From NCBI GenBank assembly GCA_963768805.1, contig CAVYJI010000012.1, positions 3,305 through 67,304 on the forward strand: DNA of 64,000 nucleotides, given 5' to 3'. The translations under genes were made by a program, and so were the position numbers. The notes under the pieces are model-generated. The model was given only the letters and a program-made list of their open reading frames with translations, was not told where the DNA came from and did not search any database. Origin of the DNA: an uncultured Bacteroidales bacterium. Lineage in GTDB: Bacteria > Bacteroidota > Bacteroidia > Bacteroidales > FEN-979. Below are positions 1 through 64,000 of the stretch, one piece after another (position 1 is the stretch's first letter; every line of letters starts with the position of its first letter).

Positions 1-362
1 TGAGCATCAAGCCGGGTTCGGAAATCCCCTACCCTGACCTTGTAATTTGGCGCCTTGAACGAGAGGTATGCCCCAATATCCGGATATTTTGCTTTAAATT
101 CTTCATATATAGACTGTGCTTTTGTCTTAGAGTTGTTTCCTGAATCAAAAAAAATCTGTATCCTGAATCCATCCATACCCTGCCTGTTTTGATTTATCTG
201 GATATGCTTACTGACAAGTAAGTCAACCCTTTCATCCTGGATAACCTGAACATGTCCTTTTTCCTTGCTTTTCTCCTGTGCAAAATCCTTTATTCCCGGT
301 GCTAATGACAGAAATAAGATCATCGCCGGGACAAGTATTTTATATATTCTTTTACGAATCAT
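1..362 (-). CDS. SPOR-domain protein, N-terminal part (3' end runs off the window edge)
   Basis: Not in the ORF track because it leaves the window. The minus-strand ATG at 362-360 overlaps the stop of the upstream Usp gene (ATGA). Hand translation: MIRKRIYKILVPAMILFLSLAPG...GFRIQIFFDSGNNSKTKAQSIYEEFKAKYPDIGAYLSFKAPNYKVRVGDFRTRLDA. This shows a hydrophobic N-terminus followed by the G(F/Y)RIQ...YKVRVGDF signature typical of SPOR peptidoglycan-binding repeats. Confidence 0.75.
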   Translation of the reverse strand, partial: MIRKRIYKILVPAMILFLSLAPGIKDFAQEKSKEKGHVQVIQDERVDLLVSKHIQINQNRQGMDGFRIQIFFDSGNNSKTKAQSIYEEFKAKYPDIGAYLSFKAPNYKVRVGDFRTRLDA

Positions 363-1198
363 AAGCAAAAATGTTCCACCGGGTGAACACTTAATATCGG
401 TACGGGTGACTGGTTGACCAGGCGTTGTGCATGCGGACCAAGAAGGATATTGGCAGGTGTTTCCTGCTCTGTCATAATGCTAATCAGGTCTGCGCCTATA
501 TTCTGAGCGTAGTCGATGGTTATTTTAGTAACGTCGTCGGCGAGGATTTTATCTCTCACAATTCTTAAATTATACTTCTTTAAGTAATTGGTTGCCTGGT
601 CAGTATAATTTTCGGCAATTCGTTGAATTGATTTCAGGTGACTATAGTGTGTTGCTATCAGATGTATTTCCGAGCCGAATATCCCGCCCATTTTAGCAAT
701 GAACGGAAGTTTCTGCAATGTTTCCGAGGAACTGTCAACAGGAACCATGATCCTGTCAATGTTTTTTCCTGCGGGGAAGTCATGCCTGACCGTTATCACA
801 GGGCATATGGAATAGGTCACGATCTTAAAAGCATTACTGCCGATCCAGTATTCTTCGAACCCTGAAATACCATGGGCCCCGGCAATAATCATCGAAGCGT
901 TGATCGTCCTTGCAAGACTATCCAGTTCATGATAGATCTTCCCTTTGCGGAGTTTATACACCAGTTTGATGTCTTTAGAGACCTGTTTTCTGTATTGCCG
1001 GATCAGTTCTTCAAACCTCTTTTTTGCCTCATTCCGGTTCTCAGTGGAAGCGTCAGAATAAATTCCTTCCGTCGCTGCAATTTTATCCACCCATACCATG
1101 ATGATATCTGATTTCAGCCTGTTGGCCAATGGAATCGAATACTCCAAAGCATGAACAGAGGTGTTCGAGAAGTCGACGGCGACTATGATCGGTTGCAT
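359..1198 (-). CDS. Universal stress protein, tandem Usp domains
   Basis: ORF 359..1240. The first codon at 1240 is TTG. The ATG at 1198 gives the canonical N-terminus MQPIIVAVDFSNTS. A second Usp-like half (IMVPVDSS...) gives the tandem UspA architecture. Confidence 0.85.
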   Translation of the reverse strand: MQPIIVAVDFSNTSVHALEYSIPLANRLKSDIIMVWVDKIAATEGIYSDASTENRNEAKKRFEELIRQYRKQVSKDIKLVYKLRKGKIYHELDSLARTINASMIIAGAHGISGFEEYWIGSNAFKIVTYSICPVITVRHDFPAGKNIDRIMVPVDSSSETLQKLPFIAKMGGIFGSEIHLIATHYSHLKSIQRIAENYTDQATNYLKKYNLRIVRDKILADDVTKITIDYAQNIGADLISIMTEQETPANILLGPHAQRLVNQSPVPILSVHPVEHFCL

Positions 1199-1300
1199 TT
1201 TCAGAAAGTTTGAGTAATAATCCAAGGTAAAATTACACAAATTTTAATTCCAACATATATTTTCGGAATTGAATTAATTAAGGGTTAATACGAATTTTGG

Positions 1301-1308
1301 TACTTTTG
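1301..1308 (+). promoter_or_regulatory. Bacteroidota-type -7 promoter box (TACTTTTG) upstream of ruvB
   Basis: Exact match to the TAnnTTTG consensus, 64 nt upstream of the ruvB ATG. Confidence 0.4.
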
Positions 1309-1371
1309 TATTACAGCGCAGAGGATCTGAAACTGAATCCAATCTCTGAAAAATGATTTATCTATCGAAAA

Positions 1372-2394
1372 ATGAACAATAACCTTGACCCGACAGGGAA
1401 TCAATTAAATAATATTGAAAAAGAGATCGAGAAAGTTCTCAGGCCCAGCAATTTTGTTGATTTTTCGGGGCAGGAGAACATCATTGAGAACTTGAAGATC
1501 TTTGTCCAGGCTGCAAGACAAAGGAATGAACCGCTCGATCATGTTTTGCTACACGGGCCTCCAGGGCTGGGAAAAACAACTCTTTCCCATATCATAGCCA
1601 ATGAGTTGAAAGTCAATATCAGGGTCAGTTCGGGGCCAGTACTTGACAAACCCGGGGACCTTGCAGGGATCCTTACAAACCTGGAGGAGAATGATGTCTT
1701 GTTCATTGATGAGATCCACCGATTGAGTCCTGTAGTAGAAGAGTATTTATATTCAGCTATGGAGGATTTCAAGATCGATATCATGATCGAGACCGGCCCA
1801 AATGCACGCAGTATCCAGATAAAATTAAATCCCTTTACTTTGATCGGTGCCACCACTCGTTCAGGATTGCTCACAGCTCCTCTTCGTTCACGTTTCGGGA
1901 TCAATTCGCGTTTGAACTATTATACTGCAGCGACTCTTGAACGCATTATCAACCGTTCGGCGGAGATCCTGAAAGTGCCTGTCGCACCTGATGCGGTTGT
2001 GGAAATTGCCCGCAGGAGCCGTGGAACACCCCGTATTGCCAACCTTCTGTTAAGACGTGTACGAGACTTTGCCCAGATAAAAGGTGATGGTAAGATCGAC
2101 CTGAAGATCAGCCAATATGCCTTGACGGCTTTGAATGTTGATAAACATGGCTTAGATGAGATGGACAATAAGATCCTCCTGACCATTATCGATAAATTCA
2201 AAGGGGGACCGGTCGGGCTCAATACCATTGCCACAGCGGTTTCTGAAGATCCCGGAACTATTGAAGAAGTATACGAGCCCTTTCTCATACAGGAAGGTTA
2301 TCTCATGCGTACCCCAAGAGGCCGGGAGGCTACTGAAGCTGCTTACAAGCATCTTGGTAAACTTAAAGCAGGGCCTCAAGCAGAGTTATTTTAA
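1372..2394 (+). CDS. ruvB: Holliday junction branch migration DNA helicase RuvB
   Basis: 340 aa with Walker [19 protein letters not shown], and the [17 protein letters not shown]-like block ([17 protein letters not shown]). Length is typical of RuvB. Confidence 0.97.
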
Positions 2395-2447
2395 TGACTC
2401 CCTGTTGGTCAGATAACATTTAATAACCTTCGAGGATATCATGACCG

Positions 2448-3365
2448 ATGGAACTATCCGGTCAGAAAATAAAAGCCAAAGCCCTTGACCTCGGGTTTTC
2501 TTTCTGTGGATTCGCAAAAGCCGAATTACTGGAAAGAGAGCAGGATTTCTTTACTTCCTACCTTAAAGAAAAAAGAAATGCAAGGCTTCAGTACCTGGAA
2601 AGGGATCCTGAAAAAAGAAGTGATCCCAGGCTTTTGTTTGAAGGTACCCAAACCGTGATCGGGTTACTGATGAATTACTATCCAGATGAGATCATCACGG
2701 AGACAGATAATTTCATCATCTCGAAGTATGCTTACGGGAAAGATTATCATGAAGTACTGACAAAACGTACCAATGCTTTGATCCAGTTTATGAATGAAGA
2801 GTTCGGGGATATAAAGGCGAAGTTGTTTGTCGACCGGGGGCCGGTTTTTGAGAAGGCCTGGGCATGCAAATGTGGTCTTGGGTGGATAGGAAAGAACACC
2901 CTGCTCATCAATCCTGGAAGAGGATCTTTTCATTTTATCGCTATAGTTCTGACCGACCTGTTGATCGAGCCGGACCTCCAGGAGACCGATCATTGCGGAA
3001 GTTGTCACATATGCATGGATGCCTGTCCAACAGGCGCACTGGAAAAACCTTTCGAACTAAACCTATCTAAATGCCTGTCATACAATACAATTGATAATTC
3101 ATCCGGGATTCCTGACGTATTGAAGAAAAAACTCAATGACCGTATTTACGGATGTGATATCTGCCAGGATGTTTGTCCATATAACAGGTTTGCTGTGCCT
3201 CATTCTATCGATGAATTCGCACCTGGTCCGGAATTAAAGTCATACCGTAAAAAAGACTGGCTTCAAATGACAGAGGCTCAATTTGAATTCCTCTTCAGGC
3301 ATTCAGCAATCTATAGGATCGGATATAAAAATATGATGCAGAATATCCACAATGCGGCAAGTTAA
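2448..3365 (+). CDS. queG: tRNA epoxyqueuosine(34) reductase QueG
   Basis: 305 aa with two ferredoxin-type clusters (CGSCHICMDACPTGA, CDICQDVCPYN) and the GWIGKNT block typical of QueG. Confidence 0.92.
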   Translation: MELSGQKIKAKALDLGFSFCGFAKAELLEREQDFFTSYLKEKRNARLQYLERDPEKRSDPRLLFEGTQTVIGLLMNYYPDEIITETDNFIISKYAYGKDYHEVLTKRTNALIQFMNEEFGDIKAKLFVDRGPVFEKAWACKCGLGWIGKNTLLINPGRGSFHFIAIVLTDLLIEPDLQETDHCGSCHICMDACPTGALEKPFELNLSKCLSYNTIDNSSGIPDVLKKKLNDRIYGCDICQDVCPYNRFAVPHSIDEFAPGPELKSYRKKDWLQMTEAQFEFLFRHSAIYRIGYKNMMQNIHNAAS

Positions 3366-3369
3366 TGTT

Positions 3370-3460
3370 AACAGAAGATCGCTCGAAGGGTGAACGAAGC
3401 TCAATCGAAGCTTAATCGAAGGTCAATCGAAGCTTAATCAAAGGAAGGACGGAAGGAGAC
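3370..3460. repeat. Degenerate tandem array, 8 units of exactly 11 bp with a CGAAG-type core
   Basis: Core pentamers (AGAAG/CGAAG/CAAAG/GGAAG) start at 3373, 3384, 3395, 3406, 3417, 3428, 3439 and 3450, with spacing of exactly 11 bp. The central units are AATCGAAGCTT. The array lies between the convergent queG and ubiX ends. The same unit recurs at 59478-59600. Confidence 0.85.
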
Positions 3461-3559
3461 TATCTAACTAATTGAAATTTAGGCTGAATCCTGATTAATA
3501 AACAATTGATAATTGAAGCTCCGGATGCTGGCTATTGGAGTGTAAATCAAGCGAGGGAA

Positions 3560-4135
3560 TTATATATCATGTTGATTCCCCCAGTGGAATGATGGGAACT
3601 CAAACCCGGCCAGGAGAGCAACCCGGTCAATTACTGTCATAAGTGCTTCTTCAATATTTTGGGGTTTACTGTAAAAGGAAGGTGATGCGGGGCAAATTAT
3701 TGTTCCTGCTTCTGTAAGCAGTTTCATATTGTTGAGATGGATCAGACTGTATGGTGCCTCGCGTGGGACAAGGATAAGTCTTCTGTGTTCTTTAAGGATA
3801 ACATCTGCGGCACGGGTAAGGAGGTCTGAAGAGATTCCCGATGCAATCCTTCCAAGTGTTCCCATCGAACAGGGGCAAACGATCATAACGTTATATGATA
3901 CAGAACCTGAAGCCAGCGGTGAAAAGAAATCATTTGTCCGATAAATCCTGAAAGGGATCTGTTTCTCGTCAAATGAGCCAAGTTCATATGTCCAGACGGC
4001 TTTTGCTTTATCTGAAATTACTACTCCACATTCTTCAACCTGGTTTTCGAGGCTTTTGATCTTATCCAGTAATAACTTTCCATAAATGGAGCCGCTTGCA
4101 CCTGTAATCCCGATAATCAACCTGATCTTTTTCAT
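3560..4135 (-). CDS. ubiX: Flavin prenyltransferase UbiX
   Basis: 191 aa with N-terminal IIGITGASG. The overall pattern and length match the UbiX/Pad1 family. Confidence 0.9.
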   Translation of the reverse strand: MKKIRLIIGITGASGSIYGKLLLDKIKSLENQVEECGVVISDKAKAVWTYELGSFDEKQIPFRIYRTNDFFSPLASGSVSYNVMIVCPCSMGTLGRIASGISSDLLTRAADVILKEHRRLILVPREAPYSLIHLNNMKLLTEAGTIICPASPSFYSKPQNIEEALMTVIDRVALLAGFEFPSFHWGNQHDI

Positions 4136-4143
4136 TATTCCTG

Positions 4144-4776
4144 TTAAAGATCCTTAGTTTTAAAATCCCAGAGGACTGATAAGGATAAAACATTGTTATA
4201 TTGGCCTTTTTCAAGAAACATCCGGCGGTAATAGCCGATATCATTTTTACTTCTTAAAGAGTTCAGGGAATAATTTGCTCTCAGGTTCAGCCGAAGATGT
4301 TTTGTGATATAAGCGCCGAAACCAAATATACCTGCAAATGTCAATGGTCTTAAAGGCACGGCATTGGTTTCCTCAATCCCATCACGCAATTCAAGCGAAC
4401 CAATCAAAACATCTGCTACCGGACCAGCTTCAAAGTAAAAGCGTTTTTTGAATGTATATTGATATAATATGGGAATCTCTATATAATGAAGCCTGAGCAG
4501 ATAAGAGGTTATCCCTGTGGCGTTGGTATCATTTCTACTTCCTTTCTGAATGTATTCAAGCTCCAACTGGAAAGATGAATGAGGTGAAACCTGCAGTCCC
4601 ACATAAGCCCCTCCGAGGTAGCCAAATTTGGTATAGCCGGAATAGGTATCGCCGTCCACCTGGCTGACATCACCCCCGATCATTACCCCACCGGTGAATC
4701 TCTGAGCTTTGAGTGAGGATGAAACTATGACCAGAAAAAAAATGAATGATATTGTTCCACGGAAAATAATGTTCAT
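4144..4776 (-). CDS. Small outer-membrane beta-barrel (porin-family) protein
   Basis: 210 aa with a signal peptide (FFLVIVSSSLKAQ), alternating aromatic/glycine beta-strand pattern and an aromatic-rich C-terminus. Confidence 0.7.
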   Translation of the reverse strand: MNIIFRGTISFIFFLVIVSSSLKAQRFTGGVMIGGDVSQVDGDTYSGYTKFGYLGGAYVGLQVSPHSSFQLELEYIQKGSRNDTNATGITSYLLRLHYIEIPILYQYTFKKRFYFEAGPVADVLIGSLELRDGIEETNAVPLRPLTFAGIFGFGAYITKHLRLNLRANYSLNSLRSKNDIGYYRRMFLEKGQYNNVLSLSVLWDFKTKDL

Positions 4777-4812
4777 GATATTTTTTGTATTGGAGGAAAA
4801 CTTCGATTCGGC

Positions 4813-5787
4813 TTATTTATTACGTTCAGTCGTAAAAATCACGAGTTGTTCGAGTGAATCCCTAAAAATATTTTGCGGGAAAGTGCGTAGAAGGTCAATG
4901 GCTTTTTGGCGGTTTTCAGACATTTTTTCGTGGGCATACTTTATACCGCCATTTGATCTGACCTTTTCGATCAGTTCAGCCACGCGTAAAGGTTCTGTAT
5001 TATGATTCTTGACAGTATTAACAATCCATCTTCTTTCAGAGAATCCTGAGTGGTTCATCAGGTAAATCAGAGGAAGGGTCATTTTCTGTTCTTTAATGTC
5101 GATGGCTGCAGGCTTCCCGGTAGCATTACCGGTTTCATAATCAAACAGATCATCCTTGATCTGGAAGGCAATCCCTGTATATTCCCCAAAAAGGCGCATC
5201 TTTTCAATGGTTTCCGGATCGGATCCGGACGAAGCACTTCCGCAGGCACAGCAGGAGGCAATAAGGGAGGCAGTCTTTTTACGAATGATCTCGAAATAAA
5301 TTTCTTCACGGATATCGAGATGGCGGGCTTTTTCAATTTGCAACAGTTCTCCTTCGCTCATTTCCCTGACTGCATTTGAGACTATTTTAAGAAGATTGTA
5401 ATCATCATTTTCAAGTGAAAACAATAATCCTTTTGAAAGAAGATAATCTCCGACGAGGACTGATATTTTATTCTTCCACAATGCATTGATGGAAAAATAT
5501 CCCCTTCTGAGGTTGGAATCATCCACTACATCGTCATGTACCAGTGTCGCCGTATGAAGTAATTCTATAAGGCAGGCAGCACGGTAGGTGGACTCTCTGA
5601 TCCCTCCTGTAACACTGGCAGACAGGAATACGAAAAGGGGACGCATTTGCTTCCCCTTACGTTTAATGATGTAATGCATGATCTTGTCCACCAATGGAAC
5701 GCTGCTTTTCAAAGAAGCTCTGAATTTTTGTTCAAAGATCCCGAGGTGTTCTGCAACCGGAGCCTGTATTTCCCTGAGTGATAGCAT
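4813..5787 (-). CDS. Long-chain polyprenyl diphosphate synthase (IspB-like)
   Basis: 324 aa with first and second Asp-rich motifs LVHDDVVDD and QIKDDLFD. Confidence 0.92.
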   Translation of the reverse strand: MLSLREIQAPVAEHLGIFEQKFRASLKSSVPLVDKIMHYIIKRKGKQMRPLFVFLSASVTGGIRESTYRAACLIELLHTATLVHDDVVDDSNLRRGYFSINALWKNKISVLVGDYLLSKGLLFSLENDDYNLLKIVSNAVREMSEGELLQIEKARHLDIREEIYFEIIRKKTASLIASCCACGSASSGSDPETIEKMRLFGEYTGIAFQIKDDLFDYETGNATGKPAAIDIKEQKMTLPLIYLMNHSGFSERRWIVNTVKNHNTEPLRVAELIEKVRSNGGIKYAHEKMSENRQKAIDLLRTFPQNIFRDSLEQLVIFTTERNK

Positions 5788-5884
5788 CGGACATATTAGA
5801 ATCTGTAAAAATAATCAAAATTGGTTCAACAGCGGATGGTTAATCAGCGGAAAATTCTGAAATTTGATCGCTAATTCAACTCAA

Positions 5885-6664
5885 ATGTCTGGATTTCTTT
5901 TTCATGATGTCATTTTTGGCCCTGTACACAGCCGGCGTCTCGGCCTTTCACTGGGGATTAATCTTCTCCCCACCCATTCAAAATACTGTTCGTTCAACTG
6001 CATCTATTGTGAATGTGGATGGACCCCGGAAAATATGAATTTAATCCCGGAGCTTCCATCCCGTGAACTGGTCAGCCAGTACCTCGAATACAGGCTGAAA
6101 GAACTCATTGAGGAAGATCATATTCCTGATGTTCTTACTTATGCAGGAAACGGAGAACCAACCATGCATCCAGAATTTGCCGATATCGTGGATGACACAC
6201 TTGCACTACGTGACAAATACATGCCCGGCGTTAAGGTTTCAATTCTTTCAAATGCATCCATGATATCTGAACCTTCTGTTTTTGACGCATTATTAAAACT
6301 TGAGAACAACATACAAAAATTAGATGCAGGTTTTGAAAGTTTTTTTCTACGGATCAATAACCCTGTGCGGCCTGTCAAATTCGACAATCTGATAGCAAAC
6401 CTGAAAAGGTTCAATGGAAAAGTAATTATCCAGAGTATGTTTCTCCGGGGAAATTATAAGGGAGAAGTGATTGATAATACCATTGAGACAGAAGTCAATG
6501 AATGGCTGAAGCACATTGACTTTATCCGTCCCGCCATGGTCATGATTTACCCTGTCTCACGTGTTACCCCTGTCCACAACATCGAAAAAATTGGTATCTT
6601 TGAGTTGGAGAAAATTGCTGATAAAGTAAGGAGACTTAATATTGAAGCCAGGGTTTATAGCTGA
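5885..6664 (+). CDS. Radical SAM protein (function unknown)
   Basis: ORF 5864..6664 begins with TTG. The in-frame ATG at 5885 gives MSGFLFHDVIFGPVHSRRLG. The CxxxCxxC motif CSFNCIYCEC is present. Confidence 0.85.
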   Translation: MSGFLFHDVIFGPVHSRRLGLSLGINLLPTHSKYCSFNCIYCECGWTPENMNLIPELPSRELVSQYLEYRLKELIEEDHIPDVLTYAGNGEPTMHPEFADIVDDTLALRDKYMPGVKVSILSNASMISEPSVFDALLKLENNIQKLDAGFESFFLRINNPVRPVKFDNLIANLKRFNGKVIIQSMFLRGNYKGEVIDNTIETEVNEWLKHIDFIRPAMVMIYPVSRVTPVHNIEKIGIFELEKIADKVRRLNIEARVYS

Positions 6665-6704
6665 TGAAGATCTCAAAACAACGTATAAAATACCAAAAGC
6701 CATC

Positions 6705-7112
6705 ATGGCCGACCTGCTTAAATATCCTCCCAAGATCCTCATCGCCTTAGGTGAAACCATTGCAGGCGGGAAGGATATCCTTGAATGGTTCTTAAAAAAC
6801 GGGTATCCTGAGCTTGCAGCCTTCTCACATGCAGTTCAGGGGAGTGATGAAGCGGCGTTATGGTTATTAAATAACGGATACCCTGAATTGGCTGCACTGG
6901 ACAGCGCCATTGATGAAGACCAGAATGCTTATGAATGGTTAAAGCGAAATAATTTTACTTTCCATATTGTTTTTGCAGAAGCAGTGCATGGCAAGAGGGA
7001 AGCAATAGAATGGTTCATTAAGAATAACCTGAAGGTACTATTGGTTATCACACAAAAGATCAGGAACCTGCGCGACAGTCAAACATTTGATTATCACAAG
7101 CTGCATTTCTAA
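6705..7112 (+). CDS. Hypothetical helical-repeat protein
   Basis: ORF 6642..7112 starts with TTG and overlaps the radical SAM 3' end. An in-frame ATG lies at 6705. There are four ~25-aa repeats built on W(F/L)(L/I)KN(G/N)YPELAA. I recognise no family. Confidence 0.6.
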   Translation: MADLLKYPPKILIALGETIAGGKDILEWFLKNGYPELAAFSHAVQGSDEAALWLLNNGYPELAALDSAIDEDQNAYEWLKRNNFTFHIVFAEAVHGKREAIEWFIKNNLKVLLVITQKIRNLRDSQTFDYHKLHF

Positions 7113-7120
7113 GCAAGGGA

Positions 7121-9832
7121 TCATCCACACTTGGTGTACCCGCATTTGATACAGATCGGGCATCCTTCCTGGTAAATCAGAACATTGGCTTCATGGCAAT
7201 TGGGGCAAACGCGATCCGGAGCCTGAGTTCCGTCAGGTATAAATTTCTTCAGTGCTCTTTCTACTCCGTTTTTCCAGGTATTGATAGAATCGACTTCAAA
7301 ATGAAGTTTGCTTATGATGTTCACGACGAAAGGCAGGGGCATTCCATGACGAAGAATTCCAGAAATAAGTTTTGCATAATTCCAGTACTCCTTAGTAAAC
7401 GACCGTGAAAGTCCTTCGATGGTGATCTTGTAACCTTGCCTGTCTTCAAACTGGAAATCATAACGTGAGTTCACTCCATCAGGACGATTTTTACAGATCC
7501 AGCCTTTCTGTACCCACTGCGGGATCCAAAAATCATCTGCGCGCCCGGTAAATATCTCATAGGGATGTCCGTTCAGAAGGCCTACCACGGCTATCCATTT
7601 CTCATAATCATTCTGAAAGCGAACGATCTCTGCCTCCAATTTGTCAGGACGATGAGGTGCCCGGGTTTCCCTGAATACATTTGTATTATCAGAATCTTCT
7701 TTTTTGTCATTATTCACGAGGACCCCTTCACGGCTGCCGTCACGGTAAACAGTCATGCCTTTGCAACCGACTTTCCAGGCTGTTTCGTAAATATTTGCGA
7801 TCATTTCCTCTTTTGTATCATTGGGAACATTGACCGTAACGCTGATTGAATGATCTACCCATTTCTGAACCGCTCCCTGCATATGAACTTTTGCAACCCA
7901 GTCAATATCGTTCGAGGTTGCTTTAAAATAAGGTGATTGCTTGATAATGGATTTTAATTCTTTTTCATCCATCCGGGAAACTTCATCTACATTATATCCC
8001 TTTGTTTCGAGCCAGGTAGCGAATTTATGATGAAACACATTATACTCTTCCCAGGTATCTCCGATCTCATCGGTAAAGGTGATCCGGGCATGTTTATCAT
8101 TAGGGTTTACCTTGCGTCTGCGTTTATATGTCACAGCAAAAACAGGTTCCAGTCCAGAGGTAGTCTGTGAGAGTATACTGACAGAACCGGTCGGGGCGAT
8201 GGTAAGGATGGCAATGTTACGACGGCCGTGTTTTATCATTTCATCATAGAGCTCAGGAGCAGCTTCTTTCATGCGCAGGATAAAAGGATTATTTTTCTCA
8301 CGCTCAGCTTTCCAGATGGGGAATGCACCTCTTTCAGCTGCCATGGTAATCGATGAACGGTATGCTTCAATGGCAAGCATTTTGTGAACTTCCACGGAGA
8401 AATCAATGGCATCATCTGAACCATATCGTGTTCCAAGGGCTGCAAGCATGTCTCCTTCTGCTGTAATCCCGAAACCGGTCCTTCTGCCCTGGATTGCTTT
8501 TTCCTTTATATTAAGCCAGAGGTTCCTTTCGCGAGCTTTGATGCTTTCATCTTCCGGGTCGTTTTTGATCTTTTTCAGGATATTATCAATTTTTTCCAGT
8601 TCCAGGTCGATGATATCGTCCATCATCCGTTGGGCTTTATGAACATGGTCGATAAAGAGATCTGAATCAAAGCTGGCATCGGTGGTAAAAGGTTTATCAA
8701 CATAGCTGTAAAGGTTAATGGCCAGTAGCCGACAGCTATCATATGCACACAGTGGAATTTCCCCGCAGGGGTTTGTGGAGATGGTTCTGAATCCCAAGTC
8801 AGCATAGCAGTCAGGAACAGATTCCCGTAAAATGGTATCCCAGAAGAGGATCCCGGGTTCTGCTGATTTCCATGCATTGTGGATGATCTTTTTCCAGAGT
8901 TCTTCTGCCTGGATCTTCTTTGTAACCTTAGGGTGTGATATTTCGATGGGATATTGTTGTGTATATTGCCCGCCGGAAATCACCGCATTCATAAATTCAT
9001 CCGTGATCTTGACCGAAATATTGGCACCGGTCACTTTTCCTGATTCAAGTTTGGCACTGATAAAATGTTCGGCATCCGGGTGCTGGACAGAGATGCTGAG
9101 CATCAGTGCTCCACGACGGCCTTCCTGGGCAACCTCACGTGTAGAATTGGAATATCGTTCCATGAAAGGAACTATACCAGTTGAGGTCAATGCGCTGTTC
9201 TTAACGAGACTATTTTTTGGGCGGATATGAGACAGGTCATGACCAACGCCACCTCTTCTCTTCATCAGTTGAACCTGCTCCTCATCTGTTTTCATAATAC
9301 CGCCATAGGAATCAGAGGATCCATCATTACCTATCACAAAACAATTTGAAAGTGAACCAATCTGGAAATTGTTCCCGATCCCCGCCATAGGACTTCCCTG
9401 GGGTATAATATATTTGAAATCACGTATAAGTTCATAGACATCGTCCTCACTCATGGGTTTCGGATACTTTTTTTCGATCCTTGCAATCTCGCGGGCAATC
9501 CTGTGATGCATGTCATCTGGTGTAAGCTCGAATAACTGGCCATCAGAATTCTTTAGTGCGTACTTATTCACCCAGACATTGGCTGCAAGATTATCCTCAT
9601 GAAAATAAACTGTTGAGGCCTTCATTGCTTCTTCGGTAGAATAGATCCGTTGTTTCCCTTTGCCCGGGTCATTCAGTTCTTCTTTATTTTTATTCGGTTC
9701 AATGTCTTTACCCTGATTCTTCATTTCCGTTTCTTCAATCGTTACTTTAGGACGTATTCTCTTGGACAAAACATCATTGTAAAAATCCGGTTTTTTATCC
9801 TTGTCTGCATTTACAATGGGCTCTTTTTCCAT
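7121..9832 (-). CDS. nrdJ: Adenosylcobalamin-dependent (class II) ribonucleoside reductase
   Basis: 903 aa with class II RNR blocks (NPCGEIPL, TIAPTGS..S) and a C-terminal Cys-rich zinc ribbon CPNCHE...CPICIKCGYTKCG. The N-terminal extension is Lys-rich. Confidence 0.94.
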   Translation of the reverse strand: MEKEPIVNADKDKKPDFYNDVLSKRIRPKVTIEETEMKNQGKDIEPNKNKEELNDPGKGKQRIYSTEEAMKASTVYFHEDNLAANVWVNKYALKNSDGQLFELTPDDMHHRIAREIARIEKKYPKPMSEDDVYELIRDFKYIIPQGSPMAGIGNNFQIGSLSNCFVIGNDGSSDSYGGIMKTDEEQVQLMKRRGGVGHDLSHIRPKNSLVKNSALTSTGIVPFMERYSNSTREVAQEGRRGALMLSISVQHPDAEHFISAKLESGKVTGANISVKITDEFMNAVISGGQYTQQYPIEISHPKVTKKIQAEELWKKIIHNAWKSAEPGILFWDTILRESVPDCYADLGFRTISTNPCGEIPLCAYDSCRLLAINLYSYVDKPFTTDASFDSDLFIDHVHKAQRMMDDIIDLELEKIDNILKKIKNDPEDESIKARERNLWLNIKEKAIQGRRTGFGITAEGDMLAALGTRYGSDDAIDFSVEVHKMLAIEAYRSSITMAAERGAFPIWKAEREKNNPFILRMKEAAPELYDEMIKHGRRNIAILTIAPTGSVSILSQTTSGLEPVFAVTYKRRRKVNPNDKHARITFTDEIGDTWEEYNVFHHKFATWLETKGYNVDEVSRMDEKELKSIIKQSPYFKATSNDIDWVAKVHMQGAVQKWVDHSISVTVNVPNDTKEEMIANIYETAWKVGCKGMTVYRDGSREGVLVNNDKKEDSDNTNVFRETRAPHRPDKLEAEIVRFQNDYEKWIAVVGLLNGHPYEIFTGRADDFWIPQWVQKGWICKNRPDGVNSRYDFQFEDRQGYKITIEGLSRSFTKEYWNYAKLISGILRHGMPLPFVVNIISKLHFEVDSINTWKNGVERALKKFIPDGTQAPDRVCPNCHEANVLIYQEGCPICIKCGYTKCG

Positions 9833-10099
9833 GTCAACAATTTGTTATGAAATTATAAATCTTTATACAACGCAAAATCTACTGAGAAATGATTATAAAA
9901 GTGAAGAATTATCAAGCAGCAATTTACAACGAAGAATGCCTGCTTTCCAATTAACTTATTAACATCTCCGACCCAATAATATGTAATTGTTTGAGTACAA
10001 AAATAATAGTGCCTAATAATTCATTTCTCTTCAAAAAAATGTAAATATTATTGAAGAATCCCGGGGTTGATTTTTAAGATCTATTGTTATTTTTGGGTT

Positions 10100-10534
10100 T
10101 CAGGAGTGCCAGATTAATTTCTTTCCGAATCCCAGGCGGTTGTCGGTCATTTTGATCATATCAGGTCTGATTCCCCAAAGGTATAAGTCCGAAAACATGG
10201 CAATTGGAAACTTTTTCAAGTAGGCTTTTCTTGCTGATATGAGGTCTGGCCCTTCCAGTTTAAACATCACCCCGGAGAATTGTATCCCCCTGAGTTTTCC
10301 AATCATTTTTGTCTCGAGTGCAATTGCTCCTGCTGTTAAAAAATTACCCGTCTCAACTGCATCGCGGATGTGACGGGTATCTTCTTCAGAAGTGAAAATA
10401 AAAAGATTATACTTTTCATCGTAAATATAGAAACAGGTGGCGCACCAGGGTTGGGATCCCCGGGTCACGGCAAGAGTAAAAATATGATGTTCCCGGATCA
10501 GTGAAAGGATCCTTTTGTCTATTGGAGTACTCAT
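10100..10534 (-). CDS. yhbP: UPF0306/YhbP-family protein (PNPOx-like split barrel)
   Basis: ORF 10100..10669 overlaps the upstream gene. The ATG at 10534 lies 1 nt after that gene's TAA. Blocks PWCATCFY, SEEDTRH, LRGIQFSG, ARKAYLKKFPIA and IKMTDNRLGFGKKLIW mirror E. coli YhbP as I recall it. Confidence 0.82.
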   Translation of the reverse strand: MSTPIDKRILSLIREHHIFTLAVTRGSQPWCATCFYIYDEKYNLFIFTSEEDTRHIRDAVETGNFLTAGAIALETKMIGKLRGIQFSGVMFKLEGPDLISARKAYLKKFPIAMFSDLYLWGIRPDMIKMTDNRLGFGKKLIWHS

Positions 10535-10535
10535 A

Positions 10536-13500
10536 TTAGAAATCGGTGCTGAGAGAGAGATAAAAAATTGGCTTTTGGATTTTCCACTCCTCCACACCCC
10601 ATGCCAGGTCTCCCCTGATAAAATATCCAAAAATTTTTGTCCGCAGGCCGCCTCCGAAACCTTCCACAAAAGGCTCTTTCATGAGTTCGACTTTGATGAA
10701 GAGTGGTTTGTTATCAATATAAGTAGTGTAGAGTTCGTTGGTTTCTGAGTATGGGTTCCAGCCTGTCCAGGCTGTTCCTGCATCACCAAAGGCAATTATC
10801 TGGAAATTATTAAGAAGTTCGGATCGAATGGGCCTGTTGAAAAAATAACGTATGAACGGAAGCCTGATTTCACTGTTAAAAACGACAAAACTATTGCCAT
10901 TCCTGATATTCTGATCAAACCCTCTCAAGTTTGTCGCCAACGTTTGAAAGATATAATTCTGGTTATTTGCTACGGGTACCTGGTTGTCAAAAGTCGGGAA
11001 CAGCCAATTATCAACCCCTCCCATGTAATATAACAGACGGTTAGTCCCAAATGAAGTGCTGCCGGCAAGACGCAGTGCAAGGATCATACAGCGGTGGATC
11101 TTTTCATAATGACGGAAATCAGCACCTAATATAATGACATTGTTATTTGCACCGTTTATCAACTGATAATATTCGCCGAAAATTTTGTAACGGGTACCGT
11201 TATAGAGGTTAAGTCCCAAACTCCGGGTATTATCGTAGGTAAGTTCTCCCTTAATACTTCCCCAGTAATTATTCAGATCAGGAGTTTGAAGACTGGTTTG
11301 ATCCGTAGAAAGAGTTACCCCACGGTCATATCGTAATGTGGCAGTTCCTTTAATATTGAACACGGGTGTAAACGGATAAGTAGCAATATAGTAAAGCTCA
11401 TTGATCCTGTGACGGATCGTATAATTATCGCTTTCTTCAATTGACTGACGATGGAAAGTGATCTCATGATGCAGACGATATTTGAAATTGGCATAGCTGA
11501 GCAAATATTCGTTGTTGATAAGATCGAAGTTTAAACGTACTCCCCCTGTAATCCGGTAATCTTCCATAAGATCTGTCACGCCAACCATGAAGAGAGCATT
11601 CAACCCAGGATTAATAAAGATAGGGTTTTGAGCTCCTGTAAAAGGTTGGTAAGCTGTATTTAAGTAATTGAAATCTATCTGGGTCACCATCTTGTTTATG
11701 GCATATTCGACATTATAATTAAGGGGACGTGAAGTGCGGTACTTGTTGGTAGTATCTTTTAACGGGATTTGCGAGAATGTCCTGCCATGTTTATTCAGTG
11801 AAGTATCCAAACCCAAGCGGTGAATGGTGTCTTTGACCTTTTCACCGGCTGGCGCAGGAAATGCTCCTGTGTTCCCGGCATTTGATGGTTCATTTGTCCT
11901 GACTGTAGTAAAATGTTTTTTTACAACCGGACTTAATACTTCTTGTTTTTTGGCCGTTGTATCTTTCCCTGCTGATGTAACCTTAGCCCCATACAAACCC
12001 ATTTTGAAATTTTCATAGAAGGTATTCTGGAGGGGTACAGGTTTCAGGAATTTCGGTTCAATCCGGTCTGAAGAAATCAGTATGTTGCGGTTGTTCAGGT
12101 AAGAAACATCCCCTATCATAGCAGCCTGTGTGCTTATATCCTGCTCTAAAATGTTCCTAGAATAATTGGTAATTGGAAATGAGGTTGTAAAATAACGGTA
12201 ATGCATTGCAGTGTCAATATAGGTAATCGCACTGTCAAAACGGGCAAGATAACGGTTATAGATCCCATTTTGATCGCTGAGGTAGCACAAAAAATTATCA
12301 TCATAGGCCATAGGCTGTATCTCATCTACCATTGGTGTGGATGTTATCCTGCGGAGGACAGGTTTCATGCCAGCATAATTATAAATAAAAATATCATGGT
12401 CAGGATGAAGGTCTTTTGGCGATACTACCGGATCAAACCGTATGGTATCATTATCACGGTTGGAACTGAAAATGATCTCACTTGAATGATTGATAAAACG
12501 CGGATTCAGGTCATCATAAATATCTTTCGTGATCTGCTCATAGGATCCGGCAACAATGTTATAGACGTAAATATCCGACTGACCTTTCTGCACGGCAGAA
12601 AGAACAAGTTTGCTGCCATCATCTGAATAGGAAAAATCAAGGATCTTCTGAAAATCGTGAAGGATCTGCAGATCAAGGGTTTTTTCCTTTATTGAATAGA
12701 AATAAAGGTAATCTTCTCCTTTTTTTTCAGTGATGATACCCAGTATCTCGCCTGTCGGATGCCATGCAAGGATAGGAAAAGAGAAATCAGGTTTATCAGA
12801 AATCCTGTAACCTCCCCTATAGATCTTGCGAACTTTTTTAGTTTCAAAGTCAAACAGGTAAACCTTGTAAATCCCCAGATAATGCACACAGTAGGCTGCA
12901 TATTTCCCGTCAGGACTGATCTTCAATTGGCGGTAAACTTTTTCTGTTTTTAGTTTTTTAATGATCTTATTTCCTATGGGATCGGTACGGGAGGAATCTT
13001 CACCCTGGTAGACCCCTTTATAAAAATTGAGCCAATTTGTGACCAGGTCTTTAAAAGAAATACCCAGTACATATAGAAACCCTTTTTCGACATTCCTGTT
13101 CAGACGTGCTATATAAACAATATTGGGAATTGATGATTCACCATATTTCATTGAGATATAGTTCCAGAGAGAGTGCCCGGCATAGGTGGCTTCAATTCCC
13201 TGCAGGTGGTTAAATTTTTCGTATTTTCTCTTCAGGATGGCATCTTTCACCACGTTGTCCATTTCAGGGTTCCATTTTTCAGAGATATAGGAGATTAGCC
13301 CATTCATATACCACTCAGGCATAGTAAAAATCGCGTTGTTCTTGATTTGAGCTCCAATTCCCGAACCATAGATCATTTCGTTTAATATCACCGTCGCGAT
13401 CCCTGCCCTGATCTGTCGTTCAAAATGATTATAATTGCCGTCAAAATATATCATTACTTTTCCACCGATAATCTTGGTAACTCCACCTGTATTATAACTC

Positions 13501-13871
13501 TCTTCTTCCTGTTCCAGTCCAATATTACTCTGTTTCAAATCGGTAAGATTGTTGAAAATAATAAACTGTACTTTTTCTTCAAGGGTTGACTGAAGCTCAT
13601 TTTCGATTTCTTTAATGTGGGTGTCAGCGTATTCTGCCGTATACATCGCGAGTTCTCTACCGTTGAGGTAATAATAGGTATCGAATTTTTCGAACCGGAA
13701 ATAGCCCCACAAAAAGTTCCTGAACTGAACCCTGTTTTTCCCGAAGGTCATTTGGGATCCATTATAAAACTGTGCCTGAACAGAAAATAAAATGAAACCT
13801 GAAACGAGGAAAAGAATGACAGATACCCTTGCCAGACAAAGGCGCGCTCTGAACCGTTCCGCAGTACTCAT
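10536..13871 (-). CDS. Large outer-membrane protein with TolB-like PD40 propeller repeats and a C-terminal Omp85-type barrel
   Basis: 1111 aa with an N-terminal signal/anchor. It has an ISPDGKYAAY-type PD40 motif and an Omp85-like tail (FGDAGTAW ... GGGLRTKIFGYFIRGDLAW) that ends in an aromatic residue (F). Confidence 0.8.
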   Translation of the reverse strand: MSTAERFRARLCLARVSVILFLVSGFILFSVQAQFYNGSQMTFGKNRVQFRNFLWGYFRFEKFDTYYYLNGRELAMYTAEYADTHIKEIENELQSTLEEKVQFIIFNNLTDLKQSNIGLEQEEESYNTGGVTKIIGGKVMIYFDGNYNHFERQIRAGIATVILNEMIYGSGIGAQIKNNAIFTMPEWYMNGLISYISEKWNPEMDNVVKDAILKRKYEKFNHLQGIEATYAGHSLWNYISMKYGESSIPNIVYIARLNRNVEKGFLYVLGISFKDLVTNWLNFYKGVYQGEDSSRTDPIGNKIIKKLKTEKVYRQLKISPDGKYAAYCVHYLGIYKVYLFDFETKKVRKIYRGGYRISDKPDFSFPILAWHPTGEILGIITEKKGEDYLYFYSIKEKTLDLQILHDFQKILDFSYSDDGSKLVLSAVQKGQSDIYVYNIVAGSYEQITKDIYDDLNPRFINHSSEIIFSSNRDNDTIRFDPVVSPKDLHPDHDIFIYNYAGMKPVLRRITSTPMVDEIQPMAYDDNFLCYLSDQNGIYNRYLARFDSAITYIDTAMHYRYFTTSFPITNYSRNILEQDISTQAAMIGDVSYLNNRNILISSDRIEPKFLKPVPLQNTFYENFKMGLYGAKVTSAGKDTTAKKQEVLSPVVKKHFTTVRTNEPSNAGNTGAFPAPAGEKVKDTIHRLGLDTSLNKHGRTFSQIPLKDTTNKYRTSRPLNYNVEYAINKMVTQIDFNYLNTAYQPFTGAQNPIFINPGLNALFMVGVTDLMEDYRITGGVRLNFDLINNEYLLSYANFKYRLHHEITFHRQSIEESDNYTIRHRINELYYIATYPFTPVFNIKGTATLRYDRGVTLSTDQTSLQTPDLNNYWGSIKGELTYDNTRSLGLNLYNGTRYKIFGEYYQLINGANNNVIILGADFRHYEKIHRCMILALRLAGSTSFGTNRLLYYMGGVDNWLFPTFDNQVPVANNQNYIFQTLATNLRGFDQNIRNGNSFVVFNSEIRLPFIRYFFNRPIRSELLNNFQIIAFGDAGTAWTGWNPYSETNELYTTYIDNKPLFIKVELMKEPFVEGFGGGLRTKIFGYFIRGDLAWGVEEWKIQKPIFYLSLSTDF

Positions 13872-13950
13872 GGTTTGTTAAACAATGGATGTAAAAGGGA
13901 CGGCTAAGTTAAGATTATTTTGAATGTCACGGCACCATGGCCAATTTTTG

Positions 13951-13958
13951 TACTTTTG
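13951..13958 (+). promoter_or_regulatory. -7 promoter box (TACTTTTG) upstream of the MBL hydrolase gene
   Basis: Exact TAnnTTTG, 38 nt upstream of the ATG at 13996. Confidence 0.4.
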
Positions 13959-13995
13959 CAGGGCTTTATGAATCAGTATTTATCGATGTTTTTGA

Positions 13996-14634
13996 ATGAT
14001 TAAAATCCAGAAATTTATTTTTAATACGTTCCAGGTCAACACTTACATTTTGATTGAGGGAACCGGGGAATGTATGATTATTGATGCCGCCTGCTTTGAA
14101 AACAGTGAGAAACAGGAATTGAAAGACTTTCTTGTGAAGAATAACCTGAAACCAGTCCGTAATCTGAATACACATTGCCACATCGATCATATTCTCGGAA
14201 ACAGTTTCATCGCTGAGACATTCGGGATCTATCCCGAATATCATGAAGGCTCTGTTCCTTTCCTTTATGCAGCGGATGAAATAGCAAAATCATTCGGTTA
14301 TACAATTAAGGATATTCCTGCACCTGCAAGGTATCTAAAAGATAATGAGATGATCACTCTTGGGACCTCTGTTATTACGGTTTTATATACACCCGGGCAT
14401 GCTGACGGGAGTGTTTGTTTTTATAATAAAAAACAAGGGTTTTTGATCAGCGGTGATGTACTCTTTCGTGATTCTATTGGCAGAACTGATCTCCCATCAG
14501 GAAACTTTGACCTGCTAATGAAGAGTATCAGTGAAAAATTATTTACTTTACCCGATGATACAATTGTATATCCGGGCCATGGCCCTGAAACAACTATCGG
14601 GTATGAAAAGTTGAATAACCCTTTTATCCGTTGA
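13996..14634 (+). CDS. MBL-fold metallo-hydrolase
   Basis: 212 aa with the THCHIDH motif plus downstream PGHADGS and D..F.GD elements. Confidence 0.9.
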   Translation: MIKIQKFIFNTFQVNTYILIEGTGECMIIDAACFENSEKQELKDFLVKNNLKPVRNLNTHCHIDHILGNSFIAETFGIYPEYHEGSVPFLYAADEIAKSFGYTIKDIPAPARYLKDNEMITLGTSVITVLYTPGHADGSVCFYNKKQGFLISGDVLFRDSIGRTDLPSGNFDLLMKSISEKLFTLPDDTIVYPGHGPETTIGYEKLNNPFIR

Positions 14635-15617
14635 AGAAGGTCCTGGTCATTCGCTTTAGTTCCATTGGAGATATCGTACTGACGACTCCAATAATCCGTT
14701 GCCTGAAAACACAGCTTCCGGATGCAGAGATCCATTACCTGACGAAAGCACAAAACCACTCACTGATAAAGGAAAATCCTTTTCTTACCAGAACCTGGCT
14801 ATATAAAGAAAACTTTAAAGACCTTCTTCCCAGCCTCAAAGCCGAGAATTTTGATTTTATTGTCGACCTTCATAAAAACATCCGCAGTCTATATGTCCTT
14901 TTCCATCTTCGGAGACCTTATGGTGCTTTTCAAAAGCTGAACCTGAAAAAGTGGATGATCGTCAATTTCAGGATTGACCTGCTTCCCCGTATTCATATTA
15001 TCGACCGTTATTTTGCAGCAGTAAAACGCTTAGGTATCCGGAACGATGGCAAGGGTCTTGATTATTTTGTCCCCCCTGCTGAAGAGGTCAATTTGTCGTC
15101 TCTTCCTGATTCATTCAGGAAAGGTTTTATCGCATTTGTTATCGGAGGGAAACACACAACTAAACTCTTTCCTGAAGATAAAGTGGCTGAGGTTTGTCGT
15201 AAAGTTTCATGGCCTGTTGTATTACTGGGTGGAAAAGAGGATGAAGAAAGAGGCAGGCGGATTGAACAACTTTCAGGCTCAAATGTGCTTAATGTCTGTG
15301 GGCGCTATTCAGTCAACCAGAGTGCTTCTTTGATCAGACAGGCAAGGGTAGTGATTACCAATGATACCGGTTTGATGCATATTGCTGCAGCATTCGGCAA
15401 GAACATTCTTTCCATCTGGGGGAACACCATCCCTGAGTTTGGCATGTACCCGTACCTGGAAGGAAAAGGGAATGTTGCTTCGAGGATATTTGAAGTAAAA
15501 GGGCTTTCATGTCGTCCCTGTTCCAAGCTGGGCTTTGAAGAATGTCCAAAAGGTCATTTTCGCTGCATGAAGGATCAGGATGTTGATGCCATGATCAATT
15601 TCCTTGACCAGTTGTAA
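14631..15617 (+). CDS. Glycosyltransferase family 9 (heptosyltransferase-like)
   Basis: 328 aa. The TTG start overlaps the MBL stop by 4 nt. The N-terminus KKVLVIRFSSIGDIVLTTP and the C-terminal NDTGLMHIAAA block are typical of GT9. Confidence 0.88.
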   Translation: MKKVLVIRFSSIGDIVLTTPIIRCLKTQLPDAEIHYLTKAQNHSLIKENPFLTRTWLYKENFKDLLPSLKAENFDFIVDLHKNIRSLYVLFHLRRPYGAFQKLNLKKWMIVNFRIDLLPRIHIIDRYFAAVKRLGIRNDGKGLDYFVPPAEEVNLSSLPDSFRKGFIAFVIGGKHTTKLFPEDKVAEVCRKVSWPVVLLGGKEDEERGRRIEQLSGSNVLNVCGRYSVNQSASLIRQARVVITNDTGLMHIAAAFGKNILSIWGNTIPEFGMYPYLEGKGNVASRIFEVKGLSCRPCSKLGFEECPKGHFRCMKDQDVDAMINFLDQL

Positions 15618-15622
15618 GAACC

Positions 15623-16393
15623 ATGATTTTTATTGATACACATACCCATCTCTATTCAGAGGAGTTTGACGCAGACCGGGAAAAGGTCATTCAGAATGCA
15701 GTTGATAACGGCGTTACAAAACTCCTGCTTCCCGCTATTGACAGGGGTTACTATGGTAAGATGATGATCCTTGCTGATCATAGCCAGTACTGTTTCCCTA
15801 TGATCGGATTGCATCCGACTTCAGTAAAGTCAAACTATCAGGAAGAGCTTGCTTTTGTTGACGAATGCCTTGAAAATAACAATGAACGGTTCTATGCGAT
15901 AGGTGAGATCGGCATTGACCTTTACCGGGATAAAACCCATATCATTGAGCAGACCACTGTATTTGGCCATCAGCTTGACCTGGCTATACAGTACGAGCTA
16001 CCGGCAGCCATTCATACCCGTAATTCTTTTGAATTAGCAATTGATTTGATCCGTCAGAAAAACAACACCACCCTAAAAGGTGTCTTTCATTGTTTCAGCG
16101 GGTCAGTTGAACAGGCACACCAGGCAATACGAGCAGGGTTTATGCTGGGAATCGGTGGCATCATCACCTATAAGAATTCAGGATTACAAAAAGTGGTGCA
16201 GGAAATCCCGCTTGAGTACCTTGTCCTGGAAACTGATGCTCCCTGGCTTCCTCCTGTTCCTTACCGCGGACAGCGCAATGAAAGCGCCTATATCCCGTTA
16301 ATAGCTGGCAGGATAGCTGAATTAAAAGATATTCCTTTAGAAGAAGTTGCCGGAATAACCACCAAAAATGCATTAACTTTGTTTAATTTCTGA
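15623..16393 (+). CDS. TatD-family metal-dependent hydrolase
   Basis: 256 aa with FIDTHTHL, AIGEIGLD-like (AIGEIGIDL), IHTR, HCFSG and ETDAP motifs. Confidence 0.93.
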   Translation: MIFIDTHTHLYSEEFDADREKVIQNAVDNGVTKLLLPAIDRGYYGKMMILADHSQYCFPMIGLHPTSVKSNYQEELAFVDECLENNNERFYAIGEIGIDLYRDKTHIIEQTTVFGHQLDLAIQYELPAAIHTRNSFELAIDLIRQKNNTTLKGVFHCFSGSVEQAHQAIRAGFMLGIGGIITYKNSGLQKVVQEIPLEYLVLETDAPWLPPVPYRGQRNESAYIPLIAGRIAELKDIPLEEVAGITTKNALTLFNF

Positions 16394-16480
16394 GTACTTA
16401 AATTTTCTCAATCCATCACACCCGCTTTTAGATTCACACCCGGTACAGATTCCAATGTTCATATTACAAAACATCAATAT

Positions 16481-17509
16481 ATGCGTGACCAGATCTCGAT
16501 CCTGATAATTTATACCGGCGGAACTATTGGAATGGTTCAGGATCCCAATACCGGTGTTCTGAAACCGCTGTCTTTCCAGAATATTTACCAGTACATCTCG
16601 GTTCTCAAGAATTTTAATTACCATCTTGAATTTCACACATTCAAACCCTTGCTTGATTCTTCCAATATGAGTCCCGTTTTTTGGATTGAGCTGGCAAAAG
16701 TTATCGAGGCACATTATGAATCTTTTGATGGCTTCGTGGTGTTGCATGGTTCTGATACCATGGCTTATACCGCGTCAGCACTCAGTTTCATGCTTGAGAA
16801 CCTTAATAAACCTGTCATCTTTACAGGGGCCCAGCTTCCCATAGGAAGAATACGTACTGATGCACGTGAGAATTTCATCAATTCGATAGAAATTGCAGCA
16901 GCCTGTGAGCAGGAGACTCCCCTGGTACCTGAAGTTGGCATATGCTTTGGGAACAAGCTTTTCCGTGGTAACAGGACCACAAAATTCAATTCTGAGAATT
17001 TCGGTGCCTTTATCTCAGTCAATTACCCACTGCTGGCTGAAATCGGTGTTTATATCCGTTACCATGGCGAACTGATCCTCAAGCCCAATTTCAGAAAGCT
17101 GAAAGTTCACACAGATCTTGATGATAACATCGCCATCCTGAAACTATTCCCGGGAATTAATCAGAATATCGTCAGGAATATCCTATCAACTCCCGGATTG
17201 AAAGCCGTGATACTGGAAACCTTTGGTGCAGGCAATGCCCCGACAGTCCCCTGGTTCCTTGACCTGCTAAAAGAAGCCATCGATCATGGGATCATCCTTT
17301 TCAATGTTACACAATGTACCGGTGGCGCGGTAGAAATCGGTAAATATGAGACCAGTGCTGAACTTGGGAAAATAGGAGTGATCGGTGGATATGACATTAC
17401 TACTGAATCGGCTGTTACAAAACTTATGTATCTTTTAGGCTGTGGTTTTCCAAAGGAAGAGGCCGAACAGTTGCTCCAGGTCTCACTGCGCGGGGAGATG
17501 ACCGTTTGA
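16481..17509 (+). CDS. ansA: Type I L-asparaginase
   Basis: 342 aa with TGGTIGM and HGSDTMAYTA(S)AL motifs. Confidence 0.92.
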   Translation: MRDQISILIIYTGGTIGMVQDPNTGVLKPLSFQNIYQYISVLKNFNYHLEFHTFKPLLDSSNMSPVFWIELAKVIEAHYESFDGFVVLHGSDTMAYTASALSFMLENLNKPVIFTGAQLPIGRIRTDARENFINSIEIAAACEQETPLVPEVGICFGNKLFRGNRTTKFNSENFGAFISVNYPLLAEIGVYIRYHGELILKPNFRKLKVHTDLDDNIAILKLFPGINQNIVRNILSTPGLKAVILETFGAGNAPTVPWFLDLLKEAIDHGIILFNVTQCTGGAVEIGKYETSAELGKIGVIGGYDITTESAVTKLMYLLGCGFPKEEAEQLLQVSLRGEMTV

Positions 17510-17525
17510 ACATTCAATTTTTTAA

Positions 17526-17533
17526 TACCTTTG
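17526..17533 (+). promoter_or_regulatory. -7 promoter box (TACCTTTG) for tRNA-Ser
   Basis: Exact TAnnTTTG, ending 16 nt before the mature tRNA 5' end. Confidence 0.45.
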
Positions 17534-17549
17534 CACATCCGTTGAAATT

Positions 17550-17638
17550 GGAGAGATGGCCGAGTTGGTCTAAGGCGCACGCCTGGAAAGTGTGTAATCG
17601 CCAAAAGCGGTTCATGGGTTCGAATCCCATTCTCTCCG
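17550..17638 (+). tRNA. tRNA-Ser (anticodon GGA), class II with long variable arm
   Basis: Hand-folded cloverleaf. Acceptor GGAGAGA/TCTCTCC, anticodon stem CACGC/GTGTG with loop CTGGAAA, variable-arm stem CGC/GCG, T arm ATGGG-TTCGAAT-CCCAT, discriminator G. Confidence 0.95.
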
Positions 17639-17645
17639 CATACAA

Positions 17646-17689
17646 CCTCCGTATTCCTTTGTTCAGCATGGCATCACGGAGGTTTTTTT
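17646..17689 (+). terminator. Intrinsic terminator after tRNA-Ser
   Basis: Stem CCTCCGT (17646-17652) pairs with ACGGAGG (17676-17682) and is followed by T7 (17683-17689). The loop is large (23 nt). Confidence 0.7.
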
Positions 17690-17769
17690 CTTTCTGAATA
17701 AATATTGCATGTATTCAGTAATTTTGTCACCAGCAGGTTGTCAGTTCTTCATAACCCCAATCAAGACCA

Positions 17770-19692
17770 TTGAATAAAGCGCCCTTAAAAAGAGGACAAA
17801 AAAGGATCGGGAATCCAAAGAAGACCCCTCAACATGAGAAACCGGTCAAAACGAACCATCATTATGATTTGGTTGGATTGGCGGCCATACTACTTTTAGG
17901 ATTCATAATATATTCCAATTCCTTCAACTGTTCATTTCATTTTGATGATAACCAGAACATTCTCAACAATGTAAAGATCAGGGTTCTGTGGAATGTGAAA
18001 GCGTGGTGGGAATATAGTCCATCCCGTGCTATAGGATTCTTAACATTTGCTCTTAATTATCATTTCAGCCAATACAGTGTCTGGTCCTACCACCTTGTTA
18101 ACCTATCAATTCATCTTATCAACAGCTGCCTTGTATGGTGGCTCACATTGCTGATCTTTTCCTCACCGGCGTTGAGGGATCACCCCTTGTACAGGCAGAA
18201 AAAAATGATTGCTTTTTTTACTGCACTTCTTTTTGTATCACACCCACTGGCTACTCAATCGGTAACCTACATTATACAAAGAGTAGCTTCCATGGCTGCC
18301 ATGTTCTACCTGTTGTCAATTGCACTCTATATGAGGGCGCGGCTGAATGACGTAAAACACAGGGTAAAATACTTTTTGTTTGCAGGTTCTTTTCTTTCGG
18401 CAGTTGCTGCAATGCTTACCAAAGAAAATGCTTTCACGCTTCCGTTTGCTGTTATCCTTGCTGAATTGTTCTTCTTCAGGACAAGGAAGATATCTGTAAA
18501 TTTTAAAGACTATCGTGTGTTGCTTTTGACTGCAGGATTGATCATTTTTATACTACTCCTCGCATATTTTAAATCAGCAATCAATGTTTTCAACCCGATC
18601 GGGCCTCATAATGGCCACATTTATACGATAACCCCAGTCAATTATCTTCTCACCCAATTCAGTGTCATCGTTAAATATATCCAGATTTTATTTCTGCCGG
18701 TAAACCAGATGGTTGATTATGATTTTCCGATCTCAAATAATTTCTTTGAAATCAGGACATTGGTATCCTTTTTAATTCTTTTATTCCTGATTATATGTGG
18801 AGTTTTCCTATTTAAAAAACAGAGGGTAGTCTCCTTCGGGATTTTCTGGTTTTTCCTTACTTTATTAGTGGAATCAAGTATTATTCCTATTGCAGATGTG
18901 ATTTTTGAGCACAGGACCTATCTTCCTTCATTCGGCTTTTTTCTTATCTTTAGTTCGACCATTTTTCTTTTATTTAAGGATAAATATAAATCCGTGGCAG
19001 TTTTTATTCTCTTGATTATTGCAGGATGGTATTCATGGCTGACATATGAAAGGAATAAAGTTTGGAAGGATGATCTTTCGTTGTGGGGCGATAACGTAAC
19101 AAAGACTCCGAACCTGGCACGGCCTTATTGTAATCGCGGCATTGCCTATGGGGAACTTGGACTTTTTGACAAATCTGTTGAAGATTACTCGAGGGCGATC
19201 GAGATCAATCCGAATTTTCCGGATGCATATTACAATCGCGGGGTTGGATTCGGGAACCTCAACCAGGTGGACAAAGCTATAGTTGATTATACCAAGACGG
19301 TTGAGCTTGATCCCAGTTTTGAAAAAGCATATTATAACCGTGGAAATAAATATGAGTACCTGAAACAATGGGACAAGGCAATATCAGATTACTCAAAGAC
19401 GATCGAGATCGATCCGAATTTTTCATCAGCCTATATCAACCGCGGCATTGCTTATGAGTTCCTAAAGCAATGGGATAATGCAATATCCGATTGCTCCAGG
19501 GCACTTGAGATCGACCCTAATGACAATTCAGCATACTACAACCGCGGCCTTGCATATGCAAACATACAGCAATGGGACCATGCAATAGCAGATTACACAA
19601 GGGCACTTGAGATCGACCCGAATTTTACTAAAGCTTATAACAGTCGCGAGATCGCGTACAAGAAACTTGAAAGTATGAAGAAAAATGAGTAG
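17770..19692 (+). CDS. Polytopic GT-C-like (TMTC/PMT-like) membrane domain fused to C-terminal TPR repeats
   Basis: 640 aa with a TTG start and no upstream in-frame ATG. It has about 10 hydrophobic segments, an FHFDDNQNI loop motif after TM1, then five to six 34-aa TPR units (AYYNRG...). Confidence 0.85.
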   Translation: MNKAPLKRGQKRIGNPKKTPQHEKPVKTNHHYDLVGLAAILLLGFIIYSNSFNCSFHFDDNQNILNNVKIRVLWNVKAWWEYSPSRAIGFLTFALNYHFSQYSVWSYHLVNLSIHLINSCLVWWLTLLIFSSPALRDHPLYRQKKMIAFFTALLFVSHPLATQSVTYIIQRVASMAAMFYLLSIALYMRARLNDVKHRVKYFLFAGSFLSAVAAMLTKENAFTLPFAVILAELFFFRTRKISVNFKDYRVLLLTAGLIIFILLLAYFKSAINVFNPIGPHNGHIYTITPVNYLLTQFSVIVKYIQILFLPVNQMVDYDFPISNNFFEIRTLVSFLILLFLIICGVFLFKKQRVVSFGIFWFFLTLLVESSIIPIADVIFEHRTYLPSFGFFLIFSSTIFLLFKDKYKSVAVFILLIIAGWYSWLTYERNKVWKDDLSLWGDNVTKTPNLARPYCNRGIAYGELGLFDKSVEDYSRAIEINPNFPDAYYNRGVGFGNLNQVDKAIVDYTKTVELDPSFEKAYYNRGNKYEYLKQWDKAISDYSKTIEIDPNFSSAYINRGIAYEFLKQWDNAISDCSRALEIDPNDNSAYYNRGLAYANIQQWDHAIADYTRALEIDPNFTKAYNSREIAYKKLESMKKNE

Positions 19693-19764
19693 TGGAGAAG
19701 AGTTCATCTATAACCGTAATAAATATTTTGTATTTTTATGTCATAAAACCTTAAACCCTTACCT

Positions 19765-19971
19765 ATGAAAAAAATTTACAAAATTCTTGCCTGGATATTC
19801 ACTGCAATTGGTGCTGTGATGATGTTTTTATCCATTGTGGCATTTCTTTTCGGAGGAAAGATCTTTCACGCTCATTGGGGAACCTATTATTCTATTGTGT
19901 ATAACTTTTTAATGTTTGCAATAGTATTTTTGCTTTTTCATCTGATTTCCTGCAAAGAGAAAAAAGAATAG
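19765..19971 (+). CDS. Small membrane protein (2 TM), hypothetical
   Basis: 68 aa with two clear hydrophobic helices and a KEKKE tail. It lies directly downstream of the TPR/GT-C gene. Confidence 0.5.
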   Translation: MKKIYKILAWIFTAIGAVMMFLSIVAFLFGGKIFHAHWGTYYSIVYNFLMFAIVFLLFHLISCKEKKE

Positions 19972-20033
19972 CAGCTATTCATTTTTTCTGCGGATTGCAT
20001 TCCCCTTCATTTTTATTTAGCAGATCACGGGTA

Positions 20034-20168
20034 TGAATCCCAGGGCAAGCCCTGGACCATAATTCGCCCCAAGGGTCGGGGTATTCTACCCTCCGACTTC
20101 ATCGGGATTGTTCAACTATGAGTTTTAATCCACTATGTTCTTAAAATTGTAGTTTCACGAATAAAAAA
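20034..20168 (+). repeat. Dispersed structured element, copy A (candidate ncRNA or miniature repeat)
   Basis: The 5' arm ATCACGGGTATGAAYCCCAGGGCAAGCCYTGGACC and the ~66-nt 3' arm TCGGGATTGTTCAACTAT...CACTATGTTCTTAAAATTG.AGTTTCACGAATAAAAA are near-identical to 48001-48166. The centre is a different hairpin in each copy. Confidence 0.8.
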
Positions 20169-20196
20169 CCCGGGAGAGGAATGAACCTCTCCCGGG
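20161..20196 (-). terminator. Intrinsic terminator (minus strand)
   Basis: Perfect 11-bp stem CCCGGGAGAGG/CCTCTCCCGGG (20169-20196) with a 6-nt loop. On the minus strand it is followed by TTTTTTAT. Confidence 0.6.
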
Positions 20197-20230
20197 TAAG
20201 CACAAAATGAAAAGCAGAAATTATAATAAA

Positions 20231-20260
20231 CCGGCACTATATAGTGCCAGGCGGTTTTTA
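20231..20260. terminator. Palindromic hairpin with flanking T/A runs (possible bidirectional terminator)
   Basis: CCGGCACTAT/ATAGTGCC(A)GG hairpin, followed on plus by CGGTTTTTA and preceded by an A-rich run. Confidence 0.4.
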
Positions 20261-20502
20261 TTGTTCACAAACCAATGTGCCACTTTCAGTAAGAACGACC
20301 CTTTCATGGAGCCGTAACTGGTTGATGTAAACAGCATATTTGATGCTGCTATCTGCAAGGGTATGTTTTTCGGCCATCTACATTATTACACACGAAGGAA
20401 GTGTTACCCTGATCAAAAATTTTAATATTTTCGACTTTTTTTATTATTCCTTGATCTTCAAGGGTACTAATAAAAAGGGGAACATTTCACTACACGCGAC
20501 CT

Positions 20503-22458
20503 TTACAACCCCTGGTCATCATTTTGTTCAAGTGAATCTGCTGGCAGAGGCTCGGTAGTCTTCAAGAAAAACTTCGCGGATCCTTTCAAAGTAAGATCCA
20601 GATCCATTTTATCATACTCCTCCTGGCTGATCTGGCCTTTATTCAGCATCTTACCTAAAAGTAGACGGGCAAAATCCTTTTCAGATTGATCAATATGTCC
20701 GGTTTTATCAAATGAATACATAAACCATTTTGGCTTTGGAATAATAGATGCCAGGAAGATCGATTCCTGCAAGTTCAGTTTCGAGGCATCCTTGCTGAAA
20801 TAAAAATGTGCAGCCTCATTGGCTCCATAGATATGTGGCCCCAGTTCGATGATATTAAGATAGACCTCAAACATCCGATCTTTCGTACAGAGCTCCTGGT
20901 TTTCAATCAGCCAAACCAGCAGGATCTCTTCAAGTTTCCTGGCAATTGTCTTGTTGCGATTCAGAAAAACATTCTTCACCAGCTGCATTGTGATGGTACT
21001 TCCTCCCCTGGCAAACCTCCTTTCCTTGATATCCTGGATGATGGATTCCCTAAACGCATCAGAGATAAAACCCCTGTGCTGGTAAAAGCCCGGATCTTCA
21101 GAATTCAGTACTGATATCTGCAGGTAAGGAGAAATCTTTTTCAATGGCCTGAATTCAGGGTTTTCCGGACCTACAATGAAACTTCTTTCCGGCTGTCCTT
21201 TTTCATAAGCTGTATATTCAAAAGGTTCATTCAGCCTGGTGAGGTCAGCATCGCCATAAGAAATCACATTGAACCGGTTTCGTTTCATGTAAGACGAGAA
21301 TCGCAGTGAATCCGGAATCGATAAATCGACAAAAAAATCAAGGCTGAATGAAAGATGACCATTTACTTTGATACCTTTAAAGGTTGAGAACAACCCTTCC
21401 GGCAGGGAAGAGAAAAGCTCTTCAGCCTGGAAATCCCTTTTTACGATGGAAAATGTGATCTGTTTCGTGGGTTTTGGACGGTAACGAAGATAAGGATGAA
21501 AGCTCAGGAGGTTAAAGAATACCTGGGTTGAACTGTCCATTTCAAAATAATCTGATCCAACATTAACAGCATATTCCAAACCCAGGCGGTCAAATTCGAC
21601 CTTTTTCGCTGATATCCTCTCCTGTTGAATTTCCAAGCCTCTAATTACAGAAATTCCCCGGTAATGAAAAAGATCATCTCCTTTGTCCTCCTCCCATAGC
21701 CTGAAAGTCAAAGTATCGAAGGCAACGGATGCTTTATAGTTGAACCCGATGAATGGAACAGAGAGTTTTTCCCGATCAGGGGAATAAAGCAGGAAACCTA
21801 CGCTGTGATTTTGCTTGTCGAGATTTCCTGCAATGATCCAGTTCTTTATTGTATCCCCTTCCGTCACACTTGCAAGGGTATGAAAAGCATTATGGTCGAC
21901 CACGAACCGGTCAATATGAAAAGAGGCCTGATGACCGTTTTTCCGATGTGATATAGTAAAATCATTAATTTTAACAGTGGCAGGGATCTTCTCAAAGACA
22001 GCCGAAGCTAACCGTGACAAGGTCGCAGCATAGTTTCTCTTTTCTAAGGTAACCGCGTTGCTTTTCTGTTTCACTCTCCGTAGTAAAAACCGGAAATTGT
22101 CATTGGTATCAACCTGTACCAGGCTAAGGCATGTTTTACTTAGTTCCAGGTTGAGAACGATGATACGGCCAAATATCATCCTGGGGAAATTCAGTGAAGC
22201 ATAGGCTGTATCAATGATCAGGAGGGTATCACCGTTCTCAGGTTTCAGACTGATCCCTGTAAATCGTAAAGTGCTGATGTTGCTAATCCTTGCTTTTTTA
22301 ACCGTAAGTGTTGCGTGATACTCCTTATTAAAACGGTCTATCTTACGAGTGATGTATAATGAGAACAGCACATTCCTGAGCAGAAAGGACAGAAGTACCA
22401 AGCCGGCCACTATTCCTGCCATGTACTTCAGAACAATTTTAAGCGTTTCCCGATTCAT
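20503..22458 (-). CDS. GT51 peptidoglycan glycosyltransferase domain protein with a large uncharacterised N-terminal region
   Basis: 651 aa with an N-terminal TM. The C-terminal ~200 aa carry GT51 motifs (EDPGFYQHRGF, RGGSTITMQLVKN, RKLEE). The ATG overlaps the CPBP stop (ATGA). Confidence 0.87.
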   Translation of the reverse strand: MNRETLKIVLKYMAGIVAGLVLLSFLLRNVLFSLYITRKIDRFNKEYHATLTVKKARISNISTLRFTGISLKPENGDTLLIIDTAYASLNFPRMIFGRIIVLNLELSKTCLSLVQVDTNDNFRFLLRRVKQKSNAVTLEKRNYAATLSRLASAVFEKIPATVKINDFTISHRKNGHQASFHIDRFVVDHNAFHTLASVTEGDTIKNWIIAGNLDKQNHSVGFLLYSPDREKLSVPFIGFNYKASVAFDTLTFRLWEEDKGDDLFHYRGISVIRGLEIQQERISAKKVEFDRLGLEYAVNVGSDYFEMDSSTQVFFNLLSFHPYLRYRPKPTKQITFSIVKRDFQAEELFSSLPEGLFSTFKGIKVNGHLSFSLDFFVDLSIPDSLRFSSYMKRNRFNVISYGDADLTRLNEPFEYTAYEKGQPERSFIVGPENPEFRPLKKISPYLQISVLNSEDPGFYQHRGFISDAFRESIIQDIKERRFARGGSTITMQLVKNVFLNRNKTIARKLEEILLVWLIENQELCTKDRMFEVYLNIIELGPHIYGANEAAHFYFSKDASKLNLQESIFLASIIPKPKWFMYSFDKTGHIDQSEKDFARLLLGKMLNKGQISQEEYDKMDLDLTLKGSAKFFLKTTEPLPADSLEQNDDQGL

Positions 22459-23405
22459 TGCTCGATATTCCGGGTTCTCCTCTTGTTAATGATAAAAATG
22501 TTATACAACAGCGTCATGGTTAAGACCACACTCCCTGTGATCAGGAAAACATTATCTGAGGAACCAAATTTCTCATAGTCAGTATGAATGGTACCTGTGT
22601 TAGAGAGATAGGAAATGAGGACTGCCGAACCGTTATTGATAAAATGTGCGAACACCGGAGCCCAAAGTGTGCCGGTCCACAGGTAAAGATAGCCGAACAT
22701 CACTCCCAGCATCATCCTGGGAAGCAGGCCGTAAAACTGAAGATGGACAGCACCAAACAGGAATGCTGTCACGATAATGGAAACATGAAAGTTTTTAAAC
22801 CATTCCCCCAGCAGGCGTTGCAACAATCCGCGGAACATCATCTCTTCTCCGATGGCAGGAATGATGGCAATCATCAGCATATTTACTGAAAATCCACCTA
22901 TGGAATGAACATCCAGGAATTTCTCTGTGATCTGTGCAGCCTGGTCCTCTGTTTCTTTCATCCATTTTTCCATCCCCCTGAAAGCTGCCGGAAGTTTCAT
23001 CATCTCATTAAGTGACACCAGTCCGTTAATCAGGGGAAGGCTGACCATCATGATTAAGAAGATGATCGTAAGCATCATCCCCGAAGGGATCTTATTCATG
23101 CCAAAATATCCTAATGAACTCCGTTCAAACAGAGCTCCCGAAATCAGTGCAGGAACGATGAAAAGGAACACCGATTGAAGGATCTGAATCTCTTTCAGAA
23201 GCGGAAGTGTGGAAGGATCATTTGCATTAGAAAGAAGGAAAATAGCTTTTGTCATATCCGCATGGTATTGGATCATGGTCAGAAACAAGCTACCCATCAC
23301 AGCAATGATCAGTCCCAGTATTATCAGCATGAGAACGAAGATGATCTTTGTAAATGGAGGGAGATACGACAGCCAGGCTTTTTTCATGAGGACTTTTGAA
23401 TTCAT
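22455..23405 (-). CDS. CPBP-family (CAAX/Abi) intramembrane metalloprotease
   Basis: 316 aa, polytopic, with motifs EEMMFRG, FGAVH and HFINN. An alternative ATG lies at 23387. Confidence 0.87.
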   Translation of the reverse strand: MNSKVLMKKAWLSYLPPFTKIIFVLMLIILGLIIAVMGSLFLTMIQYHADMTKAIFLLSNANDPSTLPLLKEIQILQSVFLFIVPALISGALFERSSLGYFGMNKIPSGMMLTIIFLIMMVSLPLINGLVSLNEMMKLPAAFRGMEKWMKETEDQAAQITEKFLDVHSIGGFSVNMLMIAIIPAIGEEMMFRGLLQRLLGEWFKNFHVSIIVTAFLFGAVHLQFYGLLPRMMLGVMFGYLYLWTGTLWAPVFAHFINNGSAVLISYLSNTGTIHTDYEKFGSSDNVFLITGSVVLTMTLLYNIFIINKRRTRNIEQ

Positions 23406-23431
23406 TACATTTGCTGCAAAAGTACTGCTTT

Positions 23432-24403
23432 TTGGTCAAGTTAGGCAACATCGAACTCGGGGAATGTCCGCTAATCATGGCTCCCATGGAAGATATCACG
23501 GATATGCCATTCAGGTCTCTTTGTAAGGAATTCGGAGCTGATCTCCTCATTACCGAATTTGTTTCTTCGGAAGCCCTGATCCGAGAAGCTGAAAAGAGTA
23601 CAATTAAGATGAAATTCGGGGAGGATGAACGCCCTATCGGGATCCAGATCTTTGGCGAATCGGTTGAAAGCATGCGGAAAGCAGCTATTATCGCAGAAAC
23701 TTTCCAACCCGATTTTATCGATCTGAATTTTGGATGCCCGGTTAAAAAAGTCATCGTCAGGGGAGGTGGTGCAGCTCTGTTGAATGATCTTCCAAAAATG
23801 ACAGCAATGACAAAAGTGGTGGTCAATGCAGTCAAGATCCCGGTTACAGCCAAAACCCGCCTGGGGTGGGATGATGCAACCCGGAATATCCTTGAGATCG
23901 CCGAGCATTTGCAGGATGCAGGGATCCAAGCCATAAGTATCCATGGCCGTACGCGTGCGCAACTTTATGGTGGCCGGGCTGACTGGACGCTGATCGGAAA
24001 AGTGAAAGAGAATCCCCGCATTCATATTCCTGTCTTTGGTAATGGGGATATAACGGGAGCAGTAGTCGCCAAAGAAATGAAGGACCGTTATGGGGTTGAT
24101 GGATTAATGATCGGCCGGGCAGCTGTTGGAAATCCATGGATATTCAAGGAATGTAAAGCATATCTGTCAAAAGGAGAACTGATCCCTCCCTCTGTTTTAA
24201 AGGAACGGTTGGAGGTCCTAAAGACCCATCTGCGGCGATCCATTGGATATAAAGGTGAAAAGAGAACAATCCTGGAGATGAGGAAATTCTACAGTGGTTA
24301 TTTCAGGGGTATTCCTGATTTTAAAAGGTACCGTATGATACTGATGACGCTGGAGAAGATGGACCAGGTATTTGAGTTGATTGACAGGATTGCCGGCCAT
24401 TAA
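23432..24403 (+). CDS. dusB: tRNA dihydrouridine synthase (DusB-like)
   Basis: ORF 23396..24403 has a TTG start that would overlap the divergent CPBP start. The in-frame TTG at 23432 gives (M)VKLGNIELGECPLIMAPMEDITD, the usual Dus N-terminus. The ATG at 23477 is also possible. FMN/TIM-barrel blocks are present (GCP, HGRTR). Confidence 0.88.
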   Translation: MVKLGNIELGECPLIMAPMEDITDMPFRSLCKEFGADLLITEFVSSEALIREAEKSTIKMKFGEDERPIGIQIFGESVESMRKAAIIAETFQPDFIDLNFGCPVKKVIVRGGGAALLNDLPKMTAMTKVVVNAVKIPVTAKTRLGWDDATRNILEIAEHLQDAGIQAISIHGRTRAQLYGGRADWTLIGKVKENPRIHIPVFGNGDITGAVVAKEMKDRYGVDGLMIGRAAVGNPWIFKECKAYLSKGELIPPSVLKERLEVLKTHLRRSIGYKGEKRTILEMRKFYSGYFRGIPDFKRYRMILMTLEKMDQVFELIDRIAGH

Positions 24404-24414
24404 TGATCACCGGT

Positions 24415-25116
24415 TCAGAATTTCTGTTCCACAAGTTCCCTCAGGCGCCTGAAAGCTGCCGATTCGCTTTCCCATAAATTTTTAACCCTAAGAAGATCCA
24501 GGTATTCAAGGGCCTGCCTGGGTTCAGCAAAGCCATTTAATGTTTCGATAGTAATGTTGTATTCCCTGAGGTTCCCGTCAAACAACTCATTAATAAAAAG
24601 AAATTTTTCATTGATGGTAATAGTGGCTTTCAATTCCTTCCGTTGTGATGATAGCCGCTCTGATGCATAGTTTTTCTCGCGGACATTCTTTAATTTCTCA
24701 GAGAATTCAACACTCTCAGTGGTAAAAAGATCGATCTCAGGTATGTCTTGTTCCTGTTTATAATGCTCCTTTTGAATTGGTCCTGGTGGTTCCAGATCAA
24801 CTTTGATCTTAACCGCTGGTCGTGCTGGTTTTTTAATCTCAGGTTCCGGAGTTTGTTCCCTTTCAATTTCTGCAGGTCTGAATGGTTTTATCTCCGGAGG
24901 TTCTCTAATAGGTGCAACGTTATGCCGGAAAGAGTCACCCTGCCGATTGAGCATATGAAGGTTCTCATAAAGTTTCCTGATGTTCTCCATAATAATATCA
25001 AATTCAATCTGGGGGATTTTATCTTCATAGGCATTTATCGCCTCAAATTGTTCTGCAATGGCTTCGAGCAGCCACCGGATCTCTTCCCTGAGGATAGTCT
25101 TGTTCAATTGATTCAT
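24415..25116 (-). CDS. Hypothetical protein with central Pro/Glu-rich linker
   Basis: ORF 24415..25128 has a TTG first codon, and an ATG at 25116 gives MNQLNKTIL. It has helical ends and a PE-rich middle. I recognise no family. Confidence 0.65.
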   Translation of the reverse strand: MNQLNKTILREEIRWLLEAIAEQFEAINAYEDKIPQIEFDIIMENIRKLYENLHMLNRQGDSFRHNVAPIREPPEIKPFRPAEIEREQTPEPEIKKPARPAVKIKVDLEPPGPIQKEHYKQEQDIPEIDLFTTESVEFSEKLKNVREKNYASERLSSQRKELKATITINEKFLFINELFDGNLREYNITIETLNGFAEPRQALEYLDLLRVKNLWESESAAFRRLRELVEQKF

Positions 25117-25141
25117 AATGGATGACAAATCTTATTTTTCT

Positions 25142-25149
25142 TATTTTTG
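25142..25149 (+). promoter_or_regulatory. -7 promoter box (TATTTTTG) upstream of tdk
   Basis: Exact TAnnTTTG, 45 nt upstream of the ATG at 25194. Confidence 0.4.
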
Positions 25150-25193
25150 TGGTGAATTGAGCCATAAAGATAAATAACTTTTTCCCGGTACCC

Positions 25194-25778
25194 ATGCTTA
25201 TCGAAAAAAACATTCCGTCTCGTGCCGGTTGGATCGAAGTGATCTGCGGACCGATGTTCTCAGGGAAGACCGAAGAGCTGATCCGTCGCCTCAACAGGGC
25301 AAGGATCGCAAAGCAAAAAGTCGAGATCTTTAAACCGGCGAGGGATGAAAGATATAGCGAAGTTCAGATCGTAACCCATGACGCACATGCTATTTCGTCT
25401 ACGCCTGTCCAATCTGCTTCCCAGATATTACTCATGATAAATGATGTCAATGTTGTTGGCATCGATGAAGCCCAGTTCTTCGATTCAGAGATTACATCCG
25501 TTTGCAATGTCATGGCCAACAACGGCATCAGGATACTGGTCGCTGGTCTTGACCTGGATTACCTGGGAATGCCTTTTGGTCCGATGCCTTCACTCATTGC
25601 CAGCGCTGAATATGTCACAAAACTGCATGCCATCTGCATGAACTGCGGGGACCTGGCACATTATTCCTATCGTATCGTAAAAAATGAGCAGCAGGTTCTG
25701 CTTGGTGATAAAGAGGCTTATGAACCCCTTTGCAGAAAATGCTTTATAGAAAGGCATAAAAACCATCATTCTCAATGA
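25194..25778 (+). CDS. tdk: Thymidine kinase
   Basis: 194 aa with P-loop [14 protein letters not shown] and C-terminal zinc-ribbon cysteines (CMNCG ... CRKC). Confidence 0.95.
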
Positions 25779-25837
25779 TTCCTGATGAATATTTTTCTTT
25801 AAATTTGTCCGATAAATAATAACTAAAATTTTTAACC

Positions 25838-26425
25838 ATGAAAAAAATAGCATTTTTTTCTTTTATTCTTCTTTTTATGATGAACGTCGCAGGTAATGCC
25901 CAGGGTGGAGGAACTCCCCAGAAACAGGTAAAATTCGTGATCCATACTGAATTTGGGGACATGAAAGGCATTCTTTACAATGAAACCCCAAAACATCGCG
26001 ATAATTTCGTGAAACTGGCAAATTCAGGATTTTACAATGGACTGCTCTTTCACCGTGTGATCATGGGATTTATGATCCAGGGTGGTGATCCATTATCAAA
26101 AACAGCAAAGGCTGGTCAAAGACTGGGTGGAGGTGATCCAGGGTATACGATTCCTGCTGAATTCAATCCTTCCCTCAAACACAAAAGAGGCGCTCTTGCT
26201 GCTGCACGTACAGGCGATGAAGTGAATCCCACAAAAGCTTCTTCAGGCTCACAATTCTACATTGTACAGCCAGCAAATGGCACACATTTCCTTGACATGA
26301 ATTATACGGTGTTTGGTGAAATTACCGATGGGCTGGATGTCATCGATAAAATAGCTTCTGCACCAAAAGACGCAAACGATCGTCCCTTGAAGGATATAAA
26401 GATGACGGTTAAGATCGTTGAATAA
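25838..26425 (+). CDS. Cyclophilin-type peptidyl-prolyl isomerase, secreted
   Basis: 195 aa with a signal peptide and the motifs FHRVI.GFMIQGGDP and SQFYIV. Confidence 0.93.
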   Translation: MKKIAFFSFILLFMMNVAGNAQGGGTPQKQVKFVIHTEFGDMKGILYNETPKHRDNFVKLANSGFYNGLLFHRVIMGFMIQGGDPLSKTAKAGQRLGGGDPGYTIPAEFNPSLKHKRGALAAARTGDEVNPTKASSGSQFYIVQPANGTHFLDMNYTVFGEITDGLDVIDKIASAPKDANDRPLKDIKMTVKIVE

Positions 26426-26436
26426 AGTTTTCTTTA

Positions 26437-27462
26437 ATGTTAGATAAGATTAAAGAATTGACCCGGGAAGTTCAGGATTCTCCGATCCTCAATGCGGAGG
26501 ATCTTGAACAGTTCCGGATTCATTACCAGGGCCGTAAAGGGATCCTTGCAGGTCTGTTCGAGGAATTTAAGACCATTCCTCCTGCACAAAAAAAAGAGAC
26601 AGGCAAAATACTGAATGATCTTAAACTGGTTATCCAGGAAAAGATCGACAGCTGTTCTTTGAAATTCAAGTCCATCCAAGAAGCTTCAACAGCTGATCTC
26701 GACCTCACACGTCCTGTCAACTACATGGATCCTGGCTCCAGGCATCCGCTGTCAATTGTCAGGAACCAGATCATCGAGATCTTTTCCCGTATAGGATATA
26801 CCGTTGCCGAGGACAGGGAGATTGAAGATGACTGGCACAATTTTACAGCCCTTAATTTCCCTGAGGAGCATCCTGCACGAGACATGCAGGATACTTTCTT
26901 CATAGAGAAGGATCCTGATATCGCCTTGCGCACTCATACCTCATCAGTGCAAATCCGAGTTATGGAGAAGACAAAACCTCCTATCCGCAGCATCTTCCCA
27001 GGGAGGGTGTTCCGCAATGAAGTCATTTCTGCCAGGGCTCATTGCATCTTCCACCAGGTGGAAGGATTATATGTGGATAAAGATGTCTCCTTCAAGGATC
27101 TCAAGCAAACCCTTATTTATTTTGCAAAAGAAATGTTCGGAGAAGCTACCCAGATCCGGTTGCGACCTTCCTATTTCCCTTTCACTGAACCATCAGGAGA
27201 AATGGATGTTTCCTGTAATATTTGCGGTGGAAAGGGTTGTAATATTTGCAAATATACCGGTTGGGTGGAAATTCTTGGCTTTGGTATGGTTGATCCAGCT
27301 GTTCTGGAAAATTGTAAAATTGATAGTGAAATTTATACCGGATTCGCCTTCGGGATGGGTATTGAACGCGTCACCATGCTGAAATACCAAATCAAAGACG
27401 TTCGTTTATTCTTCGAAAATGACCTCCGTTTCCTTAATCAATTCAAAGGTCTCTATCAATAA
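26437..27462 (+). CDS. pheS: Phenylalanine--tRNA ligase alpha subunit
   Basis: 341 aa with class II aaRS motifs (HPARDMQDTF, FRNE, GFAFGMGIERV). Confidence 0.97.
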   Translation: MLDKIKELTREVQDSPILNAEDLEQFRIHYQGRKGILAGLFEEFKTIPPAQKKETGKILNDLKLVIQEKIDSCSLKFKSIQEASTADLDLTRPVNYMDPGSRHPLSIVRNQIIEIFSRIGYTVAEDREIEDDWHNFTALNFPEEHPARDMQDTFFIEKDPDIALRTHTSSVQIRVMEKTKPPIRSIFPGRVFRNEVISARAHCIFHQVEGLYVDKDVSFKDLKQTLIYFAKEMFGEATQIRLRPSYFPFTEPSGEMDVSCNICGGKGCNICKYTGWVEILGFGMVDPAVLENCKIDSEIYTGFAFGMGIERVTMLKYQIKDVRLFFENDLRFLNQFKGLYQ

Positions 27463-27512
27463 CAGATCTTACGAGGCACTCATCTTTCAGTCAACTTCTC
27501 ACCGCTCATCAT

Positions 27513-29162
27513 TTAAAACCGGTTTCTCCTGAACAATCTAACCAGCAGCAGGAACCCGAAGATCCCTGCCAGGAAAAAGATAATGGTCCCTATCCAGCGT
27601 GTCTGAGACCATTGTGATATGATGGAAGCGCCGATGATCAGTGCAGCAATCACGATGGCAATGGAGACGCGGTTACTTGCCTGATCGATTTGTTCTGTCA
27701 CAGGTTCAAATCCTTTGAGCTCGATCATGGTTTTAAACCGGCCTTCCTTTATCTTATGAATGATCTCATTCAGATCGGAAGGTAATTCCATGATCAGTTT
27801 ATAGTATTCCCTGATGGATTCGAAGACTTCCCCGGCTAATTTTTTCGGATTGTATTGCTGCTTTATCAGTTCGATGGCATAAGGTTTCATTTCGTTAGCA
27901 AAATCAATCTCAGGATACAATGTAACTGCCACTCTTTCGATAGTAATCAGAGATTTAACAAGAAGATAGATACCAGGAGGGATTCTTAAGCCATATCCGA
28001 CAATGATATCAAGGGATTCATTCATCACCTTTCCAAAATCCATTTCTTCTACGGTAAGATATTTATAATGTGCGAGCATGTCGGCAATCTGGAATTCGAG
28101 GTCTTTGAACCGTCTGAAATTTCTCTTCCCGGATAATAACAGCAATGCTTCTGTAAGTTCATGAGCATCACGTCTGATATATCCCAGCACATATTTACCA
28201 AGGAATTGCAGATGTTCTGGCCGTATGGTTCCCATCATCCCATAATCGATGAAGGAGATGACATGCTTGTCTTTGATAAAAATGTTACCGGGATGAGGGT
28301 CAGCATGAAAAAATCCGTGTCTAAAGATCTGTTCAAATACCAGCCGCATTGCCTTTTTTGCAAGTTCGACCGGATCGCTGCCAGAAGCCAGCAATGACTC
28401 CATCTCACTCACTTTGACTCCTTCAATAAATTCCTCTACCAGGATCTTTCCGGTTGTAAACTCCTGAAATACTTTTGGGACATAAATATCCGGATCTCCT
28501 TCAAAGCAATGGCTAAACCTGATGACATTGGCTGCTTCATTGTGAAAATCCAATTCCTTGTTGATGGTCTTCCCGAACTCTTCAACTACGCCTACCACGT
28601 TGATCGCCTCCATTTCAGGATTATTCTTTTGTGACCGTACCGCGAAAAACCGCATCAAGTTCAGGTCGAGGTTGATCTTTTTGTCTATTCCAGGGCGCTG
28701 AACCTTCACACAAACGTTTTCTCCATTCAGCAAGGTCGCCCTGTAAGTCTGGGCAACCGATGCCGAGGCAAGGCGCTGATTATTAAAGTCCCTGAACAAT
28801 TCTGAAACAGGATGACCCAGGTTTTTTTCTATTTCAGCAATGGCCACGCTGTCGGGCATGGGTACTGCTTCATCCTGCAGCTTCCTTAATTCAACACGCA
28901 TCTCTTCAGGAACTATATCAGGACGGTCGGCCAGGAGTTGCCCGAATTTGATGAATGTTGGTCCCAATTCCTCCACTGCCATCCTGATCCTTTCCCATTT
29001 CGTGTATTTTTCAATACGGGCGAGGCGTTTCTTCGAAACCAGTAATTTGCCCAGGCCGTTTTTTGTGACCCAGTCGTTGAACCCATATTTAAAAGCGACT
29101 CCAATGATCTCCCTTGCACGTCCGATCTCACCTACCGTTGTCCCGATCTTTAAAACATTCAC
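27513..29162 (-). CDS. ABC1/UbiB-family atypical kinase
   Basis: 549 aa with a GTG start. It has ASASVAQTYRA (for the family's AS.AQVH block), HADPHPGN and two C-terminal TM helices. Confidence 0.9.
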   Translation of the reverse strand: MNVLKIGTTVGEIGRAREIIGVAFKYGFNDWVTKNGLGKLLVSKKRLARIEKYTKWERIRMAVEELGPTFIKFGQLLADRPDIVPEEMRVELRKLQDEAVPMPDSVAIAEIEKNLGHPVSELFRDFNNQRLASASVAQTYRATLLNGENVCVKVQRPGIDKKINLDLNLMRFFAVRSQKNNPEMEAINVVGVVEEFGKTINKELDFHNEAANVIRFSHCFEGDPDIYVPKVFQEFTTGKILVEEFIEGVKVSEMESLLASGSDPVELAKKAMRLVFEQIFRHGFFHADPHPGNIFIKDKHVISFIDYGMMGTIRPEHLQFLGKYVLGYIRRDAHELTEALLLLSGKRNFRRFKDLEFQIADMLAHYKYLTVEEMDFGKVMNESLDIIVGYGLRIPPGIYLLVKSLITIERVAVTLYPEIDFANEMKPYAIELIKQQYNPKKLAGEVFESIREYYKLIMELPSDLNEIIHKIKEGRFKTMIELKGFEPVTEQIDQASNRVSIAIVIAALIIGASIISQWSQTRWIGTIIFFLAGIFGFLLLVRLFRRNRF

Positions 29163-29263
29163 AGCATTTTGAGTTTAATATCATAACAAACTTGACGACA
29201 ATCACTAAAGGATTGGTCTTCCAAAACTTAATACAATACTCATTAAAAAAGGGTGGGGCTTTA

Positions 29264-29602
29264 TTATCTGCCAGGCTTTCCTGTCACCTTTTTTACAGGT
29301 CTTACCGGTTGCTTTCCTTTCCCTTCCAGCTTTTTGATCCGCGCCTCTAGAGTTTTATAATCTTCCATAGTCACAAGGTTCATCTTTTTAATCGTGGTTT
29401 TCTGGATTTCGGCGATCTGTTTTTCAAGAGCCTTTTTCATCTCTTCCGATTTTTTGATCCAATTATTGACCAGTCTTTTTGCTTCTTCCTTGTTGAGATT
29501 ATTGTCTTTTGCAAATTCTATTGCAGCTTTTTCGATTTTTTCAGTAGTCGAAAACGCAAATTCTACGCCTTTATCAAAGGCCTGCTTCAGATTTTCAAAC
29601 AT
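29264..29602 (-). CDS. Phasin-like coiled-coil protein
   Basis: 112 aa, highly charged and helical. The tail (VTMEDYKTLEARIKKLE) resembles phasin/COG3937-type proteins. The family assignment is tentative. Confidence 0.6.
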   Translation of the reverse strand: MFENLKQAFDKGVEFAFSTTEKIEKAAIEFAKDNNLNKEEAKRLVNNWIKKSEEMKKALEKQIAEIQKTTIKKMNLVTMEDYKTLEARIKKLEGKGKQPVRPVKKVTGKPGR

Positions 29603-29616
29603 GGTTACCTCCTTTT

Positions 29617-30105
29617 TTAACTTTTTGATCGATATTTAATTTTATTCCCCTTCACAATGTTCATTATGTGCATTTCAAGATCGTTCAGGAGTGTCTCATA
29701 ATTTTTTATTTCGGCGAATTTGATCTCATATGCCATAAGGACATTCGGGATATTGCGTACTGATCTTATCAACCGGTCCTTTTGTGATCTCCTGAATTCA
29801 CCTTCCACGATGAGGAGAAAATCCACCTGTTTTATTTCAGGTGCCAAAACGAATTCCTGGTTGCGGTTGGCAACAAGGTAATACGTATTGAAATAATCTT
29901 CATCCGAGTAATAATACAGAGAGAACTCTTCCGGATCCTTTTTGTTGTTCAGGGTGATCTTCAGGTCTTCCATTTTGAGAAGATCAAACCCAAGATGATT
30001 GTTTAGAAGGTAAGATATCCGGTAGTCTTTAACATGGCAGGAAATACCGATTAAGGTAAAGATTGCCGGCTCAGGCCTGACGTCCAAAAGAATTTTCTTT
30101 GACAT
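29617..30105 (-). CDS. IPExxxVDY-family protein
   Basis: 162 aa containing APEIKQVDF, which matches the family's name motif. It sits next to rnc-fabF-acpP, as this family commonly does in Bacteroidota. Confidence 0.72.
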   Translation of the reverse strand: MSKKILLDVRPEPAIFTLIGISCHVKDYRISYLLNNHLGFDLLKMEDLKITLNNKKDPEEFSLYYYSDEDYFNTYYLVANRNQEFVLAPEIKQVDFLLIVEGEFRRSQKDRLIRSVRNIPNVLMAYEIKFAEIKNYETLLNDLEMHIMNIVKGNKIKYRSKS

Positions 30106-30211
30106 TGAGGGGTTTCAATAATAATAACAAATATAATCAAATATAACGGGAAGGTCAAGGGATATATTGAAAAATCAATTTATTTACGCAGGCAGGAGTA
30201 GTTAACCCTGC

Positions 30212-31009
30212 TTATTCTGAATTCTCCTTGGTTAGTTTGTTCCAGGCCTTTTCAGCTGCATTCTGTTCAGCGCCTTTAATGTAAAAGTCCTGTCCACGGC
30301 TCACCGGGACATTGTCAATCAGGATCTCGATGATGTATTGTTTTTTGTATCCTGAGCCGGTTTCCTCCACGACTGAGAAGATAAGTTGTTTTTTTTCTTT
30401 TTGTGCCCATTCGATGATCCTGCTTTTAAAATTCACTTCTTGGGTTACCAGTTCATTGATATTAAAATAATACCTGATGATCCTCTCCAGAAGGATGTGC
30501 CGGGTAAAGCTGTATCCCCTGTCGAGGTACATGGCGCCAACCAGGGCTTCGAAGGCATCACCCTGAAAAGAGCGGTAGATATTGTTGGAAGTGGAATCAA
30601 GCCGGATCAGTTTCTCAAGTCCGAGTTTTTGTGAAAGTTTATTGAGTTGCACACGACTGACAATCTTTGAGCGCATTTCTGTCAGGAAACCTTCGTCTTT
30701 GGTAGGAAAGGTCCTGAACAGGTAATCTGCAATAACGGAATCCAAGATGGCGTCTCCGAGAAATTCAAGGCGTTCATTATTGATCTTTATACCATGTATG
30801 GATGATTCCTTAGCAGATCTATGAAGAAATGCGAGCCGGTACAAAAAGATGTTACGGGGATAGAAACCGAAAATATTCTTTATGGCTTGGTAGAGGTGTT
30901 TATCACGAGAAAAGAAGTAACTGACCGGTGCAAAAATCCTGAACTTCAAGTCGTCACTATTCCTTGAATTTTCTGAAGATAATGGATGCATTATGACCGC
31001 CGAATCCAA
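30212..31009 (-). CDS. rnc: Ribonuclease III
   Basis: Contains the RNase III signature NERLEFLGDA and a C-terminal dsRBD. The ORF maximum overlaps the fabF 3' end by 53 nt. An in-frame TTG at 30949, 7 nt after the fabF stop, is a plausible real start. Confidence 0.9.
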   Translation of the reverse strand: MDSAVIMHPLSSENSRNSDDLKFRIFAPVSYFFSRDKHLYQAIKNIFGFYPRNIFLYRLAFLHRSAKESSIHGIKINNERLEFLGDAILDSVIADYLFRTFPTKDEGFLTEMRSKIVSRVQLNKLSQKLGLEKLIRLDSTSNNIYRSFQGDAFEALVGAMYLDRGYSFTRHILLERIIRYYFNINELVTQEVNFKSRIIEWAQKEKKQLIFSVVEETGSGYKKQYIIEILIDNVPVSRGQDFYIKGAEQNAAEKAWNKLTKENSE

Positions 31010-32210
31010 AAGTGTTGGTCAATGCAGCATTTACAACCCTTTGTTGCGCTTTATTGAATGTAAAGTTCAGTTTGTTGTCAATCTCAGGATCATCTGTGAA
31101 ATGATTGATGGTCGGGGGAATAATATCATTCTTTACAGCCAGGATTGCGGCAATAGATTCGATGGCGCCTGCTGCACCCAACAGGTGGCCTGTCATGGAT
31201 TTGGTTGAATTGATCCCAATTTTGTAAGCATGTTCCCTGAACAGTGACTGGATGGCTTTTGGTTCGACGATATCTCCCAGTGGGGTTGAGGTTCCATGAG
31301 TATTGATGTGATCGATATCGGTCAGGTTCATTTCTGCGTCTTCGAGGGCAGCCCGCATAGCGAGCAGAGCACCTAAGCCTTCGGGATGAGGCTGGGTCAT
31401 GTGGAAAGCATCACCTGATAAGCCTGCGCCGGCTACTTCACTATAAATCTTCGCACCACGGTTCAGGGCATGTTCCAGCTCTTCCAATATCAGTACTCCT
31501 GCACCTTCACCGATCACAAATCCATCACGGTCTTTATCGTATGGACGTGATGCAGTGGCAGGATCATCGTTTCGTGTTGAAAGGGCATGCATGGCATTAA
31601 AACCTCCCACACCTGCAGGATTAAGAGCGGCTTCGGATCCGCCTGCCACGAAAACATCTGCCTTGTTCAACCGGATGTAGTTGAATGCATCGGCCAATGC
31701 GTTTGCTGAAGAGGCGCAGGCAGAAACCGTACAAAAATTCGGGCCCCTGAATTCATATTTGATGGAAATATGTCCTGCCGTAATATCTGATATCATTTTC
31801 GGGATAAAGAACGGATTGAAACGAGGTGTTCCATCACCCTCCAAGAAATTCTTCACTTCACTGATCAGGGTATCCAGACCGCCAATCCCTGATGCCATAA
31901 TAACACCAACGCGATTACGATCCAGCTTATCCATAATGAACGCCGCATCATTCACGGCCTCATCGGCAGCAATCAAACCGAAATGGCAGTATATATCGTA
32001 CTTCCTGACTTCTTTCCTGTCAAAATAGTTTTCTGCATTAAAGTTCTTTACTTCGCAAGCAAATTGTGTCTTGAATTTGGAAGCATCGAACCGTGTGATA
32101 GGACCTGCACCATTGACCCCATCGATCAATCCTTTCCAATATTCCTCTTTAGTATTGCCGATCGGGGTCAAGGCCCCGATTCCGGTTACAACAACTCGAC
32201 GAAATTTCAC
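30957..32210 (-). CDS. fabF: 3-oxoacyl-ACP synthase II
   Basis: 417 aa with a GTG start. It has the active-site context ACASS, two His motifs (HGTSTP, GHLLGAAG) and a GFGGHN tail. Confidence 0.97.
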   Translation of the reverse strand: MKFRRVVVTGIGALTPIGNTKEEYWKGLIDGVNGAGPITRFDASKFKTQFACEVKNFNAENYFDRKEVRKYDIYCHFGLIAADEAVNDAAFIMDKLDRNRVGVIMASGIGGLDTLISEVKNFLEGDGTPRFNPFFIPKMISDITAGHISIKYEFRGPNFCTVSACASSANALADAFNYIRLNKADVFVAGGSEAALNPAGVGGFNAMHALSTRNDDPATASRPYDKDRDGFVIGEGAGVLILEELEHALNRGAKIYSEVAGAGLSGDAFHMTQPHPEGLGALLAMRAALEDAEMNLTDIDHINTHGTSTPLGDIVEPKAIQSLFREHAYKIGINSTKSMTGHLLGAAGAIESIAAILAVKNDIIPPTINHFTDDPEIDNKLNFTFNKAQQRVVNAALTNTFGFGGHNASIIFRKFKE

Positions 32211-32242
32211 GTGAATCGGGTTTAATGTACATTCTAAACAGG

Positions 32243-32265
32243 AATCCCTCCGATTTGGAGGGATT
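32243..32265 (-). promoter_or_regulatory. Inter-cistronic 9-bp hairpin between acpP and fabF
   Basis: AATCCCTCC-GATTT-GGAGGGATT forms a perfect 9-bp stem, 32 nt upstream of the fabF GTG. It has no clean U-run on the minus strand, so I read it as an attenuator or processing hairpin rather than a full terminator. Confidence 0.4.
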
Positions 32266-32326
32266 TTATTTTCTTATCAGGAATAAATTACAACCCAAAT
32301 CAGGTATTCAAGAGTAAATAAATACC

Positions 32327-32563
32327 TTATTTGGTGTTGTTTTCGATGTAAGCAATCGCTTCGCCAACAGTACCGATCTTTTCCGCCTGGTCATCCGGAA
32401 TGGCAATATCAAATTCTTTTTCGAATTCCATGATCAGTTCTACGGTATCGAGAGAGTCAGCGCCGAGATCATTTGTGAAACTTGCTTCAGGTGTAACTTC
32501 ATTTTCGTCAACACCGAGCTTATCAACAATGATAGCTTTAACTTTTGATGCAATGTCAGACAT
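32327..32563 (-). CDS. acpP: Acyl carrier protein
   Basis: The internal ATG at 32563 gives a 78-aa protein, [18 protein letters not shown]...[16 protein letters not shown], with the phosphopantetheine Ser in DSLD. Confidence 0.97.
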
Positions 32564-32763
32564 GATTTTTCCTTTTTTGGTTAAACGGATTGCAAAGAAA
32601 TACATTTTATCGGTACAAACCAACAATATTTAAGATTTTTTAACATTTGGAAAAAACAATAATTTGATTTTCAATTGCTTAAAAACAGTACTACCCTGAA
32701 TTGTTAAAATTATGCCTGTTCACCCGGTTTTAAAATAATCACAGGAAAGATCGTATGCTTTCT

Positions 32764-32771
32764 TATTTTTG
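32764..32771 (+). promoter_or_regulatory. -7 promoter box (TATTTTTG) upstream of purN
   Basis: Exact TAnnTTTG, 26 nt upstream of the ATG at 32797. Confidence 0.4.
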
Positions 32772-32796
32772 CAGATAATAATTTTCCCTTTTGAGA

Positions 32797-33384
32797 ATGA
32801 TCAAGATTGCCATTTTCGCTTCAGGCAGCGGCACGAATGCCCAAAGGATCGCGGAATATTTCCAGGAAAGGCGGGGTCTTATATCTGTCGACCTGATCCT
32901 CTCAAATAAGCAGGATGCCTTTGTTCTTGAAAGGGCAAAAAAACTTGGTATACAGTGTGTGATCTTTTCGCGTAAGGAATTTTATGAGAGTTCATATATC
33001 CTTGATCTTCTGAAAGAGCATGAGACAGAGTATATCATCCTGGCCGGGTTTCTGTGGCTTGTTCCTGATCCCATTCTGAAAGCATATCCCAGCAGGATAC
33101 TTAATATTCATCCTGCTCTATTACCAAAGTATGGAGGAAAAGGAATGTTCGGGATGAAGGTTCATGAGGCCGTCATTTCCGGTCATGATAAAGAATCAGG
33201 CATCACGATCCATCTTGTCAATGAAAGGTATGATGAAGGACAGATCCTTTTCCAGGCAAAATGCACCGTTGACGATTCAGACATAGCGGAGAGCCTGGCA
33301 GGAAAAATTCATGCTCTTGAATACAATTATTTCCCAAAGGTGATCGAAGATTATATCCTGAGAGGCACTTCCTTAAAGGAGTGA
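32797..33384 (+). CDS. purN: Phosphoribosylglycinamide formyltransferase
   Basis: MIKIAIFASGSGTNAQ N-terminus and NIHPALLPKYGG motif. The ORF-track start at 32791 is a TTG two codons upstream. Confidence 0.93.
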   Translation: MIKIAIFASGSGTNAQRIAEYFQERRGLISVDLILSNKQDAFVLERAKKLGIQCVIFSRKEFYESSYILDLLKEHETEYIILAGFLWLVPDPILKAYPSRILNIHPALLPKYGGKGMFGMKVHEAVISGHDKESGITIHLVNERYDEGQILFQAKCTVDDSDIAESLAGKIHALEYNYFPKVIEDYILRGTSLKE

Positions 33385-33455
33385 AGAAATATTTTCAGTG
33401 AATAACAATTATCATAAACAAGACAACCATAATCTGAAACAATAATCTTAAAATC

Positions 33456-33890
33456 ATGAAAAGAAAATCGACAGCCATATGGCAAGGCACAGGTCTGGAA
33501 GGTAAGGGAACTTTGACTTCCACAAGCGGAGTACTGAATAATACACCCTACTCTTTCACTACCAGGTTTAAGAATGAAGAGGGCAAGGCAGGAACCAATC
33601 CCGAGGAACTTATTGCAGCAGCCCATGCAGGTTGTTTCACGATGGCGCTGAGTTTCCAGCTTAACAAAGAAGGATTCACGGCAAATGAGCTGAAGACCGA
33701 AGCAGCAGTAGCTATTGAACAAATTGGTGACCACTGGGAGATCAAATCGGTTCACCTCGACCTGATCGGTGAGGTTCCCGGTCTCACTACTGAGAGATTC
33801 ATCGAACTGGCAGGCGTGGCAAAAGCAAACTGCCCGGTTTCCATGGCTTTGAAAGCCATTGAGATCACACTGACGGCAAAATTGAAATAG
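33456..33890 (+). CDS. osmC: OsmC-family peroxiredoxin
   Basis: 144 aa with two conserved Cys contexts (AAHAGCF, KANCPVS). Confidence 0.9.
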   Translation: MKRKSTAIWQGTGLEGKGTLTSTSGVLNNTPYSFTTRFKNEEGKAGTNPEELIAAAHAGCFTMALSFQLNKEGFTANELKTEAAVAIEQIGDHWEIKSVHLDLIGEVPGLTTERFIELAGVAKANCPVSMALKAIEITLTAKLK

Positions 33891-33894
33891 TAAT

Positions 33895-35232
33895 TTATTT
33901 TAGCTTTTCCCTAAGTTTCTTTCCTTCTTCTTCAAAGCCCGGCTTATCGATAAGAGCGAACATATTCTTTTTATATGCTTCGACGCCGGGTTGATCAAAT
34001 GGGTTTACCCCCAGCAGATAACCACTAAGGGCACATGCAAATTCAAAGAAATAAATCAGCCCGCCCAGGGTCTCCTCATTCAATTCTCTTACCGAGATCC
34101 TTATGTTGGGAACGCCGCCATCGACATGGGCAAGCATCGTACCCATTTCCGCCATGTGGTTGATATCAGTCAGACGTTTACCAGCAAGGAAATTCAGGCC
34201 ATCAGCATCCTTATCCTCAAAGGGAACGTTCAATTCTCTCCATGAGTTCTTAACGGACAGGATGGTCTCAAACATCATTCTCGTCCCATCCTGGATATAC
34301 TGTCCCATGGAATGAAGGTCGGTTGTATAATTTACACCTGCAGGGAATATACCTTTACTCATTTTACCTTCACTCTCACCGTAAAGTTGTTTCCACCATT
34401 CAGTAAGATAGTAAAGATTGGGCAGGTAGTTCACGAGAATCTCGACGGTTTTGCCAGATTGATACAAGGCATTGCGGATGGCGGCATATTTTACAGCCGG
34501 GTTTTTCCCGGGATCCGGTGATGCCAGACATATCTCCATCATTTTACGAGCGCCATGGATCAGTTTGTCAATGTCAAAGCCTGCCACTGCAATCGGGAGA
34601 AGACCCACCGGAGTAAGAACAGAGTATCTTCCTCCTATATCATCAGGGATCGGATAAGTAGGATATCCTTCATTGACCGATAACTTTATCAAAGCCCCGT
34701 GCTCAGCATCTGTAATAGCATAGATGCGCTGTGCCGCTTCTTTTCTGCCATATTTTTTTTCCGTAAAGGATTTGATGATCCGAAATGCAACGGCAGGTTC
34801 GGTGGTCGTCCCCGATTTTGAGATCACTGCAACACTATAATCATATTGTTCAAGAATATCCATCAGTCCTGCATGATAGTCTTCACTAAGATTCTCCCCG
34901 GCAAAAAGGACCACAGGTTTTTTTCTGTCGCGGATCAATGGAAGGAAAGGATGGCTAAGGCAATCGATCACTGCCCTAGCGCCCAGGTAAGATCCGCCGA
35001 TGCCGATGACCACAAATACCCGGGACCGGGACCTGATCTTTTCTGCATCGGCTTTGATCCTTCGGAGGATTGCAGGATCCTGTACTTCCGGCAGTTTCAT
35101 CCAGCCCAGGAAATCATTTCCCGGTCCGGTGCCTGTTATCAAGGACCTGTGGAGCGACTCCAGCGCTATTTCATTCTGTTCAATCCTTTCCCTGCCGGCA
35201 AAGGAAATAGCTTTACTGATATCTATTTTCAT
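33895..35232 (-). CDS. pgi: Glucose-6-phosphate isomerase
   Basis: 445 aa with IGIGGSYLG, SKSGTTTEP and GGRYSV blocks. Confidence 0.96.
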   Translation of the reverse strand: MKIDISKAISFAGRERIEQNEIALESLHRSLITGTGPGNDFLGWMKLPEVQDPAILRRIKADAEKIRSRSRVFVVIGIGGSYLGARAVIDCLSHPFLPLIRDRKKPVVLFAGENLSEDYHAGLMDILEQYDYSVAVISKSGTTTEPAVAFRIIKSFTEKKYGRKEAAQRIYAITDAEHGALIKLSVNEGYPTYPIPDDIGGRYSVLTPVGLLPIAVAGFDIDKLIHGARKMMEICLASPDPGKNPAVKYAAIRNALYQSGKTVEILVNYLPNLYYLTEWWKQLYGESEGKMSKGIFPAGVNYTTDLHSMGQYIQDGTRMMFETILSVKNSWRELNVPFEDKDADGLNFLAGKRLTDINHMAEMGTMLAHVDGGVPNIRISVRELNEETLGGLIYFFEFACALSGYLLGVNPFDQPGVEAYKKNMFALIDKPGFEEEGKKLREKLK

Positions 35233-35288
35233 TGGGGTTCGTTTTGTTCCTGATTGAAGACGAAAGTACTATTTTGAAGGGAATATAC

Positions 35289-35322
35289 AAAAAAAAAGTG
35301 CCCGCCTCGGCGGGCACTTTTT
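35289..35322. terminator. Strong orphan intrinsic terminator (bidirectional; best on the minus strand)
   Basis: GTGCCCG-CCTCGG-CGGGCAC hairpin (35298-35317), flanked by A9 on the left (T9 on the minus strand) and T5 on the right. It sits upstream of the pgi start, with no annotated gene feeding into it. Confidence 0.75.
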
Positions 35323-35422
35323 ACTCAATCAATAAACAAAACTTTTAATCAGATAATTCGTACAAACTCACATTAGCCAAAAAAGAACTACTGGTATTTC
35401 ATTTGCTCTCTCGTTTTTTCCA
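35289..35422 (-). ncRNA. Candidate ~130-nt small RNA (hypothetical)
   Basis: A minus-strand TATCTTTG (TAnnTTTG) box at 35436-35429 lies ~130 nt upstream of the terminator at 35289-35322. The interval has no ORF longer than 4 codons. This rests on a promoter-plus-terminator argument only. Confidence 0.25.
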
Positions 35423-35629
35423 GTACGACAAAGATACTTTGTAAACAGGGGTTATATTGTTAAGGAATATTAATTTACGTTAAAAATTGTTAAAAGTCAA
35501 TCTGAAGGGGACTGTATTGTAAAAGCATATCAAATTGCCCTCCTGAAAAGAGAGCAGTGAACTCAGAAGATCGTGACAAACAAAAGAGGTCAACATGAGA
35601 GTTTTTAAAAGGTGAGATATGAACAGTGG

Positions 35630-35653
35630 GTATGAGTATGGGTATGGGTATAA
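35630..35653. repeat. Hexamer microsatellite (GTATGR x4)
   Basis: gtatga gtatgg gtatgg gtataa, read directly. Confidence 0.6.
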
Positions 35654-35790
35654 TCTGTAAGAAAGAAAAGTGACAAAGTGGCAGAAAATAAGCGCCAAAA
35701 AGTGGTTTTACTGACAAATGAGTGATGTTTAGGTTGTTAACGACCAGCTATTATGTTTTGGTTTGGGGTTCTATAAGCATATACACCAAG

Positions 35791-35845
35791 TATAGTTTAA
35801 TTATAGTTTAATTATAGGATGAGTATAGGAAGGGTATAGGACGAG
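35791..35845. repeat. Tandem array, 5 units of exactly 11 bp with a TATAG core
   Basis: TATAG starts at 35791, 35802, 35813, 35824 and 35835. The units are tatagtttaat x2, tataggatgag, tataggaaggg, tataggacgag. Confidence 0.8.
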
Positions 35846-35962
35846 TTGATAAATGGCTGGAAATGTAATAGTTAACGATTGATAGGACTGGAATATAACA
35901 GATTATCAGAGAGTTACAAGATAAAAAAAGGCACACTATGACAAAATGTCATCAAAATAATG

Positions 35963-35970
35963 TACTTTTG
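35963..35970 (+). promoter_or_regulatory. -7 promoter box (TACTTTTG) abutting the histidine kinase start codon
   Basis: Exact TAnnTTTG, ending 5 nt before the ATG at 35976. Confidence 0.35.
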
Positions 35971-35975
35971 TAGAA

Positions 35976-37256
35976 ATGAATCGCAGGATCATTATTTTTA
36001 CCATAATAGTGATGACCATCGCCCTGATCGGGTTGATGGGAATACAGATTTACTGGATAACTAATGCTTCGGCGGTTAAAGAGGCTTCCTTTCAGCGGAC
36101 GGTAACAGATGTCCTGGGCAAAGTAGTCAATCAGGTCGAAAAGCTCGAAAAACGCAAGGCATCGGAAGCGAATCCTTACCAGGGAATGTTGAACTTCAAC
36201 CGTCACCTGCCTTACGAACGATTTATCACTGAGCAGGTAATGGATTCACTGATCCTTCAGGAGTTGAACCTGCATGGCATAGACACACGCTTTGAATTCG
36301 GTATCTACAATCCAGAAAAAGACACCTTTCTGATTGAAAAGGATCCCGGGATTCATAAGTCCCTGATTGAAAAAGGATCCGCTGCCCGTCTTTTTATCAG
36401 TGATATTTACACTTCACCGGAGTACCTTCTTCTCTATTTTCCAAATGAAAAACAATTTCTCCTTACTGAACTCTGGGGGATGATGCTGATCTCGATCATT
36501 CTTATCATTGTCATTGTCTATTCATTTACTTACACTATTACAACAATATTCCGCCAGAAGAAATTGTCGGAGATGAAAAATGACTTCATAAATAACATGA
36601 CGCATGAATTCAAAACACCGATCTCCACGATCTCACTGGCATGTGAGGCACTGACGGATACCAGTATAGCCCGGTCGCCGGAGTTCACTAACAATTACAT
36701 TAATATCATCCTTGAGGAGAACAAGCGACTTGCTATGATGGCTGAGAAGATCCTTCAGTCAGCAGTAATTGAGAAAGGGCAACTGAAGATGAAGCAGGAA
36801 CGGATCAATCTGCATGAAATAATTACAGACGTCATTAAAAATATCCGCATACAGGTAGAGATCAAGGACGGGGTAATAAGAAAACAATGCAAGGCGGCAA
36901 ACCCGGTGTTGACGGGTGACAAGGTACATCTTACTAATCTTGTTTACAACCTCCTGGACAATGCGAACAAATATTCTCCCAAAAAACCCGTTATAACAGT
37001 ACGAACTGAGAACACATCCAATGGAATCCTCTTAACGATTGAAGACCATGGTATCGGCATCAGCAAGGGAGAACAAAAGAAGATATTTGATAAGTTATAC
37101 AGGGTTCCAACGGGAAACATACAGGATGTAAGGGGTTTTGGGTTGGGGCTAAGTTATGTCAAGGCAATTGTGGAAGAACATCACGGGAGGATAAGTGTTG
37201 ACAGTGAAATCAATAAAGGAACCAAGTTCAAGGTTTTCCTGCCATTTACAGATTGA
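35976..37256 (+). CDS. Sensor histidine kinase
   Basis: 426 aa with two TM segments, H-box NMTHEFKTP, an N-box (LLDNANKY) and a G-box (GFGLGLSYV). Confidence 0.92.
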   Translation: MNRRIIIFTIIVMTIALIGLMGIQIYWITNASAVKEASFQRTVTDVLGKVVNQVEKLEKRKASEANPYQGMLNFNRHLPYERFITEQVMDSLILQELNLHGIDTRFEFGIYNPEKDTFLIEKDPGIHKSLIEKGSAARLFISDIYTSPEYLLLYFPNEKQFLLTELWGMMLISIILIIVIVYSFTYTITTIFRQKKLSEMKNDFINNMTHEFKTPISTISLACEALTDTSIARSPEFTNNYINIILEENKRLAMMAEKILQSAVIEKGQLKMKQERINLHEIITDVIKNIRIQVEIKDGVIRKQCKAANPVLTGDKVHLTNLVYNLLDNANKYSPKKPVITVRTENTSNGILLTIEDHGIGISKGEQKKIFDKLYRVPTGNIQDVRGFGLGLSYVKAIVEEHHGRISVDSEINKGTKFKVFLPFTD

Positions 37257-37283
37257 TCAATAATCTAACCAGATACCAGGGAA

Positions 37284-37985
37284 ATGGAAAAAAATCAGGC
37301 GCGTATACTTCTTGCAGAAGACGACAAAAACCTCGGAAACATTCTGAAGAATTTCCTTGATGCAAAAGGATATTCCACGACACTTTGCATTAATGGCCAG
37401 GAGGCGGTTGAAGCATTTCAAAAGAAAGAATTTGATTTTTGCATTCTCGATATAATGATGCCGGTCAGGGATGGATTTTCAGTAGCCAAAGAGATCCGTT
37501 ATTCAAACCCAAAGATCCCGATCATGTTCCTTACTGCAAAATCATTACAGGAGGACAAGCTGAAAGGATTTGAGACGGGGGCTGATGATTATATGACCAA
37601 GCCCTTCAATATGGAAGAGCTTCTGATGCGTTTGCAGGCGATCCTCCGAAGAACAGAAGATCCGGGGCGGGCTGGTGAGAACGAGAATAATTTCCAGGTT
37701 GGCAAGTATAGTTTCGATTTTAATCGTCAAATCCTGTCCATAAAAGGGAAAGAGCAGAAACTCACTTCGAAGGAGGCCGGGCTCCTTCGTTTACTTTGCA
37801 GCAATGCGAATGAGGTGCTCGAACGCAGCACTGCCCTGAACAAGATCTGGAATGATGACAGTTATTTCAATGCCCGCAGCATGGATGTTTATATTGTCAA
37901 GCTGAGAAAGTACCTGAAAGAGGACCCCTCGGTGGAACTACTTAATGTTCACGGGATCGGGTTCAAGCTTGTCATGAACAAATAA
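37284..37985 (+). CDS. OmpR/PhoB-type response regulator
   Basis: 233 aa with a receiver domain (LLAEDD, ILDIMMP, LTAK) and a winged-helix output domain (LT.KE..LL..L, VYI..LRKKL-like). Confidence 0.95.
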   Translation: MEKNQARILLAEDDKNLGNILKNFLDAKGYSTTLCINGQEAVEAFQKKEFDFCILDIMMPVRDGFSVAKEIRYSNPKIPIMFLTAKSLQEDKLKGFETGADDYMTKPFNMEELLMRLQAILRRTEDPGRAGENENNFQVGKYSFDFNRQILSIKGKEQKLTSKEAGLLRLLCSNANEVLERSTALNKIWNDDSYFNARSMDVYIVKLRKYLKEDPSVELLNVHGIGFKLVMNK

Positions 37986-37990
37986 GGCAA

Positions 37991-38662
37991 ATGGCAAAGC
38001 TAACTATCGTACCGACCCCCATCGGAAATCTCGAAGATATTACACTGCGGGCCATCCGTATCCTGAAGGAAGCTGACCTGGTACTTGCTGAAGACACACG
38101 AAAGACTCAAATCCTGTTCAGGCATTATGGAATAGAGAACAAGTTAACTTCTCATCATGCCTTCAACGAGCACAAATCGGTTCATACGGTCATTGAAAAG
38201 CTGAAAGGAGGATACACCATTGCCCTGGTGAGTGATGCCGGGACACCCGGGATCTCAGATCCGGGGTTTCTGTTGGTCAGGGAATGCCTGAAAGAAGATA
38301 TCCAGGTTGAATGCCTTCCAGGTCCTACTGCACTGATCCCTGCACTTGTAAATTCAGGCCTGCCCTGCGACCGTTTCATCTTTGAAGGCTTCCTTCCACA
38401 TAAAAAGGGCCGCCAAACCAGGTTGATGAGACTGGCAGAAGAAGAGAGCACCCTTGTGTTCTATGAATCACCACACCGTCTTGCAAAGACACTCGAACAG
38501 TTCCAGGCAATTTTTGGTCCTGACCGGCTCGCCTCTGTATCCAGGGAATTATCTAAAATCCATGAAGAAAATGCAAGGGGGACACTAGAAGAGCTGGAAA
38601 AATATTTCAGGGATAAGACCGTTAAAGGCGAGATCGTGATCGTGGTGGAAGGGAAAAAATAG
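37991..38662 (+). CDS. rsmI: 16S rRNA (cytidine1402-2'-O)-methyltransferase
   Basis: 223 aa with LTIVPTPIGNLEDITLRA, AEDTR, SDAGTPGISDPG and FYESPHR blocks. Confidence 0.95.
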   Translation: MAKLTIVPTPIGNLEDITLRAIRILKEADLVLAEDTRKTQILFRHYGIENKLTSHHAFNEHKSVHTVIEKLKGGYTIALVSDAGTPGISDPGFLLVRECLKEDIQVECLPGPTALIPALVNSGLPCDRFIFEGFLPHKKGRQTRLMRLAEEESTLVFYESPHRLAKTLEQFQAIFGPDRLASVSRELSKIHEENARGTLEELEKYFRDKTVKGEIVIVVEGKK

Positions 38663-38684
38663 AAAACCATTAACCTAATCCTTT

Positions 38685-39353
38685 ATGTGCGGACGTTATT
38701 CTTTTATCCTTGAAGATGAAATGATCAAGGAACGGTTTGGCGTCACCGTCAGAAGTGCCATCTACAAAGCCCGGTACAACTGCGCCCCTACCCAGAATCT
38801 TGCCGTCATATCAAATGAAAGCCCTGGGGAACTAAGCCTATACAGGTGGGGGCTTGTACCTTTCTGGGCAAAAGATCCTGCTATAGGAAATAAACTCATC
38901 AATGCCAGGGCGGAGACAATCCTTGAAAAGCCTGCATTCAAAAATTCCTTTAAAAGCAAAAGATGCCTGGTTCTCAGTGATGGCTTCTATGAATGGAAAA
39001 GAGATGCCCGTAAGACCCCTTTCAGGATAACCCGAAGGGATGGCTCAGCTTTTGCCATGGCAGGGATCTGGGACAAATGGATTGACCATAAAGGAGAGGA
39101 ACTCCGCTCTTTTGCCATTCTCACAACACATCCAAATTCACTGATGGAAAAAATTCATGACCGCATGCCGGTCATCCTTGACAGGGTAACGGAGAAGAGA
39201 TGGATTGAAGCCCCATCGCAGGAGGAGTTGATTGAGATGCTGAAGCCCCTTGAATCGTCTGCACTTATCGCCTACCCTGTTTCCACCCTGGTGAATTCAC
39301 CGAGGTATGATTCACCGGAGATCATGAAACCAGCCGGTGAACCGCTCAGTTAA
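38685..39353 (+). CDS. SOS response-associated peptidase (SRAP/YedK family)
   Basis: 222 aa with the invariant N-terminal MCGR(Y/F). Also shows the WGL.P.W and NAR.E. motifs and the FYEW block. Confidence 0.93.
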   Translation: MCGRYSFILEDEMIKERFGVTVRSAIYKARYNCAPTQNLAVISNESPGELSLYRWGLVPFWAKDPAIGNKLINARAETILEKPAFKNSFKSKRCLVLSDGFYEWKRDARKTPFRITRRDGSAFAMAGIWDKWIDHKGEELRSFAILTTHPNSLMEKIHDRMPVILDRVTEKRWIEAPSQEELIEMLKPLESSALIAYPVSTLVNSPRYDSPEIMKPAGEPLS

Positions 39354-40330
39354 TCCATCATCAGGTTGCAGCCACGCAGATCGCTGTAATCGAACCTGCC
39401 CAGCACTTCGAAAGTGTCATCACTGTTAATTCTTCCAATATCCTGGAGTGCAACGAAAGAACAGGAATTGAAATTGGCAAGGTCGATGACATTGATGCCA
39501 CCTGTTTTCCCGTCAGGGATCAGGCTAAGGGGATCATTCATATCACGTACCAGCACTTTCATCCATGGTGGTGTCCTGAACCGTCCATTTTCCTTCGCAT
39601 AAGCCTGTGAGAGTAATTCGGTCATTCCATATTCCGATTGGATCTGTCTGCACCTAAACCGTTCTGAAAGGAAAGCATGCAGTTCCTCCCGCATCAATTC
39701 TTTTCGTTTTCCCTTCATACCCCCTGTCTCCATGATGATCGCTCCAGGCAAGACCATCGGGAATTTCTCCGCAAAATCGATCAGAGCGTAGCTCAACCCG
39801 ATCAGCAGCGATCGTTTCCCGGAGGATTCGTGCTGTTCAAGCAACTTCGCGAGGATCTCCATGCGATCAAGGTAGAAGCCTGAATCCCCTGATCTGCTAT
39901 CCAGGATCCATCTCCTGATCATATAGATTAGAGAGGAATCAGGGTTTTGGTGCGGGTCAGGGGTCAGTGCGAAAATCGCAAAGTCGTTGACCGGTCCGTA
40001 ACAGCATTCAAATCCTTTCACCAGTGATTCATTATAAAGAAAAAGGTCATAGATAATATGACGGCTTCGTTCTGAGCCGGTAGTCCCGCTGCTCAAGAAT
40101 ATCTTTTCGGGTAAGGAGATACCTGAGACCACTGAATGAGTCTTGAAGAACGAAACAGGAAGAAAAGGCACCTGCGAATAATGAGTTATGCTTCCAGGAT
40201 CAATATTCAGGGTATCTGTATATTGCCTGTAAATCTCATTTTTCTCGTACTGAAAATGAAAAATATCCAGGGCAATGGCATTAAAAGAAACATTATCCAA
40301 CTGGCCGAAAATCCTTTTTTTAAGATCCAT
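39350..40330 (-). CDS. LuxE/PaaK-like acyl-protein synthetase/acyltransferase
   Basis: 326 aa with FQY..N..Y and PFLPV.FFK. It also has the SSGTTG adenylate-forming-like motif and a C-terminal RGCN. Confidence 0.82.
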   Translation of the reverse strand: MDLKKRIFGQLDNVSFNAIALDIFHFQYEKNEIYRQYTDTLNIDPGSITHYSQVPFLPVSFFKTHSVVSGISLPEKIFLSSGTTGSERSRHIIYDLFLYNESLVKGFECCYGPVNDFAIFALTPDPHQNPDSSLIYMIRRWILDSRSGDSGFYLDRMEILAKLLEQHESSGKRSLLIGLSYALIDFAEKFPMVLPGAIIMETGGMKGKRKELMREELHAFLSERFRCRQIQSEYGMTELLSQAYAKENGRFRTPPWMKVLVRDMNDPLSLIPDGKTGGINVIDLANFNSCSFVALQDIGRINSDDTFEVLGRFDYSDLRGCNLMMD

Positions 40331-40452
40331 TTTTCATATACTGATCTGATACTTACCGAAAAAATAGTAATTTTATTGCCCGGATCATTTTCACCTTCAC
40401 AAAACTGCAAAGGTAAGGTATCGGGAAGATCCAGATTTGAACAGCATCAAAT

Positions 40453-40965
40453 ATGAAAAAACGGCTTTTCTTCTTTTTTGTTCTCCTCACCGGAGCAATT
40501 CTCACGATTTTCAGCGGGTGCATGAAAAAGCAGAGTTTTTCTGACATCCCGCAGATTTCCTTCCAGTCAATGGAGTTACTTGTCGATACTGCGAATGTTG
40601 TGAGAATGGGTATTTTGACCATCAATTACCAGGATGGCAACGGAGATATCGGGCTGAACCCATCCGATACATTCCCTCCCTACCAGAAGAATGGTCCATA
40701 TTATTACAACTATATCATCAATTTTTTTGAAAAGCAGAATGGCGTTTTTCAACAGGTTAACCTGGATATCCCATTCAGCCTGAGAATTCCGGTATTAACG
40801 CCCAATGACCCCAATAAAGCGATCAAGGGTTTCATCACGGATAGTATCGATCTCTATCCTCCACCCCTTCATGATACCATCCAGTTTCAGGCTTATATCT
40901 ATGACCGCGCCCTAAATAAAAGCAACACGATCACCACACCTGAAATCGTCCTGAGGAGGAAATAG
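40453..40965 (+). CDS. Hypothetical lipoprotein
   Basis: 170 aa with a signal peptide and lipobox (IFSGC). It ends 5 nt before the mrdA ATG. Confidence 0.7.
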   Translation: MKKRLFFFFVLLTGAILTIFSGCMKKQSFSDIPQISFQSMELLVDTANVVRMGILTINYQDGNGDIGLNPSDTFPPYQKNGPYYYNYIINFFEKQNGVFQQVNLDIPFSLRIPVLTPNDPNKAIKGFITDSIDLYPPPLHDTIQFQAYIYDRALNKSNTITTPEIVLRRK

Positions 40966-40970
40966 GATCG

Positions 40971-42812
40971 ATGGAAAGTGTTTACTCGAAAAGGCAGATC
41001 ATTGTCATTGGTTTTTTCCTGTTAACCGGGTTGGCTTTTGTAATCAGGCTGTTCCTGGTCCAGATCGTGGCAGATAAATATATCCTTTCAGCCAACAACA
41101 ATGTGTTGCGTTATATGACCCAGTACCCTGCCAGGGGTCTGATCTATGACCGTTACGGAAAGTTACTTGTTTACAATGAAGCTGCTTATGACCTTATGGT
41201 CATTCCAAGGCAGGTAAAAAATGTTGATACTGCAGAATTGTGCCGCCTGCTGGAAATCGAAAAGAAAGATTTTATAGACCGGGTAGAAAAAGCAAGGTAC
41301 TATTCCCCTTACCGTCCTTCGATTTTTGAATCACAGATCACCCGTGAAAATTATGGTTACCTCGAAGAAAAGATGTTCCGTTTTCCCGGATTTTATGTTC
41401 AACCGCGTACACTTCGCAAATATACTTACCCGATTGCTGCGCATACCCTCGGATATATCGGAGAAGCCGGCCCGGATGTCATTGAAAGCAATTCATATTA
41501 TAAATCAGGAGATTACATTGGAATAAGCGGACTCGAAAAATCGTATGAAGAAGTACTTCGCGGAAAAAAAGGAATGAAGATCAGGGTTGTGGATGCACTT
41601 AACCGCGATAAAGGAAGCTTTCAGGGGGGTAAATATGATACGATCGCCTATGCCGGCACAGATCTTTATTCTTCGTTAGATGCCGATCTTCAATCCTATG
41701 GCGAGGAATTAATGACAGGAAAGAAGGGCAGTATTGTAGCCATAGAACCATCCACGGGAGAAATCCTTTGCATGATCACAAGTCCATCCTATGATCCCAA
41801 CCTCCTGGTAGGAAGGATCAGGAAAATCAATTATGTCAAACTCCTCGAGGATTCAATCATGGTCCCTTTGTTCAACCGGGCCATGATGGCCAGTTATCCT
41901 CCGGGATCGACGTTCAAGACCGTAGATGCCCTGATAGGGCAGCAGGCAGGTGTTCTGACCCCAGAGACCCGTTACAGTTGCCCTGGTGGGTTTCCCCTGG
42001 GAGATGGTAAGAAAGTAGCTTGTCACAATCACTTCTCACCACTTGATTTGAGACAGGCTGTCCAGCAATCCTGTAACACTTATTTTTGCCGTGTATTCAA
42101 GTCAATCATTGATAAAAGACCTTTTACTTCAACACGTGAAGGATACGAGTACTGGAGAAACCTGGTGATGAGTTTCGGGCTTGGTCATAAGGTTGGGATC
42201 GATCTGCCGGGAGAGCTGAACGGGAACATCCCATCCTCCAATTATTATGACCGGTATCATGGAAAGAACCGTTGGACCTCGATGGCGATCATCTCACTGG
42301 GTATCGGCCAGGGGGAGATCGGGATCACGCCGCTGCAGCTGGCAAATCTTGCAGCACTTATTTCCAATGATGGATTTTATTACACTCCGCATATCATAAG
42401 AGCGATCGGAAGAAGAGACAACCTGACCAAGGAGTTCAAAGAAAAGCATTATTGCAACGTCGATCCTCAATATTTTCCCATCGTGATTGAAGGCATGCAT
42501 GATGCGCTGCAAGCAGGAGGGACTGCATTTGAGTCAAGAGTAGACGGAATAGATATTTGCGGAAAAACAGGAACTGCACAAAATCCACATGGAAAGAATC
42601 ATTCAATATTCATTGCATTTGCACCGAAGGATAATCCCCGGATCGCTGTTGCCGTTGTGGTTGAAAATGCAGGTTTCGGAGCTACCTATGCAGCCCCCAT
42701 TGCATCACTGATCATCGAAAAATACATCAATCACGAAGTCAAACGCAAGGAGCTCGAACAAAGCATGATGAGCGGAATCTTATCGCATCAGGGAAAAGTA
42801 ATAGACCAATGA
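40971..42812 (+). CDS. mrdA: Penicillin-binding protein 2 (elongasome transpeptidase)
   Basis: 613 aa with an N-terminal TM, and the transpeptidase motifs STFK, SCN and KTGT. Confidence 0.95.
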   Translation: MESVYSKRQIIVIGFFLLTGLAFVIRLFLVQIVADKYILSANNNVLRYMTQYPARGLIYDRYGKLLVYNEAAYDLMVIPRQVKNVDTAELCRLLEIEKKDFIDRVEKARYYSPYRPSIFESQITRENYGYLEEKMFRFPGFYVQPRTLRKYTYPIAAHTLGYIGEAGPDVIESNSYYKSGDYIGISGLEKSYEEVLRGKKGMKIRVVDALNRDKGSFQGGKYDTIAYAGTDLYSSLDADLQSYGEELMTGKKGSIVAIEPSTGEILCMITSPSYDPNLLVGRIRKINYVKLLEDSIMVPLFNRAMMASYPPGSTFKTVDALIGQQAGVLTPETRYSCPGGFPLGDGKKVACHNHFSPLDLRQAVQQSCNTYFCRVFKSIIDKRPFTSTREGYEYWRNLVMSFGLGHKVGIDLPGELNGNIPSSNYYDRYHGKNRWTSMAIISLGIGQGEIGITPLQLANLAALISNDGFYYTPHIIRAIGRRDNLTKEFKEKHYCNVDPQYFPIVIEGMHDALQAGGTAFESRVDGIDICGKTGTAQNPHGKNHSIFIAFAPKDNPRIAVAVVVENAGFGATYAAPIASLIIEKYINHEVKRKELEQSMMSGILSHQGKVIDQ

Positions 42813-44068
42813 GAGAACGTCACGGAGTATTTGAACACATAGACTGGTGGCTGGTAATTATTTTCCTGCTTCTTGTGACTATCGGATGGATCAATATCTA
42901 TGCAGCCGTTTATGATGAGAACCATATAAGCATCATTGATATGCATGTAAAATATGGGAAACAGCTGGCCTGGGTACTTGCAGGGCTATTCATCGGATTT
43001 ATCATTCTCCTGATCGATGGAAAATTCTTTTCACAGTTTGCTTACCTGATTTATATTGTCTGTATTGTATTACTTATTGCCGTCATTTTCATGGGGAAAG
43101 AGATCTACGGCTCAAAATCCTGGTTCCAGTTTGCAGGTATTGCTATGCAGCCAGGAGAGTTTGCAAAGATGGGAACGGCTCTCGCACTGGCGAAATTCCT
43201 GAGCAAGTTAGAGATTGACCTGAAGACAAGAAAAGATCTTTTAACTGCGACAGGTATTATTCTCCTCCCGGCATTTCTCATTTTCCTGGAACATGATACC
43301 GGTTCGGCAATTGTCTTCTCTGCCTTCATTCTTGTATTATACAGGGCAGGGTTATCCGAAAAACTGGTCATCGGGCTTGTGCTTGTTCCTTTGCTTGCGG
43401 TACTTTCCCTGCTGATCAATAAATTCATTATTCTCGGCGTACTTTTTATTATTGCAGTGATGTTCTTCCTTTATTCAAAACGAAAGATCCGGAACATCTT
43501 ACATATTTCACTCGTTTATCTTGCTTTTGCAGGATTCGTCTTTTCAGTAAATTTTGCCGTTAATCACATCCTTGAACCGCATCAGAGGGTCCGTGTGAAT
43601 GTGCTGATCGGGAAGGAAACTGACCTGCAGGGAGCAGGCTATAATGTTAATCAGTCATTGATAGCAATTGGTTCAGGAGGTGTCTGGGGAAAGGGGTTTT
43701 TACAGGGGACCCAAACCAAGTACAATTTTGTACCAAAACAAAGTACCGATTTTATCTTTTGTACCATTGGAGAAGAATGGGGTTTTGCAGGCAGTCTTGC
43801 TGTGATTGGTCTCTTTTGTGCATTACTTATCAGGATCATCATTGTTGCAGAGAGGCAACGTTCGAGGTTCAGCCGGTTTTATGGTTATGGTGTCGCTTCC
43901 ATGATCTTCTTTCATTTCACAATAAACATCGGGATGGCACTTGGTCTGATCCCGGTGATAGGCATTCCCCTGCCATTCTTCAGCTATGGCGGATCCTCGC
44001 TATGGGCTTTCACCCTCATGCTGTTTATTTTTATCCGCCAGGATTCTTACCGTTATGAGTTGCTTTAA
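42809..44068 (+). CDS. rodA: Rod shape-determining SEDS glycosyltransferase RodA
   Basis: 419 aa, polytopic. It has an ATGA overlap with mrdA and FtsW/RodA blocks (QPGEFAK, TDFIF, PLPFFSYGGSS). Confidence 0.95.
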   Translation: MRERHGVFEHIDWWLVIIFLLLVTIGWINIYAAVYDENHISIIDMHVKYGKQLAWVLAGLFIGFIILLIDGKFFSQFAYLIYIVCIVLLIAVIFMGKEIYGSKSWFQFAGIAMQPGEFAKMGTALALAKFLSKLEIDLKTRKDLLTATGIILLPAFLIFLEHDTGSAIVFSAFILVLYRAGLSEKLVIGLVLVPLLAVLSLLINKFIILGVLFIIAVMFFLYSKRKIRNILHISLVYLAFAGFVFSVNFAVNHILEPHQRVRVNVLIGKETDLQGAGYNVNQSLIAIGSGGVWGKGFLQGTQTKYNFVPKQSTDFIFCTIGEEWGFAGSLAVIGLFCALLIRIIIVAERQRSRFSRFYGYGVASMIFFHFTINIGMALGLIPVIGIPLPFFSYGGSSLWAFTLMLFIFIRQDSYRYELL

Positions 44069-44178
44069 CAACCCGGGTTGGAAAGCATTAATTGTAACTT
44101 TTTCATTTTTATAGCGTCAGACTAACAATTATGCGTTATCAACATGAATTTTAATGTAATTTTGAAAAAACACTTTAT

Positions 44179-44907
44179 ATGAGAACAAAACTGATTCTAT
44201 TTATTACGGTTGCATTGATTGGCTCACTAAGTTGCAGGGCACAGGAAGCAAATCTTGAGGATATACTGTCTGCTTATTACAAAGCAAATGGAATTGACAA
44301 GATTAAAGACTGGCAAACGATTATCAGCACTGGAAAAACCATTGCCCAGGGAACTGAATTCCCCTTTACATATTTTCTGAAACGTCCGGGAAAATTAAGG
44401 ACAGAGGCAGAAATCCAGGGAAACAAAATGATCTCAGCATTCGATGGAACTAATGGTTGGAGCATCATCCCCTGGTCGGGATCTTCAGATCCGCAGGATA
44501 TGACCGCAGATGATATCAAGGGTATGAAAGACCAGACTGACCCTGAAGGCGGACTTTACAACTGGAAAGAAAAAGGACATAAGGCGGAGCTGCTGGGGAA
44601 AGAAGATCTTGACGGGACCCCTGCCTATAAAATCAAACTTACAAGGGTCGATGGAAATATAGAAACATGGTTCATTGATGCAGAGACCTATATCCCGCTA
44701 AAGATGATCTCCGATGCGAAAATACAGGGTAATGATGTTGAAAGTGAATGTTACTTCTCAAATTATGCTGATTTCCACGGAGCTCTGATGGCCAAGACAA
44801 TGACTAACAAATATAAGGGACAAACTGTCTCCCAGATTGAAATAGAGAAAGTTGACATTAACCTTCCGGTTAGCGATAGTCTCTTCATCAAACCGATAAA
44901 AAAATAG
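44179..44907 (+). CDS. LolA-like outer-membrane lipoprotein-sorting-fold protein
   Basis: 242 aa with a signal peptide. The beta-rich pattern and its pairing with the downstream BNR/sortilin-type protein are typical of this family. Assignment is by recollection of family features only. Confidence 0.65.
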   Translation: MRTKLILFITVALIGSLSCRAQEANLEDILSAYYKANGIDKIKDWQTIISTGKTIAQGTEFPFTYFLKRPGKLRTEAEIQGNKMISAFDGTNGWSIIPWSGSSDPQDMTADDIKGMKDQTDPEGGLYNWKEKGHKAELLGKEDLDGTPAYKIKLTRVDGNIETWFIDAETYIPLKMISDAKIQGNDVESECYFSNYADFHGALMAKTMTNKYKGQTVSQIEIEKVDINLPVSDSLFIKPIKK

Positions 44908-44936
44908 ATTTCGTTTAATCTTCCAGCCTGAATCTT

Positions 44937-47900
44937 ATGACACGTTCGATTTTAATTGCCGTGTTCGCCCTTTGTTTACAGGCACTCGTTGCGCAGACAC
45001 GGGTGGACGAAAACACCTTTGGTGATATCAAGGCACGCCAGATAGGCCCTGCCATCATGAGTGGCCGTATCTCAGCTATCGATGCTGTTGACAACAACCC
45101 GGCACTGCTTTACGTGGGTGCTGCCAGCGGTGGGTTGTGGAAGTCAAAAAACTACGGTACTACCTTTAAACCGGTATTTGATAAATACTGTCAATCGATT
45201 GGAAGCATTGCGATCGATCAGAACCATCCCGATACCATATGGGTAGGGACCGGCGAAGTATGGGTACGGAATTCCACTTCTGTCGGCGATGGAATATACA
45301 AAACAACGAATGCAGGAGATACCTGGCAGAAGATGGGCCTCGACAAGACCGAACGCATCGGAAAGATCGTCGTCAACCCGAAAAATTCCAATGTGGTTTT
45401 TGTGGCAGCACTGGGGAATCTCTGGAACTCCAGTCCGGACAGGGGACTGTTCAAAACCACGGATGGCGGTAAGACCTGGGAGAAAATACTCTATGTAGAT
45501 GAGAATACCGGATGTTCTGATGTAGCTGTCGACCCTACTGATCCTGATATTGTCTATGCAGGCATGTGGGAATTCAGGAGGACTCCCTGGTCATTCAGCT
45601 CAGGAGGCAAGGGAAGCGGATTATTCAGATCAGCTGATGGCGGAAAGACCTGGACTAAGATATCCGCAGGACTGCCAACCGGCATGCTGGGAAGAGTAAC
45701 CCTTGCGATATCTCCAGTCAAATCATCCATCGTATATGCATTGATAGAAGCGACCAAAACAGGTCTCTACAAATCGAGCGATAAGGGGATTACCTGGAAC
45801 CTCGCTTCCCAGTCGGAGGCAGTGAACGACAGGCCATTTTACTTCTCATTACTTGCCCTGGATACACAGGATACCAACATCGTTTACAAACCAGGGTTTT
45901 CATTGTTCAAGAGCACTGATGGAGGTAAAACATTCAGCTCAGCTGCAGTTGAAGGCGGAAACTACCACGGCGACTGCCACCCGGTTTACATCGGGAAAAA
46001 AGATCATGATCTGATCTATATGGGTACCGACGGTGGTGTTTATTATTCAATGGACAAAGGCAATACGTGGCGGTTCATGAGAAACCTTCCGGTTTCTCAG
46101 TTTTATCATGTAAGTATAGATAAAGCCGATCCCTTTAACGTTTACGGCGGACTTCAGGACAACGGCTCGTGGTACGGTCCATCCAGCTCATCGTCAGGCA
46201 TCACCAACAGCAGCTGGAAAAGCGTGGGCTTTGGAGATGGCTTTTATGTTTATTGCGACAAACTGGATTCAACCATTCTCTATTGGCAGTTCCAGGGCGG
46301 GAAGATAGCACGATACTCCCTAAAGACTGGCGAGTATAAATCTCTGATCCCCTTTAAGGACAAAGACACAAAGGATCTGCGTTTTAACTGGAATGCTCCC
46401 CTGGTATTCAGCCCGGACAGGAATACTTTTTATCTTGGGGCTCAATATCTTTACAAGACAAATAACCGTGGCGATAGCTGGCAAAGGATATCGCCGGACC
46501 TGACTACAGATGATCCTCTAAAGGAAAAGCAAGAGAATTCAGGTGGGCTGACTATTGATAATTCTTCTGCGGAAAACCATTGCACGATCTATACAATCAA
46601 TGAATCGCCACTCGACAGTCTCATTATCTGGGCAGGTACCGATGACGGCAACCTGCAGGTGACGGCAGATGGTGGGAAAACATGGTCGAATGTGGTAAAG
46701 AATATAACGGGATTGCCTGCCCATACCTGGTGTTCGTATATTGAGCCGGGACGTTTCGATAAGAATACGGCTTATGCAACATTCGATGGACATAGGATGG
46801 GTGACAAAACGCCCTATGTTTTCAAATCCACTGACCTCGGAAAAACATGGGCACCCCTGGCCGATACCATGATCAAAGCCTATTGCCATGTTATCATACA
46901 GGATCTTGTAAATCCCAACCTGTTGTTCCTGGGGACTGAATCCGGACTTTATATTTCTTTAAACGGCGGAAAGAACTGGGCTAATTTTAAAGGTGAAGTG
47001 CCTAAGGTCCCTGTGATGGATATGGTAATCCATCCAAGGGAACAGTCGCTGGTACTGGCAACCCACGGACGCGGGATCATGATCATTGACGACCTGACCC
47101 CATTCCGCCAGTTATCGCAGGATCTCCTGGATTCAGATATCAAACTCGTCAAGACCAAAGACTATGTAATTCGGGAAGGCTCTTACACTCAGGAATGGAA
47201 TGGTGATGATGAATTTATCGGGAAGGTTCCCGAAGAATCGGTGCCGATTCTGTATTATATGAAGAAACGACAGATCTTCGGTGACCTTAAGGTCGGGATC
47301 TATGATCAGGCTGGAAAGCTGATGAAGAAGATCGGTGGCGGTACACATAAAGGGATCAACCAGGTGAACTGGACCATCAGGATGAAACCACCAAAAGTGC
47401 CTGTATCTCCGCAGATGGAAGGGGAAGCCATGGCAGGACCTGAATATTCACCTGGTGTATATACGGTCAGGCTGATCAGGAACAATGATTCAATTGAAAC
47501 AAAAATAAAGCTTGTACCTGATCCTAAATCCCTTTATTCCATGGAAGACAGGGATGTAAGACAAAAAGCCCTGATGAAGGCGTACAATCTGCTTGAATCA
47601 CTGGCTTACCTTGACCGGCAGGAAAAGGATATACGCGACCAGGCTACCCACCTTGCAAATGATGTCCCGAAACCACTTGCAAAACAGCTGAAAGCCATTA
47701 CAATCCGGATGGATACTCTGCATATGAAGCTTGTTTCTGTTAAAGAAGGCAAGGTAACCGGTGAGGAAAGGCTCAGGGAGAAACTAGGATTTATTTATGG
47801 CTCTATTATGAGTTTCAGAGGAAAGCCCACAGATTCACAACTATCCGGTCTTGATCTGCTTAGCAAAGAGTTTGATTCAAACCGTACTGCAATCGATAAC

Positions 47901-47999
47901 TTCATGGCAGAAGAGCTCGTTGCTGTGAATAAAGAACTTGCAGGACTAAAAAAACCGGAAATCAAACCCATATCCCTGGAAGACTTTCAGAAGCAGTAA
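44937..47999 (+). CDS. Sortilin/VPS10-type tandem beta-propeller protein with BNR (Asp-box) repeats
   Basis: 1020 aa with a signal peptide and at least 10 S/T-x-D-x-G-x-T-W Asp-boxes (TTDGGKTWE, SADGGKTWT, STDGGKTF, TADGGKTWS and others). Confidence 0.9.
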   Translation: MTRSILIAVFALCLQALVAQTRVDENTFGDIKARQIGPAIMSGRISAIDAVDNNPALLYVGAASGGLWKSKNYGTTFKPVFDKYCQSIGSIAIDQNHPDTIWVGTGEVWVRNSTSVGDGIYKTTNAGDTWQKMGLDKTERIGKIVVNPKNSNVVFVAALGNLWNSSPDRGLFKTTDGGKTWEKILYVDENTGCSDVAVDPTDPDIVYAGMWEFRRTPWSFSSGGKGSGLFRSADGGKTWTKISAGLPTGMLGRVTLAISPVKSSIVYALIEATKTGLYKSSDKGITWNLASQSEAVNDRPFYFSLLALDTQDTNIVYKPGFSLFKSTDGGKTFSSAAVEGGNYHGDCHPVYIGKKDHDLIYMGTDGGVYYSMDKGNTWRFMRNLPVSQFYHVSIDKADPFNVYGGLQDNGSWYGPSSSSSGITNSSWKSVGFGDGFYVYCDKLDSTILYWQFQGGKIARYSLKTGEYKSLIPFKDKDTKDLRFNWNAPLVFSPDRNTFYLGAQYLYKTNNRGDSWQRISPDLTTDDPLKEKQENSGGLTIDNSSAENHCTIYTINESPLDSLIIWAGTDDGNLQVTADGGKTWSNVVKNITGLPAHTWCSYIEPGRFDKNTAYATFDGHRMGDKTPYVFKSTDLGKTWAPLADTMIKAYCHVIIQDLVNPNLLFLGTESGLYISLNGGKNWANFKGEVPKVPVMDMVIHPREQSLVLATHGRGIMIIDDLTPFRQLSQDLLDSDIKLVKTKDYVIREGSYTQEWNGDDEFIGKVPEESVPILYYMKKRQIFGDLKVGIYDQAGKLMKKIGGGTHKGINQVNWTIRMKPPKVPVSPQMEGEAMAGPEYSPGVYTVRLIRNNDSIETKIKLVPDPKSLYSMEDRDVRQKALMKAYNLLESLAYLDRQEKDIRDQATHLANDVPKPLAKQLKAITIRMDTLHMKLVSVKEGKVTGEERLREKLGFIYGSIMSFRGKPTDSQLSGLDLLSKEFDSNRTAIDNFMAEELVAVNKELAGLKKPEIKPISLEDFQKQ

Positions 48000-48000
48000 A

Positions 48001-48166
48001 ATCACGGGTATGAACCCCAGGGCAAGCCTTGGACCCATATTCCGCCGCAGAGCAGCGGGGTACCTGCCGGCAGGCAGGCAGGTTATACGCTCTGCCTTCG
48101 TCGGGATTGTTCAACTATCAATTTTAATTCACTATGTTCTTAAAATTGAAGTTTCACGAATAAAAA
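48001..48166 (+). repeat. Dispersed structured element, copy B
   Basis: Same conserved arms as 20034-20168. The central hairpin is longer: GCAGAGC...GCTCTGC enclosing ACCTGCC-GGCAGGCA-GGCAGGT, which includes a (GGCA)3 microrepeat. Confidence 0.8.
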
Positions 48167-48176
48167 CAGAGAGGTG

Positions 48177-48296
48177 ATGCGAAATTCAAAACGGGCAATA
48201 GATGTTAAATACTTTCAAGATAAACGGGGAGATTTGACCGTCAAAGATGTGATCCAATATGATTCTTTATATATACAGGTAATACCGTATATTTGA
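48177..48296 (+). pseudogene. Possible N-terminal remnant of an FdtA/WxcM-like sugar ketoisomerase (39 codons)
   Basis: Hand translation: MRNSKRAIDVKYFQDKRGDLTVKDVIQYDSLYIQVIPYI*. The F.D.RG.L block resembles the start of WxcM/FdtA cupin proteins. It lies at the edge of a polysaccharide gene cluster. It is very short, so confidence is low. Confidence 0.25.
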
Positions 48297-48325
48297 CCTT
48301 TTAAAACTCGTCAAACAAAATCCGG

Positions 48326-49588
48326 TTGAAAAAGCTTTTCGGGCAGGTAGATTTTCTCAAGAATACGATAATCCTTGTTTTCGGAACAGGTGTTGCGCAG
48401 CTGATCCCTATTCTTCTTCAACCAATATTGAGACGAATTTATGCTCCTGCAGATTTCGGGGCATTTGCAGTTTATTTCAGTATGATAGGCATTCTTACGG
48501 TGATTGCCAATTTTCGCTATGATCTAGCCATCGGATTGCCTGAAAAAGATGAAGAGGGTGCAAATCTTTTCTTTTTAACTTTATTTACCAATTTCATTTT
48601 TAATGCTGCGCTGCTGTTAGTAATTATTCTCTTCAGGCACAGTATTGCTCAGCTTTTCAAATTTCCTGATAAGTTTTCAGGATTTCTTTTTCTTTTGCCT
48701 TTCGGTACTTTCTTTTTTTGTTCTTTCCAGGCGATGAATTACTGGCTGATCAGGAAAAAGGCATTCCGGTCGCTATCAATCAATAAAATCTCACGAAGGG
48801 GGGCTGAAGGCATTGTACAGATCACATTCGGACTTTTCAGGAATTCCTCAGGACTTTTCTGGGCGGATATAGCCGGCAGCATTTCCAATAATATTTCCGG
48901 GATAAGGCAATTGCGGAAAACCGCTTTCAATATTCATTTCTTTTCCCGTCAGGCAGTCATGACAGTTATGAAACGGTACATCGGATTCCCGAAATATAAC
49001 CTGGTACCGCAACTCCTGGGGACGTTGGCCATGCAGTTCCCGGTATTTATAATTAACCGAATGTTCACCAAAACCGATCTCGGATTTTTTGACCTTACCC
49101 AGCAGGCGATCCTGGCACCTTTTGCTCTCATCAGTGTGGCCGTTTCTCAAGTTCTTCTCCAGGCAGTGACAAAGAAAAAACGAGACAAAGAGAAATTCTA
49201 TCATGACTTCCTTAAGCTCACGTTCCTGCTTTTGATGTTAGGACTTGTATCGGTTATTGTAATAGAACTATGGGGGCCACAATTATATTCTTTTGTTTTT
49301 GGCAAGACCTGCAGGATAGCGGGTGAATATTCCAGGATCCTTATTATCGGGTTCATGTTTTTCCTTGTGGTTTCACCGATGGGGGCAGTCTTAATGGGAC
49401 TGGAAGAGATAAGGATCCTGAGTTTATGGAACCTAGTGCATTTTCTCCTTATTACCGGGTTATATTTCATCAGGGATATTTCTTTTATGACCTTCCTTAA
49501 GCTATTTGCCGGTATTGAGGTTGTTGCTTTTACAATCTTCTATCTCCTGATAGTCAGAGTCATTAATAAATATGATAAGGGATTATAA
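48326..49588 (+). CDS. Wzx-like polysaccharide flippase (MOP superfamily)
   Basis: 420 aa with a TTG start and about 12 predicted TM helices. It sits ahead of two GT2 genes. Confidence 0.8.
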   Translation: MKKLFGQVDFLKNTIILVFGTGVAQLIPILLQPILRRIYAPADFGAFAVYFSMIGILTVIANFRYDLAIGLPEKDEEGANLFFLTLFTNFIFNAALLLVIILFRHSIAQLFKFPDKFSGFLFLLPFGTFFFCSFQAMNYWLIRKKAFRSLSINKISRRGAEGIVQITFGLFRNSSGLFWADIAGSISNNISGIRQLRKTAFNIHFFSRQAVMTVMKRYIGFPKYNLVPQLLGTLAMQFPVFIINRMFTKTDLGFFDLTQQAILAPFALISVAVSQVLLQAVTKKKRDKEKFYHDFLKLTFLLLMLGLVSVIVIELWGPQLYSFVFGKTCRIAGEYSRILIIGFMFFLVVSPMGAVLMGLEEIRILSLWNLVHFLLITGLYFIRDISFMTFLKLFAGIEVVAFTIFYLLIVRVINKYDKGL

Positions 49589-49594
49589 TTGTCC

Positions 49595-50449
49595 ATGGAA
49601 TTGACACAAAAAACGCCGGTACTCATCCTGGGGGTTGTTTATAAGTCCTGGGGAGATACTATCCGGTTCGTTGACAGCGCCAGAAGCTGCTTCGGTAATG
49701 ATGTCAAGGTCATCCTTGTGGATAATAGTGAGACTTCTCCCCCATCTTTTTTTATGGAGAAGATCGGGAGTTTTGATTTTACTACATATATAAAATCAGA
49801 CAAGAACCTCGGATATTTTCAGGGTGCAAGATCAGGATTGACTTATTATTTGAAAAATAATCCTGTGATACCACAATGGATCATCGTTTGCAATGTGGAT
49901 ATCATTTTTGAAACGCCTCAATTAATGAGCAAACTTGATCCCTATGAAAACATCCCTGACCTTGGAGTAATCGCTCCTGCAATTATATCAGATCTGTGGA
50001 GAACTGACTACAACCCTTTTCGCATAAGCAGGATCCCATTAAAGAAATTACTTTTTTACCGCGTTATTTATTCCAATATCCTGTTTCATAACGGGTATAT
50101 CCTGATCCATTACATTAAAAGAGTGATAAAATCGACCTGGCTTATGATCCCAATCAAAAAAAGGGATGTCAAGCCCGGAAGAAATATTTATGCACCTCAT
50201 GGTTCCTGCATCATCTTTAATAAGAATTATTTTGAAAGAGGAGGAACCCTGGATCACGCCACATTTCTGTTCGGGGAGGAAATCTTTATCGGAGAAACTG
50301 CCAGAAGGGCTGGTTTGAATGTTTTATATGTCCCCAATATCATTGTCCGCCATTATGAGCATTCTTCCATCGGATCTTTTATCTCTAACAGGATCAATAA
50401 GTTTTACAAACAATCCATTGCGGATATAATAAAGTACTATGATCAATAA
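49595..50449 (+). CDS. Glycosyltransferase family 2 (rhamnosyltransferase-like)
   Basis: The ORF-track start at 49589 is TTG, and an ATG lies at 49595. It has VILVDNSE and NLGYFQGA blocks and HGSCIIF. Confidence 0.75.
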   Translation: MELTQKTPVLILGVVYKSWGDTIRFVDSARSCFGNDVKVILVDNSETSPPSFFMEKIGSFDFTTYIKSDKNLGYFQGARSGLTYYLKNNPVIPQWIIVCNVDIIFETPQLMSKLDPYENIPDLGVIAPAIISDLWRTDYNPFRISRIPLKKLLFYRVIYSNILFHNGYILIHYIKRVIKSTWLMIPIKKRDVKPGRNIYAPHGSCIIFNKNYFERGGTLDHATFLFGEEIFIGETARRAGLNVLYVPNIIVRHYEHSSIGSFISNRINKFYKQSIADIIKYYDQ

Positions 50450-50474
50450 GCCCCCAACGATAAAACCGGCCTGA

Positions 50475-51500
50475 ATGGAACCAAGAATAAGCATCATAGT
50501 TCCCTGTTATAATGAAGCAGGATTTATTCACAAGTTGTTGCAAAATATAGTCGGGCAGGATTATCCCAGGGAAAAAACAGAAGTGTTTATTATCGACGGA
50601 ATAAGCAACGACGGGACCCGTGAGATAATCTCCGATTTTATTATTTCATACTCATATATTCATTTGCTCGACAATGAAAGACGTTATGTTCCATTTGCCT
50701 TGAATAAAGGAATTGCAGTCTCGACGGGTGAAGTAATCATCCGGATGGATGCACATGCAGAATATCCCATTGATTATGTTTCATGCCTGGTTCGACAATT
50801 ATATCAACTTGAAGCAGATAATGTTGGCGGATCATGGATCACGTTACCCGGTGATTCAACTTTGAAATCACTGGCAATTGCCAGTGCACTTGCTTCTCCG
50901 TTCGGGGTGGGGAATGCATATTACAGGTTAAATAACAGTGTGACCCGTGAAGTCGATACTGTTCCATTCGGATGTTATCGCAGGGAAGTTTTTGACAGGA
51001 TAGGCTTATTTGACGAATACCTGTTGAGAAACCAGGATGATTCTTTTAATGCGAAGCTGATCAAAAGTGGTGGGAAGATCTTCCTTGTACCTGATATAAA
51101 GATCCGCTATTTCGCAAGGACTTCTATAAGATCGACATTGAAAATGTTCTACCAATACGGACTGTTTAAACCTCTGGGAAACAAAAAGATCAACAAACCT
51201 GCTACCATCAGGCAGCTTATACCACCGGCCTTTGTGGTGTTCCTGATCCTAAGTGTCATAGGAAGTTTATTCAGTAATATAGTATCATTTGCGGGGTTGA
51301 CAGTTCTGATATTCTACATTCTCCTGGATTTGACTTTTAGTTTTGTAATTACAATAAAAAATTCCCGGGTAGGATTAATCCTGTACCTTCCCTGGCTCTT
51401 CTTCCTCATACACATATCGTATGGTTTGGGATATCTTAACGGGATGATAAGATTTCTTATATTAAATAAGGAAAAAGCAGCGGTCAGGCATACCAGATAG
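50475..51500 (+). CDS. Glycosyltransferase family 2 with C-terminal membrane segments
   Basis: 341 aa with ISIIVPCYNE, DGISNDGT and RMDAH (DxD/ED-type) blocks, plus 2-3 C-terminal TM helices. Confidence 0.88.
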   Translation: MEPRISIIVPCYNEAGFIHKLLQNIVGQDYPREKTEVFIIDGISNDGTREIISDFIISYSYIHLLDNERRYVPFALNKGIAVSTGEVIIRMDAHAEYPIDYVSCLVRQLYQLEADNVGGSWITLPGDSTLKSLAIASALASPFGVGNAYYRLNNSVTREVDTVPFGCYRREVFDRIGLFDEYLLRNQDDSFNAKLIKSGGKIFLVPDIKIRYFARTSIRSTLKMFYQYGLFKPLGNKKINKPATIRQLIPPAFVVFLILSVIGSLFSNIVSFAGLTVLIFYILLDLTFSFVITIKNSRVGLILYLPWLFFLIHISYGLGYLNGMIRFLILNKEKAAVRHTR

Positions 51501-51551
51501 CTTCCACTGCAAAGGTTCAATCGGGAAGGGAAAGGTACTTATTTTATAGGA

Positions 51552-54491
51552 TCATTTGGGTTCTTCTGTTGATTCTTCTTCTTTTGCATTTTTGATCTTC
51601 TCAAGCATATCTGGCGGGATCTCATCAGAGTACTCGGTTTCTTCAACATTTTCATCACTATTTCCACGGCCGTATTTGAATTTAGGATTCTCCATCGTAC
51701 CGAGTACCCGGATGGGGATGCCTACTAACCCAAGTGGGGGAAGGCCAAGGCGTGTTTTAAGATCAAGGGTACCGTTGAAGTTGGTTTGTCCGCCTACCCT
51801 GAAACGGAATCCGGCAAATTTGAGTTTGGTTTTTTCTAATGTTATTACATTATTTTTAATGGTGGTCTTTAAATCGACTTTTGACAGATGGGGATCTTTG
51901 ATCTTTTCCTTATCCAGATTCTTACTCATGGCAGTGAATAGTTTAAGTCCCTTGACCTTTACATTCTTCAATGACAGGACTCCCCCACCCTCAAGGGATG
52001 AATAGACAGGGTTCATTCCGGCATCCAATCTTCCTTTAAGGGCATAATCAAGAGATACGTTGCCTTCACATTTTCCTGCTGATTTTGAAAGATTTCTGAA
52101 AAGTTCCACCTCGTTATAGGCTCTTTTGATATCAAAATCTTCAGCTTTTATATGAAAGTCGAAATATGCCTTGTTCACATTGATGCTACCGTATGTGGCG
52201 TCCATGTTGACTTTACAACCTATCATATCAAAGTTCATGGATTTAAGTGCAAGTATTCCCTGCTTGATTTGAACGGAAGCATTCATGTCTTTTAATTCCA
52301 ATTTTTTGAAGCTGATCTTTTTGATATCCGCCTTAAGGCCAATATCAAGGTCTCCGGGAATGACAATAACCCCTGAAGGGTTGGAAATGACATTGCCTGA
52401 TTGCTGGCCGGAGGTTTGCTGTTGTTGTTTTGGCGGATTTGCAGATCCATTGGTTCCTATTGCTGCTGTATCTGCTGCTGCCAGTAATTCATCGACAAGA
52501 AGGTAGTCAGAGTGAAAATTAAAATCACCTTTCAGTGTCTGATTCTTTTCAAGGAAATAATTGACAATATTACTCAGGTTACCATCCAGGGTTATATCGG
52601 AAGCACCTATTCTGCCATCAAACTTCTCAAACCAGATCTTATCATTATCAAAGCGGAATGTACCTGATTTAACGATCAGGGGTTTTGGGAGAACTTCTGA
52701 TTTAAATGCTATATCATGTAGTTGCAATCGTCCTGAATTTTGCAATTTGTCTATATGACCGGCCATGGCATCACTTTGCAAGCCTTTCAAGGAAAGATCA
52801 GTTGTAATAAGGCCGTCGAGATCCATTCCTTTGCGGGAGAACAGATGATAAATTTTCCCGACGTAGATAGTCCCTTTTGAGACTATGTCGTATTGAATAT
52901 TGTCAGGATTGGCCAGGTCTGCCTTGAGTTCAAACGCGTTTCCTTCAAAGTTCAAGGAAAGAGGATCCAGCTTTATTTTTGTGTCTGCCAGCTTTCCTGT
53001 CTGATTGACGACAGTCCCTATCACATTGATGTTTTCCAAGGGTTGAGGATAATATTTCGTTTTCAGAGTACCATCTTTGAGACTTAATGTCAAGGTTGTT
53101 ACAGGAAATTCTTTGTTAAGAGGCGAATATTTCCCATTGACATTCAAGTTCATATCAAGAAATCCTTTCAGGTCAAGGCTGTCGAGAGGGATGACCTGCC
53201 TGAGTTCAGCCAGGTTAATTCGGGTCGAAATATGACCTTCTACTGAAAATTCCTTTAATCCTTTCAGCCGGAAATAGCCTTCAAGATTATTTTTCATGAA
53301 CCTGGCCTTCAGGCTATCCACCTGAAGGTTTAAAGACTTGTAGTCGTTATCTTTTGAAGATGCATTTAAGTTGAATGAGATGCCGGTAATGGCTTGGGGA
53401 AGACTTTTATACCGGAAGTACCCGTTGCTCATTTTTGAAGTGAGTGTAAAATTGGGGATTCTGAGTGGGATAGTATCTGGTTTTTTACTCTCCGGATTTT
53501 GTCCGGTATAATATTCTCCATCTGCATTCACTTTCATTGCAAAGATTCCTTTCAGATCTTCATCACTGACCCCAAACTTTTTTACCCAGTTTTCAAGGTT
53601 CAGGTTGATATCAGCCTTTAATGAGATCCACAAATGTTCCTTGCTGACAAGCCATAAGGAGCCGCTGAGATACTCGTCACCCATCTGGGAGAACAACGAG
53701 ATGAAGAATGTATACCCGTCCTTACGTAAAGAGAATTCACCCCTGAATTCAAAAGGAATATCCTTAATATGGAGGTCATTCCTTTCAAATTGCATACTGA
53801 GGGAATTAAGGTTTATGCTTGTAATGAGATTTGCTTTGACCGGTTTGGCTTTAAGATAATGAACACGGTCATAGATGAAATCCAGCGAGTCAATCTGAAC
53901 TTTCGATGCCAGACGTACGATATCGTTGTTAATGTTGCTTTTACCATGATAGTTGAGGCCATGGGCTACGATCTTCAATGGGACGGTAGGATCGAAATAA
54001 GTCAATTCTGTTTTAATGAAAATGATGTCTTCGATTTTGATGCTTGCTCCTCCAGATGCTGCAGTCGGTTTATTTGTTGTATCGGATGATGAAGAATAGA
54101 CATCAAAATCCGAAAGTCCTTTATCATTGTACTGAATAATCACCCTGGCCCGGTCAATGTAGACCCGGTTAATCCTTATCGGGCCATGGAGCAGGCTAAG
54201 GAGGTTAACCCCGAATGAAACATCCCGTGCTTTAATCAGTGTATCATGGGTGAAAGGGGCAGATGATTTCAGAGAGAGATCTGTAAGTGTGAATGAAAGA
54301 TTCGGGAAATGCCTGAAGAAAGAGACATCCATATCACTGAAGTTCAGTTCAGTCTTTAATGATCTATTGGCCGTATTCTTTACAACCTGTGCAAATCTCG
54401 CCCTGAAAAGAATTGGAGTCAGAACCAGGAAGATCAATATTATCAGAATGACTATTAGTATGATACCGCTGATCTTTAGTGTTTTTTTCAT
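51552..54491 (-). CDS. AsmA-family outer-membrane assembly/lipid-transport-like protein
   Basis: 979 aa with a single N-terminal TM anchor, a long beta-rich repetitive body and an acidic tail. The architecture is typical of AsmA/TamB-like proteins. Confidence 0.75.
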   Translation of the reverse strand: MKKTLKISGIILIVILIILIFLVLTPILFRARFAQVVKNTANRSLKTELNFSDMDVSFFRHFPNLSFTLTDLSLKSSAPFTHDTLIKARDVSFGVNLLSLLHGPIRINRVYIDRARVIIQYNDKGLSDFDVYSSSSDTTNKPTAASGGASIKIEDIIFIKTELTYFDPTVPLKIVAHGLNYHGKSNINNDIVRLASKVQIDSLDFIYDRVHYLKAKPVKANLITSINLNSLSMQFERNDLHIKDIPFEFRGEFSLRKDGYTFFISLFSQMGDEYLSGSLWLVSKEHLWISLKADINLNLENWVKKFGVSDEDLKGIFAMKVNADGEYYTGQNPESKKPDTIPLRIPNFTLTSKMSNGYFRYKSLPQAITGISFNLNASSKDNDYKSLNLQVDSLKARFMKNNLEGYFRLKGLKEFSVEGHISTRINLAELRQVIPLDSLDLKGFLDMNLNVNGKYSPLNKEFPVTTLTLSLKDGTLKTKYYPQPLENINVIGTVVNQTGKLADTKIKLDPLSLNFEGNAFELKADLANPDNIQYDIVSKGTIYVGKIYHLFSRKGMDLDGLITTDLSLKGLQSDAMAGHIDKLQNSGRLQLHDIAFKSEVLPKPLIVKSGTFRFDNDKIWFEKFDGRIGASDITLDGNLSNIVNYFLEKNQTLKGDFNFHSDYLLVDELLAAADTAAIGTNGSANPPKQQQQTSGQQSGNVISNPSGVIVIPGDLDIGLKADIKKISFKKLELKDMNASVQIKQGILALKSMNFDMIGCKVNMDATYGSINVNKAYFDFHIKAEDFDIKRAYNEVELFRNLSKSAGKCEGNVSLDYALKGRLDAGMNPVYSSLEGGGVLSLKNVKVKGLKLFTAMSKNLDKEKIKDPHLSKVDLKTTIKNNVITLEKTKLKFAGFRFRVGGQTNFNGTLDLKTRLGLPPLGLVGIPIRVLGTMENPKFKYGRGNSDENVEETEYSDEIPPDMLEKIKNAKEEESTEEPK

Positions 54492-54680
54492 CTTAGTAAT
54501 TCTATAAAATCCTATTTGTGATGCGAATATAATGAAAATCGGTTATGGAATAATGGCAAATTTAAAGGAACTGTTATGTTAAAGATGAAAATTTTCATTA
54601 AAAGATTTGGTAGGGTAAAAAGATTTTCCGAGATTTGAACATAAGTCAAACCGGGTGTTTGAAGTTAAAATGTTGTTTAT

Positions 54681-55073
54681 ATGCTTGGAACTCTTAAAGA
54701 TACTGTAGAAAATCCCTCAAAATGGCGCCTCAAGATGGCAGAAAAAATTGCTGAAAAGCTCGATCTGATCCGTTTTGGCGTGGAGGCCATTTATCTGATC
54801 GGAAGTACTAAAAGATATGATGCCGGACCTGCAAGCGATATAGACCTGCTTATTCATTTCCAGGGAAGTGAAAAGCAGAAGGCTGAATTACTGGTATGGC
54901 TGGAAGGATGGGGTCTATGTCTGGGTGCAATCAATCAACAGATCACTGGTCAAAAGACCGAAGATCTGCTGGATATTCACCTGATCACGGATGAGGACAG
55001 ACAGAACCGCACTAGTTTTGCGGTCATGATCGGTTCGAACTTTGACCGCGCAAAATTATTGAAGACCAGATGA
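54681..55073 (+). CDS. Minimal Pol-beta-superfamily nucleotidyltransferase
   Basis: 130 aa with a G-S-x10-D-x-D signature (IGSTKRYDAGPASDIDLLIHF). No HEPN partner is visible. Confidence 0.85.
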   Translation: MLGTLKDTVENPSKWRLKMAEKIAEKLDLIRFGVEAIYLIGSTKRYDAGPASDIDLLIHFQGSEKQKAELLVWLEGWGLCLGAINQQITGQKTEDLLDIHLITDEDRQNRTSFAVMIGSNFDRAKLLKTR

Positions 55074-55945
55074 CAAACGGGAAGGCGATAAATAACCTGA
55101 AGACGAACCTGGTCTTTTTTGTGTCCGATCTACATGGGCACAAAGACAGGTATGACAAGCTGTTTGAACAGATAAGGCTTGATCAGCCGGTCATGGTTTT
55201 CATCGGCGGAGACCTGTTGCCCAATTTTGTCCGCCATACAGCAGAAAAAGATTTCATATTAGATTTTTTGATTCCCGGATTCGAGGAACTCAAAGATGGG
55301 CCTTCAGGGTACCCTGCAGTTTTTATGATCATGGGGAATGATGATCCGCGGATCCTGGAAGAGGATCTGCTTCTGGGAGAAAAAAAAGGTTTATGGACAT
55401 ACATGCATAACCGTAAGATCGCTTTTCATTCCTATATGGTTTATGGTTATGCCTGTGTGCCGCCAACTCCTTTCCGGCTGAAGGATTGGGAGCGTTATGA
55501 TGTTTCGAGGTACGTTGATCCGGGTTGTGTATCGCCGACCGAAGGGTACCGGACGGTCAATACTCATGAAGATATTGAATACTGTACGATTAAAAATGAC
55601 CTGGAAGTACTGACCAGTAATGATGATCTGGCTCGTGCTATTTTTCTTTTTCATACTCCCCCCTATCAGACCAATCTGGACAGGGCGGCTCTTGATGATG
55701 TGTTAATCGAACATGTTCCCATGGATGTGCATGTCGGGAGTATTGCAGTCAAACGGTTCATCGAAGAGCGAAAACCCATGATCACATTTCATGGTCATGT
55801 ACATGAGTCGTCAAGAATTACCGGTTCCTGGTCTGAAAGGATTGGTAATACATGGGCTTTTAATGCAGCATTCGATCAAAAAGAATTATCCATTATTAAA
55901 TTCCCGATTGATCATCCGGAATTATCAGAGAGGCTGATCATTTAG
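55070..55945 (+). CDS. Calcineurin-like metallophosphoesterase
   Basis: 291 aa with an ATGA overlap with the NTase gene. Motifs: SDLHG, GGDL, GNDD, HTPP, GHVHE. Confidence 0.9.
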   Translation: MTNGKAINNLKTNLVFFVSDLHGHKDRYDKLFEQIRLDQPVMVFIGGDLLPNFVRHTAEKDFILDFLIPGFEELKDGPSGYPAVFMIMGNDDPRILEEDLLLGEKKGLWTYMHNRKIAFHSYMVYGYACVPPTPFRLKDWERYDVSRYVDPGCVSPTEGYRTVNTHEDIEYCTIKNDLEVLTSNDDLARAIFLFHTPPYQTNLDRAALDDVLIEHVPMDVHVGSIAVKRFIEERKPMITFHGHVHESSRITGSWSERIGNTWAFNAAFDQKELSIIKFPIDHPELSERLII

Positions 55946-55999
55946 GAAACTCTTTAATTATTTGACGAGGATGATCATTATCCCAAAAAAGATCTGAAC

Positions 56000-58669
56000 A
56001 TGTCCCGAGGACCAATAAACGAATTCCGACTGAGAGCCTTTTATCCAAACTATTATGCATTAAAGCAGGTTTTGTCTGGTTCATCTGACAAAGTAAAGTC
56101 AGTGGCAGATTCCATATTCCCATCACCCGAGCTAGAATATAGAGACCCTGAAGATCAGTCATTTCATAAACTTCGCTTAAAAAACAAAGAAGTAATCATC
56201 CTTAGTCAACCGGACAGGGCAAAAGCTACAAAGTACCTGAATCTTCTCATCGCTTCCATAGACAATGATCCTTCCTCCGCAAAAGAAAAAGAAAAGATAT
56301 CAAGGCAATACTTTAAGTCATTGAAATCAAAGTTTGACAACATGGATTTTACTGACAATGAAATTGTGGTTCCTGCTTCGACGAAGAATCCATATGACGA
56401 ACTCCTTCTAAGCCAAAAAGGGAAAGTCTTGCTTGATTTGTACCAGGAAGGCTATCCCGTTCCTGATTTCTGCGTACTTACTTCACGTTCTTATCAGCTT
56501 GGTGAACGTGAGCGGGAATTATGTCTTCAGAAGGCGATCTCTGACCTTGAAAGAATGACCGGTGAAAAGCTGGGAGATCCGGATCATGCACTTGTCTTTG
56601 CCATGCGGTCAGCCACCCCGCATTATATACCAGGCCTTATGCCGACTTTCCTTAATGTAGGTGTTACAAAGCTTAGCTTCAAGTCACTGGAACAAAGGTA
56701 TGGACGTCAAGCTGCAAATAAGATCTACCTGAACAATCTTCAGTCCATTTGCCAGCTCCTTGCCCCGGGACAGGATTTTTACGGTTCGAAGAAAGAGGAG
56801 TGTACGCCTGCTTCCGAAGAGATTGAACACAGGATAGACAGCCTGATTAAAAAAATTGAGATCATCGACAAGCAGATATTATATGATGCACACTACCAGG
56901 CAAAGAAGTTCATGCGATATTCCCACAGCTTTTTTACACAGAACCAGGATCTCATTTATACTTTTCAGCGGGGACATGTGACATATCCTGCATTGATCCT
57001 GCAGAAGATGGTATGGACTATCCGTAATCATGATTCTTATCCCGGAGTACTTTATAGTCGTCATCCTCGTACCGGACTTGGGATGCAGATTGAAAGCAGC
57101 AGGGAAATCTTCGGTGAGGAGATCATGACGGGGACAGTTCGTGCCGAAGAAAAAGAGTATTTTGACCGTGAAGAGATCAAAGAGGAATTTCCTGCTATCT
57201 ATCATTTCACCCCCATGCTTCCTAAACTTGAAGTGAAATTAAAATCCCCGGCTACAATTGAGTTCGCGGTGGAATCTTTTGAGGGCATTTCACTTTTTGC
57301 AATCCTTCAGCTCAATATGTCAGAGCTTACAGGAAGGTCGACACTTCTTACAGCAATCGATCTTTATCAAAAAAAGATCATCTCAAAAAAAAGGGTTATC
57401 CAGCTGATCCGTCCGTACCATTTACGACAGATCTTTTCTGAGAGGATCGACGATGTTTCGCTAAAATCACTAACCTTGTTTGGGTATGGGGTTTCAATTT
57501 TGCCGAGGTCTGCCGTTTCTGCCAGGATCTATTTCTCGATGGCAAAAGCCCTGGAAGCAAAGAAAAGGGGTGAAAAGGTTTGCCTATGCAAGGAAAATTT
57601 CATCCCTTCTGAAACGATCTTCATGGGAGAGCTTGATGCTATCATGAGTATGAGCCCGTTGGCCATTCATGTGGTGACTGCCTGCCTGGGTTATGGGATA
57701 CCTGCTTTCATCAACCTGAGGAACCATCAAATTGATCTGGAAGAAGATGTCATCAGCAATGCCCTTGGGATAACCATTCATGAAGGAGACTGGATCACTG
57801 TATCGAGTAAGCATCATTGCATTTATATCGGGAAAGCAAATTACAAGCCGGCGCGTTTTCAGAAATATCTTGAAGGCATAAAACTTGAGATGGACTCAAA
57901 GGAAGAGAAGGTTTTTATTAACATGTCGAGGGCTTACCATGCATACCAGGAGATCCTGAATACGCTCAAGACAGAAGAGGCCATGAGCCTGCCCGATCTG
58001 ATCAAGCTGATCCGCAATGATTATGACCAGCAGCCGCAGAAAGCCATTGAATTCGTAAACGGCTGGTTTGATGCTCACATGGAGTATTATTTTACCGAGA
58101 TAGTAAAGAGCGGACTAGGTTCTCACATGGACCAGCATAAGATCTATAATTTGCTTACGACCGAACGGAGGATCCTGTTTTTCAAAAGCATGATACTTAA
58201 ATGTCAGAGAGAGAAGCTAAGCGGCTTTTCTGCAGGAGCTTTTATGCTTGGCAGGTTTTTATGCCAGAATCACCCTGTATCATTCTGGAAATCATTTGGT
58301 CCTTCTGATATTGCTTTTTTGCTTAATGAATATGTCCTTTTTGAAAAATATATGCAGGTTCTTTATGAATTCGGAGAACGACATCTGAACAGGATAAAAA
58401 ATAAGATCTTAACGGACGACCTGAATACAATAACCCTGTCCAAGATGAATACGGATACATTTCTTACCTTGAAATTATGCTCTTTTGACTGGGAGGATAT
58501 TGAAACCCGGATCAATCCTGAACACGAAAAAGATACACGCACCCTGATCCGGACTTTAAAACAGCCATATGGGGTTCTTGTCGATTACAACCTTCCCTGG
58601 TCATTTGAGAAGTTACAAGCTGTTTGTGATGCGGAAAAACTGGAAACACCAAGCCCAAATACCATTTGA
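56000..58669 (+). CDS. PPDK/PEP-synthase-like dikinase lacking the PEP/pyruvate TIM barrel (ATP-grasp + swivel His domain + unknown C-terminal domain)
   Basis: 889 aa. Three sets of blocks match PPDK as I recall it:
- AMRSATPHYIPGLMPTFLNVG corresponds to PPDK VRSGA..SMPGMMDT.LNLG.
- YSRHPRTG...GEEIMTG corresponds to FTRNP.TG...GEDVV(A)G.
- In the swivel domain, ILPRSAVSARIYF...SPLAIHVVTACLGYGIP aligns with ...GGMTSHAAVVARGMG, placing the His at codon 557 (57668-57670).
The last ~270 aa are helical and match no PPDK region I know. Confidence 0.85.
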   Translation: MSRGPINEFRLRAFYPNYYALKQVLSGSSDKVKSVADSIFPSPELEYRDPEDQSFHKLRLKNKEVIILSQPDRAKATKYLNLLIASIDNDPSSAKEKEKISRQYFKSLKSKFDNMDFTDNEIVVPASTKNPYDELLLSQKGKVLLDLYQEGYPVPDFCVLTSRSYQLGERERELCLQKAISDLERMTGEKLGDPDHALVFAMRSATPHYIPGLMPTFLNVGVTKLSFKSLEQRYGRQAANKIYLNNLQSICQLLAPGQDFYGSKKEECTPASEEIEHRIDSLIKKIEIIDKQILYDAHYQAKKFMRYSHSFFTQNQDLIYTFQRGHVTYPALILQKMVWTIRNHDSYPGVLYSRHPRTGLGMQIESSREIFGEEIMTGTVRAEEKEYFDREEIKEEFPAIYHFTPMLPKLEVKLKSPATIEFAVESFEGISLFAILQLNMSELTGRSTLLTAIDLYQKKIISKKRVIQLIRPYHLRQIFSERIDDVSLKSLTLFGYGVSILPRSAVSARIYFSMAKALEAKKRGEKVCLCKENFIPSETIFMGELDAIMSMSPLAIHVVTACLGYGIPAFINLRNHQIDLEEDVISNALGITIHEGDWITVSSKHHCIYIGKANYKPARFQKYLEGIKLEMDSKEEKVFINMSRAYHAYQEILNTLKTEEAMSLPDLIKLIRNDYDQQPQKAIEFVNGWFDAHMEYYFTEIVKSGLGSHMDQHKIYNLLTTERRILFFKSMILKCQREKLSGFSAGAFMLGRFLCQNHPVSFWKSFGPSDIAFLLNEYVLFEKYMQVLYEFGERHLNRIKNKILTDDLNTITLSKMNTDTFLTLKLCSFDWEDIETRINPEHEKDTRTLIRTLKQPYGVLVDYNLPWSFEKLQAVCDAEKLETPSPNTI

Positions 58670-58690
58670 GGACTGATGATCCGATCCTGA

Positions 58691-59260
58691 TCATTTCACT
58701 CTTTCCAACTTATCTTTATCAAATCTGGGTTTCTTACCAAAGACAGAGATGCCGAGCTGGTAAGTTTTGATGTTACCCTCGTCAGTATCATGCCAGCGGG
58801 CTTTAAGTTCTGCTTTTGGAATATAGCCGACGTTGAACAAGGCGGGGTCTGATAACAAGATTAAATCACAGGTGTATCCTATTACCACCACAAAGTGGCC
58901 GTAATCCCATTCATCTTTATAATTTTTAGCAAAATTTTCTTTGCTTCCCCATGCCTGGAGCATAATGATCACCGGGATGTTACGGTTGATCTGCGCTATG
59001 AGATTGCTGATGGTCATTTTGTGTCTTACGATGGCTTTTAAGCCCTGCCTGTGAAAGAACTTAACGATGTTCTTTACGTACGTTCCATGTTTTGGATCAG
59101 TCTTAAGATCGTGTGCAAGGTCTAACTCACGGAAATCTTCTCCATAATAGACCATGACCTTCTGAACGCAGTCAGCTCCGCATGTAAATGAGGTTCCCTG
59201 CCTGTCCTGTACAGGGAAATCAAGAATTTTAACATCTTTATTATCTGATAATTCTTTCAT
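58691..59260 (-). CDS. Stand-alone C39-like papain-fold cysteine peptidase
   Basis: 189 aa with a candidate catalytic Cys in TSFTCGADC, a His in YGHFVVVIGY and a downstream Asp (LSDPA). It has no signal peptide and no ABC-transporter fusion. Confidence 0.75.
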   Translation of the reverse strand: MKELSDNKDVKILDFPVQDRQGTSFTCGADCVQKVMVYYGEDFRELDLAHDLKTDPKHGTYVKNIVKFFHRQGLKAIVRHKMTISNLIAQINRNIPVIIMLQAWGSKENFAKNYKDEWDYGHFVVVIGYTCDLILLSDPALFNVGYIPKAELKARWHDTDEGNIKTYQLGISVFGKKPRFDKDKLERVK

Positions 59261-59477
59261 GGTAATAAATCACATATTGGGAATCAGGCATTTGTCTTTC
59301 AGAAATAACCTGCAAATTAATATCTTTTTAATTATGATGGTTGGCCACATAATTGAAAAAGGGGAAAGTTTAATTGTTGTTAATTGAATAGTATTGAAGG
59401 CCAGGTTTTAAGGGGGGACAAGATGCGAAGGAATTATGCTTCGGGTACAGGGTTCTGGGCGAACTTTTAGTATGTTT

Positions 59478-59600
59478 TGATCGAAGCTTAATCGAAGCTT
59501 AATCGAAGCTTAATCGAAGCTTAATCGAAGGTTAATCGAAGGATCCCCGAAGGAACCCCGAAGGAACCCCGAAGGATCCTCGAAGAATTCCCGAGGTATA
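59478..59600. repeat. Degenerate tandem array, 11 units of exactly 11 bp with a CGAAG core
   Basis: CGAAG (last unit CGAGG) starts at 59482, 59493, 59504, 59515, 59526, 59537, 59548, 59559, 59570, 59581 and 59592. The units drift from AATCGAAGCTT (x4) to CCCCGAAGGAA (x3). All cores are on the plus strand, as at 3370-3460. Confidence 0.9.
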
Positions 59601-59774
59601 CTACAGGAAGTTTATTGTGAGTCAATAATTACGATATAGCAAACATTACTTAATGATACAGATAACTATCAGAAGGTTCTATTAAACAGGATGGTGTTAA
59701 CAAAACTTCCATCACTATAAAACAAAAAAAGCCCTGAACTATTTATAATTCAGAACTTTAATACTTTGCCTTTG

Positions 59775-59847
<73 letters not shown>

Positions 59848-59861
59848 TTAATTCGGGAGTG

Positions 59862-59869
59862 CAAAAATA
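59862..59869 (-). promoter_or_regulatory. -7 promoter box (TATTTTTG on the minus strand) for tRNA-Phe
   Basis: Plus-strand CAAAAATA, 14 nt upstream of the tRNA 5' end. Confidence 0.45.
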
Positions 59870-59891
59870 GAAAGATATTTTGAAATTGCAA

Positions 59892-59899
59892 TACCTTTG
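59892..59899 (+). promoter_or_regulatory. -7 promoter box (TACCTTTG) upstream of coaX
   Basis: Exact TAnnTTTG, 14 nt before the ATG at 59914. Confidence 0.4.
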
Positions 59900-59913
59900 T
59901 ACCAGTACATTCT

Positions 59914-60648
59914 ATGGAACTAGTCATTGATCTTGGTAATACGAATCAAAAAATCGCATTGTTCGATGCCGGGAAACTTATTTGGATCGAGGCAAAGAAG
60001 CGGATCAGCCTTGCACATGTCAGGAAAATAGTTAAACATAATACAGGCATAGATTCCTGTATAATGTCAACAGTAGTCAAGATCCCCTCTGTGCTTCAAT
60101 CATTCATGGAAAAACAATTACGCTTTATTCTTCTTGATGAATTTACTCCATTACCAATTCAAAATCATTACCATACTCCAGGAACACTAGGTAAGGACAG
60201 GTTGGCTGCTGCTGTAGCAGGATTTTATCAATTCCCGGGTCAAGCCGTGCTGATCATCAACGCAGGGACGGCAATTACTTTTGATCTCGTCACAGATAAA
60301 GGTGAATATCTCGGTGGTTCGATCTCGCCAGGGATGCAAATGCGTTTCCGCGCCCTGCATACTTTTACAAGGCAGCTGCCGTTATTAACATACACAGACA
60401 TTGATTTTCTGACTGGTGACGATACTGACAAGTCTATCCTTTCAGGAGTTATTAACGGAATAGCTGCGGAAATGGAAGGGATGATTGCCGGTTATCAGAA
60501 AGTGTATCCGGGGATAAAGGTCATCCTAAGTGGCGGTGATCTGAATTATTTTGTTAATCGGCTTAAAATTAACATCTTTGCATTACCAAATATTGTAATC
60601 TACGGACTCTACCAAATTCTTGCTTTTAATGATAAAAAACCACTATAA
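59914..60648 (+). CDS. coaX: Type III pantothenate kinase
   Basis: 244 aa with the LVIDLGNTN N-terminus, a GKDRLAA block and the AGTA motif. Confidence 0.94.
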   Translation: MELVIDLGNTNQKIALFDAGKLIWIEAKKRISLAHVRKIVKHNTGIDSCIMSTVVKIPSVLQSFMEKQLRFILLDEFTPLPIQNHYHTPGTLGKDRLAAAVAGFYQFPGQAVLIINAGTAITFDLVTDKGEYLGGSISPGMQMRFRALHTFTRQLPLLTYTDIDFLTGDDTDKSILSGVINGIAAEMEGMIAGYQKVYPGIKVILSGGDLNYFVNRLKINIFALPNIVIYGLYQILAFNDKKPL

Positions 60649-61909
60649 TTACCACTACTTACTGTCTGTTCTTTTCCTCCTGATATATTGTTCCTTATCT
60701 GCCCAGACAATCATAACCTCTCCCTATTCACGATATGGTGTCGGTGATCTGTCTGCCAATGCCAATGCATGGAATCTGGCGATGGGTGGAACCAGCATCG
60801 GTTTGAGGAGTCCATATCATGTAAATATTAACAATCCTGCATCTTATACAGCTTTTGATTCTACTTCTTTTCTTTTTGAGGGTGGGGCTTATTTTAATTA
60901 TTCACAGCTGAGTACCAATACTCAGACAACCACACGTACTTATGCATCGCTTGGTTACCTGACATTCGGCTTTCCTGTTACCAAGTGGTGGAGAACATCG
61001 CTGGCGCTGCTTCCTTTCAGTAATGTAGGGTATAATATTTCTTCTGACGCAGAAATAATGGGGGTAGGACATGTCACCAGGATTTATACGGGTTCAGGAG
61101 GGATCAATCGTTTTATGTGGGGAAATGGATTTAAAATCACGAAGAATTTATCGATCGGAATTAATGCTTCCTATCTTTTCGGGAACATGCAACAGGAATC
61201 TTCTTCTACATTCCCGGATTCAGCTTACTACTTAAATTTCAGGCAAGACAACGACATTGACGTCAGTGGTTTTTATTTCGATTATGGGGCACAATATACG
61301 GCAAAGCTGAAAACTTTAAAGCTGACTGCAGGTGCTGTTTTTGCAACAAGCACAAAGGTAAATGCAAAGACCGATTACCTTTCTACAACATATTTCACGA
61401 CCAACGGCACTGACTATCCAAAAGATACTATTCAATCATCGCCAGGTGTCCGTGGCAGCATCACGATCCCTATGATGTACGGTTTTGGCCTTTCGTTAGA
61501 AAAGCCTGATAATTGGCTTATCAGCGCTGATTACAAATGGCAGAACTGGAAGAATTACAAGGCCTTTGGTGTAGGTGATTCCCTGGTCAACAGTTTCCAA
61601 GTGAGAGCAGGAGCCGAGTTCATTCCTGATATCAACAATTATTCAAGTTATATCAAACGGATCCATTATCGCTTTGGGTTGATGTACAACAGTTCGTACC
61701 TGGAGCTTAGGGGAAAGCACCTGAATGAATATTCAATAAGCCTGGGTTTAGGGTTGCCGATCCGTGGACTGAAAACAGTCATCAACCTCAGCGCCGAATT
61801 AGGAACACGCGGAACAACACAATCGGACCTTATCAGCGAAACTTACGTCAATTTCGTAATCGGTTTTTCAATTTATGAACGGTGGTTCTTAAAACGCAAG
61901 TATTTTTAA
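60629..61909 (+). CDS. Uncharacterised outer-membrane beta-barrel protein (conserved between coaX and lptC)
   Basis: ORF 60620..61909 starts with TTG, and an ATG lies at 60629. It has a signal peptide ending SAQ, the SPYSRYGVGDL motif, alternating beta-strand periodicity and a C-terminal aromatic residue (KYF). Confidence 0.78.
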   Translation: MIKNHYNYHYLLSVLFLLIYCSLSAQTIITSPYSRYGVGDLSANANAWNLAMGGTSIGLRSPYHVNINNPASYTAFDSTSFLFEGGAYFNYSQLSTNTQTTTRTYASLGYLTFGFPVTKWWRTSLALLPFSNVGYNISSDAEIMGVGHVTRIYTGSGGINRFMWGNGFKITKNLSIGINASYLFGNMQQESSSTFPDSAYYLNFRQDNDIDVSGFYFDYGAQYTAKLKTLKLTAGAVFATSTKVNAKTDYLSTTYFTTNGTDYPKDTIQSSPGVRGSITIPMMYGFGLSLEKPDNWLISADYKWQNWKNYKAFGVGDSLVNSFQVRAGAEFIPDINNYSSYIKRIHYRFGLMYNSSYLELRGKHLNEYSISLGLGLPIRGLKTVINLSAELGTRGTTQSDLISETYVNFVIGFSIYERWFLKRKYF

Positions 61910-62481
61910 TTTTGAAATCCTTTTCTTCAAAATTCCTCTGTTTTAATGGTTGCCTGATTACATTTCTCATGTTAATGGAAGGCTGTGGAAATAACCTTGA
62001 AACTATAAATGCGATTGCACAATCATATTCAGGGCCGGTCATGTCAGCAAAGAATATCGAGGTGGTATTCAGTGATTCAGGAAAGATACAGGCAAAGGTT
62101 TACGGTATTCTCATGAACCGATATACAAGCCCTGAACCTTACATGGAATTCCCTCGTGGCTTCAAGATCAATATTTTCGATTCAGCACTCCGGACCAGTA
62201 CCACGATCAGTGCCAATTATGGTAAAAGGAAAGAATATTCCCGTATTATGGAAGCAAAAGGAAATGTGATCGTAAGGAATGAACTAAAGAAGCAACAACT
62301 CAATACTGAAGAACTCACCTGGAATGAGAATAAAAGGATGATCTTTACTTCTGAACCGGTTAAAATCACTACCCTTGATAAGGTCGTATTTGGTAAAGGG
62401 CTCAGGTCAAATGAATCCTTTTCCGATTATACTATCACGCAGGTCTACGGGCAAATGATGGTGAAAAAAGATTCCATCTGA
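61882..62481 (+). CDS. lptC: LPS export periplasmic protein LptC
   Basis: 199 aa as tracked, with a GTG start that overlaps the upstream gene. The in-frame TTG at 61912 would give a signal peptide with an LMEGC lipobox. The LptC-like beta-jellyroll pattern is present (GNVIVRN ... LTWNE ... FTSEPVKI). Confidence 0.78.
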   Translation: MVLKTQVFLILKSFSSKFLCFNGCLITFLMLMEGCGNNLETINAIAQSYSGPVMSAKNIEVVFSDSGKIQAKVYGILMNRYTSPEPYMEFPRGFKINIFDSALRTSTTISANYGKRKEYSRIMEAKGNVIVRNELKKQQLNTEELTWNENKRMIFTSEPVKITTLDKVVFGKGLRSNESFSDYTITQVYGQMMVKKDSI

Positions 62482-62518
62482 TTTTGGCTGAAGGCTTTGT
62501 ACTTTCAGGAAAATTCCA

Positions 62519-62526
62519 TAGTTTTG
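62519..62526 (+). promoter_or_regulatory. -7 promoter box (TAGTTTTG) upstream of the ppiD-like gene
   Basis: Exact TAnnTTTG, 25 nt before the ATG at 62552. Confidence 0.4.
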
Positions 62527-62551
62527 CAAACTCTAAAAAAAATCATTTATA

Positions 62552-64000
62552 ATGGCGATAATTGGAAGAATCAGAAAACATTCAGGACTGGCTGTTATCC
62601 TTGTAGGGGTTGCAATTGCTGCTTTTGTTGTCGGTGATTTCGGCAAGAAAAGAATGAAAAGCACCAACGAGATCGGATCCGTTAACGGAGAAGCAATTCC
62701 CTATCCTGAATTTACTAACAAGGTGGAAGAAGCTATTCAGCTTCAGAAGGATAATAGTGGGAATGAGAAGATCACTGATGAAGAAACCTATGAGATCCGT
62801 CAAAGTACCTGGAACACTGAAGTAAAAGATATTCTCATGCAGGAAGAATATGACGAGGTGGGAATTGCTGTAAGTCCGGATGAACTTTTTGACCAAGTAC
62901 AGGGAAGAAACCCTCATCGTTTCATTCTGCAGTATTTCAAGGATCCTAAAACAAATGTCTATGATCCGGCCCTGGTAAGGAATTACCTGAAGAACCTTGA
63001 TAATATGGAACCCAAAAACAGGGACCAATGGCTACGTTTCGAAAAGGCAATCAAAGATGACAGGACTGAAACCAAATTTGACAACCTGATCAGAAAAGGC
63101 TACTATGTGCCAACGGCATTCTTAAAGAAGATTTATACAGAGAATAATCAGGTTTTATCAATCCGCTCCACAACACCTTCCCTGACGTCGATATCCGATA
63201 AGAATGTCATGTTGACGGATGCTGACTACCAGGCATATTATAATGAGAATAAAAGTGTTTTTTTCCAGGAAGAACCTTCCCGTGAATTACAATACGTGCT
63301 TTTTGATGTGAAAGCCTCCGATGCTGACCGTAAAAAGATTGCCGATGATGTTACTCAGATCTACAAAGATTTTTCTACCAGTACTGATCTGGCTGATTAT
63401 ATCAACGCCAATGGTGACAAAAAATACGACAGTACTTATAAGAGGAAAGGAAATTTCCCCGGAATAATAGATTCAACTGCTTTTTCTTCAAAATCAGGCA
63501 CCTATTACCCTCCATTCGAGTTGAATAATGCCTGGTATATGGCAAAGATTCTTGATATTCAGGATCGTCCGGATAGCATGAAAGGCTCTGTGATTTTGTT
63601 CACTTTTGCAGGAAGTCCCCTGAAAGATGAAAACGTAAAGCGCACCAAGGAAGAAGCAAAGTCGCGAGCGGACAGCATGCTGGCAATTCTTAAAAAGACC
63701 CCTGATAAATTCCGTGAGTTCGCACTGAAATATTCAGACTACCCGTCAGCCAAAGATGATGGCGGAGACCTCAAAGATCTGATTGACGGACAACCTTCCT
63801 TTGCAATCTTTTATAATAATGGACTTACGATGAAGCCCAATGAGATGAAGGTTATTGAGACCAACATTGGCGCTGCCATTTTCAGGTTGAACTCAAAGAC
63901 AAAGCTTATACAAAAGGCCAAAATAGCAATCCTCCAAAGAAACATCGAACCCAGTAACCAGACCTTCCAGGATGCCTATCTGAAAGCAAGCGCCTTTGCA
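62552..64000 (+). CDS. PpiD/SurA-like periplasmic chaperone/PPIase, N-terminal 483 codons (continues beyond the window)
   Basis: Not in the ORF track because it is open at the window end. Hand translation from the ATG at 62552 gives MAIIGRIRKHSGLAVILVGVAIAAFVVGDFGKK..., the canonical PpiD N-terminal anchor. The frame stays open to 64000. The tracked antisense ORF 62582..63028 is therefore spurious. Confidence 0.88.
   Translation, partial: MAIIGRIRKHSGLAVILVGVAIAAFVVGDFGKKRMKSTNEIGSVNGEAIPYPEFTNKVEEAIQLQKDNSGNEKITDEETYEIRQSTWNTEVKDILMQEEYDEVGIAVSPDELFDQVQGRNPHRFILQYFKDPKTNVYDPALVRNYLKNLDNMEPKNRDQWLRFEKAIKDDRTETKFDNLIRKGYYVPTAFLKKIYTENNQVLSIRSTTPSLTSISDKNVMLTDADYQAYYNENKSVFFQEEPSRELQYVLFDVKASDADRKKIADDVTQIYKDFSTSTDLADYINANGDKKYDSTYKRKGNFPGIIDSTAFSSKSGTYYPPFELNNAWYMAKILDIQDRPDSMKGSVILFTFAGSPLKDENVKRTKEEAKSRADSMLAILKKTPDKFREFALKYSDYPSAKDDGGDLKDLIDGQPSFAIFYNNGLTMKPNEMKVIETNIGAAIFRLNSKTKLIQKAKIAILQRNIEPSNQTFQDAYLKASAFA

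Follow-up and report, generated by a model that had tools for sequence, protein, structure and literature searches.

A family of small, hairpin-rich, target-specific mobile repeats as the best-supported identity of a dispersed element in uncultured Bacteroidales

Is a short hairpin-forming segment that occurs twice in a 64,000-nucleotide stretch of DNA from an uncultured Bacteroidales bacterium (contig CAVYJI010000012.1; the whole stretch is called the window here) the gene of a structured RNA, or a mobile piece of DNA? The sequence-only reading of this locus put forward a structured RNA and also mentioned a hairpin-bearing miniature element. Its headline gains no support from the present analysis, which found no Rfam match, no promoter, mixed orientation, decaying copies, window copies that fold worse than the consensus and an insertion into a coding gene. 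The miniature element is the better description of a dispersed, conserved and hairpin-forming segment, but not as a classical MITE, as no terminal inverted repeats were seen. The evidence best supports a new family of mobile repeats in uncultured Bacteroidales that are small, rich in hairpins and specific for a target, and whose ends are not inverted repeats. In kind, it is an ordinary selfish repeat.

Two copies in a chromosomal window

The window is chromosomal. Its genes near the copies are housekeeping ones (a TPR protein, a transglycosylase-type PBP, FtsW/RodA, a 1020-aa BNR/sortilin-like protein and polysaccharide synthesis genes), and the nearest named homologues come from Bacteroidota or Bacteroidales MAGs. 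Copy A is an inserted plus-strand segment of 137 nt at 20026..20162, CACGGG...TTTCACGAAT (nhmmer 6.7e-42; covariance model 136.4 bits), preceded by GAT (20023-20025) and followed by a host A-run (20163-20168). Copy B, detected by nhmmer and the covariance model (138.8 bits), spans 159 nt at 48003..48161, also on the plus strand, between AAT (48000-48002) and a second host A-run (48162-48166). The boundaries of copy A were set by a flank logo and a gene-restoration test, described below. A repeat search of the window aligned a 5′ arm of 42 nt (20024-20065 with 48001-48042, 88% identity) and a 3′ arm of 84 nt (20084-20167 with 48083-48166, 89% identity). The two plus-strand copies with shared arms are thus real, as is the TCACG motif that the sequence-only reading saw at both ends, while copy A begins at 20024/20026, about 10 nt upstream of the start at 20034 given there. 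Two invariant core blocks, CGGGATTGTTCAACTAT (17 nt) and CACTATGTTCTTAAAATTG (19 nt), each occur exactly twice in the window (chance 0.18 and 0.05). Neither nhmmer nor an unfiltered covariance model found a third copy in the window; the next-best model match scored 11.5 bits against 138.8 and 136.4.

Both copies lie just past the end of a plus-strand gene, as had been pointed out. Copy B follows the stop codon of the BNR gene (47997-47999) after a single base. Copy A lies 52 nt downstream of a 68-aa ORF, between convergent genes, where a strong minus-strand intrinsic-terminator-like hairpin (20168..20197) belongs to the host sequence outside the element and has as its T-tail the very A-run that received the copy. 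The reconstructed empty sites read ...GAT|AAAAAACCCGGG... for copy A and ...GTAAAAT|AAAAACAG... for copy B. Most likely, both are passive insertions, A into the A/T tail of a terminator between convergent genes and B one base past a stop codon. Copy B also carries a private 20-nt insertion at about 48061-48080, where the loop region of P1 has gained CCTGCCGGCAGGCAGGCAGG, a short repeat of GCAG type. The insertion at this locus recurs in two contigs of the same strain (L064, L065).

Short-read (Logan) contigs of the same strain (L066-L069; L084, L085) end 27 nt into copy B, and within copy A. Breaks of this kind usually mean that the assembled genome contains a repeat. No exact empty site was found among the same-strain contigs, all of which carry the element or break inside it. 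In relatives, the orthologous BNR gene has no element downstream, and about 90 kb of their DNA yielded one 5′-module fragment only; at 77-81% amino acid identity these relatives are too diverged for base-level insertion boundaries. One relative also has an IS21-type pair (an IstB ATPase and a Mu-transposase-like/rve gene; L072, 20381-23069), unrelated to the element, about 7 kb downstream of the syntenic region.

The window holds further repeats and hairpins. Two minus-strand terminator-like hairpins (20197-20168 and 20250-20231) stand back to back in 20168-20262, between the convergent genes; the latter is palindromic and on the plus strand also reads as a terminator (GGCACTATATAGTGCC, then a T-run). 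Within the TPR-protein gene (17770-19692), a tandem repeat at 19350-19627 has a 102-nt period, 2.7 copies and 75% matches; it corresponds to the 34-residue TPR repeat, in units of three, and is ordinary. Intergenic arrays of an 11-nt unit lie at 3383-3444 and 59480-59594, on the same strand and 56 kb apart, with CGAAGCTTAAT grading into CGAAGGATCCC. Their period is about one turn of the DNA helix, neither overlaps an ORF of at least 90 aa, and the second is about 180 nt from a minus-strand tRNA gene (59775-59847).

Copies elsewhere and the insertion site

The element is multi-copy in a clade of uncultured Bacteroidales. At least 30 further copies occupy unrelated intergenic sites on Bacteroidales metagenome and MAG contigs. 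Pattern scans, nhmmer and the covariance model together gave 34 model matches in the collected DNA, each in a different intergenic context. A metagenome scan with a two-block pattern returned 28 loci, 16 of them on contigs with the name prefix Ga0209777. In this metagenome set the search blocks TTGTTCAACTAT and GTTTCACGAAT are invariant by construction; the 3′ block is also kept in two loci found with a different pattern (L026, L028). A scan of species-representative genomes recovered a full copy in a Bacteroidales MAG (L026) and a variant with the 3′ module only in a Bacteroidetes MAG (L028), and its other eight matches were dismissed as chance 18-mers. Viral contigs scanned with three patterns gave chance 16-mers only, blastn against plasmid and phage collections found no copy, and literature searches found no description of the 138-nt element.

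Four contigs (L038, L039, L042, L043) bear two to four copies each. The variants include a deletion form (L041), module-only forms (L028, L074 and L038:6787-6882) and others with additional hairpins or an internally duplicated part (L047, L058, L052, L046).

The copy at L038:4244-4387 (minus) establishes the boundaries. It splits a gene for an IS200-like Y1/HUH transposase (Pfam Y1_Tnp, 4e-25; NCBIfam transpos_IS200, 8.8e-18; closest solved structure the ISHp608 transposase, E 6.4e-06), with the frame running ...LLKGESSHWIN | element | KNKFLKKKFEWQDEYFAVSV.... Excising CACG...CACG and one AAT restores a protein of 145 aa that aligns without gaps to 11 intact 145-aa homologues, with GESSHWINKNK conserved over the junction. 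Its close homologues in the protein collection are all 145 aa long, at up to 91% identity, and an intact homologous gene (L075) reads TGGATTAATAAAAAT / ATTAATAAAAAT at the junction point. The restored gene and its intact counterpart therefore define the host site as AAT^AAA, a single AATAAA.

The interrupted gene belongs to a type with an architecture of its own. The 145-aa Y1 gene (IS200-like, RAYT-like) is flanked on both sides by inverted double hairpins of the CCCCGGACTTTAGGCCGGGG and GGGCTTTAGCCC types, an arrangement seen at L038 4055-4703 (minus), L075 6900-7520 and L078 4900-5500 and conserved around intact homologues. The protein has more than 7000 homologues at E <= 1e-20.

Conservation across the family has sharp limits, AAT|CACG...CACG|AATAAA. 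The flank logo has the downstream AAA in 26-27 of 27 copies and the upstream AAT in 22-25 of 25, and beyond these bases the flanks are random. All four flank deviations are upstream, where AAT deviates in 4 of 25 copies (GAT twice, ATT, TAT), against none of 27 downstream. The AAA after the element belongs to the host; the element therefore prefers a particular target. We regard it with high confidence as a site-specific mobile repeat.

AAT stands at both junctions, and could equally be a 3-bp target-site duplication. This leaves some room for a non-autonomous derivative of another site-specific class without inverted repeats, either IS110/IS1111 or a classical transposon with a 3-bp AAT duplication. 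IS110/IS1111 elements have a short core repeated at both junctions and a structured RNA made from a non-coding end, and these bridge RNAs are comparable to the element in size and multi-loop fold. The repeated AAT, a hexamer target conserved on both sides of the insertion point, and a length and multi-loop fold within the bridge RNA range all agree with such an origin. Against it, no recombinase gene lies in or beside the inspected copy-bearing loci, the conserved target is just 6 nt long, and subfamilies vary in compensated stems and not in internal loops. The variation of AAT (4 of 25 upstream, 0 of 27 downstream, a difference that is borderline by estimate) also speaks against a true duplication, which should not be asymmetric. 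The ends CACGGGTATGA and CGTGAAACTTC, as read by eye, are not inverted repeats. Overall, an origin in one of these classes seems quite improbable.

A classical MITE was rejected: reading the terminal sequences, CACGGGTATGA... against ...GAAGTTTCACG (reverse complement CGTGAAACTTC), we saw no terminal inverted repeats, and AAT is the sole repeated flank and asymmetric in its variation.

The fold and what it may be for

The consensus folds at -55.1 kcal/mol (z -5.2, RNA parameters) into a three-way junction, a small hairpin and a long 3′ hairpin. Stem P1, GGGTATGAACC paired with GG-TATTATACCC, closes the three-way junction with H1 (CCAGGG/CCCTGG) and H2 (CGCCCC/GGGGCG; consensus CGCCCC-AGA-GGGGCG, or CGCTGC/GCAGCG). 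In copy A, on the plus strand, P1 pairs 20029-20039 with about 20080-20092 and forms the junction module with H1 and H2. H1 occupies 20040..20055 (CCAGGG CAAG CCCTGG), and four of its six pairs have double changes in the family (for example, CCAAAG/CTTTGG in L046 and L052). Helix H4, with the consensus CCGAC-TTC-GTCGG and a subfamily variant CCGCC-TTC-GGCGG, follows at 20093..20105 (+) as CCGA CTTCA TCGG. The long 3′ hairpin, in the consensus TTGTTC, AACT, CAATTTTAA ... TTAAAATTG, AGTT, GAATAA, comprises helices 6-8 and covers 20107..20162 (+) as TTGTTC / AACT / AGTTTTAA ... TTAAAATT / AGTT / GAAT(AA). In its outermost stem, the internal TTGTTC pairs with the end of the element together with the first host bases (GAAT|AA).

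This fold keeps some of the helices proposed by the sequence-only reading and replaces others. Among those kept, CCAGGG-CAAG-CCCTGG (20040-20055; CCTTGG in copy B) is present as described. A closing helix of ATGAA with TTCAT is contradicted by the family, where the T of TTCGT changes with the A of CCGAC (A-U 20, C-G 11) and not with ATGAA, which is invariant and belongs to the P1 stem. The central hairpins drawn earlier are copy-specific, copy B's centre being the 20-nt insertion plus two substitutions, but the family does have two central hairpins, H2 and P1.

Compensatory changes are present in all eight helices. A MAFFT alignment of 23 copies has 93.5% of cells paired and 11 pairs with double changes, compared with 5.9 +/- 1.4 in shuffles, and slid controls are 33-55% paired. 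The model-fitted alignment of 34 matches, which leans to the structure used to build it, has 94.5% of cells paired and double changes at 27 of 50 pairs, compared with 9.8 +/- 2.0 in shuffles and 5-15 in slid controls. Across alignments, slid controls reach 32-57% paired, against 93.5-94.5% for the element's fold. The covariation noticed between the two copies is thus borne out at the level of the family.

Several switches between subfamilies are clear: CC/GG to TG/CA in H2, A-U to C-G in H4 (20 against 11), CCAGGG/CCCTGG to CCAAAG/CTTTGG in H1, and CAATTTTAA/TTAAAATTG to CCAATTCCGA/TCGGAATTGG in the long hairpin. A second subfamily replaces TTCAACT/AGTTTCA with TTCGACT/AGTCTCA, a compensatory A-U to G-C change. 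Structures backed by covariation lie close to both ends; on one side H1 and the P1 junction begin at 4-15 nt from the end, and on the other the long hairpin stops 13 nt short of it.

Individual copies tell a different story from the consensus. The window copies fold at z -2.2 (A) and -3.0 (B), worse than the consensus at z -5.2. Among non-consensus pair cells, G.U (26) is no commoner than A.C (35), and therefore transitions strike the stems regardless of strand; the earlier statement that G-U pairing is preserved only with the plus strand as RNA fails on this statistic. No more than three consensus G.U pairs favour plus-strand folding, and one of them involves host bases. With DNA parameters the consensus folds as well on one strand as on the other (-28.6 and -28.8 kcal/mol; z -5.2 and -4.8). 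Between subfamilies, compensatory changes maintain the eight-helix fold, while single copies, the two in the window among them, decay.

Could the fold nonetheless serve an RNA? The family might consist of structured non-coding RNA genes or of an RNA module spread by transposition, such as a PATE that carries an omega RNA scaffold for TnpB/IscB in trans with the variable flank as guide. The eight-helix fold with compensatory changes throughout, the three G.U pairs fixed on one strand and the sharp end of the unit against a variable flank, as in an omega RNA scaffold, would all suit this reading, and PATEs often encode omega RNAs (PMC10055086). Yet the copies decay without strand-specific constraint (G.U 26 against A.C 35), and both strands fold equally well as DNA. 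A search of Rfam 15 (4227 families) found no match, in line with the earlier remark that the copies do not resemble tRNA, tmRNA, RNase P or SRP. At the gathering threshold the whole window contained two tRNAs only, and around copy A at E <= 10 the best sub-threshold matches were outside the element or at chance level. There is no conserved upstream promoter and no sigma-70-type promoter match within either window copy, orientation relative to neighbouring transcription units is mixed, and a crude zinc-ribbon filter found no TnpB-like ORF among 96 ORFs. We consider an RNA gene or module of this kind unlikely. In a related version, the entire body of a gene-less transposon would be an RNA scaffold (an omega-like guide or another trans-acting RNA), and the variable DNA next to one end would guide a nuclease or recombinase whose gene lies elsewhere in these genomes. 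The retention of a complex eight-helix fold, three-way junction included, through compensatory changes between subfamilies would then be explained. This too we judge improbable.

Hosts may also recruit such sequences in cis, a role already suggested for REP, BOX, ERIC and Correia repeats. In mRNA the element would then stabilise the 3′ UTR, provide a processing site or serve as a terminator module. Its copies are intergenic and often 0-20 nt from gene ends, both window copies are co-oriented with the upstream gene, and across 26 copies about 17 have the same orientation as the nearest upstream ORF and 9 the opposite one, in a rough, ORF-based count. That 17:9 split is non-significant by our estimate, and three copies are antisense to both neighbours. 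Moreover, the window copies contain no terminator-like site on either strand and are degraded relative to the consensus, and the orthologous genes of relatives manage without the element. Recruitment as an mRNA element has in our view a low probability.

Simple terminator and promoter functions were rejected after scans found no match inside the window copies.

Proposed mobilisation and relation to known repeats

We return to the mobile DNA repeat. Our preferred account, to which we give slightly better than even odds, is a non-autonomous repeat with a unit of about 138 nt and an AAT^AAA target, which would move in trans as single-stranded DNA by means of an HUH/Y1 transposase, in the manner of PATEs. 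IS200/IS605 elements are excised and inserted as single strands. They insert 3′ of a short transposon-adjacent motif without duplication, and require hairpins at their ends (PMC10055086). For ISGst2 the reported motif is 5′-TTTAT-3′, and gene-less PATE-like copies exist that are mobilised in trans (PMC10055086). Read on the minus strand, the present element could match this scheme, with the host motif TTTAT(T) directly 5′ of the unit in 26-27 of 27 copies, a unit end of ...CCCGTGAT(T) and an unconstrained far flank. The conserved flank would then be on one side only, and there would be no duplication.

An HUH/Y1 transposase of the IS200/IS605 type might thus act in trans on the element as single-stranded DNA, with the subterminal hairpins as its recognition structures. 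Hairpin recognition would explain why the fold is selected in transposition-competent master copies only. Selection on a few master copies, followed by decay after insertion, could then produce covariation between subfamilies with no constraint within copies.

The window and the copy-bearing loci yielded neither an autonomous partner whose ends match nor a tnpA or tnpB linked to a copy. By tblastn, the window has no match to a Y1 protein, and none of the 96 ORFs passed a crude filter for TnpB-like proteins (at least 250 aa with a C-terminal zinc-ribbon pattern). The only Y1 gene near copies is the RAYT-like one, which has its own REP-like flanks and is the victim of an insertion; nothing marks that gene as the mobiliser. 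No pairings between guide motif and cleavage site of the IS608 type were recognised by eye. The strand signals conflict, as folding of the plus strand is favoured by the three consensus G.U pairs whereas the one-sided flank argues for the minus strand as the active one, and element strand relative to contig GC skew is unbiased (13:12, on short contigs). The IS200/IS605-type route in particular, with its presumed mobilising enzyme, is thus a tentative proposal to which we give a little less than even weight.

In significance, this is one more lineage-specific small mobile repeat, here in Bacteroidales known only from MAGs and metagenome assemblies. It has practical consequences, as short-read assemblies break at both window copies and covariation screens can take the element for a structured RNA. 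The recent insertions that it marks might be used to tell strains apart. Should the mobilising enzyme be found, the defined target (AATAAA / TTTAT|T) and the ends with their several hairpins would become useful, and an associated guide-RNA-dependent nuclease, if found, would make the element considerably more interesting.

Among known systems, REP, BIME and REPIN sequences, which are mobilised by RAYTs, resemble the element in being GC-rich hairpins that lie between the genes of an AT-rich genome. The same populations also contain a RAYT-like Y1 gene bordered by inverted REP-like hairpins (L038, L075, L078), and the element's H1 and H2 stems (GGGC..GCCC) bear a loose resemblance to these hairpins. 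REPs are single palindromes of 20-40 nt headed by GTAG or CGTC (PMC3733652); they often cluster around a RAYT gene, and REPINs are doublets in inverted orientation. In contrast, the element is an asymmetric, sharply bounded unit of 138 nt that inserts at a defined target; rather than being arranged around a RAYT gene, it disrupts one in L038. A REP or REPIN identity was rejected, as the consensus starts ATCACGGG with neither a GTAG nor a CGTC head and the hairpins flanking the RAYT-like genes differ from it.

Correia/NEMIS, ERIC, BOX and RUP repeats are similar in their length of 100-200 nt, intergenic location and stable predicted RNA or DNA folds, as well as in their modular hairpins with module-only and deletion variants (for the element, L041, L028, L074 and L046). 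MITE-like repeats of known mechanism have terminal inverted repeats and target duplications (TA in Correia), whereas no inverted repeats were seen in the element. Omega RNAs of TnpB/IscB and IS110 bridge RNAs likewise form a structured unit of about 140 nt flush against a variable flank at a transposon end, but the element differs from them in having no associated nuclease or recombinase gene, no Rfam match and no evidence of transcription.

The closest known kind is the PATE, a gene-less derivative of IS200/IS605 elements. The element departs from it in that no autonomous IS with matching ends was found, a three-way junction takes the place of a single imperfect hairpin at one end, the guide-motif pairings known from IS608 go unrecognised and a 3-bp duplication is possible. 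Nonetheless, the two have much in common: both are small and gene-less with no terminal inverted repeats seen, carry strand-specific subterminal hairpins at both ends, insert beside a short fixed motif (for the element, TTTAT|T as read on the minus strand, perhaps without duplication), and are multi-copy, intergenic and presumably mobilised in trans.

Follow-up and report, generated by a model that had tools for sequence, protein, structure and literature searches.

The window analysed here is a stretch of 64,000 nucleotides from an uncultured Bacteroidales bacterium, and it contains three same-strand genes that encode a nucleotidyltransferase (NTase), a metallophosphoesterase (MPE) and a dikinase-like protein of 889 amino acids (Table 1). 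The tight packing described in the earlier note is present as claimed: the NTase stop codon and the MPE start codon overlap in the ATGA at 55070-55073, through which the MPE is translationally coupled to the NTase, and the TAG stop codon of the MPE (55943-55945) is separated by 54 nt from the ATG of the 889-aa gene at 56000. The flanks also agree with that description, with a divergent AsmA gene on the left, a convergent C39 peptidase gene, 11-bp arrays and tRNA-Phe on the right, and no pathway gene around the trio. Homologues of the trio genes number in the hundreds, and dN/dS against two relatives is 0.06-0.14 with all three genes included (0.06-0.10 for the NTase), which indicates that these are real genes and not chance open reading frames; all three are under purifying selection.

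Table 1. Features of the three-gene locus and its right flank, in window coordinates
Feature	Position	Strand	Protein residues	Source or remark
NTase ORF, 130 aa	54681-55073	+		ORF list
MPE ORF, 291 aa	55070-55945	+		ORF list
Intergenic spacer, 54 nt	55946-55999	+		Sequence and terminator scan
TTTGAC box	55961-55966	+		34-39 nt before the 889-aa ATG
Dikinase-like ORF, 889 aa	56000-58669	+		ORF list
N-terminal extension of the 889-aa protein			1-135	
ATP-grasp domain of the 889-aa protein, PPDK-type			~136-485	
Phosphohistidine swivel domain of the 889-aa protein			~490-620	
His557 codon, predicted phospho-carrier of the swivel domain	57668-57670	+		
All-alpha C-terminal domain of the 889-aa protein, ~260 aa	57896-58666	+	~633-889	DSSP on AF2 model
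11-bp arrays	59480-59594			Right flank of the trio
tRNA-Phe	59774-59847			Right flank of the trio

The catalytic signatures and domain identities proposed earlier for the three proteins are borne out by profile matches and conserved motifs. The NTase matches Pfam NTP_transf_2 (E 2.7e-7), contains the catalytic core G41-S42-x10-D53-x-D55, and can be classified from its sequence as a minimal Pol-beta-type nucleotidyltransferase that consists of the catalytic core only. It aligns with residues 170-285 of a 287-aa form and with residues 980-1094 of a 1,101-aa form, both found beside the MPE elsewhere; by these alignments it corresponds to the C-terminal domain alone of 287-aa and ~1,060-aa proteins of other lineages, and no remnant of the N-terminal domains was found in the window. 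Another minimal Pol-beta-type NTase (~100-140 aa, GS...DxD) is MntA of the MNT-HEPN or MntA-HepT type VII toxin-antitoxin systems. Minimal NTases such as MntA can adenylylate a partner protein. The partner of MntA is a HEPN RNase, whereas that of the window NTase is a metallophosphoesterase, and pairs of the window type, unlike MntA-HepT, are vertically conserved in a housekeeping context.

The MPE matches Pfam Metallophos (E 2.5e-9) and is assigned to the calcineurin-like metallophosphoesterases on the basis of five metal-binding motifs, all of them present and invariant in 19 homologues: D20xH22, G46G47D48, G89N90D91D92, H195 and G242H243xH245. A highly conserved, family-specific insert, PPTPFRLKDWERYDVSRYVDPG, occupies residues ~131-152. 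The closest folds to the AF2 model (pLDDT 78.7) in a Foldseek search are aq_1956 (2YVT; E 1.2e-11) and TT1561 (1UF3; E 6e-9), with Pfam Metallophos_3 as the related family. Both proteins share 15-18% identity with the window MPE, and its conserved KDWERYDVSRYVDPG insert is absent from them. As uncharacterised structural-genomics proteins that the PDB labels just as hypothetical or by a locus name, they yield no substrate assignment for the MPE.

The 889-aa protein had been described as truncated but is a full-length protein that ends in a different, all-helical domain of ~260 aa. Residues 136-632 match positions 17-524 of TIGR01828, the model of pyruvate phosphate dikinase (PPDK), with E 1.2e-33; a profile of the family matches solved PPDK structures in the PDB with E 3e-31, its top sequence match, and the top Foldseek match is PPDK 1kbl (E 1.1e-25). 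His557 is invariant in 19 family members and aligns with the catalytic His of the PPDK ...TSH... motif. Also conserved are K140, R203, E421 and Q437, which align with the GGKG Lys, VRSA Arg, MEF Glu and LQT Gln of PPDK. Two nucleotide-site residues differ from PPDK: T419 and N439 occupy the sites of the DMEF Asp and LQTR Arg, which counts against the dikinase reading given below. From these matches we regard the protein as a PPDK-derived, dikinase-like His-swivel protein. The order of ATP-grasp and central swivel is the same as in PPDK (1DIK, 1KBL), which differs in having a PEP/pyruvate TIM barrel at the position of the all-helical domain and in lacking the additional ~135-aa N-terminal extension. 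NCBIfam NF004531, considered together with VadK below, also matches (E 7.6e-21), but at 74 bits the protein falls short of the cut-off of 456 and is not a member of that family.

DSSP assigns only helices to the C-terminal domain of the AF2 model. The domain has the invariant polar residues H709, D711, R752, N776, E777, K783, Y784 and E793 and, across the family, the motif AG(S/A)FMLGRF; it has no Pfam match and no significant match in a fold search. Comparison with 1.84 billion representative proteins gave 85 matches, which appear to be all from its own family (full-length proteins of ~880-905 aa or fragments), plus one protein of 1,550 aa. The domain is thus unique to the 889-aa family, where it replaces the TIM barrel and presumably binds the acceptor. 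The most likely working model is offered by analogy with rifampin phosphotransferase (RPH; 5HV2, 5FBS) and further His-swivel dikinases that act on small molecules (PigC/HapC, HpeHI and MarK), in which a dedicated domain binds an acceptor other than pyruvate for phosphorylation by an ATP-grasp and a swivel His. RPH is among the Foldseek matches of the 889-aa protein (E 2.6e-5). Its domain order is ATP-grasp, substrate domain and swivel (PMC4844700), whereas the 889-aa protein has its swivel in the middle and, at the C-terminus, a putative substrate domain of unrelated fold.

The NTase and MPE genes form a widely conserved two-gene unit: of 80 metagenomic loci of MPE homologues, 60 have an NTase domain next to the MPE, and among those with 1 kb or more of sequence on each side just 4 lack one. 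Homologues have housekeeping contexts (PBP1a, BipA, LepA, MetRS). In three loci (L087, L089, L177) the MPE is paired with an N-domain form of the NTase, and in at least 39 of the 60 its NTase partner is a protein of ~1,060 aa with a PPDK_N domain (Pfam E 7.7e-60), for example at 4876-8181 of L099. These long proteins have a sensor-like N-domain, the PPDK_N ATP-grasp, an X-domain and the NTase at the C-terminus, as well as a helical region. Over the last 115 aa they are orthologous to the window NTase (56% identity), and the adjoining MPE orthologues are 45-60% identical to the window MPE, whereas the window NTase lacks the N-domain, helical region, ATP-grasp and X-domain; no published characterisation of the fusion family was found in the literature searched. 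Of the 56 MPE loci that could be resolved, at least 47 show a PPDK_N-type ATP-grasp protein fused to the pair or adjoining it; a second PPDK_N paralogue is present in at least 17 loci. The triad logic that the earlier note recognised does therefore recur in nature, as NTase, MPE and ATP-grasp, in that the pair is conserved and the NTase is mostly fused to, or adjoins, a PPDK_N-type protein. What differs from the window is the ATP-grasp family: the fused domain is of the PpsA/RPH type and does not specifically resemble the 889-aa family (hhalign probability 8-30%, confined to one ATP-grasp motif), and RPH-type ATP-grasps are nearer to it than to the 889-aa protein.

The family of the 889-aa protein is large: at least 346 species genomes, for the most part from Bacteroidales and Cloacimonadota, contain relatives. 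No conserved neighbour of the gene was found in 80 species loci: the most frequent neighbouring family adjoins it in at most 7, and the contexts differ among L001, L003, L005 and L176. The NTase-MPE pair is upstream of the gene in none of the 80 (68 of them with at least 2 kb of upstream sequence) and lies within 6 kb in a single case, L016, on the opposite strand and 4 kb away; the other 79 lack it within that distance. Conversely, no 889-family gene lies within 4 kb of the MPE in any of the 80 loci of MPE homologues. The full trio is confined to one small Bacteroidales clade of the NJ tree (the window, L086, L178 and L174/L175), inside which L176 sits yet lacks the pair. Homologues of the three genes are thus largely not syntenic elsewhere, a result that the earlier note had named as refuting, and this distribution gives no support to its proposal that the three genes are one functional cassette.

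The terminator scan found no terminator-like hairpin in the 54-nt spacer, so that read-through co-transcription of the MPE and 889-aa genes is possible. The spacer contains a TTTGAC box that resembles the Bacteroidetes -7 promoter element. A TTTG(A) box that precedes the 889-aa start by 36-45 nt is conserved in the trio relatives and is also found in relatives without the upstream pair (L176, L007, L008, L019 and L009), which points to an independent promoter; the 889-aa gene probably has its own.

On balance, we lean towards explaining the locus by two separate functional units, an NTase-MPE pair and a stand-alone dikinase-like protein, that are neighbours in one small Bacteroidales lineage. 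The pair would act as a write/erase couple, in which the NTase transfers a nucleotidyl group, most probably AMP, to a hydroxyl group on either a protein or a small molecule, and the MPE, as a dimetal phosphoesterase, hydrolyses the phosphodiester so made. In the dikinase-like protein, ATP bound by the ATP-grasp would donate a phosphoryl group to His557 of the swivel, which would then swing and deliver it to an acceptor held by the all-helical domain; this function would be independent of the pair, as would transcription. Domain homologies, residue conservation, synteny statistics and selection are observed here, and from superfamily membership only we infer the write/erase and dikinase chemistries. 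A system of this composition is characterised neither in Pfam, NCBIfam and PADLOC nor in the literature searched, as the earlier note supposed, and the trio genes would represent uncharacterised enzymes, not a new system.

A rather less likely explanation is that the three genes genuinely work as one module in the window clade, with NTase, MPE and an ATP-grasp enzyme acting jointly wherever they occur. The 889-aa dikinase could supply the activity of the fused ATP-grasp that the NTase has lost (non-orthologous displacement), or it could itself be the target of the NTase and MPE, regulated by reversible nucleotidylylation by analogy with GlnE and glutamine synthetase or PDRP and PPDK. With a PPDK_N-type partner so frequent in MPE loci, the dikinase-like neighbour in the window may not be a coincidence, and the placement of an ATP-grasp-less 130-aa NTase before a PPDK-type enzyme, in an order kept in four lineages, fits such a module, as do the long fusions, the PPDK_N paralogues that flank the MPE in L093, L109, L128 and L131, and the terminator-free gap. 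The trio order is retained in L174/L175 although both flanks are unlike those of the window. L016, also of Bacteroidales, carries both families with an NTase that lacks the ATP-grasp module; the NTase on the L177 contig lacks it too, and an 889-family gene may lie on the same contig. Against a module stand the near-complete separation of the two families and the pairless L176, the different type of the fused ATP-grasp, the promoter-like box, a gap between the MPE and 889-aa genes that varies among relatives (54, 130 and 148 nt), and stand-alone NTase-MPE operons (L170, L172) that lie among unrelated housekeeping genes and have no dikinase close by. Two separate units thus remain our preferred reading.

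The other alternatives carry far less weight. Nucleic-acid end-healing or tailing by the NTase and MPE, with or without the dikinase, in the manner of Pnkp/Hen1 or of a CCA-adding enzyme with a phosphoesterase domain, is improbable. Mre11/SbcD nucleases do rank next among the MPE folds after aq_1956 and TT1561 (E ~1e-6 to 1e-5), but the likeness is that of the general superfamily fold (TM 0.45-0.5, 12-14% identity); the full-length relatives in L087 and L089 weakly match the poly(A)-polymerase-like palm PF22600 (E 1e-4 to 3e-3), yet a search for a ligase-type adenylyltransferase, P-loop polynucleotide kinase, Hen1 or RNA-binding domain found none, and RNA repair is not known to involve the usual fusion partners, a PpsA-type ATP-grasp and a sensor-like domain. 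Slightly more doubtful still is the suggested conflict or defence role, such as an anti-phage system or a toxin-antitoxin system with an MNT-type NTase antitoxin and an effector. The PADLOC matches (NTase to PDC-S09, E 7e-8; MPE to PDC-S10, E 3e-7) and the NCBIfam MntA antitoxin match of the NTase (E 6e-5, 22.8 bits, cut-off 60) are weak, partial and domain-level, covering only the generic catalytic motifs in ~40 NTase residues and the C-terminal third of the MPE. A HEPN partner is absent, envelope and housekeeping genes flank the trio, neither family was found in 2.9 million IMG/VR contigs, and no phage, defence-island or literature link of the trio was found; both families are broad, vertically conserved and under strong purifying selection. 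As to the 889-aa protein being the organism's PPDK or PEP synthase in central metabolism, JGI auto-annotation does label some homologues "phosphoenolpyruvate synthase/pyruvate phosphate dikinase" and PPDK has homologous ATP-grasp and swivel domains, but this identity is refuted by the missing PEP/pyruvate domain (PEP-utilizers_C) and has next to no probability. The protein scores 116 bits with TIGR01828 against a cut-off of 843 and is 14-17% identical to PPDK.

That such a PPDK descendant can take on a regulatory function, or another one, has a precedent in Mycobacterium tuberculosis. There VadK (Rv1127c), a histidine kinase that derives from PPDK and autophosphorylates (PMC13400623), has kept the ATP-grasp and His domains, has lost the PEP/pyruvate domain and has a non-PPDK role. 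The 889-aa family differs from VadK by its N-terminal extension and by the large size and conservation of its C-terminal domain.

The simplest reading of our results is that the three adjacent genes encoding a Pol-beta-type nucleotidyltransferase (NTase), a calcineurin-like metallophosphoesterase (MPE), and an 889-aa dikinase-like protein related to pyruvate phosphate dikinase (PPDK) are two autonomous units, an NTase-MPE pair and the 889-aa gene, that became neighbours in one lineage. The arrangement itself is as the earlier note described it: the ORF listing and the sequence confirm three same-strand genes. The first two overlap by 4 nt, the NTase gene ending and the MPE gene beginning within one ATGA, and the ATG of the third follows 54 nt after the MPE gene. 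The catalytic motifs of the three proteins, which the note had judged intact, are present in the window and invariant across the homologues, and dN/dS values of 0.06–0.14 for the three genes, calculated against two relatives, indicate purifying selection and hence functional genes. The immediate flanks also agree with its account, comprising a divergent AsmA gene, a convergent C39 peptidase gene, 11-bp arrays, and tRNA-Phe; the flanking genes have envelope and housekeeping functions (RodA, LolA-like, glycosyltransferases, AsmA, CoaX, LptC).

Features of the window and of homologue loci from other genomes or metagenomes (the latter with handles beginning with L)
Feature	Locus	Position	Strand	Length	Remarks
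NTase ORF	window	54681-55073	+	130 aa	NTP_transf_2, Pfam E 2.7e-7
NTase stop/MPE start	window	55070-55073			ATGA
MPE ORF	window	55070-55945	+	291 aa	Metallophos, Pfam E 2.5e-9
Most conserved MPE-family stretch	window	55460-55540			residues ~131-160
TTTGA(C/A/G) box	window	55961-55966			equivalents in L086, L174, L176, L007, L008, L019, L009
Dikinase-like ORF	window	56000-58669	+	889 aa	TIGR01828 (PPDK, NCBIfam) E 1.2e-33, residues 136-632 against PPDK positions 17-524
Two abutting 11-bp tandem arrays	window	59480-59594			between C39-peptidase gene and tRNA-Phe
MIP-like ORF	L086	5080-5319	-	79 aa	between AsmA and NTase genes
MIP-like ORF	L178	2607-2846	-	79 aa	between AsmA and NTase genes
NTase + P-loop NTPase fusion	L016	1696-3813	-	705 aa	Prolixibacteraceae MAG; NTPase_1/AAA
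Long fusion next to MPE	L099	4876-8181 and 8036-8800	-
Same cluster	L102, L104, L111, L112, L116-L118, L125, L128, L141, L153, L155, L159, L160, L164, L165, L167
REC-PAS-GAF-PAS-[N-domain]-GGDEF protein	L044	2959-5520	+	853 aa	Cloacimonadota
PPDK_N-type protein	L020	9425-10870	-		Bacteroidales MAG; ~1 kb downstream of 889-family gene

The relationship of the 889-aa protein to PPDK is apparent at the levels of residues, profiles, and fold. Its ATP-grasp nucleotide-binding domain is present (residues 136 to ~485 align with PPDK positions 17 to ~390), with K140, R203, E421, and Q437 conserved and aligned with the PPDK GGKG lysine, VRSA arginine, MEF glutamate, and LQT glutamine, respectively; the nucleotide site differs in having T419 and N439 in place of the PPDK Asp (DMEF) and Arg (LQTR). 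In the central swivel domain (residues ~490–620), H557, invariant in 19 sequences, aligns with the histidine of the PPDK TSH motif, the phospho-carrier, which bears out the earlier assignment of an ATP-grasp and a conserved swivel histidine. PPDK_N is the sole Pfam match and falls below threshold. In a 19-member family profile, residues 136–619 matched experimental PPDK structures (E 3e-31), the isolated PPDK central domain (2FM4) was matched at E 1.5e-4, and the best Foldseek match of the AlphaFold2 model (mean pLDDT 76) is PPDK 1KBL (E 1.1e-25), with rifampin phosphotransferase (RPH) far behind (E 2.6e-5, TM 0.19).

What the protein shares with PPDK is the ATP-grasp and the central swivel with the catalytic histidine, whereas the PEP/pyruvate TIM barrel (PF02896) has no Pfam match in it; together with a TIGR01828 score of 116 bits, under the equivalog cut-off of 843, this excludes canonical PPDK. 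VadK/truncated PPDK (NF004531) consists of ATP-grasp and His domain only, whereas the 889-aa protein has added N- and C-terminal domains and, scoring 74.3 bits where the cut-off is 456, is not a member. RPH (NF041857) comprises an ATP-grasp, a rifampin-binding domain, and a C-terminal swivel histidine, in contrast to the central swivel seen here, and NCBIfam gave no RPH family match.

The description of the protein as a truncated dikinase proved wrong, for it is full length, with a 135-aa N-terminal extension and a C-terminal domain (residues 633–889) that consists of helices only in the predicted structure and carries many invariant polar residues. This domain has no Pfam match and only insignificant helical-repeat matches in Foldseek, and of 1.84 billion representative proteins searched only 85 matched; these appear to be family members, either full-length (~880–905 aa) or fragments, plus one 1,550-aa protein with no informative additional domain. 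By this search the C-terminal domain is confined to the 889-aa family, which is a distinct PPDK-derived family with the PEP/pyruvate barrel swapped for a new, presumably acceptor-binding, domain. The residues expected for ATP-dependent autophosphorylation of a swivel histidine are conserved, and by analogy with PPDK, RPH (PMC4844700), and VadK (PMC13400623), phosphate would likely pass from ATP to His557 and from there to an acceptor.

The 889-aa family includes more than 800 database proteins at E ≤ 1e-3, with relatives in at least 346 species genomes; the best 80 of these loci come mostly from Bacteroidales and Cloacimonadota, and some from Chlorobiota, Lentimicrobiaceae, and others. In these 80 loci, taken with up to 6 kb per side (68 of them with at least 2 kb upstream), tblastn located the window NTase and MPE in L016 only, ~4 kb off and on the opposite strand. 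When all flank ORFs were clustered, no neighbour of the 889-aa gene was found in more than 7 of the 80 loci (the most frequent being CTP synthase), and the idea of a conserved operon was rejected. The contexts include a Na+/H+ antiporter and RND pump (L001), MazG and PadR (L003), an endonuclease and CvfB (L005), and PepSY (L176).

The trio is known only from a few close relatives of the window. The 889-aa proteins of L086 and L178 are 88% and ~91% identical to that of the window, and both loci have the window's flanks; L174/L175, at 80% identity, have other flanks, the trio there following an MFS transporter gene and preceding a DUF4197 gene. The gap between the MPE and 889-aa genes measures 54, 130, or 148 nt across the relatives, and in a neighbour-joining tree the trio carriers form one clade with L176, which is without the pair. 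In sister lineages the 889-family and MPE-family genes probably share one contig, to judge from the matching lengths of their longest contigs (27.5–28.7 kb), with no 889-family gene within 10 kb of the MPE, which fits gradual rearrangement and not a selected operon. The proposal that the three genes form one cassette is therefore not sustained as a conserved system, with the pair in one of 80 889-family loci and the trio in few close relatives.

The sequence immediately preceding the 889-aa gene also bears on its autonomy. The last ~45 nt upstream of its ATG are conserved and hold a TTTGA(C) box 36–45 nt from the start, in most cases following a stretch rich in T. The box resembles TAnnTTTG, the -7 element of Bacteroidetes promoters as in the B. 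fragilis consensus. The box is kept despite unrelated upstream genes (L176, L007, L008, L019, L009), and this conservation whatever the upstream gene suggests that the 889-aa gene has its own promoter. A scan for sigma-70 promoters and terminators yielded fewer sites than in shuffled sequence. No terminator-like hairpin was found in the 54-nt gap, so read-through from the MPE gene is possible.

The NTase-MPE pair, by contrast with the trio, recurs widely. The MPE family is well conserved (the best 120 homologues are 55–99% identical), and in 60 of 80 metagenomic MPE loci an NTase domain directly adjoins the MPE, typically 16–130 nt away, and is found upstream in the same orientation or downstream in convergent orientation; it is absent in only four MPE loci whose sequence extends 1 kb or more to either side. 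The pair is therefore what is conserved as a unit, defined here as an MPE with the signatures KDWERYD and LHGH[IV]HES next to a gene ending in a WR...GST...SDIDLL...H.VTD NTase domain. The window carries both signatures, and the adjacency is also found in L016, L086, L087, L089, L170, L172, L174, and L177. The 705-aa fusion of L016 overlaps its MPE gene by 4 nt, and the 889-family gene is 4 kb away from it.

The NTase occurs in several architectures. It is a stand-alone protein of 127–142 aa in the window clade, L138, L170, and L172, and is preceded by a conserved sensor-like domain (N-domain) in a protein of ~287 aa in 8 metagenomic loci as well as in L087, L089, and L177. The reading frame of the window NTase begins precisely where the domain does, at the conserved WR motif, and tblastn found no N-domain remnant in the window; decay of a 287-aa gene was rejected as the origin of the 130-aa form on the grounds of this start, the stand-alone forms elsewhere, and a dN/dS of 0.06–0.10. 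The N-domain is also found between PAS and GGDEF in a signalling protein and hence is probably a sensor domain. For the MPE, the model (pLDDT 78.7) is nearest to the structural-genomics proteins aq_1956 and TT1561, followed by Mre11/SbcD and MPPED2, and the nearest structures being uncharacterised, fold comparison assigned no substrate. Within the MPE family, conservation is highest in PPTPFRLKDWERYDVSRYVDPGC..PTEG.RT, an insert with an AlphaFold2 pLDDT below 50 that is probably specific to the family and serves to recognise a substrate or partner.

In at least 39 MPE loci, the NTase makes up the last ~115 aa of a protein of ~1,060 aa (the long fusion), in which it is preceded by the N-domain, a helical region, an ATP-grasp of PPDK_N type (Pfam E 7.7e-60) that is closest to PpsA/RPH, and a further segment (X-domain). 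Overall, the MPE is linked to a PPDK_N-type ATP-grasp protein in 47 of 56 loci of resolvable architecture, in some of which PPDK_N-type genes flank the MPE on either side. In L099 and the loci listed with it, the long fusion is directly preceded by a second paralogue with ATP-grasp and X-domain but no NTase, a conserved cluster for which no published description was found. The X-domain has invariant GPGRWGS and GTH motifs, the latter giving rise to the idea that it is a divergent swivel phosphohistidine domain; its hhalign probability against the 889-family swivel is 0.3%, where an ATP-grasp/ATP-grasp positive control reached only 30%. A specific kinship of the fused ATP-grasp with the 889-aa family was rejected, hhalign having aligned one short motif only, and on profile comparison the two belong to different subfamilies. 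Both can coexist in one genome, as seen in L020, where the PPDK_N-type protein is 28% identical to the ATP-grasp and X-domain part of the long fusion. In five Cloacimonadota loci (L044, L048, L053, L054, L055) an N-domain protein is encoded 1–5 kb upstream of the 889-family gene, which may reflect lineage synteny alone or hint that the N-domain senses something dikinase-related.

Since the pair is repeatedly fused or adjacent to PPDK_N-type ATP-grasp enzymes elsewhere, a dikinase-like neighbour is suspicious, and the 889-aa enzyme might replace a lost ATP-grasp module or be the target of reversible nucleotidylylation. Such a functional link is nevertheless unlikely given that the fused ATP-grasp comes from another subfamily, that stand-alone pairs exist without any dikinase nearby, and that the 889-aa family almost never adjoins the pair. 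We are similarly doubtful that NTase, MPE, and PPDK_N-type ATP-grasp make up a widespread undescribed three-activity system, which could take the form of a nucleotidylylation circuit, reversible and under the control of a sensor, that acts on a dikinase-type enzyme or together with it, or of a small-molecule modification pathway; the window clade would then have re-assorted the parts, a separate PPDK-derived dikinase that has a new acceptor domain standing in for the fused PpsA-like ATP-grasp. The neighbourhood survey proposed in the earlier note upheld the co-occurrence of NTase and MPE and did not extend it to the 889-aa gene, and two autonomous units brought together in one lineage remain our preferred reading.

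A conflict or defence role, also raised in the earlier note, is not supported. PADLOC gave partial, domain-level matches only (PDC-S09/PDC-S10, limited to NTase residues 25–66 and MPE residues 191–277), which, like the MntA match (22.8 bits, cut-off 60), span generic catalytic motifs; the flanks are of housekeeping and envelope type, and IMG/VR scans found no relatives of the two enzyme families. MntA-HepT (MNT-HEPN) has an adjacent HEPN toxin gene, whereas no such gene adjoins the window NTase, which has the Metallophos protein downstream and AsmA upstream. The suggested analogy with Pnkp end-healing goes no further than the superfamily fold of the MPE: Pnkp/Hen1 combines a P-loop kinase, an MPE phosphatase, a ligase-type adenylyltransferase, and Hen1, whereas the window NTase is of Pol-beta type, and neither a P-loop kinase nor a Hen1 methyltransferase was found in the window flanks.

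The absence of a characterised system of this composition was corroborated: the family libraries and the full-text papers searched gave no description of the 889-aa family, the pair, or the long fusion, and nothing relevant on the NTase/MPE/PPDK_N combination. The analysis uncovered two sizeable uncharacterised enzyme families. The PPDK-derived dikinase, with its unique putative acceptor domain, is shared by hundreds of anaerobic species from Bacteroidales, Cloacimonadota, and related groups and lengthens the short list of His-swivel dikinases outside central metabolism (RPH, VadK, HpeHI, PigC). In the NTase-phosphoesterase pair, the NTase mostly comes fused to a sensor-like domain and an ATP-grasp of PEP-synthase type, which suggests an unexplored module for writing and erasing nucleotidylyl marks. 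From either family, new chemistry of regulation or modification could emerge, although current ideas are unlikely to be overturned; the NTase/MPE/ATP-grasp theme is recurrent, and the window itself contributes a lineage-specific juxtaposition only.

Minor observations concern the surroundings of the trio. The interval between the AsmA and NTase genes spans ~540 nt in L086 and L178, compared to 189 nt in the window, and in these two loci it holds an ORF with weak MIP (aquaporin) similarity, for which no counterpart of at least 60 aa was listed in the window. The first of the 11-bp arrays consists of 5.6 copies of ATCGAAGCTTA with 98% matches and the second of 5.3 copies of CGAAGGATCCC with 87% matches, the units of both having the core CGAAG in common.

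Follow-up and report, generated by a model that had tools for sequence, protein, structure and literature searches.

In enzymes of the PPDK type, a textbook example, a mobile phospho-histidine domain shuttles between two active sites. The locus described here raises the question of what such a protein does when the domain that should carry one of those sites is a different one. The open reading frame at positions 56000-58669 of the window (the whole 64,000-nucleotide stretch of DNA that was analyzed, from an uncultured Bacteroidales bacterium) encodes 889 residues and a stop codon, and its product is a PPDK-derived protein of four modules; all features below are on the plus strand. A preliminary description drew attention to 57470-58669, which runs from residue 491 to the stop codon and so covers the swivel and C-terminal domains. 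The public protein collection contains a 100% identical copy of the protein, and 844 homologues were found there. We regard the architecture, the homology to PPDK, the absence of the TIM barrel and the pattern of conservation as established.

Which parts of the protein are PPDK-like can be read from sequence and structure searches together. With phmmer against PDB sequences, residues 136-627 align with residues 18-524 of Clostridium symbiosum PPDK (1dik; E 2.7e-20), bearing out the preliminary view that the N-terminal two-thirds resemble this enzyme. The NCBIfam model TIGR01828 (E 1.2e-33) covers only profile positions 17-524 of 865, and its score of 116.1 bits is far below the curated equivalog cut-off of 843.45. 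Residues 628-889 and 1-135 have no match in Pfam, NCBIfam or PDB sequences, and the Pfam PPDK_N and PEP-utilizers models stay below cut-off on the 889-residue protein. When the AlphaFold2 model of the full-length protein (pLDDT 82.8, pTM 0.75) is submitted to Foldseek, the best structure match is PPDK 1kbl (E 9e-28), with weaker matches to RPH, PEP synthase and HpeI (E 1e-6 to 5e-5). PPDK (EC 2.7.9.1; 1dik/1kbl) is therefore the best match by both routes, and the two proteins share an ATP-grasp domain with a helical subdomain, two linkers, the place of the swivel histidine, the N-to-C order and a similar length. The family protein differs in having a helical domain instead of the PEP/pyruvate TIM barrel, in an added N-terminal module of 130 residues and in several active-site positions described below.

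The ATP-grasp nucleotide-binding domain (residues ~133-445, 56396-57334) aligns with PPDK 18 to ~340, is matched by 1kbl in Foldseek and includes the PPDK-type helical subdomain at ~236-322. Lys140 (codon 56417-56419) corresponds to Lys22 of PPDK and RPH, an ATP-phosphate contact whose replacement by Ala in RPH abolished activity (PMC4844700). Arg203 (56606-56608), within the motif R-S-x(6)-I-P-G-L-M, corresponds to PPDK Arg92, and Glu421 and Gln437 (57260-57310) to Glu323 and Gln335 of the Mg/ATP site. All four residues are 100% invariant in the 253 full-length members, spanning 24-100% identity, on which our conservation figures are based. Two other positions have changed: Asn439 (Asn in 95% of members, Asp in 5%) stands where PPDK has Arg337, and the counterpart of PPDK Asp321 is Thr or Met. 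Thus, the chemistry of the ATP site may differ from that of PPDK. Helical linker 1 (residues 446-490, 57335-57469), which aligns with the PPDK linker, leads from the ATP-grasp to the swivel domain, with helices predicted by AlphaFold at 445-457, 463-469 and 472-478.

The phospho-histidine swivel (PEP-utilizers mobile) domain occupies residues 491-612 (57470-57835), aligned with PPDK 390-510, and superimposes on the isolated phosphoryl-carrier domain of PPDK (2fm4) with a Foldseek TM of 0.83 and an rmsd of 2.3 A. Pfam PF00391 does not report the 889-residue protein at E<=1; a homologue (P0162) passes it with 29.2 bits against a cut-off of 23.1, and the swivel fold with its conserved histidine places the protein in the PF00391 superfamily. 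The predicted phospho-carrier histidine, His557, is encoded by CAT at 57668-57670 and lies in the context MSPLAIHVVTACLGYG. In the phmmer alignment it pairs with catalytic His455 of PPDK (SPLAIH-VVTACLGYG against GGMTSH-AAVVARGMG). The preliminary description had held that the catalytic His is retained in a degenerate G-G-x-T-S-H context, and both points proved correct: the motif reads S-P-L-A-I-H, with Ala555 (Ala in 99.6% of members) and Ile556 (Ile or Val) in place of the PPDK Thr/Ser, and the PPDK Arg six residues after the histidine is lost as well. Conservation of His557, set beforehand as a test, was found throughout, in 85/85 close homologues, 31/31 diverse ones (down to 24% identity) and 253/253 full-length members. 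Linker 2 (residues 613-632, 57836-57895) follows in the model; the PPDK alignment stops within it, at residue 627.

Beyond this point the protein continues as an all-helical domain (residues 633-889, 57896-58666) without a known family or fold. AlphaFold2 predicts 15 helices and no strands for residues 633-878, both in the full-length model and in a model of the isolated domain (pLDDT 83.3, pTM 0.77). The composition (Leu 11.7%, Glu 8.2%, Lys 7.8%, Phe 6.6%) agrees with the Leu/Phe/Lys-rich, helical character first described, with Glu to be added to the list. No Pfam match was obtained for the domain, and a profile built from 30 C-terminal domains drew no PDB hit at E<=10, though the library searched includes all PPDK chains. 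Given the isolated domain, Foldseek returned neither PPDK nor a TIM barrel (best E 1.1, TM at most 0.26), and no viral structural neighbors were found in BFVD. The PEP/pyruvate-binding TIM barrel of PPDK (PF02896) is thus missing from residues ~620-889, as the preliminary description had supposed.

Conservation of the helical domain equals that of the catalytic core (windowed identity 0.66-0.75), and the domain's strictly conserved residues are either glycines or polar residues of catalytic type: G707, H709, G742, G746, G751, E777, K783 and Y784. Gly707-Ser708-His709 (58118-58126) forms a G-x-H at the N-terminus of helix 709-718, and G707 and H709 are invariant in 253/253 members, and likewise in members at 24-30% identity. 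A Gly-rich loop and helix start, G742-F-S-A-G746-A-F748-M-L-G751 (58223-58252), lies in a lower-confidence part of the AlphaFold model; its G742, G746, F748 and G751 are at least 99% conserved. Helix 768-791 contributes Glu777, Lys783 and Tyr784 (58328-58351), conserved at 99.2%, 97% and 99.6%, with Tyr784 invariant in the diverse set. The invariance of G707 and H709 and the near-invariance of E777 and Y784 point to a second active site. A histidine that follows a glycine at the N-terminus of a helix is the local setting of the phospho-histidines of HPr, Enzyme I and PPDK; His709 follows a glycine and starts a predicted helix, and we consider G707-x-H709 a candidate second phosphoryl site or catalytic residue.

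At the other end of the protein, residues 1-130 (56000-56389) are predicted to form a small alpha/beta module with strands at 9-14, 44-48 and 55-59 and helices within 62-112. The module has no match in Pfam or in a PDB profile search. It contains a conserved motif, F-R-L-R-A-x-Y-P-N-Y, at residues 9-18, in which R12 is conserved in at least 95% of the 253 full-length members. The ~130-residue extension noted at the outset is real, with an alignable counterpart in homologues that conserves R12, Y15 and N17. One relative without the module, P0177, consists of the whole unit duplicated in tandem.

Whether the helical domain occurs alone or with other catalytic partners, a check proposed in the preliminary description, can be asked of a much larger collection. 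A profile search of 1.84 billion representative proteins found the domain in 110 clusters only, always in this architecture, fused solely to this kinase core; occurrence on its own or in other catalytic fusions is thereby ruled out. Two apparent stand-alone copies of 266 residues (P0126 and P0153) are contig-edge fragments on contigs of ~1 kb; upstream of them the frame remains open and runs into sequence of the swivel domain. A 2212-residue hit with six short matching stretches (P0221) looks like a spurious repetitive match. No plasmid-borne copies of the domain were found. Members of the family occur in at least 354 species genomes, every one metagenome-assembled, from Bacteroidales, Cloacimonadota, Marinisomatota and others, with a second clade in Krumholzibacteria and Aminicenantes/Acidobacteriota. 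Carriers include the Bacteroidales chromosomes OY820914.1, OY781097.1, OZ245940.1 and OY781463.1, likewise metagenome-assembled. Everywhere, the annotation given to family members is 'hypothetical protein' or a misleading PPDK or PEP synthase, and a literature search found no description of the family.

Genomic context gives the main clade no constant partner. When all open reading frames within ±6 kb were clustered over 86 loci, no conserved operon partner emerged; the commonest neighbor, a protein of 535-540 residues (CTP synthase by Pfam at one locus, L005), is present at only 8/86. The NTase and metallophosphoesterase pair near the gene in the window recurs once, on the opposite strand (L016), and the contexts of second-clade genes are likewise unrelated. 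The median upstream gap is 129 nt; no riboswitch or leader RNA was found at 54-60 kb of the window or at 10 loci with long upstream gaps. PADLOC anti-phage defense models do not match the protein, and a defense-system role was rejected on that ground.

A distant sister branch has a more consistent setting. At five independent loci its PPDK-like gene directly adjoins a circularly permuted enolase-like gene of 950-1200 residues, with GAPDH, a PGK-like gene, canonical enolase or PFOR close by. What this branch has in common with the C-terminal domain of the main family is limited to roughly its first 160 residues; G707, H709 and Y784 are conserved in the branch too. Proteins of 1666-1888 residues that had been taken as possible 'Rosetta stone' fusions of the enolase-like and PPDK-like parts are tandem enolase-like duplications, and that idea is ruled out. 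A metagenome scan for further sister-branch loci gave only 4, because the patterns derived for it were unselective. The ties of the sister branch to enolase-like, GAPDH, PGK and PFOR genes mean that the family may be linked to the PEP/pyruvate node.

Comparison with other relatives helps to frame what the helical domain might do. The preliminary description stated that known dikinases place their acceptor-binding module in exactly this position, and for PPDK and PEP synthase that stands. In glucan water dikinase, the acceptor module is not known to lie in a PPDK-like position. In RPH it does not lie there: the order is ATP-grasp, RIF-binding domain and C-terminal swivel His (PMC4844700), whereas the swivel domain is central in our family, and the similarity is weak (Foldseek E 1.5e-6, TM 0.17-0.19). 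RPH (5hv1) does share an ATP-grasp domain, a swivel His and a non-barrel acceptor domain, a new acceptor for dikinase chemistry; its alpha/beta RIF-binding domain contains parts that resemble EIIA and HPr (PMC4844700). VadK (Rv1127c) of Mycobacterium tuberculosis, a truncated PPDK and His autokinase, has a PPDK-derived ATP-grasp and swivel-His core and no PEP/pyruvate domain, and shows that such a core can autophosphorylate (PMC13400623). VadK stops after the swivel domain, at ~490 residues, whereas our family, found in other phyla, adds the conserved 260-residue helical domain with its invariant His and the N-terminal module. PEP synthase (PpsA, 2ols) and the two-component aromatic kinases HpeHI (9goj) and MarK (PMC12167813, PMC12624787) belong to the same ATP-grasp and swivel-His superfamily; PpsA and HpeHI are more distant than PPDK (E 2e-5 and 4.5e-5), and none of these enzymes has an acceptor module related to our helical domain. 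RPH and VadK are precedents for the swap or loss of an acceptor module on the same core (PMC4844700, PMC13400623).

With moderate confidence, we propose that the protein is a PPDK-derived, ATP-driven swiveling-histidine phosphotransferase with a new acceptor module. The ATP-binding and swivel parts are kept and the barrel is replaced by a helical domain with its own invariant His; most likely, then, phosphate from ATP is sent to another acceptor. The ATP-grasp domain would take up MgATP, and His557 would be (pyro)phosphorylated, as in PPDK, PEP synthase, RPH and VadK. The swivel domain would then turn on its two linkers and deliver the phosphoryl group to a putative second site in the helical domain, made up of G707-x-H709, the Gly-rich loop 742-751 and E777/K783/Y784. 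The last acceptor in the chain could be His709 itself or some ligand that this site binds. From the comparisons above we infer that His557 autophosphorylates with ATP, that the swivel domain moves and that the helical domain has a catalytic role; the same holds for an acceptor other than pyruvate, which the preliminary description had called probable. Against the proposal stand the loss of the Thr/Ser and Arg around the swivel histidine and the altered counterparts of PPDK Arg337 and Asp321, and no ligand, partner gene or operon hints at the acceptor. In a more specific version that we consider unlikely, His709 receives the phosphoryl group from His557 in a self-contained ATP to His to His relay and then phosphorylates a metabolite or protein, the sister branch coupling the relay to the permuted enolase-like barrel. 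If that were true, the relay would parallel the step from Enzyme I to HPr, in a PPDK-derived protein and on an unrelated fold, and the helical domain would be a new kind of phospho-acceptor module.

Other readings have to be weighed against this proposal. A regulatory autokinase like VadK, in which His557 is only autophosphorylated, signaling proceeds by protein contacts and the helical domain serves for docking or dimerization, is somewhat doubtful in our judgment. In PPDK, the dimer interface is the TIM barrel. VadK itself, a PPDK core without the barrel, functions as a His autokinase and acts in regulation, and the variable genomic context would suit a stand-alone regulator. The PPDK-named model NF004531/PRK05878 (534 residues), which we take from its length, near that of truncated forms such as VadK, to be of the VadK type, matches residues 119-542 (E 7.6e-21); its 74.3 bits compare with a cut-off of 456, and the protein runs on for 260 conserved residues. 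Against such a role, the G-x-H, the Gly-rich loop and E777/K783/Y784 are kept over 24-100% identity, a pattern more suggestive of a catalytic or ligand site than of an interface, and no partner gene is conserved. More improbable still is a split PPDK-like enzyme of central carbon metabolism, in which a second protein with a barrel, enolase-like or other, is recruited by the helical domain and brings the PEP site in trans. The five sister-branch loci with their glycolytic neighbors, and the conservation of G707, H709 and Y784 there, would fit this idea. However, no enolase-like gene is present in the window or at 85 main-clade loci, the members listed for the family of long enolase-like proteins come from Planctomycetota and Saganbacteria and none from Bacteroidota, and the sister branch matches only that first part of the C-terminal domain.

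The degenerate swivel motif without G-G-x-T-S before the histidine, the sub-threshold Pfam PPDK_N and PEP-utilizers models and the altered counterparts of PPDK R337 and D321 could also describe a catalytically dead pseudo-enzyme kept for a structural role. We find this very improbable: K140, R203, E421, Q437 and H557 are invariant (253/253) across several phyla, which is not expected of a dead or merely structural protein. Finally, the protein might be taken for a divergent PPDK whose PEP-utilizer TIM barrel, at residues 620-889, has diverged very far; only the position of these residues in the polypeptide and the similar lengths of the two proteins (889 against 874 residues) speak for this. 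Two independent models at pLDDT 83 without a single predicted strand, the empty PDB profile search, the absence of any TIM barrel from the Foldseek results and the end of the TIGR01828 match at profile position 524 (116 bits against 843) virtually rule this out.

To our knowledge, every new acceptor module found so far has revealed a new biological role: the rifampin-binding domain, the carbohydrate-binding domains of glucan dikinases, the aromatic-ketone kinases and the barrel-less VadK. The helical domain described here would add another module on the acceptor side, and searches of Pfam, the PDB and BFVD detected no relative of it. Hundreds of uncultured anaerobes carry it with its own conserved His, Glu, Lys and Tyr, in a family found in Bacteroidota, Cloacimonadota, Marinisomatota, Krumholzibacteriota and Acidobacteriota. 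The PPDK and PEP synthase labels these proteins now carry could inflate the PPi-dependent glycolysis inferred in metagenomic reconstructions. A new phosphotransfer reaction would be defined once the acceptor is identified, and the sister branch with its permuted enolase-like genes may point to an unrecognized variant of the PEP node.

The PPDK-like open reading frame spans 889 codons at 56000-58669 on the forward strand, with the swivel and C-terminal part at 57470-58669 (+), from residue 491 to the stop codon. When the protein is compared with all PDB sequences using phmmer, PPDKs are the sole matches: residues 136-627 align with residues 18-524 of the C. symbiosum enzyme (1dik; E 2.7e-20). 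The NCBIfam profile TIGR01828 is matched over positions 17-524 of 865 (E 1.2e-33) and stops there. The preliminary description had recognized the N-terminal two-thirds as PPDK-like by eye, and these alignments bear it out; that likeness, and the unlikeness of the last third, are far beyond chance. The catalytic His placed at codon 557 (CAT, 57668-57670, forward strand, context MSPLAIHVVTACLGYG) does pair with His455 of 1dik in the phmmer alignment, and Thr/Ser is indeed missing just before it, Ala and Ile standing in for PPDK Thr453 and Ser454. The protein lies outside the PPDK equivalog on each of the three points tested: it lacks the barrel, its motif differs, and it scores 116 bits on TIGR01828, where the cut-off is 843. 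Nor is it a member of the rifampin phosphotransferase (RPH) family, and Pfam reports PPDK_N alone, below threshold.

After about residue 620 nothing had been seen to resemble a PEP-utilizer barrel, and both models and searches agree. In the full-length AlphaFold2 model (85 homologues; mean pLDDT 82.8, pTM 0.75), residues 633-878 are helices only; residues 628-889 modelled alone (30 sequences; pLDDT 83.3, pTM 0.77) give 15 helices and no strands. A 30-sequence profile of this C-terminal domain finds no match even at E<=10 in a PDB library that includes every PPDK chain, and neither the window sequence nor any of the 30 members has a Pfam match in this domain. With Foldseek, the isolated domain retrieves generic helical repeats and no PPDK from the PDB (best E 1.1, TM <=0.26), and its best hit in BFVD has E 0.7. 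A cryptic TIM barrel is ruled out by the all-helix models and the empty profile and Foldseek searches, and we give that reading practically no credence. The acceptor-side helical domain is new and widely conserved, on a phosphotransfer core that is already known; the N-terminal module is also new.

The full-length model, searched with Foldseek, matches PPDK 1kbl (E 9.3e-28, TMq 0.47), rifampin phosphotransferase (E 1.5e-6), PEP synthase (E 2.1e-5) and HpeI (E 4.5e-5), as well as 2fm4, the isolated PPDK phosphoryl-carrier domain (TM 0.83, rmsd 2.3 A). Because the model superposes better on C. symbiosum PPDK structures (TMq 0.47-0.49) than on plant structures (0.36-0.39), the comparison weakly suggests that the swivel domain is modelled toward the ATP site.

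For the window protein, 844 homologues are detectable. Identity to it is 47-100% among the best 120, of which 105 are 850-899 aa long; they are named 'hypothetical protein' or, from JGI, 'PEP synthase/PPDK'. The family is clearly mis-annotated or unannotated, and a literature search found no description of it. A scan with two peptide patterns, one genome per GTDB species, places relatives in at least 354 genomes, a lower bound. Its best 80 loci all come from MAGs (Bacteroidales, Lentimicrobiaceae, Prolixibacteraceae, Saprospiraceae, Cloacimonadota, 'Chlorobiota' and Neomarinimicrobiota). Isolate and contig names point to lakes, groundwater, sludge digesters and animal guts as the origin of some. 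A second clade, ~31% identical and unchanged in length and architecture, occurs in Krumholzibacteria, Aminicenantes and other Acidobacteriota; one of its members scores above the Pfam PEP-utilizers cut-off.

An HMM of the C-terminal domain, run against 1.84 billion representative proteins, returns 110 clusters, none with the domain alone or in another fusion; in full-length matches it always occupies ~620-900 of ~880-905-aa proteins. Two 266-aa 'stand-alone' copies were checked, and both lie on ~1-kb contigs with the frame open upstream into swivel sequence (…EGDWVTISS…). Since the 110 clusters share one architecture and the 266-aa copies are contig-edge pieces, the domain is exclusive to this kinase core. 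In the homologue P0177 (1550 aa; L092:5408-10060), the whole ATP-grasp/swivel/helical-domain unit is duplicated head-to-tail; both copies have the swivel His and G-x-H, and neither has the N-terminal extension.

Conservation was assessed in 253 full-length members, some just 24-30% identical to the window protein. His557 of the swivel domain is present in 100%, as are ATP-grasp residues K140, R203, E421 and Q437 and, in the C-terminal domain, G707 and H709. That domain also keeps Y784 (99.6%), E777 (99.2%), K783 (97%) and G742, G746, F748, G751 and W763 (each >=99%). The four ATP-grasp residues are counterparts of PPDK K22, R92, E323 and Q335, and K22 is indispensable in RPH (PMC4844700). The departures from PPDK are as conserved as the shared residues: A555 and I556 stand in place of Thr/Ser, PPDK Arg337 becomes N439 (95% N, 5% D), and Asp321 becomes T or M. 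In the AlphaFold2 model, His709 begins helix 709-718, right behind a Gly-containing loop of lower confidence, and G742-G746 forms a second Gly-rich loop with a helix behind it. Helix N-termini are the typical seat of phosphate sites and phospho-histidines (HPr His15, EI His189, PPDK His455); the setting of His709 appears similar, a resemblance only.

In the window, the gene follows a minimal nucleotidyltransferase by Pfam (NTP_transf_2, MntA-like; 130 aa; 54681-55073, +) and a calcineurin-like metallophosphoesterase (291 aa; 55070-55945, +), which overlap by 4 nt; 54 nt separate the latter from the PPDK-like gene. In PADLOC, the two match the phage-defence-candidate models PDC-S09 (E 7e-8) and PDC-S10 (E 3e-7). 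The pair is seen again once, near the homologue at locus L016 (857-3813, on the opposite strand), where the nucleotidyltransferase is part of a ~705-aa protein. Convergent with the 3' end is a C39-like cysteine peptidase (Peptidase_C39_2, E 4e-12; 189 aa; 58691-59260, -) with no ABC transporter attached; it is not conserved beside homologues at other loci. The wider surroundings are ordinary chromosome (AsmA, CoaX, LptC, glycosyltransferases), with tRNA-Phe (GAA) at 59774-59847 (-) and tRNA-Ser (GGA) at 17550-17639 (+). Between coaX and the LptC-like gene lies a 429-aa ORF (60620-61909, +) that begins with a signal-peptide-like segment and matches nothing in Pfam at E<=1e-5. When all ORFs are clustered, no neighbour is shared by more than 8 of 86 loci, and individual look-ups in both clades show unrelated neighbours. 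Rfam has no family upstream of the gene, PADLOC no match for the protein, and no plasmid-borne copy was found; the PPDK-like gene behaves like a solitary gene of the chromosome.

A sister branch shows a different setting. Its members P0220, P0223, P0229 and P0177 are the most distant matches to the C-terminal profile (E 1e-4 to 1e-24), share about its first 160 residues and keep the swivel His, G707, H709 and Y784. At five independent loci the PPDK-like gene always adjoins a long enolase-like gene (L091:10389-13994, L092:2370-5297, L095:2484-5384, L093:13343-15487 and L099:~10230-12659) encoding 714-1201 aa, circularly permuted so that the Enolase_C barrel precedes Enolase_N. Three aligned forms of 966-1201 aa carry a ~350-aa N-terminal region with an invariant HExxH, which the 714-aa form (L093) lacks. 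Genes for GAPDH, a PGK-like protein, canonical enolase or pyruvate:ferredoxin oxidoreductase (PFOR) lie nearby. At L095:1-10469 a single long enolase-like gene lies amid three PPDK-like paralogues, an arrangement also present at L097 and L098. One paralogue (835 aa) ends in a D-P-D-P-x-H-K-P tail, another (703 aa) keeps the canonical G-x-T-S-H motif, and the third is P0220 (822 aa); the four PFOR subunit genes follow ~1.4 kb downstream. The long enolase-like family has at least 1169 matches at E<=1e-20, a count in which canonical enolases may be included; of the best 120, those with a name come from Planctomycetota and Saganbacteria/WOR-1 and are annotated 'enolase' or hypothetical. Its largest forms (1.7-1.9 k aa, up to 1888 aa), considered as kinase/enolase-like fusions, are internal tandem duplications.

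Through the sister-branch link, the wider family is seen to have its roots in the PEP/pyruvate node, and the helical domain and a separate barrel may cooperate. No long enolase-like gene occurs in the window or at 85 main-clade loci; the link is therefore limited to the sister branch. That the window protein is half of a split enzyme, still PEP-linked through a partner's barrel, is unlikely.

The protein is predicted to work like PPDK, PEP synthase, RPH or a VadK-type enzyme. On balance we lean toward an ATP-driven swivelling-histidine phosphotransferase in which a new helical module replaces the PPDK barrel and would hold a second active site; an internal relay from His557 to His709 is doubtful. 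A possible but less probable reading is an autokinase resembling VadK (Rv1127c of M. tuberculosis), the helical domain being a docking or dimerisation module: VadK, a PPDK core without the barrel, autophosphorylates (PMC13400623), and the window protein falls outside the VadK-type family. A pseudo-enzyme, considered beside both the motif substitutions and the invariant ATP-grasp and swivel residues, is very improbable. Existing precedents for swapping modules on a dikinase core make the general principle less surprising; the result is a well-supported family whose putative second active site is testable.

Follow-up and report, generated by a model that had tools for sequence, protein, structure and literature searches.

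The repeats analysed here lie in the genome of an uncultured Bacteroidales bacterium (3.86 Mb, 43% G+C, 20 contigs), in a stretch of 64,000 nucleotides that we call the window (C12:3305-67304) and to whose first letter all coordinates refer unless a contig is named. Between the start of a gene for a C39-like peptidase and the gene for tRNA-Phe, past the hairpin that follows the tRNA, there is a short tandem array with a unit of 11 bp, hereafter array 1. The locus is laid out as follows:

58691..59260, minus strand: gene for a C39-like peptidase of 189 aa (Pfam PF13529/PF03412, found on an identical product)
59457..59478, plus strand: two leader-like units, gggcgaacttt and tagtatgtttt (from a register-parsed print of 45 loci)
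59479..59544, plus strand: six AT-type units, gat/aat-CGAAG-ctt four times, then gtt and gat (AT-type being the commonest unit type genome-wide)
59545..59588, plus strand: four G/C-type units, cccCGAAGgaa twice, cccCGAAGgat and cctCGAAGaat
59589..59599, plus strand: degenerate eleventh unit, tccCGAGGtat
59727..59760, minus strand: hairpin and T-run immediately after tRNA-Phe (read by eye from the sequence)
59774..59847, minus strand: tRNA-Phe(GAA)

The nearest start codon to array 1 is that of the C39-like gene, with the array 218-340 bp upstream of it. Judging from its sequence, the hairpin at 59727..59760 is likely a terminator, which would part the tRNA-Phe transcript from the array.

The original prediction, made from the letters of the window, had seen eleven CGAAG cores in array 1 at exactly 11-bp spacing. 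The spacing is indeed exact, while the count comes to ten perfect cores (starting at 59482, 59493, 59504, 59515, 59526, 59537, 59548, 59559, 59570 and 59581) plus one with a single mismatch, CGAGG at 59592, which keeps the 11-bp step; together the cores span 59482-59596. The drift of the flanking bases is also as described, running from four ctt units through one gtt and one gat to the G/C-type units and tccCGAGGtat listed above. With stop codons in all six frames, array 1 is non-coding, in agreement with the prediction. TRF returns a period of 11 for it, with 5.6 plus 5.3 copies and 98% and 87% matches. A phased three-unit pattern occurs 11 times in the window, as compared to 0 occurrences in 100 dinucleotide-preserving shuffles. 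The two leader-like units stand in the same 11-nt register as the rest of the array and match the leader found throughout the family, (gag)tata[g/t]ttt (gagtgaatttt). The G/C-type units, a variant of the family's G-rich 3′ block that is special to array 1, are absent at the other 44 loci.

A second array, which the prediction had placed at the other end of the window with the same polarity as array 1, exists as claimed, with five exact cores at 3384-3428 and in-phase degenerate units within 3370-3457:

3370..3479, plus strand: second array, composed of a degenerate unit, five exact CGAAG units (3381-3435), aatcaaaggaa, the tail ggacggaagga and the linker gactatctaac taattgaaatt

It begins a few bases past the stop codon of queG, sits in the convergent gap between queG and ubiX, which it fills in part, and is unchanged in an independent assembly. 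More generally, the same arrays are present in independent ENA and NCBI assemblies, which answers the concern, voiced along with the original prediction, that the region might be an artefact of assembly.

Arrays of this kind are numerous. A count over the whole genome, as had been suggested, yielded 45 arrays of 3-11 units each, distributed over 16 of the 20 contigs, and the phased four-unit pattern has 120 matches. None of the 45 lies within an ORF, as determined with a crude gene call that assigns 88% of the sequence to genes. The loci have a polar, register-locked build in common, consisting of a leader, units of the form AATCGAAG[C/G]T[C/T], G-rich CGAAGG units and a GGACGGAAGGA tail. The leader takes the form gagtatagttt, gagtgaatttt or, when short, gagtatatttt, and at some loci it is followed by T-rich pre-units (aatcgaatctc). 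Then come the AT-type units, aatCGAAG[c/g]t[c/t], and after them the G-type units ggtCGAAGgga, tgtCGAAGgca and cctCGAAGgca. The tail, ggacggaagga, gives way either to the leader of the next module or to the linker gactatctaac taattgaaatt. In the print of the 45 loci, the 11-nt register runs on through the junctions between modules, such that leader and tail have the appearance of diverged units within a single long array of 11-nt units, and the whole build from leader to tail resembles a higher-order repeat.

Four unit types account for 133 of the 197 units (ctc 52, ctt 37, gtc 35 and gtt 9), and positions 2-8 and 10 of the unit are near-invariant over all 197. Core and 11-bp register are maintained in all 45 arrays, as had been expected from array 1, and neighbouring units vary almost solely at position 9 (C/G, different in 51 of 153 pairs) and position 11 (C/T, 50 of 153 pairs); the core positions 4-7 differ in just 1-6 of these 153 pairs. 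Arrays that share their flanks form subfamilies, and the units remain near-perfect in arrays whose duplicated flanks have diverged by approximately 10%.

With regard to their surroundings, the arrays occupy long gaps (median 457 bp vs. 89 bp for the genome). The 43 host gaps comprise 22 tandem, 11 convergent and 10 divergent ones; the shares expected from gap length are 60%, 14% and 26%, respectively. Orientation relative to the two flanking genes is balanced (12 opposite/opposite, 12 same/opposite, 10 same/same and 10 opposite/same). GC skew, and with it the direction of replication, is tied only weakly to orientation, 27 of 45 arrays lying on the G-rich strand, and a link to replication direction was rejected on this account. 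Likewise, an association of the family with tRNA genes was dismissed, as a tRNA is found within 300 bp of only 3 of the 45 arrays. No gene family or transposase family was found to recur in the flanks of the 45 arrays. Outside the arrays, CGAAG is neither enriched nor avoided (O/E 1.00), on which grounds a restriction-modification target or an otherwise avoided motif was rejected, and solo units are not enriched either, the 10-mer occurring 5 times outside arrays.

The CGAAG arrays are embedded in a genome that is rich in short tandem repeats. TRF identified 748 non-redundant arrays, with peaks at periods 7 (157 arrays), 8 (119) and 11 (106). The approximately 380 arrays with these three periods are nearly all intergenic (only 7 of the 106 with period 11 fall within ORFs) and belong to a dozen or more dispersed families. 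Short tandem arrays are found within 400 bp of 18 of the 46 tRNA genes. Some arrays other than those of the CGAAG family directly abut tRNAs; one of them makes up the spacer between tRNA-Tyr and tRNA-Gly, and behind tRNA-Met a short array provides a terminator with its 5′ arm. Separate from the CGAAG family, there is a 144-bp MITE-like repeat with at least 45 copies in the genome.

We compared the genome with 40 relatives, which are metagenome-assembled genomes of Bacteroidales or Lentimicrobiaceae and include 12 congeners, and with 400 sampled Bacteroidota. The CGAAG family is restricted to one species. It was not found in 39 of the 40 relatives, among them 11 of the 12 congeners, and the one weak match, of at least three units, was in genome G008. 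A similar phased pattern had no match in 399 of the 400 sampled Bacteroidota, and the one matching array is unrelated; metagenome contigs gave only two matches, both unrelated, and viral contigs gave 0. The congeners have many 7- and 8-mer arrays, some of them with units identical to those of this genome, while 11-mers are almost absent from them. The 11-mer families have expanded in this species only, and a species-specific factor could be behind the expansion.

The orthologous gaps of the congeners lack the arrays. Six congeners retain the synteny around tRNA-Phe and coaX and have no CGAAG array there, but other short repeats instead. The gap between queG and ubiX, which is 194 bp long here, measures 2-45 bp in six congeners, three of which carry ACGCGT-type heptamers. 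A search for synteny with distant relatives by way of a PPDK-like gene revealed no common context.

Strains of the same species were compared using assemblies from ENA, NCBI and Logan that were recovered by exact-protein look-up. The question whether unit number is polymorphic between strains, raised with the original prediction, is settled by whole-unit differences at two loci. At C6:176381, there are 10 units in our genome (with gtc five times), and other assemblies have 8 (gtc three times), 10 (ctt four times and gtc four times) or, in two cases, 7 units (gtc twice), with flanks that are identical between assemblies. At C13:91031, there are 7 or 9 units (ctc five or seven times), along with one C-to-G change at unit position 9. 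The whole-unit differences fall inside runs of identical units, and four loci with a mixed unit order are invariant in all assemblies compared. No precise presence/absence allele was seen among the seven loci that were compared between assemblies. Short-read contigs break at the arrays, and every Logan contig that we examined ended within one.

Array 1 itself could be aligned with one assembly at 99.8% identity over 2.6 kb. All five differences fall within the array and consist of one substitution at position 9 and four deleted bases (a net difference of 4 nt), for which an assembly error is an equally possible cause. In three other assemblies, homology at the tRNA-Phe locus stops exactly at the 3′ end of tRNA-Phe, which places array 1 in strain-variable DNA. 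There, a region with an HTH_17 gene replaces array 1 and the C39 gene, and this DNA is absent from the source genome.

The original prediction had invoked several physical properties of the array. Intrinsic curvature is not borne out by a wedge model: array 1 is predicted to bend by approximately 2.9 degrees per turn, as compared to 6.1 for random genomic DNA and 28 for an A-tract control. The same model gives a median of 9.1 degrees per turn for the family, and 13-15 for ctc or gtc units. Hence, curved DNA of the phased A-tract type was discarded as an explanation, array 1 being predicted to be straight. Hairpins or cruciforms built from AAGCTT are conceivable for the ctt units, in line with the prediction, but not for the family as a whole, since no palindrome arises from the commoner ctc and gtc units.

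As RNA, the two strands differ. For the 45 arrays, the G-rich strand does not outperform its shuffles (median z of -0.46), whereas the C-rich strand has a median z of -1.84 and falls below -2 in 19 of the 45, folding by way of the UCGAUUGA quasi-palindrome with G.U pairs. Array 1 gives z -1.6 on the plus and -2.7 on the minus strand, scores that are raised by two palindromes, AAGCTT and GGATCC, which are special to this array. Partial-palindrome tandem repeats tend to beat their own shuffles, such that z-scores of this sort are weak evidence. In Rfam, only the tRNAs pass the gathering thresholds, and even at E-values up to 0.5 the arrays have no match. We also considered a GGA-rich sponge RNA of the CsrB/RsmZ type and abandoned it, because a search for the CsrA/RsmA family (PF02599) came up empty in each of the 13 genomes of the genus and positive in the control genomes.

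Several hallmarks of elements with a promoter or with mobile ends were searched for at the 45 loci. In the leaders, the canonical Bacteroidetes -7 box TAnnTTTG occurs 0 times in sense and 3 times in antisense orientation, with a background of 10%; the missing sense box speaks against a promoter of the array's own in the leader. Inverted matches of at least 9 nt are found at 2 of the 45 loci vs. 2% of shuffles, and direct matches at 2 of the 45 vs. 3.6% of shuffles. Neither terminal inverted repeats nor target-site duplications thus exceed chance, and MITE ends were set aside.

Taken as a whole, these observations lead us to regard array 1 as a member of a young satellite family (minisatellite/VNTR) with an 11-bp unit, which is specific to the species and occupies intergenic gaps, a reading to which we assign a probability of roughly 0.6. 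In such a family, slipped-strand mispairing during replication or repair would add or remove whole 11-bp units within runs of identical units, and the 11-bp register would be preserved automatically. By the same token, slippage would keep the units alike in a form of concerted evolution, such that a fixed core with drifting flanks could arise in the absence of selection for binding sites. Blocks of unit variants (ctt, ctc and gtc, then the G-rich ones) would have been amplified locally, and leader and tail would be diverged units that share the one register. The arrays would be lineage additions to intergenic DNA, tolerated only outside genes, and any effects on neighbouring genes through spacing, read-through or local DNA or RNA structure would be incidental. 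As to how the family came to occupy approximately 45 loci, our guess is that arrays underwent gene conversion with one another or were copied by ectopic template switching.

Because strains differ by whole units within homogeneous runs, slippage can account for both the phase and the uniform core, and the selection on phase that the original prediction had seen in array 1 is not needed to explain the pattern. We infer that slippage is the process behind the unit polymorphism, and the arrays appear to have no dedicated function. Several observations do speak against a satellite. The same 5′-to-3′ order of unit types is found at many unlinked loci, with a register that crosses the junctions, which is not predicted by local slippage and calls for a composite ancestor that has spread, or else for some functional constraint. 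Furthermore, we have found no mechanism for the spread, there being no inverted ends, target duplications or enrichment of solo units; the units are near-perfect despite the divergence of approximately 10% in the duplicated flanks; the 11-mer families are expanded in this species alone; and the C-rich strand folds better than shuffles.

By these properties, we place the CGAAG family in the class of dispersed intergenic tandem repeats, alongside the STRR and long simple-sequence repeats (LSSR) and in the vicinity of BrickBuilt. STRR and the prokaryotic long simple-sequence repeats have units of 5-11 nt (Mazel et al. 1990; Mrazek, Guo and Shah 2007; summarised in PMC4679880). As far as that summary describes them, they share with the CGAAG arrays a head-to-tail arrangement of short units, many dispersed copies, an intergenic location, a sporadic and lineage-specific occurrence, length changes by whole units and the lack of an explained function (PMC4679880). 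The CGAAG unit differs from classical STRR in being 11 rather than the usual 7 nt long and unrelated in sequence, and so fits the wider LSSR definition only. Moreover, the CGAAG arrays are composite and polar, with a leader, two unit classes and a tail in one register, a build that is not described for STRR in the summarised accounts.

Closer parallels exist for particular features. TAACTGA heptamers form direct repeats in Beggiatoaceae, Cyanobacteria and a few Bacteroidetes, including Paludibacter (MacGregor 2015, PMC4679880), and like the CGAAG arrays they are dispersed and intergenic, are absent from the same neighbourhoods of close relatives and show unit-sized indels between strains (PMC4679880). 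In the orange Guaymas 'Maribeggiatoa', the TAACTGA repeats have forward orientation and immediately precede start codons, which suggests that they control translation (PMC4679880), whereas the CGAAG arrays have no preference for orientation or position. The quadruplex-forming GGGNATC repeats of Xanthomonas and Nostoc (Rehm et al. 2015, PMC4692102) are likewise intergenic throughout the genome, variable in copy number and under-represented between divergent genes. The G-rich tail of the CGAAG arrays (GGAAGGACGGAAGG) has four GG runs, but unlike GGGNATC it has no G3 tracts, and the arrays, with their 3-11 units, do not share the preference of GGGNATC for four units.

Within the Bacteroidales, BrickBuilt of Porphyromonas gingivalis is a minisatellite MITE with 23-nt bricks, small inverted-repeat ends and a measured promoter activity (Klein et al. 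2015, PMC4596501). The CGAAG arrays have in common with it a Bacteroidales host, spacer-less units between a leader and a tail, a position that is always intergenic, tens of copies and restriction to a species. They differ from it in the length of the unit (11 vs. 23 nt), in inverted ends that do not exceed chance and in a leader that has no canonical -7 box.

Given these likenesses, the arrays might also be mobile elements of the BrickBuilt type, i.e., cassettes of leader, units and tail that are copied by a transposase in trans and possibly bring promoter activity with them. We hold this to be unlikely, even though the shared features just named (PMC4596501) are joined by the flanks held in common within subfamilies, by the position of array 1 in a strain-variable segment beside a tRNA gene and by the 144-bp MITE-like repeat, whose copy number implies that mobilising activities exist in the genome. 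What weighs against it is that the marks of such elements are missing: terminal inverted repeats and target-site duplications are no more frequent than by chance, no transposase family recurs beside the arrays, the sense TAnnTTTG count in the leaders (0/45) is below the 10% background, and the seven loci compared between assemblies gave no precise presence/absence allele. A different kind of explanation, and quite an unlikely one, is that the arrays are helically phased platforms on which a species-specific protein polymerises with one CGAAG per turn, the approximately 45 loci being nucleoid-organising or regulatory sites. In plasmid R1, parC consists of ten 11-bp iterons that bind ParR cooperatively, and the OmpR/PhoB boxes are also direct repeats; each of these sites occurs once, next to its cognate gene or promoter, and is conserved. 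Array 1 is similar to them in that it has approximately ten direct repeats spaced by one helical turn and facing the same side of the DNA, the geometry from which the original prediction had expected cooperative binding of a protein array, and the register together with the near-invariant positions 2-8 and 10, the intact units between duplicated flanks that have diverged, and a random orientation that suits a role at the level of DNA independent of transcription all agree with a bound protein. Arrays of ribbon-helix-helix proteins are known with periods of 7, 8 and 11 bp, which match the periods found in this genome. Unlike parC and the OmpR/PhoB sites, however, the CGAAG arrays are present in 45 chromosomal copies with random orientation, variable number and no partner genes. 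Whole-unit slippage alone explains the phase and the conserved core, the copy number of 3-11 varies between strains, and the absence of the arrays from congeners means that no conserved process depends on them. The O/E of 1.00 for CGAAG elsewhere in the genome, the 11 convergent gaps among 43, the lack of a recurrent flanking gene family and the 4-nt out-of-phase difference within array 1 in another assembly, if real, point the same way. Equally abundant families with periods of 7 and 8 bp coexist with the CGAAG arrays and could not share their helical phasing, and no candidate protein was found. Drawing the analogy further, the arrays could be orientation-independent chromosomal 'iterons' coated by a ParR- or omega-like ribbon-helix-helix protein for nucleoid organisation or genome-wide silencing, with their length tuned by slippage at approximately 45 or more loci, and the 7- and 8-bp families might perhaps serve other proteins in the same manner; we deem this distinctly unlikely.

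A role as RNA, in which long imperfect hairpins of the C-rich strand (UCGAUUGA with G.U pairs) would act as transcription terminators, lend stability to 3′ ends or be targets of an RNA-binding protein, is very unlikely in our estimation. The folding scores do favour the C-rich over the G-rich strand, the most variable unit position (position 9) falls within predicted internal loops, and other short arrays of the genus are clearly transcribed, as tRNA spacers or terminator arms. But the orientation of the arrays relative to the genes that read into them is even (22 G-rich vs. 25 C-rich), Rfam has no match at E-values up to 0.5, the arrays have no -7 box of their own, the genus has no CsrA, and partial-palindrome repeats beat their shuffles anyway. 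It would be more surprising still if array 1 were a contingency locus, at which the gain or loss of units switches the C39-like peptidase gene in a form of phase variation. Such a locus would fit with the position of array 1 upstream of this gene, with the strain-variable unit numbers at sister loci and with the fact that the sole differences between two assemblies over 2.6 kb sit in array 1. Yet the array is 218 bp away from the start codon and lies neither within the ORF nor between promoter elements, its sister arrays include those in promoter-less convergent gaps (11 of 43), and a step of 11 bp preserves the helical face and hence makes a poor spacing switch.

If array 1 is a copy of a slipping satellite, as we favour, some caution follows for the calling of operator arrays, since a conserved core at one-helical-turn spacing can come from satellite dynamics alone. 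The CGAAG family would then be a tractable case of concerted evolution in a prokaryote, and its arrays are ready VNTR markers with which an uncultured Bacteroidales species can be tracked, strain by strain, in metagenomes. Should a binding protein or a dedicated spreading mechanism be found, the importance of the arrays would rise sharply. To the class of unexplained repeats, the family adds an 11-bp, register-locked and polar satellite with a higher-order build, situated amid hundreds of 7- and 8-bp arrays. Within the window, there is also a related array with another core:

35791..35846, plus strand: TATAG-core array in 11-nt register, related to the CGAAG arrays

Its flanks shift from aat..ttt to gag..gga, as they do in the CGAAG arrays.

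In two congeneric genomes (G011 and G007, among the congener loci L023-L030), an array of 7- or 8-mers starts 6-9 nt 3′ of tRNA-Phe, and its final units pair with an inverted copy downstream, after which a run of T follows, so that the terminator of tRNA-Phe is made of repeat units in these genomes. The convergent gap between queG and ubiX, which in the window holds the second CGAAG array, is short in three other congeners (L108 from G012, L110 from G001 and L111 from G004) and consists there almost entirely of palindromic heptamer repeats of the ACGCGT type, which by their folding could form a terminator hairpin that acts in both directions.

Heptamer arrays of the CAAGTGC type adjoin tRNA genes in the source genome, G000, at the following positions:

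C8:91745-91806, CAAGTGC-type array at a tRNA gene
C4:226603-226660, CAAGTGC-type array at a tRNA gene
C8:5643-5700, CAAGTGC-type array at a tRNA gene
C15:26498-26662, CAAGTGC-type array at a tRNA gene

The whole spacer between tRNA-Tyr and tRNA-Gly is one such array, and another provides the terminator hairpin 3′ of tRNA-Met with its 5′ arm. Upstream of tRNAs, the arrays have the inverse orientation to those downstream.

There are also long intergenic stretches in G000 that largely consist of alternating 7- and 8-mer arrays (CAAGTGC, AATTAAA and GTCACAAG), and in the two listed here a higher-order period of approximately 150 bp was found:

C19:356068-358027, alternating 7- and 8-mer arrays
C11:260326-262102, alternating 7- and 8-mer arrays

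When near-identical strains are compared, the sole point differences seen within CGAAG arrays replace C with G at position 9 of the unit (in unit 1 of L120 and in unit 4 of L063), which is also the most variable position within arrays. These changes could reflect conversion between units or between arrays.

A GC-hairpin-rich repeat of approximately 144 bp, which looks MITE-like, is present in at least 45 copies in G000, mostly with 90-97% identity. Two of them lie in the window:

about 20024-20165 (G000 C12:23328-23469), copy of the 144-bp repeat
about 48000-48164 (G000 C12:51304-51468), copy of the 144-bp repeat

Several copies are found 120-140 bp away from CGAAG arrays, and one is located directly 3′ of tRNA-Val.

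For three further assemblies from the species of G000 (L064, L065 and L066, positions 1-2360), the limit of homology to the window coincides precisely with the 3′ end of tRNA-Phe:

59773/59774, junction at which homology to the three assemblies breaks

Beyond it, they carry other DNA, which includes an HTH_17 (excisionase-like) gene and is absent from G000. The locus has the appearance of a tRNA-linked variable island.

A sub-threshold Rfam match to BSnc120 at 35253-35339 of the window (37 bits, E 3e-5, where the gathering score is 114) is probably due to chance. Finally, the gene for type III pantothenate kinase is present in G000 a second time, at C15:137-865, as a broken copy that has 74% identity to coaX of the window and contains five in-frame stops.
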